64,000 nt of DNA from Allocoleopsis franciscana PCC 7113. GTDB lineage: Bacteria > Cyanobacteriota > Cyanobacteriia > Cyanobacteriales > Coleofasciculaceae. The notes under the pieces are model-generated. The model saw only the letters and a program-made list of their open reading frames with translations. It did no database searches and had not been told where the DNA came from. The stretch covers positions 1,809,623-1,873,622 of the forward strand of contig NC_019738.1 of NCBI RefSeq assembly GCF_000317515.1, given 5' to 3'. Position 1 is the first letter of the stretch; each line of letters starts with the position of its first letter. Shown piece by piece: positions 1 through 64,000 of the stretch. The position numbers were made by a program, and so were the translations under genes.

Positions 1-338
1 AGGATTTCTACAATAATATTGGGGTATTTCCCATCTTCATGCCAGACCACCCAGCTTTTACGGGGTTTGCGTTCAGTTCCTAGTACCACGAAAAAATCCG
101 GCCCTCGGAAGTCTTCTGATTTGCGCTGACGTGGACTGTAATAGATGGTGAGATTACCAGCCGAAAAAAAGTCATTGCAATCGCGCCACCACCAATCCAG
201 GCATTTGAGCAGCAGCAGCATTTGTTGTAAATGAAAATAACTTTCCAATTGCGGCTCGTCACTATATAAATCGCTAGGGGGAAAGATAACATCTTCGGGG
301 ATGTCTTGGGAGATTTCTAAGTCTTGGGTGAGGGACAT
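1..338 (-). CDS. Uma2 family (DUF820) putative restriction-endonuclease-like protein, partial (runs off window start)
   Basis: Minus-strand ATG at 338. Translation MSLTQDLEISQDIPEDVIFPPSDLYSDEPQLESYF...GPDFFVVLGTERKPRKSWVVWHEDGKYPNIIVEI matches the Uma2/DUF820 signature (PDFFV..G....R.SWVVWEE.GK.P..V.E) that is also present in two other genes of this window. No stop before position 1. Confidence 0.75.
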   Translation of the reverse strand, partial: MSLTQDLEISQDIPEDVIFPPSDLYSDEPQLESYFHLQQMLLLLKCLDWWWRDCNDFFSAGNLTIYYSPRQRKSEDFRGPDFFVVLGTERKPRKSWVVWHEDGKYPNIIVEI

Positions 339-416
339 GGCCGTTTCATTCAATTATTGCTGAATCTAGTTTAGTCAACGGTGGAAAGGGCGATCGCAGC
401 AGCTAAATTAAATGCG

Positions 417-821
417 TCACAGCTTATCATTACCTGTTGTTGATGGTGGAGTATCCCCTGAAGAGGACGTTTCAACTGTCAGATTACCTGCAATATTCGC
501 CTGATTCTGGGGATTTCTACCACCTGGAGAGGGCATCCACCACGCCAGTATGGATGTTACACCGCCCCAATAGATTGCATCGTTTTTGCCATCCTTTGCA
601 CCTACAGCAAGCTGATTGATACAAAAACTTAAGACGATCGCACTAAAAGCCACCTGCACAACAAACCGAAATAAATCTGGATGTTGCACACAAAACAAGG
701 CAAATGATCCGACTCTGGTGGTTGTAAACGTCGATGCGCCTAGTTTTACCTCAGGTATATTCGTCGATGATGGAACAGATGAACTAGCGGAATGGGGTGT
801 GGAAGATGATGTACTGTCCAT
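417..821 (-). CDS. hypothetical Ser/Thr-rich protein with one predicted TM helix
   Basis: ORF with ATG at 821 (MDSTSSSTPHS...). Hydrophobic stretch FRFVVQVAFSAIVLSFCI. No recognisable family; overlapping plus-strand ORFs look less protein-like. Confidence 0.3.
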   Translation of the reverse strand: MDSTSSSTPHSASSSVPSSTNIPEVKLGASTFTTTRVGSFALFCVQHPDLFRFVVQVAFSAIVLSFCINQLAVGAKDGKNDAIYWGGVTSILAWWMPSPGGRNPQNQANIAGNLTVETSSSGDTPPSTTGNDKL

Positions 822-1371
822 AGTCGTAACCCTCAACAAGATAATTTACAAAAGCTGATAGCAAACTGCACTGATTGCTCTCCCATAAAATCTGTGCCAA
901 AGCCTATCCCTTAACCCCAGATGAAAACCATAGATTGAGAGCCGGAGGCGAATACTTCAATAGACCTATTGTCACCAATAGTCCGGTTCACAATCAAGTT
1001 AATTTTTGGCTCAAATTAACTACAACTGAAACGGCACTCTGGCTCCAATTAGGAGTCTTTTCACTCACTTGTCCCAACGAGTAAGCTTTTCAGGCTGATG
1101 GGTTTTCCGTTGGTATCTCATCCTATAAGCCACCCAATACCCAAACACATCTGGGGTGCTGCCATGACTTGTGCCTAATTTATGATCCATTTGTCTATGA
1201 CTTTGGGTGGCTTGCCGAACCGAGTGGAAACGAATAGCATTTTGAAGTTGGTGCGTCACCCTGCCATATACAATGCAAAACACGGAAGGAAGACCATTTA
1301 ACTTGCCAGCACTGTGTCCAAGACTTCCTCGAAACAGGCTGACCTTTACAGCAAATTGAGGGGATCAAGTG

Positions 1372-2877
1372 TTGATGATGGATCTTCGGCAAATCAAGCA
1401 ATTCAAATCCGGCGTTCGGTTCGTCGCCTTATCCGGAGTGTTAGCTGTCGTTAGCACTGGGGGTTGGCTAATCTATAGTCAAACATTTAATCAAGCGGCT
1501 CAACCGCTTGCGGTGCGTTTGCTCACAGTCAAACGAGGCAATGTAGAACTCGTGATCAATGAGAGTGGTACTGTTGAACTGGGAGGTCAACAACAGCTAA
1601 AATCTCCTGGAGAAGTCACGGTGGATCGAGTCCTGGTTAAGGTTGGCGATCGCGTTCGTGTTGGTCAGAAACTGCTCGTCCTCCGCAATCCACAGCGACA
1701 AACAAACCTGGAAAACCAGCAGCTAGAGATTCGCAAACAACAACTCAAGCTCACCCGCAGCCGCCAGAAGGTGGAAGAGGCGAAAGAAAAGCTGGCAGCC
1801 GCCCAAAAGGAACTCAAAGAGCCGCTCAACCAACAATTTTTGATTCGTAAACAAGAACTCATCCTGGAACGCAGCCGCCAGAAGGTGGAAGAAGCCAAAG
1901 AAAAGTTAGCCACCGCTCAACAGAAACTTCAGCAATTAGAAATTCTGGATCAAAAAGGCTTCATTCCGGCTAATGAACTGCAAGAACAAAAAGAACAAAT
2001 CCGCAATGCTGAGTTTGCCGTGCGGGATGCTCAAAGCGTTGTTAACGCAGAGATTCTCGAACTTCAGCGCCTGCAAGCCGAGAAACAACGTCCCTCTCAA
2101 CTCCAAGACCAGGTGATCGAGGCGCAATCTGAATTGCAAGAAGCTCGCTCCTCCGTTAACACCGATAGCAGCGAACTCCAGCGCCTTCAAGTAGAGCGAG
2201 AGAGTATTCAGGAGCAACTACAAAATAATATTGTCACGGCTCCCATTGCGGGTAAGGTTTTGGATGTCCAAGCCAAGGATGGAGATGGAGTCAAACCCGG
2301 TGATGTGTTGTTGACTCTAGGCAACCCGGCACAAGAATTGGTGAACCTTCAGCTATCCACGCTGAACGCGACTAAAGTCCGAGTCAAACAAAAAGCCCGG
2401 ATTAAGGTGATTGGACCCGATGCTAAATCTTATCAGGGACAAGTCAAGAGCTTGTATCCTCAAGCGATCGCACCAGACGACAACCCAGGCTCATCCCGAA
2501 GCCAATCAGCCCAAGCCAAAGTCCCTGCGATCGTTCAGCTTGACGAACCCACGGGTACTTTAATTCCAGGAAGCCAAGTCAGTGTTGAGATTATTCAAGA
2601 ACAACGACAGAACGTATTAACGTTAGATCCATCTGCCATTGAACGTTCTGAATCAAAACCGTTTGTTTGGATTCGAGACGATTATGGTAAGGCTCAAAAA
2701 CGACCGATCACGTTAGGGCTAGAAGGAGCAACTCATGTAGAAGTTAGATCCGGCTTACGTCCCGATGAACACGTCATACTGCCCCCACCTGAAACTCCCC
2801 TCAAACCGGGAATACCTGTTGTTCCTCAAACGAGTTTTCCTACTCCTAGTTCTAATATTAGTCCTGTTCAGTCCTAA
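1372..2877 (+). CDS. HlyD-family membrane fusion protein (DevB-like efflux adaptor) with a long coiled coil containing an internal tandem duplication
   Basis: N-terminal TM anchor, biotinyl/lipoyl-like hairpin motifs (VKVGDRVRVGQKLLVL ... NIVTAPIAGKVLDVQAKDGDGVKPGD). Duplicated segment RSRQKVEEAKEKLA(A/T)AQ(K/Q)(E/K)L within the coiled coil. Followed by a permease and a TolC-like gene. Confidence 0.85.
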   Translation: MMMDLRQIKQFKSGVRFVALSGVLAVVSTGGWLIYSQTFNQAAQPLAVRLLTVKRGNVELVINESGTVELGGQQQLKSPGEVTVDRVLVKVGDRVRVGQKLLVLRNPQRQTNLENQQLEIRKQQLKLTRSRQKVEEAKEKLAAAQKELKEPLNQQFLIRKQELILERSRQKVEEAKEKLATAQQKLQQLEILDQKGFIPANELQEQKEQIRNAEFAVRDAQSVVNAEILELQRLQAEKQRPSQLQDQVIEAQSELQEARSSVNTDSSELQRLQVERESIQEQLQNNIVTAPIAGKVLDVQAKDGDGVKPGDVLLTLGNPAQELVNLQLSTLNATKVRVKQKARIKVIGPDAKSYQGQVKSLYPQAIAPDDNPGSSRSQSAQAKVPAIVQLDEPTGTLIPGSQVSVEIIQEQRQNVLTLDPSAIERSESKPFVWIRDDYGKAQKRPITLGLEGATHVEVRSGLRPDEHVILPPPETPLKPGIPVVPQTSFPTPSSNISPVQS

Positions 2878-3092
2878 AATGTTTTCCCTTTGTACACACC
2901 GTCATGAGGATTTTGCACTTGTGTATAACAATCCTAAACCATAAGGTAAGATTAGCTGTTTTTCAGGAACAACAGAGACACAGAAGGCGCTCCAGGAGAG
3001 AAAGGGAGTTGAATCAATGATAAATATAAATAATTATTTAGGACTGAAAATAGAACTTTGTAAAGTAAAAAAGATAATCTTCCCCATACCTC

Positions 3093-4274
3093 ATGAGTCT
3101 CTCCTCCCTCGATCTTCTCGCCCTCACCTTTAATTCCCTGCGCGGCAACCCCTTGCGTTCTGCCTTAACTACTCTTGGAGTATTCATGGGTGTAGCGTCA
3201 GTCAGTGCCACACTTCAGGTTGGCACTATCAGTCGGGCAGTGATTGAAAAGGAATTGTCAAAGCGAGAAGCGCCTCATCTTACTGTTGGGCTGTGGAGAA
3301 TTAAAGGTAGGGAGGCAAAACTAGAAGATATGGAATTTTTCCGACAACAACTCAAAGGTTTGCAATCCATCAGTGCGGTTAATTTCGTTTGGGAATTGGG
3401 GAGTCCAACCGTATTTCAGGGTCGAGAAGCAGAGCCAGATATTCTGGCAATTTCCCCAGACTATTTGCTGACTTCGGGGCGGCGAGTATTGGTCGGTCGC
3501 TCTTTTACAAAGGCTGATTTTGTTAACTATCGACCTGTTGTTCTGATTGATGAAATTTTAGCCCAACAACTGTTTCCAGACCAAGATCCCAGGGGTCAAC
3601 TCATCTTCACCGGACAAAACCCATTTCTCGTGATTGGCGTGATAGAAACTAAACGTAATTCTGAGGAAGATGAACCAAAAGGTGGGTTATTGATGCCGAT
3701 GTCAACCTACAGTTCTATCACGGGGAAACAGCGGATTAATTCTCTCTGGCTACGACCCCAAAACCTCAAAGATATGAAAAAAATAGAAGCTCAAGCTAAG
3801 GCCATCTTTGAGCAACAGTTTCCTGACTCGGATTTTTCTTCCTGGAATAATGTTGACGATATTCTCCAACAACGAGAAACCTTTGAACTCGCCACACGAG
3901 GACTCACGGCTGTGGGCATCATCTCATTGCTGATTGGTGGAGTAGGCATTGCTAATATTACGATCGCCGCCGTGATGGAACGTACCCCAGAAATTGGATT
4001 AAGACGAGCAATTGGGGCAACCCGGAGAGATATTTTACTGCAATTCATTCTAGAAGCCGCACTGTTAAGCCTAGTTGGAGGCATTGGCGCGATCGCTACT
4101 GTACATGGATTAACAGTAGTGGTGGCAAATACGTTCAAATTACCCTATACATTCAAGAGTAATATCGCCGTTTTATCCTTAAGTTCAGCCTTACTCGTCG
4201 GTGTGGGTGCTGGTTTTCTCCCTGCTATTCGCGCTAGCCAAATCGATCCGGTGAAAGCGCTACGGAGTGAATGA
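3093..4274 (+). CDS. ABC exporter permease, FtsX/MacB-like (DevC-like)
   Basis: 393 aa. N-terminal TM, large periplasmic domain, C-terminal FtsX-type 3-TM bundle (GGVGIANITIAAVMERTPEIGLRRAIGATRRDIL...). Length and architecture typical of DevC. Confidence 0.85.
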   Translation: MSLSSLDLLALTFNSLRGNPLRSALTTLGVFMGVASVSATLQVGTISRAVIEKELSKREAPHLTVGLWRIKGREAKLEDMEFFRQQLKGLQSISAVNFVWELGSPTVFQGREAEPDILAISPDYLLTSGRRVLVGRSFTKADFVNYRPVVLIDEILAQQLFPDQDPRGQLIFTGQNPFLVIGVIETKRNSEEDEPKGGLLMPMSTYSSITGKQRINSLWLRPQNLKDMKKIEAQAKAIFEQQFPDSDFSSWNNVDDILQQRETFELATRGLTAVGIISLLIGGVGIANITIAAVMERTPEIGLRRAIGATRRDILLQFILEAALLSLVGGIGAIATVHGLTVVVANTFKLPYTFKSNIAVLSLSSALLVGVGAGFLPAIRASQIDPVKALRSE

Positions 4275-4381
4275 GCTTCATCAGATCTCGATGTTGGGAT
4301 TCTGAAACGCAGCACTACTCAATGCAGCATCGCTTTGATGTAGGCTTGCCAATCAGATTCATCTACTGAAAGCACTGTCTT

Positions 4382-6352
4382 ATGCCAAAATCCCTCAACC
4401 CAGCCTCTAAACGTCCCAACCCACGAGATTATCTGCCTTTTCCCCGCATCAGCATTTTTATTTCCACAGTCCTCGGTATGCTCATCGCCGTTGTCGGCAC
4501 CGCTTGGACATTCACCCTCGCGTTTAAACCTCAGCCAGCACCCAAAGCTTCTGTCAACGACAAAATAGCCCTCAAATCACCCATCCTTGAGCCAACTTTG
4601 TCACAGCCTTTCACCCCTAGGCTGAAGCCAACCCATCCACCGATTGCTGAAGAAACACCAGCGCAGCATCCCGCCTCATACCCAGTTGCGTTCAAACCGC
4701 TAACCAGAACCTCACCCCCAACCCCTTCCTCATCCTCACTAAAGCTTCGGCTACAAGGAGAGGGGAGTCATTTAACTTGCCTCTTGGAATGCCACTGGGT
4801 ATCAAATGCCGAGAACGCCCCTTTGGCAGTCTACCCATTTCTGAGCCAAGAGACGGGGTTGAACTCAGTTCAGATGTTACAAAACCTCCCCACCCAACAC
4901 CAGGAAATCGCTCCCATTCAAACCCAGAAAACACAACAAACCCAGCCCATTGCTGACAACCCATTAACCGAAAATCAACCCAAACCTGTAGCGAAATCGC
5001 GTGCCATTAAACTCACTCTTTCGGATGTTGTCATTCTGGCTTTAGAGAACAATCGACCGATTAAAAATGCCTACCTCGAACGAATTGCCCAAAAACAAGA
5101 ACTAGCTGTAGCAGAAGATAAATTTTCTCCTGATTTCACTCCTACCGTGTCCATATCTATTGCACAATTAGGCACAAATCGCAGGACAACCGATGCAGAC
5201 TTAGGAATCGGGGCAACGGTTTCTGTAAAAGTTCCGACAGGAGGAGAGCTGAGTTTTCGTTGGGCAACCAATGGTCAGACGGTATCTCAAAATGGCCTGA
5301 ATCTTGATATCAATGATGACCCTTTCAGTCAAAATCTACAGCTCAGTTTTAACCAACCTTTATTAAGGGGTTTTGGAGTGAACGTAAATAGAGCTTCGGT
5401 TGATATTGCTCGATTGACGGAACAGGTTAATATCTTGGATTTAAAATCTACCCTAAGTAACACGATTACAGAAGCCATCCTCGCTTATCGTGAATTAATT
5501 CGGGCACAGGAACAGCTAAAAATTGCTCAAATTTCCCTACAAAGAGCAGAAGAATCATTAGCTAATAACCGAATTTTAATTGAGTCCGGTAGACTCGCCC
5601 CCGTTGATATTGTTCAAAGTGAAACTGAGGTGGCGAGGAGACAAGTCAGTTTGATAGAAGCTGAAAACAACCTTGAAGCCGCTAGATTACGCCTAGTGAA
5701 TATTGTTGATATTGAGCCAACGGCTGTCATTGTAGCTACTGACTCCTTGATTGCACCTGCCGTTTCTCTCAATTCAGACAATCTCAGGCAATTAGCGTTT
5801 GAAAATCAACCGGATTATTTGAAGGCACAGTTAGATTTAGAAAGAACTAAATTGGCCTTATTGCAAGCGGAGAATAACCGACTTTGGGATTTAAACCTGA
5901 ATACCAGTTACGGTTATGCTTCTAACAACACCAGCGATGTCCGAATCGGATTAGGGTTGAGCCGTCAAATTGGTGATTTAACAGTAGAACGAGATTTTCA
6001 ACGCCGTTTAGTCAACCAAATCCAAGCCGAAAATACTCTCACGGAGCAACGTGAGAGTTTAGATATTCAGTTAATAGATAGGATTAGAAATGTTAATCTG
6101 AGTTTCGCTCAGGTAGAACTGGCTAAAAAAGTCACAGAGTCCTCGGAAAAGCAACTAGAAATTGCACGAGAAAAACAAAGATTAGGGAGAGATATTACCG
6201 TTTTTGAGTTAATCCGACTTCAGGATGATTTAGTCCAAGCCAGAAATGTAGAACTTAATGCAATTATTAACTACCTTAATGCTTTAACCCGATTAGATCA
6301 GACTCTAGGCACAACCTTAGACACCTGGCAAGTAAAGATTGATAGACAATAA
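4382..6352 (+). CDS. TolC-family outer membrane efflux protein with Pro-rich N-terminal extension
   Basis: C-terminal ~430 aa show two outer-membrane-efflux-protein repeats (LTLSDVVILALENNRPIKNAYL..., LAFENQPDYLKAQLDLER...). N-terminal 200 aa are Pro/Ser/Thr-rich after a hydrophobic segment. Confidence 0.8.
   Translation: MPKSLNPASKRPNPRDYLPFPRISIFISTVLGMLIAVVGTAWTFTLAFKPQPAPKASVNDKIALKSPILEPTLSQPFTPRLKPTHPPIAEETPAQHPASYPVAFKPLTRTSPPTPSSSSLKLRLQGEGSHLTCLLECHWVSNAENAPLAVYPFLSQETGLNSVQMLQNLPTQHQEIAPIQTQKTQQTQPIADNPLTENQPKPVAKSRAIKLTLSDVVILALENNRPIKNAYLERIAQKQELAVAEDKFSPDFTPTVSISIAQLGTNRRTTDADLGIGATVSVKVPTGGELSFRWATNGQTVSQNGLNLDINDDPFSQNLQLSFNQPLLRGFGVNVNRASVDIARLTEQVNILDLKSTLSNTITEAILAYRELIRAQEQLKIAQISLQRAEESLANNRILIESGRLAPVDIVQSETEVARRQVSLIEAENNLEAARLRLVNIVDIEPTAVIVATDSLIAPAVSLNSDNLRQLAFENQPDYLKAQLDLERTKLALLQAENNRLWDLNLNTSYGYASNNTSDVRIGLGLSRQIGDLTVERDFQRRLVNQIQAENTLTEQRESLDIQLIDRIRNVNLSFAQVELAKKVTESSEKQLEIAREKQRLGRDITVFELIRLQDDLVQARNVELNAIINYLNALTRLDQTLGTTLDTWQVKIDRQ
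4734..4765. repeat. copy of short dispersed repeat (CCTCACTAAAGCTYCGGCT...GGGG) lying in frame inside the TolC-like CDS
   Basis: cctcactaaagcttcggctacaaggagagggg is near-identical over the first 19 nt to intergenic copies at 8256-8286 and (inverted) 46137-46167. It encodes SSLKLRLQGEG in the protein. Confidence 0.6.
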
Positions 6353-6450
6353 GGCATTAAGAGGCTGTGATAACCCGTCTAAATCCTTACTCATATTGAT
6401 GGCTGTATCACGGTAAGATATTTCTGGTTGATAGCCTTTTATCTTTCATA

Positions 6451-7416
6451 ATGAGCCAAATTTCTTCTCCAACATCTACCCATTCTCCCATTAAACTGTT
6501 TGAACAACCCAGTCAATGGCTCTACGCCTTTTGGAAATTCTCGCGCCCTCACACGATTATTGGCACCAGCCTGAGTGTTTTGGCGTTGTATCTGATTACT
6601 GTGACAACCACTAATAGCCAAGTCACATTGGAAAGTATAGAGCAACTGCTGGGAGCGTTGCTGTCCTGTTTGTGCGGTAATGTCTACATTGTTGGACTCA
6701 ATCAACTAGAAGATGTAGAAATTGACCAAATTAATAAACCCCATCTTCCAGTTGCTGCCGGTGAATTTTCGCGGCGACAAGCTCAAATTATTGTCGCTGT
6801 AACGGGTATCCTCGCATTACTATTAGCAGGTTTACTAGGGACATGGTTGTTCTTGATGGTGAGTATTAGTTTAGCCATTGGAACAGCGTATTCGCTCCCA
6901 CCAATCCGATTGAAGCGATTTCCCTTTTGGGCAGCATTATGTATTTTTTCAGTTAGGGGAGCTATTGTTAATTTAGGGCTGTTTTTGCACTTTAGCAATT
7001 GTTTATTAGGGACTGTTCTGTTTCCCACTGCACCCGTGTGGGTGCTAACCTTATTTATTGTGGTATTTACCTTTGCGATCGCGATTTTCAAAGATATTCC
7101 CGATATAGAAGGTGACAAGCAGTACAACATCACTACATTTACGATCAAACTGGGTCAACAAGCAGTGTTTAATTTGGCTCGTTGGGTAATAACCGTATGT
7201 TATCTAGGGATGCTCATTGCCGGAATATTTTGGCTATCGGCTTCTGTTAATCCAATTGTTTTGGGTGTTAGTCATCTAGTATTGTTGGGTATCTTGTGGT
7301 GGCGGAGTCGGAATGTAGACTTGCAAGATAAAATCGCGATCGCACAGTTTTATCAATTTATCTGGAAACTCTTCTTCCTAGAATATTTAATCTTTCCCGC
7401 CGCCTGTTTATTATAA
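6451..7416 (+). CDS. hpt: UbiA-family prenyltransferase, homogentisate phytyltransferase-like (tocopherol/plastoquinone branch)
   Basis: Multi-TM protein with the UbiA-type Asp-rich motif NQLEDVEIDQINKPHLPVAAGEFS, very similar to the cyanobacterial HPT motif NQxxDxxIDKxNKPxLPLAxGExS. Second motif region KDIPDIEGD. Confidence 0.7.
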   Translation: MSQISSPTSTHSPIKLFEQPSQWLYAFWKFSRPHTIIGTSLSVLALYLITVTTTNSQVTLESIEQLLGALLSCLCGNVYIVGLNQLEDVEIDQINKPHLPVAAGEFSRRQAQIIVAVTGILALLLAGLLGTWLFLMVSISLAIGTAYSLPPIRLKRFPFWAALCIFSVRGAIVNLGLFLHFSNCLLGTVLFPTAPVWVLTLFIVVFTFAIAIFKDIPDIEGDKQYNITTFTIKLGQQAVFNLARWVITVCYLGMLIAGIFWLSASVNPIVLGVSHLVLLGILWWRSRNVDLQDKIAIAQFYQFIWKLFFLEYLIFPAACLL

Positions 7417-7528
7417 AGGCTGAAGGATGAAGAAGGAAGGATGCAAATCATTTCTACTTTATCCAGTGGAAAGCCGTTTTAACATCTCATCGCCTTTCAC
7501 TCTTGACTTCAATCCCGGTTGTTTGTAG

Positions 7529-7549
7529 GGGCACGATAATATCGTGCCT
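7529..7549. terminator. perfect 9-bp-arm palindrome (GGCACGATA-A-TATCGTGCC) between convergent genes, putative bidirectional terminator or protein-binding site
   Basis: Seen directly: ggcacgataatatcgtgcc at 7530-7548, between the HPT stop (7416) and the stop of the minus-strand gene (7592). Confidence 0.4.
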
Positions 7550-7591
7550 TACCAGTGATGTAGTCTATCAGTAGCTGAAGCCCTTGAGAAT

Positions 7592-8188
7592 TTAAGCAAC
7601 TAACTCCTTCTGCTTTCTCGATGCCACTAAGCGAAGCATCATTGCTAAAACTAACAAGATGACCAAGGGAGAATAGCTCAGCATTGAATTGGGCAGCTTA
7701 AAGCTGTATTCAAACAGAAACCCTAACCAGAAAAAGTGCATTCCAGTACTGTGTAAAATCTTCCACCCGCGTTTACCTAACCAAGCGGCTGGGCGATTGA
7801 AGGAGGTTACAGTCATGGCAAACAGCAAGACGTAGCCAAATAGTCCCAATGGGTTGGAGGATGGAGCAGCGCCAGCCGTGACGAACCATAAACCGGAAAG
7901 AGCGATCGCATGATAAGTATGGGACACTGCCATTGATATTCCCAGATAACGGCGATTTTTCAGGAGCCATGCTGAGAGTGGAGTTGACCAAAGTTTGTGC
8001 AGCGAGGAAGCAACAAATGCACCGAGAAATAGGATGGTTGATGTACGAGCCGTTGCTCGAATTGCCATCCGCATTCCTTGTTCATCAATGCCATGAAACA
8101 GCCAAATTATGGCAACCATAGTGCCGACTGTCAGCGCTGAAAAACCAACGATGCGCCATCCTTGTAATGGGAATTTTGTACCTCTCAT
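7592..8188 (-). CDS. integral membrane protein, possibly ferric-reductase-like/MsrQ-like heme-binding TM protein
   Basis: 198 aa, ~5 predicted TM helices with conserved His inside helices (SHTYHAIALSG, HSTGMHFFWLG). Family assignment is tentative. Confidence 0.5.
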   Translation of the reverse strand: MRGTKFPLQGWRIVGFSALTVGTMVAIIWLFHGIDEQGMRMAIRATARTSTILFLGAFVASSLHKLWSTPLSAWLLKNRRYLGISMAVSHTYHAIALSGLWFVTAGAAPSSNPLGLFGYVLLFAMTVTSFNRPAAWLGKRGWKILHSTGMHFFWLGFLFEYSFKLPNSMLSYSPLVILLVLAMMLRLVASRKQKELVA

Positions 8189-8255
8189 GCTTGGGAATTC
8201 CTTGAATATTGCTGGTGTTCAAAATCTTGCGCCACCTCTTTGACCCCCCTAACCT

Positions 8256-8286
8256 CCTCACTAAAGCTCCGGCTTAATAAGGGGGG
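8256..8286. repeat. short dispersed repeat copy (CCTCACTAAAGCTCCGGCTTAATAAGGGGGG)
   Basis: Matches the reverse complement of 46137-46167 at 28 of 31 positions. A related G-rich hairpin ctccccttagcaaggggag follows at 8330-8350. Confidence 0.6.
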
Positions 8287-8464
8287 AATATTAGGAAGAA
8301 CTTTTATTATTAGGGGAACTTAGCTCCCTCCCCTTAGCAAGGGGAGGGCTGGGGTGGGGTAAAAACGATTGGCTACAAGATCTGATTGATAGGTACTTAA
8401 TTTAGCGATCGCTCCCTAATCTTGTCTTGCCTAATCTCCCGAAAAATGTCCTAATCTTCAGAAT

Positions 8465-9325
8465 TCACAGAGCTTTTCTGTATGCTTTAGGTGTCGTTTT
8501 AGTATGTTGGCGAAACACCCTCGTGAAATGACTTTGACTCGCAAAACCCACTTCCTGACAGATTTCCACAAGCGCTAATTCTTGATGGCGCAGCAACTGC
8601 TTGGCTTTCTCAATCCGGCATTTCATCACGTACTGATGCGGTGTAAATCCTGTAGATTGTTTGAATAAACTGGCAAAGTAATTCGGACTCATCCGCACGG
8701 CAGCAGCAATTTCAGCCAGCGTCAAATTTTGGTCTAAATGCTCGTTGATGTAGCTTACCGCTTGCCTTAGCTTATAGTTGGGCAATCCACCTGTATAGTC
8801 TTTAATCTTCTGTGGGTGGGAACAGTATCGCCTGAGTAAATGCGCCGATAGTGCTGTTGCCATAGACTCCGCGTAAAGCCGACTGTCGGTACCCCCAGCT
8901 TCTAACTCCGCCTTCAGTGCCAATCCCATGTGCTGAATTAAGGGATCGTGTATCTGCCATTGCGGTACTAACTCGACTTTATCTGGATTCACCGATTCAC
9001 AAGCCGCACGGGTAAGTGTGGTAGGTTCGAGAAACAGTTCGAGTAATGGCACTTCGCGATCGACTTGTGTCTTGGGTAGGGATTGGGTAGCGGGGATAAT
9101 GGCAATCTCCCCCTGAGCGTAATCTACCTGTTTCCAACGTCCATCAAGTAGATAGGTGGCACGAAAATCATCCAGAGCAATCAGAATAAAGTGCTGACGG
9201 AGGTGAGTTTCAGCCATTTCGTCAGCGGGTTCTAGCTCATAGATGAGGTTCAAGCCATCCCATCCTGACTCGAAGCTGGAGAGGAGGTGTAAGTGTACAG
9301 GCGGTTCGCTGCTGGACACGATCAA
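8465..9325 (-). CDS. AraC-family transcriptional regulator
   Basis: C-terminal AraC HTH pair (LTLAEIAAAVRMSPNYFASLFKQSTGFTPHQYVMKCRIEKAKQLLRHQELALVEICQEVGFASQSHFTRVFRQHTKTTPKAYRK). The true start may be an internal Met, since only 8 bp separate it from the divergent WD40 ORF. Confidence 0.85.
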   Translation of the reverse strand: MIVSSSEPPVHLHLLSSFESGWDGLNLIYELEPADEMAETHLRQHFILIALDDFRATYLLDGRWKQVDYAQGEIAIIPATQSLPKTQVDREVPLLELFLEPTTLTRAACESVNPDKVELVPQWQIHDPLIQHMGLALKAELEAGGTDSRLYAESMATALSAHLLRRYCSHPQKIKDYTGGLPNYKLRQAVSYINEHLDQNLTLAEIAAAVRMSPNYFASLFKQSTGFTPHQYVMKCRIEKAKQLLRHQELALVEICQEVGFASQSHFTRVFRQHTKTTPKAYRKAL

Positions 9326-9333
9326 AGGTTATC

Positions 9334-18688: not shown

Positions 18689-21600
18689 ATGGCAATTTAT
18701 CTGGGGCGTTGGGGTTGGGGATTAGGGTTAGCAGGAGTTTTATTATGGGGTGAAGCAAACTTATTCGGAAGTCCGACTTTAGCTCAGATTACACCCGATG
18801 CTACTTTAGGAGCAGAAAGTTCTGTTGTTACACCTAACGTTAATGTTAGGGAATTTCCTGCTGATCGCATTGAGGGTGGAGCAGTTCGAGGAACTAATTT
18901 ATTCCACAGTTTTCAGGAATTCAATGTTGGGAATGGGCAGCGAGTTTACTTTGCTAATCCTACAGGAATTGAGAATATTCTGAGTCGGGTGACGGGTAAT
19001 AACCTCTCGAATATTCTGGGAACGTTGGGGGTGGATGGGGGAGCAAATCTATTTTTGCTTAATCCTAATGGCATTATCTTTGGTTCAAATGCTCAATTGG
19101 ATATTGCGGGTTCGTTTGTAGCAAGTACGGCGAACAGTGTAGTGTTTGATAATGGCTTTGAGTTTAGTGCCAATAACCCAGAATCACCGCCACTATTAAC
19201 AGTCAATGTTCCCCTTGGGGTGCAGTATGGCACCAATCAATCCAGAACCACTATTACTAATACTGGGAATTTAGCAGCAGGGCAAAATTTAACTTTAGAT
19301 GCTGGAAATCTTGATTTACAGGGTCAACTTCAGGCTGGCAATAATTTAACGTTGCAAGCACAAGATACAGTCAAAATCAGGGATAGTATCACTAATCCTT
19401 TTGTTGCTGCTGCTGGGGAGCAATTACTGGTTCAGGGTAATCAAATTGTTGATATTTTTGCGTTGAATCATCCCAATAGTGGGTTGTATTCGGGTGGGGA
19501 TATGGTGTTAAGGTCACCTGATGCTGTGATGGGTGATGCTCACTATTGGAGTGGTGGGAATTTTAGAATTGAGAAGTTGGATGGAAGTTTAGGGGATTTA
19601 GAAAGTCCTGATGACCCGATCATTCGTGCTAGTGGGGATGTTAATTTTGCCAATTATATCGGAGCTTCACTACATATTTTTGCAGGGGGTTCAGTCACTA
19701 TTAATGATGTGACGATTACAGGTGCAGACTTAACAGGAAACGCAATTGTAGAACCGAACGTGATTTTGTCAAATGGTACAACTCAGGATATCGATGGCAT
19801 TAATCAACCGACTCTTGATATCCGAGCCGGAACTACTGCATTTAATCCTATAGGAAATATAGGTGTACCTCTTCCCGCAGGACTTACTACTACTGCGACT
19901 CCAACAAGTGCCAATATTACCATAGGCAATATAGATGTAACGGTTCCTAATGGTCTTGTTTTTCTCACCAATCAGTACCAACCCAACACAACATTGCCTG
20001 GTGGAAACATTCAAGTTACAACAATCGATACTCGTAGCAATATTGATAACGGTGGGAATGTCATTATCGACTCTCGCGGTAACATTACACTCCCTGGTAA
20101 TGGTTTCATCAATACGTCTTCTTCTGCTAACAATGCTGGTAACGTCACTCTAATTGCTAATGGCTCATTTTCCTCTACAGGTGGCGATATTGGCAGCACC
20201 ATTAGCTCAAGGGTTGGGGCTAAGGGAGGTGACATCAACATTCAAGCGGAGTCACTTTTCCTATCAAACGCTTCTGTTGTGGAAAATTCTGTGAGTTCTG
20301 GCGGGATAGGAAATGCTGGCAACGTGAATATTAATGTCCGCAACAGTGTTACCCTTACTCAAACCAATTACGGAGCAAACCCCACTTTAATTTCGAGTGA
20401 AGTAGGTTCTGGGGCAGTGGGTAATGGGGGCAAGATTAATATACGAGCTGGGTCACTTTTGATCGAGGGTACAGCGGGAGTGCAAGTTCCGAGTGAGGGG
20501 CGAGGAAATGCTGGAAACGTCTTTGTGCAGGTTGATGATTCCGTATCTCTCATAGATGGCGGGATTATTTATAGTCCTGTATCAACAGGAGGTCAAGGAA
20601 ACGCTGGAACTATTCAGATTTTTGCCCCTAATTCTGTAACTATATCTGGAGTTAATCCAGATAGAGGACGGAATGGAGGCGTTTCTAGCGGCTTGTTTAC
20701 TAGTACAGCGACACGTACAAGCGGTCAAGCCGGAGGTATTACTGTCAACACAGGTGTCCTGAGAGTGCAAAATGGTGCAGTTGTGAACGCTTCAACCTCA
20801 AATTCTAGTGATGGCGGTACTGTTGGTATTAATGCCAATAGCTTAGAACTAACAGGTGGTGGACAAATTCTTGCAGTTACTCGTGGTAGTGGTAGTGCGG
20901 GTACTGTCAGCCTCAATATCGCTGATACTGTCACCATTTCTGGCAGTGACCCCAACTTTTTGAGCCGCTTAACCCGATTTGGTCGCGATGTAGTCACAAA
21001 TGAAGATGCTGCTAGTGGAATATATACCGATGCTTCTCTTGGCTCTACAGGGAACGGAGGCAACCTAGATATGCTCACAAGACAGCTAAATGTTAGTGAT
21101 GGCGGACAAATTCTCACCTCTTCCTTTGGAACAGGGAATGCTGGAGAATTATCCATCACTGCCACAGATTCTATAAATGTGGTTAACCCCAATAGCCGTA
21201 TCATTACATCTTCTTTTGGCTCTACAGGAAACGGAGGCAAGCTATCTATTAGTACAAGTCAGTTGAATGTCAGCGATGCGGCAGAAGTTGCCACTAATTC
21301 GTTTGGCGCAGGCAAAGCTGGAGACTTATCAATCACTAATGCAGATACCGTAACTGTAAGTAACCAAGGACTTTTATCTACAGGCTCACTCGGTTCAGGA
21401 AATGGCGGCACCCTATCGATAAGCACAAGACAATTAGATGTAATCAATAGCGGTCTTGATGGAGGAATTTCCACTATCGCTATAGGTACTGGAAATTCAG
21501 GAAACTTATCAATTGTCGCCACAGAATCTATGAATGTGGTGGGTGGAAGCAACGTGATTACTTCCTCTGATAAAGGTACAGGCATTGCTGGTTCTATTGA

Positions 21601-22882
21601 CATTACAACCAACAGATTAAGTATTCGGGATGGGTCTAGGGTTGTTAGCAGTACTATTGGCGCTGGTGATGCTGGTGATGTTACGATTCGGGCGACTGAT
21701 TCCGTTGAAGTTGTTAATCTTAGTAAACTTTCTTCCGATACATTTGGTAATGGCAACGCTGGTGATTTAAATATTGAAACCGGAAAGCTATCAATTCAGA
21801 ATGCAGAAGTCTCCACTGGTACTTTTGAAAATAGTACAGGTCGGGGAGGAAACTTATCTATAAATGCCTCTAATGTAGAACTCATTGGAGGTAGCATAGC
21901 GACTGCAACACGGGGTCAGGGCGAGGGCGGAGACATTCGGTTGCAGGCGAACTCCCTCAACCTTAGCAATCAGGGAACTATCACCAGCAGCAGCGAGGGC
22001 AAGGGAAATGCGGGTAATGCCGGAGATATTTTTATTAATCTCAGCGATCGCTTAACATCAAATCGTGGCATCATTGCTGCCACCTCTGCTCAAACTGGGG
22101 GTGGTGACATTAATATTACTGCTGACGATATCCGTCTTCGTGATAGCAGCGTCATCAGTAGTAGTGTCTTTGATAGCAATGGTGGCGGCGGCAATATTAC
22201 AATTAAGTCCACCATCTTCCTGGCTTTAGATGATAGCGACATTCTGGCAAATGCAGATGCTGGGCCAGGAGGCAGTATCACGATTAACTCCCCCGGATTT
22301 GTGGCTAACCTATTTGCTAGAGGTCAAGCCGTAGCGGTAGGACGTAATCCAGGTGATTTATCTCGGTTTCGGAATAACGGTCAGGTTGATATTTCGGATG
22401 ACTTTGCTAGATTTGCTGGTAACAATCGGACTGATATCTCTACCGCCTCGGTAAGTAACACTAGTGGCCCAGCCACTTTCCCCAATGTTGAGCAGATACG
22501 GGCTGTAGCTTCATTACCGTCTGATTTGGTCGATCCAGAAGACTTAATTGACCGCCGATGTGCTCCGAGTAGCAGTACCAAGACAAGCCGCTTTACGATT
22601 ACAGGACGTGGTGGTTTGCCCCCCAATCCTAATGACCCCTTAATGTATCAAGACGAGTTGGTTGATTGGGTTACCCTTGAAAACCCGGAAGAAACTTCTA
22701 GTAGCAAAGCTTCTAATACTAATTCCACTCCTTCTCATCCCCAGCAACTTGTGGAAGCACAAGGCTGGGTGATTGGTGAAGATGGTAAGGTAATGCTGAC
22801 GGCTTCTGCATCCACCGCCACGCCGGGGAATTCTGGGTTAGGATACCCGTCTTGTGAGGAGAACCAAGCGACTACCGATTAA
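18689..22882 (+). CDS. filamentous-hemagglutinin-type exoprotein (TpsA-like), N-terminal TPS secretion domain plus long beta-helical repeats
   Basis: Signal peptide, then TPS domain (NLFHSFQEFNVGNGQRVYFANPTGIENILSRVTGNNLSNILGTLGVDGGANLFLLNPNGIIFG). About 1000 aa of Gly/Asn/Ser-rich beta-helix repeats (GNAGN...). No TpsB gene in the window. Confidence 0.85.
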   Translation: MAIYLGRWGWGLGLAGVLLWGEANLFGSPTLAQITPDATLGAESSVVTPNVNVREFPADRIEGGAVRGTNLFHSFQEFNVGNGQRVYFANPTGIENILSRVTGNNLSNILGTLGVDGGANLFLLNPNGIIFGSNAQLDIAGSFVASTANSVVFDNGFEFSANNPESPPLLTVNVPLGVQYGTNQSRTTITNTGNLAAGQNLTLDAGNLDLQGQLQAGNNLTLQAQDTVKIRDSITNPFVAAAGEQLLVQGNQIVDIFALNHPNSGLYSGGDMVLRSPDAVMGDAHYWSGGNFRIEKLDGSLGDLESPDDPIIRASGDVNFANYIGASLHIFAGGSVTINDVTITGADLTGNAIVEPNVILSNGTTQDIDGINQPTLDIRAGTTAFNPIGNIGVPLPAGLTTTATPTSANITIGNIDVTVPNGLVFLTNQYQPNTTLPGGNIQVTTIDTRSNIDNGGNVIIDSRGNITLPGNGFINTSSSANNAGNVTLIANGSFSSTGGDIGSTISSRVGAKGGDINIQAESLFLSNASVVENSVSSGGIGNAGNVNINVRNSVTLTQTNYGANPTLISSEVGSGAVGNGGKINIRAGSLLIEGTAGVQVPSEGRGNAGNVFVQVDDSVSLIDGGIIYSPVSTGGQGNAGTIQIFAPNSVTISGVNPDRGRNGGVSSGLFTSTATRTSGQAGGITVNTGVLRVQNGAVVNASTSNSSDGGTVGINANSLELTGGGQILAVTRGSGSAGTVSLNIADTVTISGSDPNFLSRLTRFGRDVVTNEDAASGIYTDASLGSTGNGGNLDMLTRQLNVSDGGQILTSSFGTGNAGELSITATDSINVVNPNSRIITSSFGSTGNGGKLSISTSQLNVSDAAEVATNSFGAGKAGDLSITNADTVTVSNQGLLSTGSLGSGNGGTLSISTRQLDVINSGLDGGISTIAIGTGNSGNLSIVATESMNVVGGSNVITSSDKGTGIAGSIDITTNRLSIRDGSRVVSSTIGAGDAGDVTIRATDSVEVVNLSKLSSDTFGNGNAGDLNIETGKLSIQNAEVSTGTFENSTGRGGNLSINASNVELIGGSIATATRGQGEGGDIRLQANSLNLSNQGTITSSSEGKGNAGNAGDIFINLSDRLTSNRGIIAATSAQTGGGDINITADDIRLRDSSVISSSVFDSNGGGGNITIKSTIFLALDDSDILANADAGPGGSITINSPGFVANLFARGQAVAVGRNPGDLSRFRNNGQVDISDDFARFAGNNRTDISTASVSNTSGPATFPNVEQIRAVASLPSDLVDPEDLIDRRCAPSSSTKTSRFTITGRGGLPPNPNDPLMYQDELVDWVTLENPEETSSSKASNTNSTPSHPQQLVEAQGWVIGEDGKVMLTASASTATPGNSGLGYPSCEENQATTD

Positions 22883-24252
22883 CCAATAATTCGCTTGAGC
22901 AGAGACAGCTTACCTTTGTAAGGGGGATACCGCCAATTTTGATCGAACCAAAGCCCTTTCTTTAACACACTTTTGTAATGAGAAAAGGTATCAAAACTGG
23001 CTTTCCCGTGATAACTACCGATGCCGCTATCCCCAACACCCCCGAATGGCAGGGTTGAGATGCCGACGTGCATCACGGTGTCGTTGATACAAACGCCGCC
23101 AGAGGAAGTTTCCTGCAACACTTGCTGCTGCTTTTGTTTGTCTTTGGAGAAGATATAGAGGGCTAAGGGCTTTGGTTGAGCATTAATTTGTGCGATCGCC
23201 TCCTTCAAGTCTGTATACTCAATCACAGGTAGAATGGGGCCAAAAATTTCTTCTTGCATCACGGGCGAGTCCCAGGAAACCCCATCAATCAACGTTGGAG
23301 CGATATACTTTTCCTCTGGCTTGGTTTGTCCGCCCATGACGATTTCCCCATCCTTTAATAGGGGTGCAAGTCGCTCAAAATGTCTGTGGCTAATCAGCCG
23401 ACCGTAGTCGGGGCTTTGAGACGGGTCATCTCCATAAAACTCTGCTGCACATTTTTGAATTTCTGTCAATAGGTCGGATTTGATCCGGCGATCCACTAAC
23501 AGATAGTCTGGAGCAATACAGGTTTGACCCGCATTCAGGTATTTGCCCCAAGTGATGCGTTTTGCCGCATGTTTGAGGTCAACATCCGCATCCACAATAC
23601 AAGGACTTTTCCCCCCTAATTCCAAGGTTACAGGGGTAAGATGTTTCGCCGCTGCCTGCATCACAATTTTGCCGATCGCCGTCCCACCCGTGAAAAAGAT
23701 ATGATCGAATTTCTCCTCTAAAAGTTGTTGACTGGTCTCAACGCCACCTTCCACAACGGCAATATAAGCTGGGTCAAAGGTATTTTGGATCAGATCAGCA
23801 ATCACTTTAGAGGTATTGGCCGCCATCTCAGAGGGCTTGAGGACAGCACAGTTCCCAGCGGCAATGGCTCCGGTTAAAGGAGAAATCATCAACTGGAATG
23901 GGTAATTCCAAGGGGAGATAATCAGAACCACACCCAAGGGTTCGGGATAAACTTGAGCAGAGGCAGGAAATTGCTCGATGCCAGTCGAGACTTTCTTGGG
24001 TTTAGCCCACGATTTAACATGTTTGATGGCATAGTTAATTTCTGCGATCGTGGTAATCTCAAAATACGCTTCAAAATCCGGTCGCCCCAAGTCAGCTTTG
24101 ACGGCCTTGACGATTGCTTCTTGATAATCAATGACCGCTTGTTTGAGACGTTTGAGCTGTTCGATGCGCCATGCCACATCCTTCGTTTTGCCCGTAGCAA
24201 AAAATTCGCGTTGCTGGCGGATGATGTCTTTTACTGGGACTTGAGTCAGCAT
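22879..24252 (-). CDS. NAD(P)-dependent aldehyde dehydrogenase (ALDH3-like)
   Basis: 457 aa. ELGGKSPCIVD and catalytic Cys in GQTCIAPDY. FTGGTAIGKIVM. Confidence 0.9.
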   Translation of the reverse strand: MLTQVPVKDIIRQQREFFATGKTKDVAWRIEQLKRLKQAVIDYQEAIVKAVKADLGRPDFEAYFEITTIAEINYAIKHVKSWAKPKKVSTGIEQFPASAQVYPEPLGVVLIISPWNYPFQLMISPLTGAIAAGNCAVLKPSEMAANTSKVIADLIQNTFDPAYIAVVEGGVETSQQLLEEKFDHIFFTGGTAIGKIVMQAAAKHLTPVTLELGGKSPCIVDADVDLKHAAKRITWGKYLNAGQTCIAPDYLLVDRRIKSDLLTEIQKCAAEFYGDDPSQSPDYGRLISHRHFERLAPLLKDGEIVMGGQTKPEEKYIAPTLIDGVSWDSPVMQEEIFGPILPVIEYTDLKEAIAQINAQPKPLALYIFSKDKQKQQQVLQETSSGGVCINDTVMHVGISTLPFGGVGDSGIGSYHGKASFDTFSHYKSVLKKGLWFDQNWRYPPYKGKLSLLKRIIG

Positions 24253-24353
24253 TTTCCTGTCCTTGAATGCCTCAATCGTAATGTAGCAGAACCTCTGAAG
24301 GGTTGACTTTTGATATTCTTAATTCAAAGCGTACACTTCATTCCTGATCACTC

Positions 24354-24935
24354 TTGAAACGCATTATTGGCCTGACCGGTGGCATTAGCACTGGGAAAAC
24401 AACTATCTCTAATTACCTGGCACAGCGCTATCAGCTTCCCGTTTTAGATGCAGATATCTATGCCAGGGAAGCAGTACAACCGGGTTCCCCCATCCTCAGC
24501 GAAATTTTTCAACGCTACGGTGTTGCTGTCAAGTTACCCGATGGCACGCTCAACCGCAAAGGGTTGGGTGAGATAATTTTTAATCACCCCGATGAAAAGC
24601 AGTGGTTAGAGCAACAGATTCATCCTTATGTGCGCGATCGCATCCAATCAGAACTCGATAGTTTAATCGCTCCCACGGTTGTTTTAGTCATACCGTTATT
24701 ATTTGAAGCCGAGATGACTGACTTGGTCACTGAAATTTGGGTGGTTAGCTGTTCCCCTGAACAACAGTTACAACGGATAATGGAACGCGATCGCGTCTCT
24801 GTCGAACAAGCTCAAGCCCGGATCAATAACCAACTTCCCATAGAAGAAAAAATGGCTCATGCTGATGTTGTATTCGATAATTCCTCTACCCTAGAAGCTC
24901 TGCTTAAACAGGTCGATAAACTAGGATTCCTATGA
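24354..24935 (+). CDS. coaE: dephospho-CoA kinase
   Basis: IGLTGGISTGKTT P-loop at N-terminus, 193 aa, typical CoaE layout. TTG start inferred. Confidence 0.85.
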   Translation: MKRIIGLTGGISTGKTTISNYLAQRYQLPVLDADIYAREAVQPGSPILSEIFQRYGVAVKLPDGTLNRKGLGEIIFNHPDEKQWLEQQIHPYVRDRIQSELDSLIAPTVVLVIPLLFEAEMTDLVTEIWVVSCSPEQQLQRIMERDRVSVEQAQARINNQLPIEEKMAHADVVFDNSSTLEALLKQVDKLGFL

Positions 24936-25075
24936 CTAGTGCAAGAAGGCAGTTCGCGTAGCGTTCTCCGTAGGAGTAGTCAGGAGGCTCCAAGGCAGAA
25001 GGAAGAGGGTTTTAGGCTCTTAACATTTGTTGACATACCTGCGTTTATTTGTATCTACCTACTTAGCCATTCAAC

Positions 25076-25657
25076 TCAAACGTTTGAAAAATCAATATTT
25101 TCGTAAAGTTCTGCAATTTGAATTTGCAACTCAAAGGTACTAAAAGAAAGGGTAACCGTTGGGTCGTCGTATTCTGAAAATAGCCACTGATGAGCGGCTG
25201 TTTTGACATGATGCTCAACGTGTGTACGGTATTGATCAATCAGTAAATATTCTTGGAAGGTGGGAATTGTGCGATAGGCAACAAATTTCTCGCCGCGATC
25301 GTAGTTTTGGGTGGACTTAGACAACACTTCAGTGATAAAGCAAGGGTTTAGGACAGTATCTTTGCGTCCGGTTTGAAGTTCTAAGGGTTTGGGCAGAACC
25401 ATCACATCGGGATAGGTATATAGGCTTACACTGGGAACCCAAAGTCGTTGATCGGCATAGAAAGTCCGGTAGTCTTTCCCTTTTAGGGCAGATTTAAGCA
25501 AAATATACAAATTCCCAGCAATATCGTTGTGGTTGGGTGTTCCACCAGTCATTGGAATGATTTCTCCATTGCAATATTCGCTGCGTATTTCTGAGGCGAT
25601 TTCAAGTTCTAAATACTCATCTATGGTGTACTGTTTGGTCTCAGGTTGAGCAATCAT
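25076..25657 (-). CDS. Uma2 family (DUF820) endonuclease-like protein
   Basis: 193 aa. YTIDEYLELE...YCNGEIIPMTGGTPNHNDIAGNLYILL...FITEVLSKST... typical Uma2 architecture. Confidence 0.85.
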   Translation of the reverse strand: MIAQPETKQYTIDEYLELEIASEIRSEYCNGEIIPMTGGTPNHNDIAGNLYILLKSALKGKDYRTFYADQRLWVPSVSLYTYPDVMVLPKPLELQTGRKDTVLNPCFITEVLSKSTQNYDRGEKFVAYRTIPTFQEYLLIDQYRTHVEHHVKTAAHQWLFSEYDDPTVTLSFSTFELQIQIAELYENIDFSNV

Positions 25658-25663
25658 GTTAGT

Positions 25664-25760
25664 TCTACCTCCAAGGCTTTAAGTTGTTGGTTTATCCAAG
25701 TTGTGGCTGTTGTTTCATCAGTCTCTATCGCCCGTTCTACTCCTATTTTTGCAATTTTCT
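25664..25760. repeat. partial duplicate of 25930-26030 (3' end of the downstream small gene) inserted immediately upstream of the Uma2 start
   Basis: ggctttaagttgttggtttatccaagttgtggctgttgtttcatcagtctctatcgcccgttctactcct vs gctttaagctgttgatttatccaattggttgccgtcgcttcatcagcctcgatcgcttgttctactcct. On the minus strand the copy would encode ...WINQQLKALEVELT running into the Uma2 ATG. Confidence 0.6.
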
Positions 25761-25909
25761 CAGGAGGCTAACAATGCACTCACAGTTTCCAGCTTGTCTG
25801 GCGATCGCACTGTCTCTATTACAAAGTTCGGCTCGATGCTTATTTCATGACTCGCTAAAACCTCCATTTTTAATTGAGCATGATCGCTAAAGCGAATTTC
25901 TTTTATCTC

Positions 25910-26155
25910 TTATTTCAACACCTCAATTTCTATATTTAATGCTTTAAGCTGTTGATTTATCCAATTGGTTGCCGTCGCTTCATCAGCCTCGATCGCTTGT
26001 TCTACTCCTGTTTTAGCAATTTCTAGCAGTTGTTTCGATTGCTCCCGTGCTTTACGAGATGCCCTGACCTTTTCTGTAATTTTCTGGCGAGTAGATTCTT
26101 GCGGTAGCGAGATCGGAATGTTTAACAAATCCTCAGTGGAAATTGCCGAATACAT
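25910..26155 (-). CDS. small protein resembling the conserved C-terminal region of type I R-M specificity (HsdS) subunits, possible remnant
   Basis: 81 aa. NIPISLPQESTRQKITEKV resembles the HsdS inter-TRD conserved segment (PIPLPPLEEQKRIV.K.), followed by a coiled-coil tail. Assignment tentative. Confidence 0.35.
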   Translation of the reverse strand: MYSAISTEDLLNIPISLPQESTRQKITEKVRASRKAREQSKQLLEIAKTGVEQAIEADEATATNWINQQLKALNIEIEVLK

Positions 26156-26235
26156 ACTGGCAGTCGTATGAAGATCAAGGATTTCGCAGACAATGGGCGA
26201 TCGCTTATTGAGGAGCCTTATCTAATTCGATTAGT

Positions 26236-27480
26236 CTAAAGTCCAGAATCTTTAATCACTTCAACTAACTGGTCAATTTCTTCCCGTAGAGTGAAGTAGT
26301 GAACACAGGCGCGGACACAGTTTGGGTCGAGAATGGTTCGGAGCATGAACCCCTTTTGTTCGAGAAATTGTACTAATTTTTGGTGAGAACGTCCGTTCGT
26401 CAATACAAACGAAACCAGACCCGCTTGTGGCGGTGAGATACATAGGCAACGAACAGATTCTAACTCAGATAAACGTTGCCAAAGATACTCACTACCTTGA
26501 CAAATTTGCTCATACCGTTCTTGAGCGGTTCCCCATTGCTGATGAGTGGCGATCGCAGCACGCAATCCTGCATACAACGGGTAAGCTGATGTTGCCACTT
26601 CAAACCTCTGTCCATTCAGTTTCCAGCCTAAGGGTTTACCGGTTTCATCACTCACAATTCCCCGCCAACCGATGAAGGTTGGGCGAATACTGTCGAAGGC
26701 ATCGGGTCGGATGTAAAGACCACCCAAACCTTCAGGCCCACACCACCACTTGTGACCTGTAAAGGCATAAAAGTCTGCCCCCAATTCAGTTAAGTTTAAA
26801 GGCAGAGAACCCACTGACTGCGCCGCATCGACCAAAACTCGGATGATATGAGAACCTGTAGAATAATTTCGGCAGGCATCAACAATCTCCCTAACGGGTA
26901 ACACTTGACCCGTATTCCACAAAAGATGACTCAGCACAACCAAGCGAGTCCGGGGTCTTAGATGTTGTGCAATAACGGTTGTGGGGTCTCCCTGATTGAG
27001 GGTTTCCAGGATGGGACAGGTGGAGACTTCGATATTAAACCGACGAGCGAGTTCTTGGGCGATCGCGATAACACCAGGATGTTCACAATCCGTCAGCAGT
27101 AAGTGGTCGCCCGCTTGCCAATCAATCCCCCACATAGGGATATTGCAACCCACAGTCACATCTTCGGTGAGTGTAATCGATTCTACAGGTGCGCCTAATT
27201 CTGATGCGATCGCCAATCGGGTTTTGTTGCTTTCTTCCGTAATCCAGGTATTCACGCCAGCACAGAATGGCCCATGTAGCTGGATATATTCATAAACCTT
27301 TTGGATAGCGGCTAGCGAGGCTTGGGGCAGTGTGCCTTGACCCCCAAAGTTAAAATAGGCTTTATTGGCTAAAGCCGGAAATTGCTGTCGATGGTGTTCA
27401 AGTTGCGTTGGCGCAGGGTAGATGCCAGTCATAGAACCAGTGCGAAAGAACAAGACATCCCATTTTATCGCTCTGGTCAT
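26236..27480 (-). CDS. class V aminotransferase-fold PLP-dependent enzyme (cysteine desulfurase/epimerase-like)
   Basis: 414 aa. PLP-lysine context FTGHKWWCGPEGLGGLYIR. Overall class-V fold pattern (DAAQSVG). Confidence 0.8.
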   Translation of the reverse strand: MTRAIKWDVLFFRTGSMTGIYPAPTQLEHHRQQFPALANKAYFNFGGQGTLPQASLAAIQKVYEYIQLHGPFCAGVNTWITEESNKTRLAIASELGAPVESITLTEDVTVGCNIPMWGIDWQAGDHLLLTDCEHPGVIAIAQELARRFNIEVSTCPILETLNQGDPTTVIAQHLRPRTRLVVLSHLLWNTGQVLPVREIVDACRNYSTGSHIIRVLVDAAQSVGSLPLNLTELGADFYAFTGHKWWCGPEGLGGLYIRPDAFDSIRPTFIGWRGIVSDETGKPLGWKLNGQRFEVATSAYPLYAGLRAAIATHQQWGTAQERYEQICQGSEYLWQRLSELESVRCLCISPPQAGLVSFVLTNGRSHQKLVQFLEQKGFMLRTILDPNCVRACVHYFTLREEIDQLVEVIKDSGL

Positions 27481-27655
27481 GGGTCATACTAAATCCTAGT
27501 TTACTACCCCTTGTTTGGTGGAGACAAGGCAGAAGGCAAATCGCCTGAGCTGACACTCCAGGGAGATTCGGTTATCGTAGAAGTTACGTAAAAAATTTGT
27601 GTTTTTTTATGTGTTAGTCTGTGTAAGACATCAGTGTAGTACTGGGCATTGCCGC

Positions 27656-27705
27656 CACAGTGTATCTCCACAAGGCTTACACATTAAGTGCATCTCTACA
27701 TCAGG
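27656..27705. promoter_or_regulatory. bipartite conserved motif (AGTGYATCTCCACAAG-RCTTACA pair), shared with 34047-34092
   Basis: cacagtgtatctccacaaggcttacacattaagtgcatctctacatcagg here vs gcatctgcatcagacttacagtgtgagtgcatctccacaagactca at 34047-34092. Both lie in long intergenic regions upstream of signalling genes. Confidence 0.4.
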
Positions 27706-28185
27706 ATTTGCGACGCGATTAGGGTGCAACTCCCTAGTTCCGATAAAAGTGTTCAGTAGCGGTCTCTGCCAAAAACACAGTTTCTGCGCTCAGGCAGTGG
27801 GGATGAGCCTGAAAGATTAAACCTTTTCTTACAGGTGAATGAGTCAACTCCTGTCAACCTATGGGCAAAAATTCCTGCGGTCGATATTAACCTTCGTTGG
27901 AATCTTCGTTGGAATAGGGGGTAGACGTTTCCTCACGTTTGATAATTCTTTCAATGCCGCTGTGCGCCTGCCACTTCTGACTCTGTATCTGGCATCGCCC
28001 TAAAAATTACGGAAGCCTTACTCATTTAGTAGTAATGAACTGATGACGTGTTCACTTAATCAAGCTTTCCCATGGGTCAAACAATGCTCATCCGCTTAAA
28101 TGAGACCATCAGCTCTCCCATGGTGCTGCTTCTGAGCAGCTTACCAAACTTTTATTATGCAGGAATTGTGTGAGGATAACCAGAC

Positions 28186-28548
28186 ATGAGTAAAGTATTG
28201 CTAGTTGAAGATAATCCCGCTCAGTCGGAGTTGATGGAGAGTTACCTGCGAGAGGGGGGACACACGGTCATTCGTCTCAACAATGCTAAAGAAGCCCTGA
28301 ATAAGGCGATTGAACATAAACCCGATGTGATTGTTACCGATGTGGTGATGCCCGGAATGAGCGGTTTTGAGTTATGTCGCCGCATCAAAAATAACCCATT
28401 GACCACCAAAATTCCTATTGTAATTTGTTCTTCCAAAGACCAAGAAATCGACCGTTTGTGGGGCATGAAGCAAGGAGCCGATGCCTACTTAACGAAGCCT
28501 TTCTCTAGAGAGCAGCTTGTTCGTGCTGTCAACTTAGCTGTAGTTTGA
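28186..28548 (+). CDS. single-domain response regulator (CheY-like receiver)
   Basis: 120 aa. LLVEDNP...DVIVTDVVMPGMSGFELCRRIK...KIPIVICSSK. Phospho-acceptor Asp in VTDVVMP. Confidence 0.9.
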   Translation: MSKVLLVEDNPAQSELMESYLREGGHTVIRLNNAKEALNKAIEHKPDVIVTDVVMPGMSGFELCRRIKNNPLTTKIPIVICSSKDQEIDRLWGMKQGADAYLTKPFSREQLVRAVNLAVV

Positions 28549-28640
28549 GCAAGGACAATTTAACACTCAGCTCTTAATTACGCTGACGTATTGAGCGGGT
28601 TGGGTAAAGTATCCCAACCCGCTATTCTCTGTTCCCTAAG

Positions 28641-38486: not shown

Positions 38487-39593
38487 TTGAAGATTACGAT
38501 AGCCCTAGGAGAGAATCTCTTGCTTAAGTCCACTCCACTGCTTCAGAACACTTCAGCCACTGGCCTGGTCAAGCTTTGGGCACAGCGCTATGTCCCCGAT
38601 TTATCAATTTTCTCTGCAAATCAAGGTCAATTCAATATCTCTGAGGTGATTCAAGCGGCATCGCTAGAGGGGCGAACTCAAACCGTTGCTAAGCTTCAGC
38701 GTCTACTTCAAACCAGTTGCGAGTTAGCGGGTATCAAAACGAATATCCTGTTTTCTTACATTCCCAATGTCGTCAATCTATCGGAGGCTGGAAACATCGC
38801 CCGGTCAGCCGTGCGAGTGTATGAGAAGGTACTGGAGATTTATCAGCAGCAGTCGCTACCAATCGTGGCACAAGATGTCCAACCCCAGACAGGGGAAGCT
38901 CTGCCTCCATGGGTGAGGCAGGCGATAGAGCTACCCGATATTCAACAGTTGGCTCTGCAACTGGAACCTGAATTACTTCAACTTCAGGAACAACATCTAT
39001 TGACTCAGGATCAGCGCAGTCGTGGCTTTCTCTCCACCCACTTTCACTTAAGTACCAAGCAAGTTCTCAATCGACTCACCCTATCGGAGCAAGTCTTGCT
39101 TAGCCCCTACTTCAAGTTTATTGAAGAGCAAGTTTGCATTCCGTGGCAGCGAGTGTGCGCTGCTGCGGCAAAGCATCCACCGGATTCCCCGACTCTGGCA
39201 CTCGTGGAACAACTACTACCACAGACTGAAGAAATCGCGTTAACCGTCTACCACCGAGCTGTGGAATTGTACCCCCATTATCGAAGCTATCGGGGAAGCC
39301 TGAGCGAATCTGGGGTTACCGCCTCTATCCTGCGTGATTTGAATATGTTCCAAGGCTATCTCTGGCTGTGTGTACTGGAAAAGAGTCTGGATGCAGTGGA
39401 ACAGGAATTGCTGCCTTTGTGCCAGATGGTTTTTCCCAGTGTGGAGGTCAAAGGAGAATTTGTTGAATCGATATTGCAGTTGTTATTTGAGACGATTCTA
39501 ACCCGTGTGGATTTTGACCAAACACTTTGGGTAACGTCCTATACTTTGGCGATACAGCAGATATTTAGTAATTTTGAGACCAAGGTGAAATAA
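38487..39593 (+). CDS. hypothetical alpha-helical protein, start uncertain
   Basis: 368-aa ORF with TTG start per ORF track. Gln/Leu-rich, no recognisable motif. Same strand as and 55 bp after the MHYT gene. Confidence 0.55.
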   Translation: MKITIALGENLLLKSTPLLQNTSATGLVKLWAQRYVPDLSIFSANQGQFNISEVIQAASLEGRTQTVAKLQRLLQTSCELAGIKTNILFSYIPNVVNLSEAGNIARSAVRVYEKVLEIYQQQSLPIVAQDVQPQTGEALPPWVRQAIELPDIQQLALQLEPELLQLQEQHLLTQDQRSRGFLSTHFHLSTKQVLNRLTLSEQVLLSPYFKFIEEQVCIPWQRVCAAAAKHPPDSPTLALVEQLLPQTEEIALTVYHRAVELYPHYRSYRGSLSESGVTASILRDLNMFQGYLWLCVLEKSLDAVEQELLPLCQMVFPSVEVKGEFVESILQLLFETILTRVDFDQTLWVTSYTLAIQQIFSNFETKVK

Positions 39594-39758
39594 GCAGAGT
39601 TCCAAGTGCATTCTAGGAGTCGATTGATTTAGACTCCCTATAGCCTTTCTCAATCGAGGGGAATACAGATTATTTTTAGAGACAATTTATGTATTGCCCT
39701 TATAAGGTTTGGTTGCTTTAAATCGGGTCAGTTATTTCTGCCCAATTCCTAACAATCT

Positions 39759-42134
39759 TTATTGTACCCGTTGCAAGGATGCCTTTGTTGGGTCGAGAAT
39801 CTTCTGACCAATACCAGAAAATTTAACAGCAATGCTGATTTTATTCCCCGAACCAAAAACATGGGTGACTTCGCCTGTACCAAAAGTGTCATGAATCAGT
39901 AACTCGCCAACCGTCCATTCTTGAGATTGTTTAATTGAGCGTTTGGAGGTTTGCCGATTCAGTTGAGTTGAAGATTGCAGGTTGTTTTCTGAAGCTTCAA
40001 CCTTCGACTTTTTAACTTTCACTAAAGTGCTGCTGACGAGTTCTTTGGGTAATTCCTCAAGAAACTGCGATCGCACAGCGGGTTCTCGATTCCCATACAG
40101 GCGTCTCTCACGGGCGTGGGAGAGAAATAGCTGTTCCTGAGCGCGAGTAATCCCCACATAACAAAGGCGGCGTTCTTCTTCCAAAGAAGCTGGGTCATCC
40201 ATTGAGCGATAATTGGGAAATAGCCCTTGTTCTAACCCTACCAAAAAGACAACCGGAAATTCTAACCCTTTAGCCGAGTGAAGAGTCATTAAAGAGACAG
40301 ATTTTTGCCCATCTTTTAAATCATCCAAGTCAGAAGCCAGAGAAGCATTTGCCAAAAAACCTTCTAAACTGGTATCTTCATTTTCTTCCTGAAATTGGAG
40401 AACCGCGTTATAAAGTTCCGATACGTTTTCCAGTCGATTTTCGGCTTCATCAGTCCCCTGTTTTTTCAAGTCGTCAATATAACCCGACTCTTCCATAATT
40501 CCCTTAACAATTTCTGCCGCCGAAAGATGCTCGACTTGCTGCTGCCAACGCTGTATGATTTCGGCAAAGCTGTTGACACCCTTCGCTGAACGTCCGGCTA
40601 AAGTATTTACTGAAGTTTGGTCGCTGAGAATTTCCCACAACGATATATTCAATTCTTGAGCCGCTCCCATGAGTCGGTCAATTGTCGCTTGACCGATGCC
40701 CCGTCGAGGGGTGTTAATAATACGGAGGAGACTGACGGTATCATCAGGGTTGGCGATCGCTCTTAAATAAGCCAGAGAATCTTTAATTTCTTTGCGATCA
40801 TAGAACTTCAACCCACCCACAATAATGTAAGGAACTTTACCTCTTAGAGCATCTTCAAAGGGTCGAGATTGGGCATTGGTGCGGTAAAGAATGGCAAAAT
40901 TTCCCCAGTTGAGTTCTGGGTACTGTTGCTCCATTCGTCGGATTTGATTGACCACAAAATGCGCTTCTTCTACTTCATCATCTGCTTTATGAACATAAAT
41001 CTGTTCCCCTAATCCGCGTGTAGGTCTTAGGACTTTATCAATGCGCTGGGTATTATTTTCAATCAGGGAATTAGCCGCTTGGAGAATGTTTTCCCTGGAA
41101 CGATAATTTTCTTCCAATTTCACCATCGTGCGGGTATCTTCATCGGGTAATCCATCTCCAAAATTTTGCTGAAATTCCAATAATATGGTAAAATCAGCCA
41201 TTCTAAAGGAATAGATAGATTGATCAGCGTCACCCACGACAAAGATTGAGCGGTCTTGCCAATTCCATGCACTTTTCTGTGTCTCTCCATTCGTGCTTAA
41301 TAGGCGAATTAAGTCATATTGAATCCGGTTTGTATCTTGGTATTCATCCACCAAAATATGACGGAATTGCTGATGCCAATAGCCCAAGACGGTTTCATTT
41401 TGCTGAAAGAGTTTAACGGGGACTAAAATCAAGTCATCAAAGTCGAGGGCGTTATTGCTCGCGAGTTGATTTTGGTAATGGCGGTAGACTTCGGCAATCA
41501 CTCGTCCTTTATAGCCAGAGTGTTCTTTCTCAGCATCTAGGGGAGATAAGCCCTGATTTTTGGCATTACTGATGGCGTAGCGGACTTTGCGGGGGTCAAA
41601 TTTTTTGTCATCCAAGTTTAATTGTTTGGTGACAATATTTTTCACCAGACTTTGAGCATCGGATTCATCAAAGATGGAGAAGTTACGGTTCCACTGATGT
41701 TTTTGCTCGTCTTGATATTTATTGATATCGAGGCGGAGAATCCGAGCAAAGAGGCTGTGGAAGGTACCAACCCACAACGGTTTAATATATTTTTTGTAGA
41801 CGCGCGATCGCAACTGAGTTTGTTCTTCTTCGGGCAGTAATTCCAGACGTTGCCCATGTTTGCGTTGCGCCATCTGCTGGGCAAAAATCGTTTCAATCCG
41901 GGTTTTCATCTCCCGTGCCGCTTTGTTGGTGAAGGTTACCGCCAGGATGTTTTCCGGATCGACTTTGTGGGTGAGAATCAGATTGGCGATGCGATAGGTT
42001 AATGCCCTCGTCTTACCAGAACCCGCGCCAGCAACCACCAGCAAGGGGCCGCAGAAATGTTCGACGGCGCGACGTTGAGAGGGGTTGAGGTGGCTGAGGA
42101 AGTCAGGGGTTGCAGTCATGGCTGGATTGACCAA
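39759..42134 (-). CDS. pcrA: ATP-dependent DNA helicase PcrA/UvrD
   Basis: 791 aa. LNPSQRRAVEHFCGPLLVVAGAGSGKTRALTYRIANLI, VTFTNKAAREM, helicase motifs throughout. C-terminal Tudor-like tail (GELLIHDTFGTGEVTHVFG) typical of housekeeping PcrA. Confidence 0.9.
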   Translation of the reverse strand: MVNPAMTATPDFLSHLNPSQRRAVEHFCGPLLVVAGAGSGKTRALTYRIANLILTHKVDPENILAVTFTNKAAREMKTRIETIFAQQMAQRKHGQRLELLPEEEQTQLRSRVYKKYIKPLWVGTFHSLFARILRLDINKYQDEQKHQWNRNFSIFDESDAQSLVKNIVTKQLNLDDKKFDPRKVRYAISNAKNQGLSPLDAEKEHSGYKGRVIAEVYRHYQNQLASNNALDFDDLILVPVKLFQQNETVLGYWHQQFRHILVDEYQDTNRIQYDLIRLLSTNGETQKSAWNWQDRSIFVVGDADQSIYSFRMADFTILLEFQQNFGDGLPDEDTRTMVKLEENYRSRENILQAANSLIENNTQRIDKVLRPTRGLGEQIYVHKADDEVEEAHFVVNQIRRMEQQYPELNWGNFAILYRTNAQSRPFEDALRGKVPYIIVGGLKFYDRKEIKDSLAYLRAIANPDDTVSLLRIINTPRRGIGQATIDRLMGAAQELNISLWEILSDQTSVNTLAGRSAKGVNSFAEIIQRWQQQVEHLSAAEIVKGIMEESGYIDDLKKQGTDEAENRLENVSELYNAVLQFQEENEDTSLEGFLANASLASDLDDLKDGQKSVSLMTLHSAKGLEFPVVFLVGLEQGLFPNYRSMDDPASLEEERRLCYVGITRAQEQLFLSHARERRLYGNREPAVRSQFLEELPKELVSSTLVKVKKSKVEASENNLQSSTQLNRQTSKRSIKQSQEWTVGELLIHDTFGTGEVTHVFGSGNKISIAVKFSGIGQKILDPTKASLQRVQ

Positions 42135-42313
42135 GGAAGTCTATTCTAGTCAAGGGTATCGTATCTTTGCAGAAGACTGTCAGACTGAAGGGAGATTACC
42201 GACTGTATCACCCAAAAAGCGATCGCTTTACTCACTGGTAAACAAATTTCACAAGCTTACAAACAGCCATCAGCTTAAAAGCGATCGCCAGTTAGAGCCA
42301 GTTGCTATCGCTA

Positions 42314-43726
42314 TTAGCTATTAGCGGCTAGTGTTTGATACGGGTAACCCGATGAGAGTTGCGTCTGAACGCCCATAGTTTGCGCTTCGCTGAATCGATG
42401 AGCGGCATATTCCATCACCATTGGTGGGGTGAAGAAACAACCAGCCTTTTTATCAATCAATGAACGTTCCTCCAATGAATTTAGTGCTTCTAGCAGTTTT
42501 TGTGGAGATAGAGGAGGTGAGAGATATTCGCGCAGTTGAGAAAATGAAGTGGGGTGGCGATGTATAGCCATCCATTTGATAATGGCTTTTTCTGCATCTG
42601 ATAATCGCTCAAATTGTTGTTCTAAAAGATTACAGATGTTGCCAAAAATGGCTGTATTCTGTTTTAAGAATTCAGAAACATTACCATCAAATAATTTGTG
42701 AATCGTCGTAGAGACGATTTTCAACACCAATGGATTGCCTGCATAGTATTCTATGAGCTGATTCCACTCGGCTAGCGTTCCCCGGAAGGCACCTTTTGTT
42801 CTAAATATTTCTTGTCCTGCTTCTAGTTGCAATCCCTTCACTTGTAGGATGCGAACCGATAAGGATTCTCCTTCCAGTAGCCCAATTTCTTTCGGCTTTT
42901 CTCGACTCATTAATATTAAGCAACTTTGATGACGTGCTTCTCCCACTCTTTTGAAAAGTTCACCATAAGCCTCATAACCTTGGCGATAGTGCCCAAGGGA
43001 ATAGTTGCATGACTCTTTAGACTGATTACATCCTTGTAGAATAGATTCGATATTATCAAATAACAGTAGACAACGGCGGACTCGTAAATAATGAATGAGT
43101 TGGGAAACTCTAGCATATACTGTGTCTGATAAATCGGTTTCCTTTGCATTTGAGAGGAATCGAATTAACTGAGCGAGGATGTCTTGAATGGGAGGAGCAT
43201 GGCGTAGACTTCGCCAAATTAAAAACTCGAATTTATCCTGAATCTGTTCTGCTAACTGTACCGATAGAGCCGTCTTACCCATGCCACCTATGCCTAATAT
43301 TGTTACTAATCGGCAGCGCTCCTCTACAATCCATTGCGTCAAATTTGCTAGTTCTTTTGTGCGTCCATAAAAAATACCCGACTCCGGTGCTTCACCCCAA
43401 TCTGGTAAGGCTTGATCCATTGTACCTCCTTGCGCTTCAACAGACTCCAACTGAATCGTAGGCAGGTCATAATCACTTTGTTCCAGCAATAAATTAAACG
43501 CTCTGAAGCAGCGATCCAGAGTTCGTTTATCAACGCCAGTTTCACCAGTAAATACTCTCATTAGGGTATCTGGATCTAAGCCAGTACGAATATTTAATTC
43601 TTCCAGGGTATAGCGTCTTTCATTGTTGTCGTGACGTTCCGCCTCCGACTTTGCTGTCTGAAGTTTTTTTAATCCTTGGGGTGTGAGAACTACACCACGT
43701 CTACGTCTCTTTTTTTGTGAATGCAT
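42314..43726 (-). CDS. HTH + NB-ARC (STAND NTPase) protein lacking a C-terminal sensor-repeat domain
   Basis: 470 aa. N-terminal XRE-like HTH (YTLEELNIRTGLDPDTLMRVFTGETGV). Walker A GIGGMGKTALS, Walker B LLLFDNIE, GxP/winged-helix ARC region. ORF ends right after the ARC2 winged helix; no WD40/TPR follows. Confidence 0.8.
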   Translation of the reverse strand: MHSQKKRRRRGVVLTPQGLKKLQTAKSEAERHDNNERRYTLEELNIRTGLDPDTLMRVFTGETGVDKRTLDRCFRAFNLLLEQSDYDLPTIQLESVEAQGGTMDQALPDWGEAPESGIFYGRTKELANLTQWIVEERCRLVTILGIGGMGKTALSVQLAEQIQDKFEFLIWRSLRHAPPIQDILAQLIRFLSNAKETDLSDTVYARVSQLIHYLRVRRCLLLFDNIESILQGCNQSKESCNYSLGHYRQGYEAYGELFKRVGEARHQSCLILMSREKPKEIGLLEGESLSVRILQVKGLQLEAGQEIFRTKGAFRGTLAEWNQLIEYYAGNPLVLKIVSTTIHKLFDGNVSEFLKQNTAIFGNICNLLEQQFERLSDAEKAIIKWMAIHRHPTSFSQLREYLSPPLSPQKLLEALNSLEERSLIDKKAGCFFTPPMVMEYAAHRFSEAQTMGVQTQLSSGYPYQTLAANS

Positions 43727-44588
43727 TTGGGTTCATCTCGTAGTTAGGTAAATACACAAGTGGGGTACGTTCTTGCCAAAATCTTTTAGAAAACAGGCAA
43801 GATGCCTACCGTACTAGATCAGGTTTTACAGAATTGGAATACACGCTGCTTAGTGATTAAGCATCAAAAACCAAACTCTAACCCAAGTACAACAAAATAA
43901 GAAGAACAAGGGTTTTTAAAAAAGAGTACTTTGCACAGCCCAAGGGAACACTTTATCTAGGATAAGAAATAAGGCATCGCACTAATTCTAGCGTGTATAG
44001 GCATAAAACCTAGTTAATTCGCGAGGCATTCCAATCTATGAATAATAGTTGTATACCTTTGAATTTAACTCAATAAACACATGCCCAAGTAGATACACTT
44101 TTAGCAGGGACTATGGAATTTTGTAACTAAGTACTGAACTCCATGCCGAATATTCTACAGCAAGATTTTTTGATTTAAAACACATTATAAATGAAATGTT
44201 TTATATGCATTTTTTCCCGATATTAAGGGTAATTAAGACTTAAGTCTAACCAAAGAAAATAGCTAGAGGCTTTATGGAGTAAGAGTTAGATGGATTTAAT
44301 GAGATGAATAATTAAATTCGGAGCTTAACTACCCAAACTTCGGTTGCGGCAACTCAAGGCAAGGTGTAAAACTAAATTCTAGATAAATATTTCATGTTTT
44401 CTATACTCAATGCCGCCAAATATAGTTGCGTTCACTTGCAGTAATTACAAGGCTTTTATCTTCTAAATAATCAGCTTTACACGAAAAATATCAATTTATA
44501 CTTATGGATAATTAATCCTGTATCACTTCCATAAATAGCTTTTTATTTAATCAGTTACATTCTTCTTTGTATTTCCTGGAGAACTCAA

Positions 44589-44792
44589 ATGACTATTATT
44601 GACTTTTTCGCATTTGCTTTGCTTGCTTCATGGGCTGCGATGATTTGGGGATCGTTGCAAAAGGTTGATGGAGACAAGGTAAAAGGGTATAAAAAAGTGA
44701 ATGAAGAGTTGTGGGTAGAAACTAAAGTTTCAGGTGACAAAAAACCCAGGTTTCCAGACTTATGGGAACCTGTAATACCACCCAAAAAGTAA
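44589..44792 (+). CDS. small membrane protein (67 aa), hypothetical
   Basis: GGAGA Shine-Dalgarno 7 nt upstream of ATG. One TM helix (IIDFFAFALLASWAAMIWG) then Lys-rich tail. Located after an ~850-bp AT-rich region. Confidence 0.4.
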   Translation: MTIIDFFAFALLASWAAMIWGSLQKVDGDKVKGYKKVNEELWVETKVSGDKKPRFPDLWEPVIPPKK

Positions 44793-45281
44793 TTTATACG
44801 AAGTTGTATTCAAGGGGATAATCTGCTGCTTGTTTGTTCAAGAGCAGAGGCAATTCCCCTGAACTCACGCTCAAGGCTTTAATAGCAATTACCCACTGAC
44901 ATTAATCATAGAGAGGGCAAATATTGCTCTAGAAATTAGCCAGCGATTAATCCCTCCAAACCAAACTGGCTCTATCCAGAGGCGATCGCACATTATAGGA
45001 AGCTGCGTTCAAACGGCATAAGCTGTTCAGCCTTTGAATCACTTATTCGGATTCGCTGTCAAGATTCAGGCGTAAGGGTTTGGCATTTTAGTCGTACCCA
45101 GTTTAGATGCCTAACAGCTTAGATCAGAAACAGCAGGGGAACTCTCGAAGCAGGGCAGCGGAGGAACAAGTCTGCTATCTTTGACTACAATTAGCCATTA
45201 AAATAAACAGCAACAGCATCATTTTCCAAGCATCCACTACCATAGAAGCATCCGCAATGGCGACACAACAGGTGAAAAGCC

Positions 45282-46070
45282 ATGTCCGAAACTACCCTAG
45301 CAGCACCCGATATCCAACTCCCCCCCACACAGGCAGAGCTGCCCTATGATGATGGTATCCCCATGGAAAGTGCACGGCATAAAGCCCAAATGGACTTGCT
45401 GATTGATGCCCTAATTCCTTGGTTGGAACAACGGGAAGATGGGTTTTTCGGCGGCAATATGTTTGTCTATTACAGTCTGGCGCAGGTACGAAACAAAGAC
45501 TTTAAAGGGCCAGACTTTTTTGCCGTGCTAGGAGTCCCCAAAGGTGAACGAAAAAGTTGGGTCGTTTGGGAAGAAGGAAAAGCACCGGATGTAGTAATTG
45601 AGTTGCTTTCTGAAAGTACTGCCGCCGCCGATAAAAACAACAAAAAGCTGATTTATCAAAATCAAATGCGCGTACCAGACTATTTTTGGTATGACCCCTT
45701 TAACCCGGATGATTGGGCCGGTTTCTCAATTCAACAAGGCCGTTATCAACCCATCACACCCAATGCTCAAAATCAGTTAGTGAGTCAATCATTAGGACTA
45801 GCATTGCAGCGTTGGCAGGGAAATTACAAAGGCATTGATGCGACTTGGTTACGCTGGGCAACCTGGGAAGGAGAATTGCTGACAACACCTGAAGAAAAGG
45901 AGCGACAACGAGCAGAGCAAGAGCGACAACGAGCAGACAAGGCAGAAGGGCAATTGCTACAAACGGCACTCAACTTACTTGACGCTGGAATGACAAGAGA
46001 ACAGGTAGCTCAATTAACAGGTTTGACTTTATCTGAAATAGAACAATTGATAACAAATTCTGAGAAGTAA
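45282..46070 (+). CDS. Uma2 family (DUF820) endonuclease-like protein with C-terminal coiled-coil/HTH-like extension
   Basis: 262 aa. GPDFFAVLGVPKGERKSWVVWEEGKAPDVVIELLSEST is the same signature as the partial gene at 1-338. C-terminal EQERQRAEQERQRADKAEG repeat. Confidence 0.85.
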   Translation: MSETTLAAPDIQLPPTQAELPYDDGIPMESARHKAQMDLLIDALIPWLEQREDGFFGGNMFVYYSLAQVRNKDFKGPDFFAVLGVPKGERKSWVVWEEGKAPDVVIELLSESTAAADKNNKKLIYQNQMRVPDYFWYDPFNPDDWAGFSIQQGRYQPITPNAQNQLVSQSLGLALQRWQGNYKGIDATWLRWATWEGELLTTPEEKERQRAEQERQRADKAEGQLLQTALNLLDAGMTREQVAQLTGLTLSEIEQLITNSEK

Positions 46071-46136
46071 TGCATCAAAAAAAATACGACTGGTTATACC
46101 CATTGGGTTTTAGTTTTATACCTATTCTCTGATAGC

Positions 46137-46167
46137 TCCCCCCTTAACAAGCCGGAGCTTTAGGGAG
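46137..46167. repeat. short dispersed repeat copy, inverted relative to 8256-8286
   Basis: cccccttaacaagccggagctttagggagg. Its reverse complement cctccctaaagctccggcttgttaagggggg matches 8256-8286 at 28 of 31 positions. Confidence 0.6.
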
Positions 46168-46190
46168 GAGCTGGGGGGGAATCGAAACTC

Positions 46191-46949
46191 CTAAATGCTG
46201 TATTCCATTGCAGGCTCTTGTTTAGACCCGTGAGGCGGACGCTCGGTTGCACCTGGAATTTCCTGGCGAGTGAGCAAATCAAATACATGGTCGCCAATGG
46301 CAGCTTTTACATCATCTTCTAACTCATGAACCACATCTCGATTCAGTTGAAATGCATAATTAGCTTCGTCTACAATTCGTTGAATTGTTTCCTCATCAAC
46401 GGATAAAGAATTCAACGCCTGACGATACTTCTCTTTAAATGCGCGTTTGGCTTCTATAGTGGGAATTTGCTCAAATTCATGCAATCCCGTACCCTGATCG
46501 GGAGGTAATTTCAAGGCCGATCGCACAATATTTTTCAACGCTTGTCCCCCAGACAAATCACCCATATAGCGAGTGTAAGCGTGAGCAATCAGCAACGCCG
46601 GGTCGGTATTAGCAATTTCATGTATGCGATTAACATAAACCTGACCGGCGGGTAATGGTGTAATCTGTTCGGGCCAGTTGTCGCCATAGTAAAATGCCAA
46701 GTCTTTTTCCAGATTCGAGGTGCGGTTAAGTTCAGCAAAATACATCGACCCAATTACTGGATGAGTCTGGTGCCGTTGAAGCTCTTCTTCCAGCGCACTA
46801 TAGACCAAATAAAGATTGAAAAGCAACTTACGGAATGGCTCTCGTTCAACAATCCCTTTGAGGAAACACTTCATGTAAGCAGTATTCTCTGCGGCGGTGT
46901 GAGACTGTTTCGTACCTTCTCGCAGGCGATTGGCTAGATCGTGGCTCAT
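46191..46949 (-). CDS. heme oxygenase (HO-1 family)
   Basis: 252 aa. MSHDLANRLREGTKQSHTAAENTAYMKCFLKG..., proximal His in KQSHT, typical cyanobacterial ho sequence. Confidence 0.9.
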   Translation of the reverse strand: MSHDLANRLREGTKQSHTAAENTAYMKCFLKGIVEREPFRKLLFNLYLVYSALEEELQRHQTHPVIGSMYFAELNRTSNLEKDLAFYYGDNWPEQITPLPAGQVYVNRIHEIANTDPALLIAHAYTRYMGDLSGGQALKNIVRSALKLPPDQGTGLHEFEQIPTIEAKRAFKEKYRQALNSLSVDEETIQRIVDEANYAFQLNRDVVHELEDDVKAAIGDHVFDLLTRQEIPGATERPPHGSKQEPAMEYSI

Positions 46950-47218
46950 GTCAAATTACCTCATTCCTAAGAAATGGTTGTCTTGGCAATACCTGTTTGG
47001 GCAGTGGGCAGTGCAATCATGGAGCAGGTACGCTTCAGACAACCGAAAGACTCATTGAATACTTTATGGCGATTAAATGATTAAAAGAATGAGAGTTTTC
47101 ATAACTTAACAAAATTCTCGGTAAATGAACGTCTGTTAACTTTTCTAATGAAGGGTCTGTTCAAGAAGCGACAATTACTATAACTTAATAGTTATTGAGT
47201 TTACGAGGAGCGAACACG

Positions 47219-48289
47219 ATGGTTAATTCTCCGCCCAAGCCTACTGTGGACTTATCGGCAGCCAAGACAAAGGCTATCAAGGAAAACATCCTCACCCCCC
47301 GGTTTTACACAACGGACTTTGACACGGCGGCAGAGATGGATTTGTCTGCCCAGGATACTGAGTTGCAGGCGATGCTGGCAGAAATGCGGGCAGACTACAA
47401 CCGCCATCACTTCGTGCGGGATGAGTCGTTCAATCAATCTTGGGATCACATTACTGGAGAAGCGCGACAGGCATTTATCGATTATCTAGAACGCTCCTGC
47501 GTGTCCGAGTTTTCCGGCTTTTTGCTGTTTAAAGAACTCTCTCGCAAAGTAAAGGATCGCAGTCCTCTACTGGCTGAAATGTTTAACCTAATGGCACGGG
47601 ATGAAGCCCGCCATGCAGGTTTCCTCAACAAAGCGATGGGGGATTTTGGCTGTACGATGGATTTGGCTTTTCTGACTAAGAATCGGGTTTATACATTCTT
47701 CCCGATTGAGTGGGTACTTTACACGGTCTATTTGTCAGAGAAGATTGGCTACTGGCGTTACATTATTATTTATCGTCATCTGGAAAAGCATCCTGAGAAT
47801 CAGTTCTATCCCTTGTTCCGCTACTTTGAAAGCTGGTGTCAGGATGAAAATCGACATGGGGATATCTTTAAAGCATTGTTGCGATCGCAACCCAAACTCT
47901 GGCAGACTTGGCAATCTAAGTTGTGGAGTCGCTTTTTCCTGCTGACTGTCTTTGCTACTCATACGCTAACCGTTCACGAACGGACTGGCTTTTATAAGGT
48001 ATTGGGAATCGATCCCACTGAGTTTGATGCTGAAGTGATTCGCAAGACGAATGAGACATCACTCCGCGCCTTCCCGTCCGTTCTCGACACGGAACATCCA
48101 GACTTTTTCCGTCGCTTACATCGTTGTTCCGATCTGAATTGGAAGATGAGTGAAATTGATCGCACTCAACCCAAGTGGGTGAAGGCATTACGTAAGTTAC
48201 CGTACCAACTTAGAATTGTCGGTCATCTCCTGCGGATTTATCTGACTAAAGGAATTGATGCCGAAGCGCTGCGGGAAACTGTGCGTTAG
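47219..48289 (+). CDS. acsF: Mg-protoporphyrin IX monomethyl ester oxidative cyclase (AcsF/ChlE/CycI, di-iron)
   Basis: ILTPRFYTTDFD, E..H di-iron motifs (MARDEARHAGFLN, CQDENRHGDIF). GAGGAG RBS 8 nt upstream of ATG at 47219. Confidence 0.9.
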   Translation: MVNSPPKPTVDLSAAKTKAIKENILTPRFYTTDFDTAAEMDLSAQDTELQAMLAEMRADYNRHHFVRDESFNQSWDHITGEARQAFIDYLERSCVSEFSGFLLFKELSRKVKDRSPLLAEMFNLMARDEARHAGFLNKAMGDFGCTMDLAFLTKNRVYTFFPIEWVLYTVYLSEKIGYWRYIIIYRHLEKHPENQFYPLFRYFESWCQDENRHGDIFKALLRSQPKLWQTWQSKLWSRFFLLTVFATHTLTVHERTGFYKVLGIDPTEFDAEVIRKTNETSLRAFPSVLDTEHPDFFRRLHRCSDLNWKMSEIDRTQPKWVKALRKLPYQLRIVGHLLRIYLTKGIDAEALRETVR

Positions 48290-48645
48290 TTGAGCAAAGG
48301 GCGATCGCTGTTGTGAAGTGGGGGAGAAGGGGCAATCGCTTTATCCAAAGTCATTGACAACTATCTTTTTGCTCTTGAGTGGGAAACGGGTAATATCTCC
48401 TCAAGCCATCGAGCAATCAATAAAATGGTTCTTGGACTGCTGCGTGGTGTTTTTCTAGGTACTGCCTTGGTACTCCCAAGTAGAAAACTTTACCCTTATT
48501 TAACTTTGATAAAGGATGCCATGCTCACTCTTGTAAACTTGTCGCAGTCCTTGTTGAGTTGCAACATCAGTAGCAATCAGTTGAAACGGGAACATCCATT
48601 TAACCTTTAGTACGTTAGTATAGCTTGAGTTTATGTATTCTATTG

Positions 48646-48888
48646 TCAATTGTCAATAGAATTTTGCTGAGCAGTTGTACTACGTGGCTGATAGGGTTTT
48701 CCAGTAGGTTGATTCTTGTATCTCTCTATCTCAACAGCATCTATGTAGTAGTAACGCCCAAGTTTGCGAGCGACAATCTGACCCTTCTTAATTAAGTCAT
48801 GAACTCGCTGACGGGTTACGCCAAGTAGCTCGACAGCTTGAGCTACAGAGAGTAATGCGGGGCTTTCATTTGAACCGGAGTTTGTCAT
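48646..48888 (-). CDS. small HTH DNA-binding protein (excisionase/MerR-like helix-turn-helix)
   Basis: 80 aa. LLSVAQAVELLGVTRQRVHDLIKKGQIVARKLGRYYYIDAVEIERY is a classic excisionase-type HTH. Confidence 0.6.
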   Translation of the reverse strand: MTNSGSNESPALLSVAQAVELLGVTRQRVHDLIKKGQIVARKLGRYYYIDAVEIERYKNQPTGKPYQPRSTTAQQNSIDN

Positions 48889-49377
48889 ACGATTGGCTAG
48901 AGACTGCTTTGATACTCAAAATCAGTTTTCTCAATCATTGCATCCTCAAGCGTAACTTAAGTCAGTCAAGTTACAAGATTCACTTCGTAAATTGAGTTAG
49001 TAGCCGTTCCAACTCACCGGGTTGAAAACTTCCCTCAGCCGGTTGTCGATTCTGGTACCCCGGTTCCCCATAAAGGTATTCACAATAAACATTCACAAAT
49101 CGATTATGGGATTTAATTGTCCAGTTAAAGATACAGATTCCCGTTAACGTAGCCAGAGAAAAATCTGTATTTTTCACCTCGGAATAACTAAAATCGGTAT
49201 TACTTAAGTTGGCTTTCCTAAAAGATGTTCCAGGTTCGCTGGGTCTGATAGAGCATCTGCTACGCTTTTATGGCTAGACGCCGCTCACCCCACTTGAATG
49301 AAAAATTCAACTTATCAGTGGGGCTTGCGCGTTGTCATTCGTGGTGAACTCTGATGTTTTAGAAAGTAATAAAGATG

Positions 49378-49689
49378 TTAGAACATGCGAAATTGTTCAA
49401 CTTTTTGCGTGTATTCGATAGGCATAACGGTTACAACATTTTCATCAGGATTTGGAATGATGTAGTACTCAATCACTTGACCCCCGTAAACTTTCTCGGC
49501 AGCTTCAATTCCTGCCGCAATAGCAACATTGACCTCAGAAATCTTCCCTCGAATAGTTACTATAAAGTTACCCCTTTCCGCTATGCCGTAATAAACCAAT
49601 GTGACGGCACCAGCTTTGACCATCGCGTCTGCTGCCGCTAACACAGCAGGAAAACCTAACGTTTCAATCGTTCCAACGGCTGCTGGCAT
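49378..49689 (-). CDS. bacterial microcompartment (BMC-H) shell protein, CcmK-like paralogue (orphan/satellite copy)
   Basis: AVGTIETLGFPAVLAAADAMVKAGAVTLVYYGIAERGNFIVTIRGKISEVNVAIAAGIEAAEKV closely follows the CcmK BMC-domain consensus. Start placed at internal Met (MPAAVG) by homology. Confidence 0.8.
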   Translation of the reverse strand: MPAAVGTIETLGFPAVLAAADAMVKAGAVTLVYYGIAERGNFIVTIRGKISEVNVAIAAGIEAAEKVYGGQVIEYYIIPNPDENVVTVMPIEYTQKVEQFRMF

Positions 49690-49837
49690 GAAATCAGCTC
49701 CTGAGTCAACTTTAATAGGTGAAATCAATTGTACGAGACTTCACTCTAATTTGGATAAAAATACTATTTGCAACAACAAAACCCGGCATTTTTACCGGGC
49801 TGAGAAACATTGGATAATTTAAGGGATTTCTGAAGGA

Positions 49838-50719
49838 TTAAGCGGGGACTGGAGTGCCCTGCTTTTGATTGGCCAATTCCAAAAGCCGACGAATCCGCTC
49901 TTCCGTAGGAGGATGAGTCCGGAACAATGTCAGCAGACCTTTGGTGGAAAGCGGATTGACAATCAGTAGCGCGGACATTGCAGGGTTGCCATTCATCGGA
50001 ATTTGCCGACCCATAGCTTCAAGCTTCTCCAGCGCTGTGGCGAGTGCTCTGGGATTTCCTGTGATTTCCGCCGAACCCAAGTCAGCTGAATATTCGCGAG
50101 TCCGGGAAATAGCAAACTGAAGTAACGCCGCCGCAATCGGAGCTAACACAATCAAAAACAATATACCCAAAGGATTGCCACCTTGACGATTATCCCGAGT
50201 CACGGGGCCATATAGTGCGCCAAATGTAAGTATCCTTCCCAAGAAAGTAATGGCTCCGGCGATAGTCCCTGCAACCGCTTGGGTCAGGGTATCGTGGTTA
50301 CGGATGTGGGTGAGTTCATGAGCCAAAACTCCCTCAAGTTCTTCCTGTGAGAGCAACTCCAAAATGCCTTGAGTGACGGCTACGGTTGCATGTTCTGGGT
50401 CTCGACCGGTGGCAAAAGCATTCGGCGATTGTGTGGGTACGATGAATAGTTTAGGCATGGGAATGCCTGCGCGATCGCTTAAAGAAGCGACGGTATCATA
50501 AAGTTCTGGCGACTCATGACGAGCAATAGGCTGTGCATTATACGTCGCTAAAGCGGCTCGATCCGAGTAGTACCACGAACCAAAACTGGTGAGGGCTGCA
50601 AACACTAGACCCATGTACAGACCCTGTTCATTCCCGACTAGATAGTAGCCCCCTAGCACGAGCAGACCACTCAGCAGTCCTAGCAACGCTGCTGTTTTAA
50701 TTTGATTAATGCCAAGCAT
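49838..50719 (-). CDS. htpX: M48-family zinc metalloprotease HtpX
   Basis: 293 aa, 4 TM. HEXXH in VLAHELTHIRNHD. Typical HtpX topology. Confidence 0.85.
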   Translation of the reverse strand: MLGINQIKTAALLGLLSGLLVLGGYYLVGNEQGLYMGLVFAALTSFGSWYYSDRAALATYNAQPIARHESPELYDTVASLSDRAGIPMPKLFIVPTQSPNAFATGRDPEHATVAVTQGILELLSQEELEGVLAHELTHIRNHDTLTQAVAGTIAGAITFLGRILTFGALYGPVTRDNRQGGNPLGILFLIVLAPIAAALLQFAISRTREYSADLGSAEITGNPRALATALEKLEAMGRQIPMNGNPAMSALLIVNPLSTKGLLTLFRTHPPTEERIRRLLELANQKQGTPVPA

Positions 50720-50868
50720 GATTTTGAGAGTGATTGTTAAAAATTTTTGCGATTTCTCCTCAACATCTCAAATCTTGAATAAATTTTGTCTCTATCCCTC
50801 GAAATAAATCCAGCTATTCCAATGGGTAGGTCAATTTTTGATGGAAGGTTCAAAAATCTTCAAAATGA

Positions 50869-51075
50869 TTACTCGCCTCCTGAGGACTCGAATCCAGCGT
50901 TGTCATTCTTTTGGGCAACATCATCTGAAAAAAAAGCTTCTACTAATGAGCCAACCATCCAATAAATCCCAAATGCCAATAAGATGAGCATCAAAGGCGC
51001 AAAACCGGCAAAAGGAGCAAATAGCAGCATCAGCAATAAGCCGAATATTACAATTTTTCCGAGTCGATTATTCAT
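50869..51075 (-). CDS. small two-TM membrane protein, hypothetical
   Basis: 68 aa, two hydrophobic helices (IVIFGLLLMLLFAPFAGFAPLMLILLAFGIYWMVG). Confidence 0.4.
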   Translation of the reverse strand: MNNRLGKIVIFGLLLMLLFAPFAGFAPLMLILLAFGIYWMVGSLVEAFFSDDVAQKNDNAGFESSGGE

Positions 51076-51182
51076 GGAGTACTTTTCTTATCTCAATGGT
51101 TTTACTATCTCGCTTTTGCTGAATTAAATGCATCTAGCAGGAGAAGTAGAACTCATAGGAAATACCAATAAATACCGAACCG

Positions 51183-51650
51183 TTATAAAAACCGACTCAA
51201 ATCAAAATCCCCTTCAGGCGTTTCTTTTTTAAACCTTTCCGCACTCAAAATCAGCAACAATCGATCAGAATAATCTACTGCTCCCCGTAACTCATCTCGC
51301 AAAAGATCCAGCCCCCCATTGGCATATTCTTCAAAAATATGGATGCGTTTCTCCTCAGCGATGTCATCCGTGGGGGAGAGAATTTTCGCCTCTTTGGTTT
51401 GTGCGATCGCCAGTAACTTCAATACGCGATCATATCCCCTGGAAACAAATACCTCTAAGGCAATGGGTGAGACTTCTTTGGTGGAGATGGTTCCCAAAGG
51501 CGATCGCTTTTTGCGCTTTGCCCCTAATGCGGCGGCAAACACTATCGCATCGGCATAGGTTTGGAAAGGCCCCGTGGAACTTTCTGAGACGACTAAAGAT
51601 TTGACTAAATCCGCTTTATCCTTAGCCACCCGAATTCTGTTTGCACCCAT
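51183..51650 (-). CDS. conserved hypothetical protein divergently paired with a tyrosine recombinase
   Basis: 155-aa ORF with good coding appearance. No motif I can assign confidently. Confidence 0.55.
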   Translation of the reverse strand: MGANRIRVAKDKADLVKSLVVSESSTGPFQTYADAIVFAAALGAKRKKRSPLGTISTKEVSPIALEVFVSRGYDRVLKLLAIAQTKEAKILSPTDDIAEEKRIHIFEEYANGGLDLLRDELRGAVDYSDRLLLILSAERFKKETPEGDFDLSRFL

Positions 51651-51726
51651 CGCCTTCTAATTCCCATAACAGTACTTATCGGATGTAAAAATGATAGCAT
51701 GAGTATAAAATCCCGCAAATTTCACC

Positions 51727-52722
51727 ATGCAGGTTACTGCAACACCAAGCCCCATCACTCCTCAACCTCCCAACCTGGCAATCACTACCGCCAACCTCCT
51801 AGAAGTCTTTGCCGAGTTTCTGAATATTGATGTTGGTGCTGGCGATGCAGCATCCGATACCCTAAACACATATCGCCGCCAAGTTCAGCAGTTCGTTGAT
51901 TGGTGCGATCGCCAAAAAATCTATCCCGCACAAGTCACGAAGGACGACATCAAGCATTACCGTCGCTGGATGGTAGAAAAAAAGAAATTCAAGCCAGCCA
52001 CCATAGCATTAAAGTTGTCTGTAGTCAAGCGTTTTTATCAAGCTGCCGTAGAACAAGGGCTGATTCCGATTAATCCAGCCGCTGGCGTGAAACCCCCAAA
52101 GGAAAAGCGCGACCCAGCAGAACGCATTTCTTACCTAGAAAAAGCTGAAGTCGAGCAATTTCTAGAAGCCATACCCCAAGATGGAACCCTCAAAGCAGCG
52201 CGAGATAAAGCCCTGCTAGCCATTATGACCTTGGAAGGGCCACGTACAGTAGAACTGCACCGAGCCAATATTTCTGATCTGGTTAGGCAAGGAGGAAATA
52301 TAGGAATTCGGGTGGAAGGGAAGCGAAATATTCGAGTTGTTCCTTTAACTCCAGATATTGCCGGCCTTGTGATGATTTACCTGGAGGCGAGGAAAGAGAG
52401 TGGGGAAACACTCAAACCATCGAGTCCCCTATTCATCGCCGTAGGAAATCGGGCCGGTGGACAGCGGATTTCTCGACGTGGGATTCGGCTGATAGTGGAT
52501 TACTACCTGCAAGAAACAGCACTCAAGCAAACACCAGGGAGAACAATATCAGCTCATAGTCTAAGACATACAGCAGGGACACTTGCCCTAAGGTCTGGTG
52601 CAGAGTTACGCCAAGTGCAAGATTTGTTGGGACATGCCGACCCCAGAACAACCTGTATTTATGCACATATCGCTGACCGTTGGCTGAATAATCCAGCTTT
52701 GAAACTAGGAATCAAGATATAA
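51727..52722 (+). CDS. tyrosine-type site-specific recombinase/integrase (XerC/D-like)
   Basis: C-terminal catalytic region HSLRHTAGTLALRSGAELRQVQDLLGHADPRTTCIYAHI (R...H..R...Y). N-terminal SAM-like core-binding domain. Confidence 0.85.
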   Translation: MQVTATPSPITPQPPNLAITTANLLEVFAEFLNIDVGAGDAASDTLNTYRRQVQQFVDWCDRQKIYPAQVTKDDIKHYRRWMVEKKKFKPATIALKLSVVKRFYQAAVEQGLIPINPAAGVKPPKEKRDPAERISYLEKAEVEQFLEAIPQDGTLKAARDKALLAIMTLEGPRTVELHRANISDLVRQGGNIGIRVEGKRNIRVVPLTPDIAGLVMIYLEARKESGETLKPSSPLFIAVGNRAGGQRISRRGIRLIVDYYLQETALKQTPGRTISAHSLRHTAGTLALRSGAELRQVQDLLGHADPRTTCIYAHIADRWLNNPALKLGIKI

Positions 52723-53101
52723 CCGTTAACCCCTAGAAAAATCCTCAGATTTTTTTGGATAATTTTCCTGTTTTGTTCCCATTCACAATGAAGTATCGAT
52801 GAAGATACCGTAAAGAAGGGATAAAGATGGGATACTACGATTTTAACGACCACTTCTGGTCACCCCTGGAAGTCTGCGCTTCAGCCCCAAAAAAAGAACC
52901 TTCAGAGAAAAAGTTTAAAATTACGAATCTGGTACAAACTATATTGAGTGCAGGGTCTCAGCCTAGTAAAACGTTGGTAAAAAAAGCGAATTAAACAATA
53001 TCGTATTGTAGTTGGGTTGAGGTACCAAACCCAACTTTGATAAAGGCTGGATGGGTTTCGCGATGGCTCTACCCATCCTACAAATAATTAACGTTCTCTA
53101 C

Positions 53102-53749
53102 TTATATATTTTCTAAACCCTGGAGTAACGAATCTTGTAAAGCTTGAGTCAGTGCAACAGCCGTTTGCTTATCATTCTCCTGACGGTATGCATGGGAGTA
53201 AAGAGGAGAACTGATATTAATTAATATGCTGGCACAGGGATTAGCACTTGGGTCATAGCGAATCGCGATCGGAACAATAGGAATTGCCACACATTCCGGT
53301 ATCTTCGCTTCAGCTTGCAGAACCAAACGCGCTAAACCCGTTTTTAGCGGGCGTAGGGGTTGGTCGCGCACAATTCCCCCTTCGGGAAACATCACCAATT
53401 TCTTCCCCGCTTGCAACAGTTCGATCGCACAGCGCATAGTAGAAACAGTCGGATGATTTAAGTCCACAGGAAACGCTCCTAGTCTTTCAATCAACCAACC
53501 CTGGAAGCCCTCAAACTGATTAGCATTGGTCATAAACCGTAGCGGTTCAGTACTGAGTAAAGAGATGACGAGTGGGTCCCAACGGCTAAAGTGCTTAGGA
53601 GCAAGAACCACAGGGCCAGATTCCGGTAAATTTTCATACCCTTGGAAGATAATTTGCCCAAAATAAAGACTCAGAAAAATACGATGGACGGGGAAAAGTG
53701 TCCAGTAAAGCCAAGGCATTACAGAAGCGGCTGGTGGAAGAGACTTCAT
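53102..53749 (-). CDS. 1-acyl-sn-glycerol-3-phosphate (lysophospholipid) acyltransferase, PlsC family
   Basis: HxxxxD motif (KHFSRWD) and FPEGG motif (VMFPEGGIVRD). Confidence 0.8.
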   Translation of the reverse strand: MKSLPPAASVMPWLYWTLFPVHRIFLSLYFGQIIFQGYENLPESGPVVLAPKHFSRWDPLVISLLSTEPLRFMTNANQFEGFQGWLIERLGAFPVDLNHPTVSTMRCAIELLQAGKKLVMFPEGGIVRDQPLRPLKTGLARLVLQAEAKIPECVAIPIVPIAIRYDPSANPCASILINISSPLYSHAYRQENDKQTAVALTQALQDSLLQGLENI

Positions 53750-53925
53750 CCGGTTGAGTCACCTGTTACTGATTCGATGAGTTCTACTGGTTAAGCGGTT
53801 CTCAATTGCCTACAATACACCCGAAGCCAGGTCGTTTCGCTTAGCATGACAAATAACAAACAAGTGTTGCGTACATCCTGAAATACCATCCTCGCTGAAG
53901 AATACCATCTGGGAGTTATCCAAGA

Positions 53926-55500
53926 ATGAAATTCGTGTCCGATCCACCCATCTCCGTCAAAATCCGCAAGATGAAGCAGCGGGTGCGGTGGGGTGACCCA
54001 GTCATTTTAGAGCGGGGAATCGACCAAACTCGGATGGTTTTAGACATCAATGAGCCAGATAATCCTGAATTTTCCTTCTTAGTCGTGGGGGATAGTGGTG
54101 CTGGAGCACAGCGCGGTCATAACCCTCAACGACAAATCGCTGAACTGATGCTCTCACAGCGCGATACCAGTGATTTTGTGTTGCACACAGGCGATGTAAT
54201 TTACCTCGTTGGCTCCAGCGAGTACTATCAAAAGAACTTTATTTCCCCCTATCGAGAGTTTCTGGTCGGGGGAGAGGATTACAAAAAGATTGCCTATGAC
54301 CAGATGGTGTTTAATATCCCGTTTCTCCCCGTGCTAGGAAACCACGACTACTACGACCTTCCTTGGTTTTTTGGTGTGATGACAGGGACGACACTTCCCC
54401 TGCGCCGACTCCTCTGGTCAAAACTAGATTTTGACATTGGCTGGCAGGGTTCGGGTCAAGGTAGGGTTTATGCCCAGGCATTCATGGACTACCTGAAAGC
54501 GTTGAATAACAAGGAAGCGTTTGTCCGTCATTTAGACCAGCATTACACGGCTAAAACCGATACAGGACCCTGTCTACGTTACCAACCCGGACATTTCACC
54601 CGCTTACCCAACCGCTATTACACCTTTCGTTTCGGTGGGATTGACTTCTTTGCCCTGGATACGAATACCTTTAATGCACCATCACCCCTACCCAACACCA
54701 AAGAGGGTGATGAACTCCGTCGCGAACTCTATCAGCGCAGAGAGGAGTTAGAACGTTCAGAAGAGAAAATTCTCGAAACTTGTGAACGACTTAACCCCGA
54801 CAACCCGGAGGAAGCGGATATTCTGGATGATCAGCAAGCGAAGTTGGAGCAAATTGAGGAAGCCAAGCTGGACATTGAGAAACAACTGACCACCGACAAA
54901 AACATTGTTACCGACTTTGAACAACTCGAATGGCTCAAACAAAGGCTGATTGAATCTTGGCATACCCAAGAGGTGCGCGGACGTGTCCTTTATTTCCACC
55001 ATCCTCCCTACGTCACTGAAGCCACTAAGTGGGACCAAGGACAAACGATGGAGGTTCGTTACCATCTGCGCCGTGTTCTGGATGCCGTAGATGAAGCGGT
55101 TGGGGAACTGCCACAGGGGCGTCCCATTGTGGATTTGGTGCTTTCGGGTCACGCCCATTGCTTGGAACATCTCTACACGGGTGACACCGGACACGCGGAC
55201 TCTCACATTAACTGGATTGTCTGCGGGGGTAGCGGTTACAGTCTGCGTCGCCAACGGGCTGAGGGTTCGGATTTAAGTGAGCGGTTTAGGGATAATGGAG
55301 GCGATCGCATTCGTCAAGTTGCAAAATCCCGCCTTTTTGTCGGTCGGCATGGTCATGGCTCAAAAAAGGGGCGACCCTATTCGTTTATCCGAATCGATGT
55401 CAAAGCCGGTTGCCCCCCCAAGTTGGTTGTTAGACCCTTTATCGCCGAACGATTGGGGCGACATTGGAGTCATAGCCAGCTTGAACCCGTTGTGATTTAA
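53926..55500 (+). CDS. calcineurin-like metallophosphoesterase with coiled-coil insert
   Basis: VVGDSGAG, GDVIY, GNHDY, HHPPY, SGHAH metal-binding motifs of the metallophosphatase fold. Glu-rich coiled-coil insertion (ELRRELYQRREELERSEEKILE). Confidence 0.75.
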   Translation: MKFVSDPPISVKIRKMKQRVRWGDPVILERGIDQTRMVLDINEPDNPEFSFLVVGDSGAGAQRGHNPQRQIAELMLSQRDTSDFVLHTGDVIYLVGSSEYYQKNFISPYREFLVGGEDYKKIAYDQMVFNIPFLPVLGNHDYYDLPWFFGVMTGTTLPLRRLLWSKLDFDIGWQGSGQGRVYAQAFMDYLKALNNKEAFVRHLDQHYTAKTDTGPCLRYQPGHFTRLPNRYYTFRFGGIDFFALDTNTFNAPSPLPNTKEGDELRRELYQRREELERSEEKILETCERLNPDNPEEADILDDQQAKLEQIEEAKLDIEKQLTTDKNIVTDFEQLEWLKQRLIESWHTQEVRGRVLYFHHPPYVTEATKWDQGQTMEVRYHLRRVLDAVDEAVGELPQGRPIVDLVLSGHAHCLEHLYTGDTGHADSHINWIVCGGSGYSLRRQRAEGSDLSERFRDNGGDRIRQVAKSRLFVGRHGHGSKKGRPYSFIRIDVKAGCPPKLVVRPFIAERLGRHWSHSQLEPVVI

Positions 55501-55538
55501 CGTTATCTGACAAAGACTAATCTGATTGCACTATATAA

Positions 55539-56189
55539 ATGGATACAACCCCACCCACTGAGTTGTCTCAAAAGCCGGAAATCGCGGCTATTCGGGGAGA
55601 CTCGGCTGCACAACCCGTTTTAGATCAGCCACCCTTGATTGATTTACGTCAATACGACTCATCCAAGTCCGATCGCGGGCGTCCTGGATGGTTTGTTTTA
55701 CTTTGGTGGTTGGTGCAAGCGATCGCATTTCCCTTAAGTCCCCATACCTTCAACGGCTTCCGCAAAGGGCTACTCCAGCTATTTGGGGCAAAAATTGGTA
55801 CTGGCGTGGTTATCCGACCCACTGCCCGTTTTACCTATCCCTGGAAAGTGGAAATTGGCGACTACAGTTGGATTGGGGAGGATGTAGTTTTTTACAGCCT
55901 CGATCGCATTCACATTGGCTGTCACAGCGTTATTTCGCAAAAATGCTACCTCTGTACCGGTAGCCACGACATCCAAGACCCAGGATTTGGTCTCATCACC
56001 GCCCCCATTGCGATCGGTAACGGTGCCTGGATTGCCACAGACTGCTTCATCGCCCCAGGCGTTCAAATTGGAGCCAATGCGGTGATTGGGGCGCGTAGCA
56101 GTGTTTTCAGTCATATCCCAGCCCAACAGGTCTGCTGGGGTACACCCGCACGCCCCCACTATCAACGACAAGTCCGGCAGAAATCCTAA
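55539..56189 (+). CDS. hexapeptide-repeat acetyltransferase, WcaF/colanic-acid-acetyltransferase-like
   Basis: Left-handed beta-helix hexapeptide repeats (IGDYSWIGEDVVFYS...IGNGAWIATDCFIAPGVQIGANAVIGARSSV). Architecture as in WcaF. Confidence 0.8.
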   Translation: MDTTPPTELSQKPEIAAIRGDSAAQPVLDQPPLIDLRQYDSSKSDRGRPGWFVLLWWLVQAIAFPLSPHTFNGFRKGLLQLFGAKIGTGVVIRPTARFTYPWKVEIGDYSWIGEDVVFYSLDRIHIGCHSVISQKCYLCTGSHDIQDPGFGLITAPIAIGNGAWIATDCFIAPGVQIGANAVIGARSSVFSHIPAQQVCWGTPARPHYQRQVRQKS

Positions 56190-56810
56190 AAAGATAGGGA
56201 TTTTTATCCTTACTCTTGAATCTCAGTTTCAGGTAAAAGAATGGTTGTTTCAAAACCCACCCTGCCAAAATCTGGTTCCGGCCCCATCTCCATTTCAATC
56301 GCATAAATCCACGTCTGATTTGAATTCGGTCGGTAACTTTTGATTCTGCCTACACCGCCGCTAAAACTAACAGTTTGATTTCGAGTAAACCTGGGTACCA
56401 TCATAGAAATTGAATTCATAAATCTGAAGACTCCGTTTAGGCTAGGGTCATGAGCAAGCGTCTACTGATACTATTTGGCTGTATCTTTGCCTCCAGGGAA
56501 CCTGATTGTGCCCTACCGTTTATCTTCGATGCCCTAACATAGCGATCAGTATGATTAAGCCACTGAGTCAAGACTTCTTAATATAGAAATGCAATCCAGC
56601 AAAGATGTTGTTTACAGTTGTATCTAAAACTTACTTTCTGTTTACTCTGTCGAGAGTTTTGATTTGATGAAATAAGTAATCTATCGAAGGATATATATTT
56701 ATTAAATTTCACAGTATCCCAGAAAACCTTAGAGAGAAATATATGCCTAACCCACCCTCGTATAAGCTAGGCTGGACGTTCTCAAGTATTGGCTGAAGAC
56801 TGAAGTATTC

Positions 56811-57986
56811 CTACTTCTCTCTCACAATCAGATGATGCTTAGCATCAAATGTAATCATCCCTTGTTTCTGGAACTGACCCAATAGTCGCGTAATCGTCAC
56901 TCTAGTAGTACAACAAGCATCGGCAAGATCTTGATGAGTCAGGCGAACGCTTAAACGAGTGCCTTGAGCCACAGGTGCGCCAATTTCCAGCTTTAACAAC
57001 TGCAACAGATGATGCAATCTTTCTTTAACTTGCCGCTTTCCAGAAATAGCTAACAGCAATTCTGTCTGACGTAGCCGCTGACTGATTCGAGGTAACAACG
57101 TTTGGGATAGATGAGAACAAGCGCTGATCTCTGCTGGAGAAAAGGACACTAATTTAACTATTTCCGAGAGAGCGGTAGCTTGATACGTAGGAAGGGAAGT
57201 TAAAGTAGAACCAAAAGGCATCGATGGCCCTGCCAACCCCATGAGTACTTCATCACCGGTTTCACTCATCGTATTCAGCTTTACTACACCTTGAGCAACG
57301 ACCCAAAGGCAAGAAGGTGAGAGAGGGATAATTTCTCCTTTAGAATAACTATGCAGGGGACGATCCTGGAAAAGGTTGTGGCTATTTCTGGAGAACGCCT
57401 TTTGAGACAGCTGGTGCTTGGGAAGTTCGCGCAATATCCAGCGCAAGGAGACGACTCTGTGTTCATGGTCACAGACTGCATCAACAGTCACATCGGCTTC
57501 AATACACTCACTATTACGAGGCTGTAAACCTAATGTCCAGTTTTGTACTAAGTTACGCTGCTGCAACTGATTGAGTTTGAAGCGAAACGTCGAACGCTCT
57601 TGTATAGGAATAAAGTTGATCAGCAGTTTGTCTCTCAAGTACGACGGCTCAATGTTGAGCAGCCTAGCCGCAGCACGGTTAGCCTCTTGAATTTTGCCTT
57701 GTGCATCCGTGATCAGGTAGGCATTGGGCATGAACTCAAAGAGTTCTTGATAGCGCTTGCGTTCCGCTTCCACCTGCAATCGGGTGAGGGCTAATTCCTC
57801 AGACTGCTGGTACATCTCCTCAACAGCGACTTGCAACTCTTCCGAGGCAGTACCGAGTTCCTTGAAGGCAGTTGGTAGTAAGAAGTCTGGTTGCTGAGAT
57901 ACCGGGACATTTGCGCCCTCGTACAGCTCAGCTAAGCGCCAGTTGATCACCTGTAGCCGCTTAGCGAACGCATCGACATTCACCAT
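56811..57986 (-). CDS. Crp/Fnr-family transcriptional regulator with N-terminal coiled coil + PAS domain
   Basis: C-terminal Crp-type HTH (HQDLADACCTTRVTITRLLGQFQKQGMI), central cNMP-binding-like beta-roll, N-terminal PAS. GGAGG RBS 7 nt before ATG at 57986. Confidence 0.8.
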   Translation of the reverse strand: MVNVDAFAKRLQVINWRLAELYEGANVPVSQQPDFLLPTAFKELGTASEELQVAVEEMYQQSEELALTRLQVEAERKRYQELFEFMPNAYLITDAQGKIQEANRAAARLLNIEPSYLRDKLLINFIPIQERSTFRFKLNQLQQRNLVQNWTLGLQPRNSECIEADVTVDAVCDHEHRVVSLRWILRELPKHQLSQKAFSRNSHNLFQDRPLHSYSKGEIIPLSPSCLWVVAQGVVKLNTMSETGDEVLMGLAGPSMPFGSTLTSLPTYQATALSEIVKLVSFSPAEISACSHLSQTLLPRISQRLRQTELLLAISGKRQVKERLHHLLQLLKLEIGAPVAQGTRLSVRLTHQDLADACCTTRVTITRLLGQFQKQGMITFDAKHHLIVREK

Positions 57987-58192
57987 GTCTAAACCTCCGA
58001 CATTCACCTATCGAGGTGAAGCATAGGAGATTACCTGCTTTTGATGCACTAACCAATCGAGAGATTTAGAGCCGCCAAACAATGGTAATATTGTCAACTT
58101 CATTTGTGTCCATTGTTACAGGCAACCTTAACTTTTAGCCAAATCTGCGGCTGCCTGTCCACGGAAATAAAGGGATTACCAACGAGAGGATG

Positions 58193-59374
58193 TCACCCTT
58201 TCACACAGACGACTTGCTTGAGAGTTGCCACAACTTCAACCAAATCAGACTGATGATTCATCACCTCGTCGATTGGTTTGTAAGCGCCTGGAATTTCATC
58301 CAAAACCCCTTCATCCTTGCGGCACTCAATCCCTTGGGTTTGCTCAATCAAATCATCCAACGAGAAGTGCTTCTTCGCTTTACTGCGCGACATCTGACGC
58401 CCTGCACCGTGGGAACAAGAGCAATAGCTGTCATGATTACCTTTACCCTTGACGATGAAAGACTTTGCTCCCATGGAACCAGGGATGATGCCGTAATCTT
58501 CCTCTCGTGCCCGCACAGCCCCCTTGCGGGTGACGTAAACGTCTTCACCAAAATGCACTTCCTTCTCGGCGTAGTTGTGATGGCAGTTCACTTCCAAAAG
58601 AGCCTTGGTTGGCTTACCACCCGCAAGATGTTTTTCAACAATCCGCTTAAAGCGAGCCATCATGACATCGCGGTTAACGCGAGCATAATTCTGCGCCCAC
58701 TGCAAATCCCGCCAGTAAGCTTGAAATTCGGGCGTTCCCGCCACAAAATAAGCTAAATCTGGGTCAGGAAGAGATGTTTTTGTCATTTTGGCAAGTTCTT
58801 TTGCCGTGCTGATGTGGCACTGAGCTAACACATTGCCAATATTGCGTGAACCGGAGTGCAGCATGAGCCAAACTTGGTTCTCGGTATCGATGCAAACTTC
58901 AATGAAGTGATTGCCTCCACCAAGAGAACCCATCTGTCTCATCGCTTTCCCTTGCAAATCTTGCACCCCTCGATGCAGTTGTTTGAAATCAGCCCAACGC
59001 TGCCAGTTCGTTACCGATTTTTCAATGTCTTTGTTCTCGTTAAAGCCAACCGGAATAGCCGCTTCAAGATCTAGGCGAATTTTCTTGAGCTTACCCTCCA
59101 ATTGGTCAGCCACAAAAGGCGTTTTGATTGCAGCCATTCCGCAACCAATATCCACACCGACAGCCGCCGGCATGAGCGCTTCTTTTGTCGCAACGACAGA
59201 ACCCACTAAGGCTCCCTTGCCTAAGTGAACGTCTGGCATCAATGCTACATGCTTGAAAACAAAGGGCAGAGAAGCCACATTTTTGGCCATCTTGGTTTCC
59301 TCTGAACCCAAAGCATGATTAGCCCAAGAAAGGACTGGCGCTGAAGTGGAGATTTTTAGCTGTTCGTATGGCAT
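58193..59374 (-). CDS. rtcB: RNA ligase RtcB
   Basis: 393 aa. MPDVHLGKGALVGSV, GGGNHFIEVC, catalytic His context CHHNY. No rtcA or rtcR nearby. Confidence 0.9.
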   Translation of the reverse strand: MPYEQLKISTSAPVLSWANHALGSEETKMAKNVASLPFVFKHVALMPDVHLGKGALVGSVVATKEALMPAAVGVDIGCGMAAIKTPFVADQLEGKLKKIRLDLEAAIPVGFNENKDIEKSVTNWQRWADFKQLHRGVQDLQGKAMRQMGSLGGGNHFIEVCIDTENQVWLMLHSGSRNIGNVLAQCHISTAKELAKMTKTSLPDPDLAYFVAGTPEFQAYWRDLQWAQNYARVNRDVMMARFKRIVEKHLAGGKPTKALLEVNCHHNYAEKEVHFGEDVYVTRKGAVRAREEDYGIIPGSMGAKSFIVKGKGNHDSYCSCSHGAGRQMSRSKAKKHFSLDDLIEQTQGIECRKDEGVLDEIPGAYKPIDEVMNHQSDLVEVVATLKQVVCVKG

Positions 59375-59687
59375 AAACGTTTGCCTCTAAAAAAATATTG
59401 CTGATTATGGAGAAAGAGTTTTGTACAACGACTTATGTTTGGCTCAATTCATCCCTGTCTAAAGCTTTATAGGGGATAACTCTGAGATTCGTTTTGGTGT
59501 ACTACATAAATACTACACGATACCTAGCTAAATTCCAGAATGTTGTTTCGCTACCCTGTGGGTCTTTCCAGCAAAAGTTAATAGCCCAGAGAGAAACTAC
59601 ATTACAATTTGTAAAGAGGGCAAGGTTTTCAACGGATCTGCCCTCGATTGTGTCAAGAGCAATCCACACCACCCCACGTTTACTCTT

Positions 59688-60578
59688 ATGGCAGTTCGTA
59701 AAGACACAATTTGGGAACGCTTCCTATCGCCGATTGTCCGGAGCTTGATTGATGAAGAAAAGTTACGGCAGTTGTATAAAAGTATCGATTGGCAAGCCGA
59801 GAGCGATCGCTTGTCCAATCCACAGGTTATTTACCCTCACTACTACAGTAGCCAAAACTTCCACGGCATCGAGGGGGGATACCTGAACCCTAGTGCTTCG
59901 GTTTCCTATGATCCGATTACCCAGTATGTGCTGCCACCCAATGAAACTTGGGTACGCCAAGGCTTAATTGAGCGCATTGGGGGAACGCCGCGACGGATTC
60001 TCGACTTAGGTTGCGGTACGGGTTCCACAACCCTGATGTTGAAGCAAGCCTTTCCCCAAGCCCAGGTGATGGGATTAGATTTGTCACCGTATATGCTGGT
60101 AATGGCGGAACACAAAGCTAAAGCCGCCTGGTTAACGATTCAGTGGCGGCATGGGAATGCCGAAGAGACGGGATTGCCAGATGCGTCGTTTGACTTAGTT
60201 ACAGCATCCTTATTATTTCACGAGACACCATCTGCCGTCGCGAAGACCATTTTGCGAGAAAGCTTCCGCTTGCTGATGCCAGGAGGAGAATTATTAATTT
60301 TGGACGGCAATCAGAAAACCTTGCGCCAAGTGGATTGGCTTACCGAGGTATTTGAAGAGCCGTATATTAAGGATTATGCGAGCCAGAGTGTAGAGGCTGG
60401 AATGGGTGCAGCAGGCTTTGAAGCGGTACAAACTCATGATCATTGGTGGATGCATCAAGTCACCCAGGGGATTAAACCCCTAAGAGCAAACAACCCTGCC
60501 GCAACCGCCCGACAGGAGTTCACGAGTAACACATCCCAAGATTTTGGTTCACAGGGCACTCCCGCCCCAGCGTTTTAG
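59688..60578 (+). CDS. class I SAM-dependent methyltransferase
   Basis: Motif I ILDLGCGTGSTTL, motif post-II LLMPGGELLILD. Confidence 0.8.
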   Translation: MAVRKDTIWERFLSPIVRSLIDEEKLRQLYKSIDWQAESDRLSNPQVIYPHYYSSQNFHGIEGGYLNPSASVSYDPITQYVLPPNETWVRQGLIERIGGTPRRILDLGCGTGSTTLMLKQAFPQAQVMGLDLSPYMLVMAEHKAKAAWLTIQWRHGNAEETGLPDASFDLVTASLLFHETPSAVAKTILRESFRLLMPGGELLILDGNQKTLRQVDWLTEVFEEPYIKDYASQSVEAGMGAAGFEAVQTHDHWWMHQVTQGIKPLRANNPAATARQEFTSNTSQDFGSQGTPAPAF

Positions 60579-60586
60579 CACTAGGC

Positions 60587-61315
60587 ATGACACTAAAGGC
60601 AGTTCTGTTTGATTTCAACGGCGTCATTATTAATGATGAGTCCATTCACCAACAACTCGTTGAGGAAATTCTCCTACAGGAAAATCTGCGTCCCTCATCG
60701 GATGAGTATCGAGAAGTTTGTCTGGGCAGGAGCGATCGCGTCTGTTTAACGGAGTTACTCAAGCGTCGAGGACGATTTGTTACAGAAAGCTACTTAACCC
60801 AACTCATCACCCGTAAAGCCCAAGCCTATGAGCATAAGCTGGAAATGCTGGAAAAGCTGCCGATTTATCCAGGTTTAGAGGATGTAATTTTCCAAATTCG
60901 CGCCGCACAGTTACCCTTGGGGGTGGTGAGTGGGGCATTGCGTTGTGAGGTGGAATTGGTACTCAATCGTGCGGGGATCGCCCAGAATTTTGCCGTAATT
61001 GTTGGGGGTGACGACATTAAGGTCAGCAAACCCGAACCCGATGGGTATCTTTTAGCCGTTGAGCGACTCAATCAAAACTATCCTACCCTAAAAGCACAAG
61101 CTTCAGACTGCCTAGCCATTGAAGATACCCCAGCCGGCATTGAAGCCGCAAAACGAGCGGGGATGCAGGTGGTTGGCGTGGCGAATACCTATCCATTTCA
61201 CATGCTCCAGCGTCAAGCCAACTGGACGGTCGATTATCTTCACGATTTAGAATTGGATCGGGTAAGGGAGGTGTTTGAACGTCGTGAACATCAGCCCGGT
61301 GCTAGGACGTGTTAG
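60587..61315 (+). CDS. HAD-superfamily hydrolase, subfamily IA (beta-phosphoglucomutase-like)
   Basis: AVLFDFNGVIIND (DxD/N nucleophile motif), Rossmannoid HAD motifs III/IV (KPEPDGY, DTPAGIEAAKRAGM). Confidence 0.85.
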   Translation: MTLKAVLFDFNGVIINDESIHQQLVEEILLQENLRPSSDEYREVCLGRSDRVCLTELLKRRGRFVTESYLTQLITRKAQAYEHKLEMLEKLPIYPGLEDVIFQIRAAQLPLGVVSGALRCEVELVLNRAGIAQNFAVIVGGDDIKVSKPEPDGYLLAVERLNQNYPTLKAQASDCLAIEDTPAGIEAAKRAGMQVVGVANTYPFHMLQRQANWTVDYLHDLELDRVREVFERREHQPGARTC

Positions 61316-61376
61316 AATAAAAAACGGTGATTCCCCACTCAGCGGTGAGGATTCAATCCAAAATCCTCTCTCCTTA

Positions 61377-61449
61377 GGGGGAATTAGCTCAGTTGGTAGA
61401 GCGCTGCGATCGCACCGCAGAGGTCACCGGTTCGAGTCCGGTATTCTCC
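61377..61449 (+). tRNA. tRNA-Ala (anticodon CGC)
   Basis: Folded by hand: acceptor GGGGAAT/ATTCTCC with G3:U70, D arm GCTC-AGTTGGTA-GAGC, anticodon arm CTGCG-ATCGCAC-CGCAG (HIP1 embedded), T arm ACCGG-TTCGAGT-CCGGT, discriminator A. CCA not encoded. Confidence 0.85.
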
Positions 61450-61678
61450 ATGCCCATATCAAGATAATAGTCACTTTGTTAAGTATTTTGTAACTCTTGT
61501 ATCAACTTGTGAGATCTGTTCGCTGTTATCCCTAAATCGGTTATTGTAAGAAAGAAATGAGAATTCTAAAGGAATTCTTAATATCTAGCCGTGTCTCAAG
61601 GAATAACCTCACGGCGTTGTAAGACCAGTGTTCCCCTTCCCCTGCCCAGCAAGGGTTTTTACCTAGAAAGGAGATTTT

Positions 61679-61891
61679 ATGACTCCCACAATGCTGCGTC
61701 AGCTGTGGTCTTTAATTGAAACGACTCAGGCCAATCTTCTATTAAAACTGGATGATGCAACTTTAGTTCAGTGGCTACTGAAGCAATACAATCAAGGACG
61801 AGCGCTTAACCACGACGAGATCCACTTGTTAAGTGACTACCTGAACAATCGCGTATCTCTCATCCGGGATCTAGCTCAACAACGTTGTTAG
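61679..61891 (+). CDS. small hypothetical protein (70 aa)
   Basis: Strong SD (AAAGGAG) 6-7 nt upstream of ATG. Helical, no known motif. Confidence 0.45.
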   Translation: MTPTMLRQLWSLIETTQANLLLKLDDATLVQWLLKQYNQGRALNHDEIHLLSDYLNNRVSLIRDLAQQRC

Positions 61892-62110
61892 CAATCCGGA
61901 CAATAGACACACCATTGCTCCTCTACCTACAAGAATGCCCTTCGGCATTACGGAATCGGAGAGATAAATAAATTCATACTTCAGTTATACGTCTGTCCTC
62001 TTGTGGCTGGTCAACTGTTGTGCTTAGAAGTTACCTGCTCAAAGTTGCTTTGCTCTATTTAGCCGTGATTTTTGGTGAGAACTAGCCTAAGTGATTCAAT
62101 CCCTAAAAGA

Positions 62111-62755
62111 TCAACGTTTTTCTTGAGCTGGGGGGAAATTTTGCGGCGGGATATTCTCATAGGGTAAAGAGGGCGATGCTGATTTCTCCTGAGATTGGGC
62201 GTTGGTAAGCAGATGGGATACTAACGTATAACCAAAATAGGAGGGTATAGTGAGCGCTATCAGAAACGCGATCGCACCGATCCAGCCTTGGGGTGTCACG
62301 GATGAGCCGTAATGGCAACGATAAGGGTCATAGGGAAGTTGTGACGAATCAAGAACATTGCGTAAAGCAATCAATCGCTTGAACCGCACTCGTCGATCAT
62401 CGAGTTTTTCCAGCATAATCCAACCGGAGATCGCCTCTTCTTCGCACAGCTTTTGCAAAACAGCAGGATTGCGAAATAAGTCGCGACTGGCGCGTACAAT
62501 TTTAAATTCCCAACCGACTAGATTTGAGTCTGTTGATGCATGGCTGGAATAAGCCGCAGAGTCAGTCTTCCCATTCCGTTGCGGCGTTTCTACCGATCCC
62601 AAGTTGTCTTTTGAGTCGAAAAAGGTCAAAATTTCTTCCTCCTCATGATGTTGCTGTCTGGTAATAATTTGCCTCCAGCGCAGCCATCCACTCACCACCA
62701 CAGCCTGCCAACCGAGATTGCCAGCTAGCAGGCTCCAAATCGTAACTTCAAGCAT
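62111..62755 (-). CDS. hypothetical membrane protein
   Basis: 214 aa, N-terminal and C-terminal hydrophobic helices. No family assigned. Confidence 0.5.
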   Translation of the reverse strand: MLEVTIWSLLAGNLGWQAVVVSGWLRWRQIITRQQHHEEEEILTFFDSKDNLGSVETPQRNGKTDSAAYSSHASTDSNLVGWEFKIVRASRDLFRNPAVLQKLCEEEAISGWIMLEKLDDRRVRFKRLIALRNVLDSSQLPYDPYRCHYGSSVTPQGWIGAIAFLIALTIPSYFGYTLVSHLLTNAQSQEKSASPSLPYENIPPQNFPPAQEKR

Positions 62756-62847
62756 TTTTAGGTCGTTCTTCTTTTATTTGGGTGGCAGGCTAACCCGTGG
62801 CAGATTCGGAGAAGTTTCAACCTTGCAACCTCCCAACCTTCTAACTT

Positions 62848-63915
62848 TCAACCCTTCAGGGGTAAATACCCCTCTACAACGTAGTCTGGCCCCAGTTGAC
62901 GCCAGGTGACACGTTCTAAGGTGAGAGCCTCAGTCATCGTTGCCAACCCCAAATCCCCAACCGGTGAGGGAGCCACCTTGCCACCGACAATTTTGGGGGC
63001 AATGAAGGCCAAGACTTTTTGCACTGCGCCATCTGCAATTGCTCTGGCGGCTAAAGTTCCCCCACATTCCCACAACACGCTGGAAAGCTGTCTGTTGTAC
63101 AAGTACTCCATCACCTTCGCGGGGGTTAAGGGTGTCAACTCCACCACCTCCACTTTCTTTTTCACCAACTGATCTTGGAAATCCGGAAGAGCGCCGACTT
63201 CGGTCAAAACCAAGGTGGGAGCGTCATTCGTTTGCCAAAGATGGGCGTCCAAGGGCAAGTTGAGGGTGCGACTCATGACCACTCGCAAGGGATTATGGGT
63301 GTCTGAATGATGGCTGGTTAGGAAAGGATTATCGAGACGCACCGTATTTCCGCCAACAATCACAGCATCGCAAGCCGCTCGCAGTTGATGCACCTGAGCT
63401 CGTGCCTCCTGACCTGTCACCCAAGTACTGTGACCACTGATAGTAGCAATTTTGCCATCTAACGTCATAGCATACTTTAAAATTCCCAGAGGACGTTTGT
63501 GAAGAATGCGATAAATAAAAGCTTCATTAAGTTGACGACAAGCTGCTTCTTCGACACCCACCACCACTTCAATTCCCGCTGCCCGTAATCGAGCCACACC
63601 GCCCCCTGCCACCAGTGGATTTGGGTCAACCATACCTACTACGACCTTTGTTACACCCGCTGCCACTAAAGCTTCTGAACAGGGGGGTGTTCGTCCGTAG
63701 TGATTACAAGGCTCCAGATTGACATAAATCGTGGCTCCCCTCGCCTTTTCGCCCGCCGCACGTAGAGCAAAGATTTCCGCATGGGGTTGACCGGCAAACG
63801 GATGAAACCCTTCTCCGACAATCTCCCCATTTTGCACAATCACAGAACCCACGAGGGGATTGGGGGTCGTTCGTCCGAGGGCACGACGAGCCAGTTCGAT
63901 GCATCGTTGCATCAT
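62848..63915 (-). CDS. ribD: bifunctional riboflavin biosynthesis protein RibD (deaminase + reductase); start may lie further upstream or beyond window end
   Basis: Deaminase zinc motifs HAEIFAL and PCNHYGRTPPC, reductase domain after. Reading frame stays open upstream of the MM start to position 64000. Confidence 0.85.
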   Translation of the reverse strand: MMQRCIELARRALGRTTPNPLVGSVIVQNGEIVGEGFHPFAGQPHAEIFALRAAGEKARGATIYVNLEPCNHYGRTPPCSEALVAAGVTKVVVGMVDPNPLVAGGGVARLRAAGIEVVVGVEEAACRQLNEAFIYRILHKRPLGILKYAMTLDGKIATISGHSTWVTGQEARAQVHQLRAACDAVIVGGNTVRLDNPFLTSHHSDTHNPLRVVMSRTLNLPLDAHLWQTNDAPTLVLTEVGALPDFQDQLVKKKVEVVELTPLTPAKVMEYLYNRQLSSVLWECGGTLAARAIADGAVQKVLAFIAPKIVGGKVAPSPVGDLGLATMTEALTLERVTWRQLGPDYVVEGYLPLKG

Positions 63916-64000
63916 AGCGCGATCAAAGGGCGTTCCTATTTCTGGCGGAGACGCCGCTAACGCCTGTTGAGTATTGGTTTGGGCGTCTGCGGAAGAGTTT

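Follow-up and report, generated by a model that had tools for sequence, protein, structure and literature searches.

Canonical IS630/Tc1 elements duplicate the dinucleotide TA, and a MITE called Nezha is known from Anabaena/Nostoc. In Microcystis NIES-843 MITE families have been reported beside IS630 elements (PMC2779907). The insert which is described here, located in a gene for a TolC-family protein of the cyanobacterium Allocoleopsis franciscana, resembles IS630/Tc1-mariner MITEs in being short and noncoding, in having terminal inverted repeats in common with an insertion sequence that encodes an IS630-family transposase, in its presence or absence between relatives, and in the varied interiors of its family. 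It differs from them in that it is flanked by 3 bp of the form TNA and not by TA, that its cargo consists of other dispersed repeats, and that this copy is apparently translated as part of a protein.

A second group for comparison are the small dispersed repeats (SDR1-8) found in Nostoc punctiforme and its relatives, which are reportedly 21-27 nt long and are said to have been described by Elhai et al. in 2008 (Genome Res 18:1484). SDR1-8 (Elhai et al. 2008) are cited in passages of PMC4390886 and PMC5861425, and according to a passage in the latter SDRs are not found outside the Nostocaceae. Going by their description they are like the module carried within the insert, being very short, lacking terminal inverted repeats and a coding partner, and nesting in repeats which occur as filled and empty carriers; in contrast, the module has a net length of 15 nt (within an 18-19-nt string), below the 21-27 nt of SDRs, and was retrieved beyond the Nostocaceae. 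Rickettsia palindromic elements (RPE) reportedly occur in frame within protein genes, as Ogata et al. are said to have found in 2000. These too are palindromic dispersed repeats in open reading frames which keep the frame and occupy loops or linkers of conserved proteins, and in the cyanobacteria such in-frame repeats with the flanking protein kept were found in genes for TolC, WD40, PKS, NRPS, TPS and FAD oxidoreductase proteins and an OEP paralogue. The two differ in sequence and phylum, and the cyanobacterial inserts measure between 15 and 126 nt, are layered and have an identifiable transposase family for the outer layer. REP/REPIN elements are mobilised by RAYT transposases, REPs lying outside genes and being linked to a RAYT gene (PMC3116915). 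Like these, the cyanobacterial repeats are short GC-rich imperfect palindromes scattered in intergenic DNA; unlike these, they also lie in genes, and their conserved part is a nonpalindromic core and not the stem. The TolC insert and its module belong to known kinds, namely MITEs, SDR-like repeats and RPE-like in-frame insertions, and the locus as a whole very probably consists of three mobile or repeated layers nested within one TolC gene.

Gain of a MITE by a TolC-family gene

The analysed stretch of DNA, in the following called the window, comprises 64,000 nucleotides of the Allocoleopsis franciscana genome; its features are collected in Table 1. The open reading frame of interest encodes a protein with 100% identity to the Allocoleopsis franciscana "TolC family protein" (PF02321). 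A hydrophobic helix at the N-terminus (residues 24-42) is followed by about 165 amino acids of linker, and the TolC domain starts at about residue 208. In the AF2 model the pLDDT is below 50 for residues 1-205 and about 25 for residues 99-140, which correspond to the insert, and the linker is predicted to be disordered. Comparison of 23 orthologues showed linkers rich in indels and a conserved stretch of about 50 residues at the N-terminus, including the hydrophobic helix, with G39, T40, A41, A47, and K49 invariant. Among the peptides encoded by the insert within residues 99-140 are SYPVAFKPLTR and LQGEGSHLTCLLECHWVSNAENAPLAVYPFLSQETGLNSVQMLQNLPTQHQEIAPIQTQK.

Table 1: Coordinates of repeat and gene features in the window.
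Feature	Position	Strand	Evidence
TolC-family outer-membrane protein, 656 aa	4382..6352	+	ORF list and database match
Target-site duplication, left copy, TCA (residue 99)	4676..4678	+	single TCA at empty site, L001/L002
MITE, 123 nt (residues 100-140)	4679..4801	+	clean indel against L001/L002; absent from L249/L250; relatives elsewhere
Left terminal inverted repeat, TACCCAGTTGCGTTCAAAC	4679..4697	+	pairs with right end in DNA fold
Internal hairpin repeat of the MITE, minus strand CTCCCCTCTCCTTGTA...AGGAAGGGGTTGGGGGTGAGGT	4709..4767	-	core-free version in L074, L144
Core module, minus strand CCGAAGCTTTAGTGAGGA	4733..4750	-	core matching and copy alignment
Right terminal inverted repeat, GAATGCCACTGGGTA	4787..4801	+	pairs with left end in DNA fold
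Target-site duplication, right copy, TCA	4802..4804	+	element-end comparison
Intergenic segment, 174 nt, with copy A and uninterrupted hairpin	8215..8388	.	missing from orthologous L003/L004 spacer
Copy A: C6...G6 hairpin repeat carrying the core	8244..8287	-	repeat comparison
Uninterrupted ("empty") hairpin-family member, CTCCCTCCCCTTAGCAAGGGGAGGGCTGGGGTGGGGT	8323..8360	+	family carries the core in L015
Copy B: C7...G7 hairpin repeat carrying the core	46137..46179	+	repeat comparison

The first-pass annotation of this DNA had drawn attention to a 31-nt repeat, CCTCACTAAAGCTCCGGCTTAATAAGGGGGG, which is indeed present at 8256-8286, and to an inverted copy at 46137-46167, for which the identity of 28/31 was confirmed and the position had to be shifted by one base to 46138-46168. 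It had further placed the first 19 nt of this repeat at 4734-4765 within the TolC gene. These were recovered with one mismatch at 4734-4752, while positions 4753-4765 lie outside the shared core and represent the loop and G-arm of another host hairpin. That the copy is read in frame was borne out, as the open reading frame on the plus strand reads ...PSSSSLKLRLQGEGSH... without a stop. The proposal of a MITE- or SDR-type element capable of landing in genes found support, with the correction that what landed is a MITE in which the core is nested within a hairpin. As judged by comparison with its orthologues, the unit gained by the TolC gene is this 123-nt IS630-type MITE and not the 31-nt repeat.

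The element is shorter than 600 bp, has no coding capacity of its own, bears terminal inverted repeats, is dispersed in multiple copies, and has a target-site duplication with a matching empty site. Its internal repeat is a C-run/G-run hairpin with a G-rich tail on the minus strand. Next to the core, at 4727-4732, there is a tandem duplicate TGAGGA, and core plus duplicate make up the 21 nt by which the TolC MITE exceeds copies of 102-103 nt. These shorter copies, of the same subfamily and without the core, are located in L074 and L144. With the duplicated TCA added to the 123 nt, the gene is longer by 126 nt, equal to 42 in-frame codons. As these 126 nt are in frame and stop-free, 42 residues were added to the linker.

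Two loci with the same MacB-TolC-UbiA synteny as in the window (L001 and L002) have a clean in-frame gap of 126 nt at this place. The first-pass annotation had recommended a search for orthologues lacking the segment and for target-site duplications, and both were found: the empty site reads CCC GGA TCA AAT with TCA occurring once, and in the filled gene TCA stands on either side of the element. Filled TolC loci are those of the window, L005, L003, and L004, and the MITE is missing also from the outgroups L249 and L250. The polarity of the event is therefore that of a gain. The MITE would have landed at the TCA of the linker in the last ancestor shared by PCC 7113, FACHB-53, and two relatives from metagenomes, and would have been tolerated there, its 126 nt without a stop providing 42 extra residues in a disordered linker between the export or anchor helix and the TolC domain.

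Another claim was that the repeat had been exapted as linker sequence. This found no support, as conservation is limited to the frame and the lack of stops, and disorder is predicted for the region. Seven distinct linker indels were observed in six TolC orthologues, all seven being multiples of three, and the linkers of the orthologues compared contain no stop codon. The pN/pS ratio is 0.3-0.6 in the linker flanking the insert and 0.5-1.8, calculated from few sites, within it. The core decays among the orthologues, L003 showing an insertion of 12 nt and L004 substitutions. Residue-level constraint thus appears to be absent from the insert, its frame and stop-free reading being apparently the sole conserved features, and the insert seems to be tolerated by the TolC protein rather than demonstrably exapted. 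The linker is probably translated, and conservation of the frame in four lineages is in keeping with a host protein that may still be functional and expressed.

Relation to the IS630 family

The ends of the TolC MITE are common to an IS630-family element of 1151 bp and to more than 40 metagenome MITEs. This element, an autonomous partner located at 596-1746 of L239, has the same ends as the MITE and TCA on both flanks. It codes for HTH and DDE_3 domains, its open reading frames matching PF13358 (DDE_3), and scores 112.5 bits against NCBIfam NF033545 (transpos_IS630; cut-off 100). A contig scan recovered the terminal inverted repeat in at least 120 metagenome stretches, and the MITE family is represented in addition in the cyanobacterial loci L025, L065, L074, L075, L077, and L144, terminal inverted repeats with 3-bp flanks being seen in the window, L074, L025, L065, and L077. 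Among the matches listed the family members range from 69 to 344 nt. The outer layer would be a 123-nt miniature transposon of the non-autonomous type with the ends TACCNAGTTGCGTTCAAAC...GCAACTNGGTA, recognised by transposases of the IS630 family, and it was probably mobilised in trans by an IS630-family enzyme of the source genome.

The direct repeats are of the form TNA and lie outside the terminal TA...TA, in place of the TA duplication of IS630 elements. Among the matches listed, the TNA flanks were identical in 31 of 47 family elements as compared to about a quarter expected, and the empty site GGATCAAAT contains no TA. A model with duplication of TA was ruled out, since the empty site lacks this dinucleotide and the N of TNA agrees between the two flanks far too often. 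Either an IS630 subgroup makes a 3-nt stagger, or the element ends are misread by 1-2 bases; a literature search on IS630 with TNA duplication yielded nothing relevant.

Hairpin repeats and a dispersed 15-nt module

The 19-nt core has three matches in the window at up to three mismatches, as compared to 0.01 expected from shuffles. The module of copy A, CCGGAGCTTTAGTGAGGA, occupies 8255-8272 on the minus strand and that of copy B, CCGGAGCTTTAGGGAGGA, 46152-46169 on the plus strand. The two copies are similar over 43 nt (8245-8287 versus 46137-46179, 86%). Copy B lies between two convergent genes, 45282-46070 (plus strand, Uma2 endonuclease) and 46191-46949 (minus strand, haem oxygenase family), and is retained in the close relative L247; the next-closest relative is not syntenic there. 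A G-rich hairpin had been noted to follow the intergenic copies, which holds for copy A, with the hairpin at 8323-8360, and for copy A only. This hairpin belongs, in uninterrupted form, to the repeat families which carry the core at other places, and is not a companion of the core. The intergenic segment containing both was not called a MITE, as a terminal inverted repeat suspected by eye found no support in a repeat search. A reading of the units as stable hairpin elements was dropped as well, the DNA folds giving z = -0.5 to -1.1 against shuffles. Rfam at the gathering threshold detected one tRNA only in the whole window, a permissive Rfam search of 8190-8470 gave a single meaningless miRNA match (E = 8), and BLAST of a 127-nt insert against the plasmids of PLSDB returned chance matches only.

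Recurrence of the core beyond this DNA, as the first-pass annotation had expected, was confirmed by a scan of a genome collection, which recovered the exact core in at least 120 stretches from many cyanobacterial genera. Among the matches listed these include Coleofasciculaceae, Stenomitos, Synechocystis, Halothece, and Limnothrix, and the 133 core copies fall into 47 flank clusters, of which 32 consist of a single copy, with one carrier of about 90 nt accounting for 26 copies. Because the search pattern selected the copies, no conclusion on conservation follows from their being identical in sequence. Also among the matches listed, 59% of the core copies were flanked by a stem of 6 bp or more, as compared to 13% of random positions; the random-position control is the informative one, a swap control being inflated by common C and G runs. 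Of the 133 copies listed, 21 lie in reading frames open over 300 codons or more, in four stop-free frames, within genes for WD40, PKS, NRPS, FAD oxidoreductase, and another TolC protein. In the FAD oxidoreductase family the core copy occupies a variable loop.

Filled and empty versions were found for at least five host hairpin families and two MITE families, and in the second MITE family they differ by exactly 15 nt. The junctions of the module are uncertain by 1-3 nt, and the host GGG reads GGA past the module. For an event involving the module alone, the loci compared yielded no orthologous empty site, and the filled and empty evidence for the module therefore consists of paralogous repeat copies. 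The middle layer would be a C-run/G-run hairpin repeat, common in cyanobacteria and carried by the MITE, and the inner layer the module CCGGAGCTTTAGTGA(GGA), inserted at the 5' edge of the G-run of the hairpin. The net gain would be 15 nt, or 21 nt in the TolC MITE after tandem duplication of 6 nt. The identical sequence in dozens of unrelated flanks and in many cyanobacterial genera would be explained by dispersal of the module on its own account. Since its length is 15 nt and four of the six frames are open, it also appears translated inside many genes.

Alternative explanations and significance

The segment might be ancestral TolC coding sequence which resembles an intergenic repeat by chance, the shorter orthologues having arisen by deletion. 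Deletions do happen in linkers so rich in indels, but they would have to leave exactly one TCA at the empty site, remove a segment with the terminal inverted repeats and TCA/TCA flanks of a MITE, and account for the same absence in a sister lineage and two outgroups, and the element occurs as well in unrelated non-TolC loci of other genera (L074, L144); this explanation is extremely improbable. It was also considered that the N-terminal 200 residues are untranslated, with the true start downstream and the repeat forming part of a 5' leader. Some database entries of homologues are indeed shorter (448-593 amino acids) and residues 43-207 are without structure in the AF2 model. Against this stand the conserved N-terminus with its hydrophobic helix in the 23 orthologues, the TolC domain, which as read from the sequence would be left without another export signal, the seven out of seven linker indels in multiples of three in six orthologues, the absence of stops, and the pN/pS of the flanking linker (0.3-0.6), which together make a downstream start most unlikely.

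The core itself could be a selected functional motif, such as a site bound by a protein or an RNA, or the loop of a hairpin acting in regulation or termination, with the copy in the gene being incidental. Its identical sequence in many genera would fit, but this identity is imposed by the search pattern. Its frequent placement with a C-run arm on one side and a complementary G-run arm on the other (59% versus 13%) would fit as well, but is explained by host repeats that exist without the core, and the location of copy B between two genes that converge, a place in which one would expect a terminator, has to be set against the occurrence of the core in both orientations relative to genes, with coding copies in four frames, its free decay among TolC orthologues (L003, L004), the lack of an Rfam match, and folding energies no better than those of shuffles (z = -0.5 to -1.1). 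A selected motif is for these reasons improbable. More weight has to be given to the view that the core is a passenger without insertion activity of its own, which arose once in one hairpin and spread by amplification of the carrier and by gene conversion. Big clusters with long identical flanks indicate that much of the copy number comes from carrier amplification, and the orientation of the module relative to the G-run is constant; on the other hand, the 47 flank clusters with 32 singletons among the matches listed include arms as dissimilar as GGGGCAA/TTGCCCC and GTCCGCC/CGGAC, two MITE families, and coding loops, and conversion requires a homology which is absent between these contexts. 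We consider a pure passenger rather unlikely. Tentatively, with a chance somewhat short of even, the 15-nt CCGGAGCTTTAGTGA(GGA) is taken as an independently spreading "nano-element", without inverted repeats, obvious duplication or coding partner, which would be active in several cyanobacterial orders beyond the Nostocaceae of the SDRs. Templated repair or a trans-acting enzyme may place copies of such a nano-element at the 5' edge of G-runs. Exact-sequence literature searches retrieved no paper.

The TolC insert is a clean and datable case in which a bacterial MITE has become part of a protein, and for which empty site, outgroups, and transposase family are identified. It is not isolated, as repeat-derived DNA appears to be translated in linkers and loops of TolC paralogues, WD40 proteins, PKS/NRPS, and FAD enzymes of these cyanobacteria. 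For mobile-element biology the consequences are the layered build of the elements, an IS630-type family which appears with TNA duplications, and the possible 15-nt spreading module. In annotation, low-complexity sequences such as SSLKLR, LLTKAPA, AGALVRR, and SRSFSEE flag repeat insertions. For protein evolution, repeat insertions are a route by which linkers grow, and if the nano-element reading is true, its length and four open frames would allow it to colonise coding sequences and so to supply cyanobacterial proteins steadily with short inserted peptides.

The linker of the TolC gene and its insert

The open reading frame at 4382–6352 of the forward strand is 100% identical to an Allocoleopsis franciscana TolC family protein on a 7.47-Mb contig and lies downstream of a MacB/FtsX-type permease gene and upstream of a UbiA-family gene, an order found in all relatives compared. 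In an alignment of 23 orthologues about 50 N-terminal residues, including a hydrophobic helix, are conserved, the following linker varies strongly and has many indels, and conservation is good in the TolC domain from around residue 208. For residues 43–207 an AlphaFold2 model based on this shallow alignment (overall mean pLDDT 55) showed no secondary structure, with pLDDT values of 23–39. All linker indels among six orthologues (135, 138, 18, 18, 12, 9, and 6 nt) are multiples of three, which argues for translation of the linker.

A DNA alignment of these six sequences has a clean gap in two relatives (L001, L002) at a segment present in the window and in L005, L003, and L004, with a net length difference for the window of 126 nt. 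Since the segment is also missing from L249 and L250, two orthologues at a greater distance, it was gained in the common ancestor of its four carriers; the comparison of orthologues which the first-pass annotation had proposed as a check thus came out for an insertion. The proposed check for a target-site duplication yielded TCA on both sides of the insert and a single TCA in the empty site, CCC GGA TCA AAT. Insert (123 nt) and duplication (3 nt) add up to 126 nt, by which the frame is kept. The ratio pN/pS was 0.3–0.6 in the flanking linker and, on few sites, 0.5–1.8 in the insert. Only the frame and the absence of stops are visibly constrained; from the annotated MITE/SDR-type element able to land in genes and be exapted as linker, the landing was borne out and the exaptation was not. 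The linkers of L249 and L250 (proteins P0008 and P0018) hold other repeat-derived inserts, for example GACACGGAGACACGG-type repeats that read GDTETQRHGD in translation. The TolC linker is a general landing pad for such inserts.

Coordinates of repeat copies and mobile elements
Feature	Location	Length or strand	Remarks
31-mer (copy A)	window 8256–8286		
Inverted copy of the 31-mer (copy B)	window 46138–46168		3 mismatches
First 19 nt of the 31-mer, gene copy	window 4734–4752		one mismatch
MITE in TolC gene	window 4679–4801	123 nt, +	imperfect terminal inverted repeats TACCCAGTTGCGTTCAAAC ... GAATGCCACTGGGTA; TCA flanks
Other cyanobacterial loci with the same ends	L074, L025, L065, L077		3-bp flanks TAA, TCA, TGA, TAA, respectively
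Full-length element	L239 596–1746	1151 bp	TCA/TCA flanks; HTH ORF and DDE_3 ORF
Second MITE, in-frame TolC insert	L004 3166–3300	135 nt	Microcoleus sp. FACHB-53; linker site different from first insert
Second MITE family copy	window 27483–27600		TACTAAATCCTAGTTTACTACCCC...GGAGACAAGGCAGAAGGCA; without 15-nt module; 3' half degenerate

An IS630-type family with TNA flanks

Scanning metagenomes for the terminal sequence of the MITE gave at least 120 stretches, with elements alike at their ends and very different in their interiors. Among the matches listed, 31 of the 47 elements with both ends had identical TNA flanks, whereas a mere preference for T-N-A on each side would lead one to expect about a quarter. 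Both open reading frames of the full-length element match the NCBIfam model transpos_IS630, the DDE part above the curated cut-off. The shared ends, the flanks, and these transposase reading frames identify the TolC insert as a MITE of an IS630-type family. In canonical IS630/Tc1 elements the duplication is TA, whereas the flanks of the present family are TNA; no account resolving this discrepancy was found in the literature on IS630 elements. This family, with ends TACCNAGTTGCGTTCAAAC, is widespread far outside cyanobacteria, in contigs from sediment, soil, and groundwater (L127–L246, L239 among them), where it likewise has 3-bp TNA flanks rather than TA and MITE derivatives down to 69 nt (L221).

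The second insert in L004 has the ends TCCCAAATCTG...CGGATTTGGGA, the flanks TAA/TAG, and a core-like GACCGGATCTTTAGTGAGGAC oriented opposite to the first insert. Its relatives (window ~27483–27600 and L048) lack exactly 15 nt of it, namely CCGGATCTTTAGTGA. Related GACAAGGCAGAAGG strings occur at window positions 44665, 45928, and 15567.

The core module and its host repeats

The 31-mer was found where it had been annotated, and its inverted copy, placed at 46137–46167 with 28 of 31 identities, has this identity but lies one base further on. Likeness between the two spans 43 nt at 86% identity (8245–8287 versus 46137–46179). The claim that the gene copy is translated in an unbroken frame holds, as the reading frame continues through it (...SSSSLKLRLQGEGSH...). 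With up to three mismatches the 19-mer has 3 matches in the window versus 0.01 expected from dinucleotide shuffles, so the recurrence is real and not due to chance. Copy A and the hairpin at 8323–8360 share a 174-nt segment (8215–8388) that the orthologous spacers of L003 and L004 lack; no convincing terminal repeats were found for this segment. This hairpin, annotated as G-rich, is present and is actually an uninterrupted member of a module-hosting family, which in L015 occurs with the module. Copy B is located between convergent genes and is kept in the closest relative; a search among relatives gave no empty site for it. The string CCTCACTAAAG (window 4734–4744 and 8256–8266) is identical to the phage T3 RNA polymerase promoter core (AATTAACCCTCACTAAAGGGAGA), probably by coincidence. 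Unrelated repeats in the window are a large WD40-repeat gene with 126-nt periodicity (9334–11631) and a 78-nt tandem array (14377–14638).

The interior of the window MITE, a C-run/G-run hairpin followed by TTGGGGGAGAGGT, recurs without the 19-nt core in two other copies from its subfamily, L074 (102 nt) and L144 (103 nt). Compared to them the window MITE has 21 additional nt at the 5' edge of the G-arm, namely the module CCGAAGCTTTAGTGA and a tandem TGAGGA duplicate. Filled and empty versions coexist within several host families, GGGGG being replaced by G-CCGGAGCTTTAGTGA-GGAG with a net gain of 15 nt in each case, and the second MITE family agrees with this. Variant modules (L028 ~4447–4500; L048 minus strand ~168) have the ends GCCGGAGC...GTGAGGA and a different middle (GCCGGAGCGAAGGTGAGGA), and their position in the host hairpin also takes a 41-nt alternative insert bounded by CCGGAG.

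Recurrence of the core elsewhere, which the annotation had left to be checked, was found in a scan for GCCGRAGCTTTAGKGAGGA with one genome per species: at least 120 stretches, nearly all of them cyanobacterial and spread over many genera (Stenomitos, Coleofasciculaceae, Symplocastrum, Allocoleopsis, Microcoleus, Synechocystis, Halothece, Dactylococcopsis, and Limnothrix). A few matches lie in metagenome-assembled genomes labelled Sphingobacterium, Verrucomicrobiae, or Pseudomonadales (L013, L032, L038, L060); typical cyanobacterial carrier repeats surrounding the core suggest that L013 and L032 are mis-binned contigs. As the copies were retrieved by sequence pattern, their identity is imposed and is not evidence of selection. 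Module units fold no better than shuffles and have no match in Rfam; a flanking stem of at least 6 bp, found at 59% of copies versus 13% of random positions, is due to the host hairpins. Within TolC orthologues the module decays, by a 12-nt insertion in L003 and by substitutions in L004. The 12 nt in L003 (3380–3400) separate ...CTAAAG from CTCCGG within the core, and L095 (3220–3260) has what appears to be one core lodged in another, likewise at AGC^TTT. The module is itself an insertion target.

Among the matches listed, 21 of 133 copies lie within stretches that stay open for 300 or more codons. Their translations, SSLKLR(L/P), LLTKAPA, AGALVRR, and SRSFSE(E/D), represent four of the six module frames, that is, the stop-free ones. 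Hosts include a WD40 protein, a PKS (KS-AT linker), an NRPS, a TPS-domain protein, a TPR protein, an SMC-like ATPase, an FAD-dependent oxidoreductase, and a TolC paralogue of 23% identity, whose N-terminal extension contains both a module copy (L025 4842–4863) and a same-ended MITE (5044–5145). Among the FAD oxidoreductases the copy occupies a loop that in other orthologues is free of inserts or holds different ones. P0295, the A. franciscana PCC 7113 orthologue (outside the window) of the oxidoreductase in L063, has its own insert of 18 residues, LSTQGGSATRSAQGGSAT, in a different loop; this insert resembles tandem-repeat DNA in translation.

Mode of spread and related elements

Amplification of carriers, together with conversion, explains part of the copy number of the module. 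The contexts in which it is found are many and unrelated, the 133 copies among the matches listed falling into 47 flank clusters with 32 singletons; these contexts argue for a module with an activity of its own.

Rickettsia carry in-frame palindromic elements, which are among the closest known kinds for the in-frame insert, as bacterial IS630-type MITEs are for the TolC insert as an element. For the module these are the small dispersed repeats of Nostocaceae, as described in PMC4390886 and PMC5861425. The best supported mechanism is a cut-and-paste MITE mobilised in trans by an IS630-family transposase. The MITE carried a hairpin repeat already invaded by the 15-nt module, landed at a TNA in the disordered TolC linker, and would have been retained because its length and frame were harmless.
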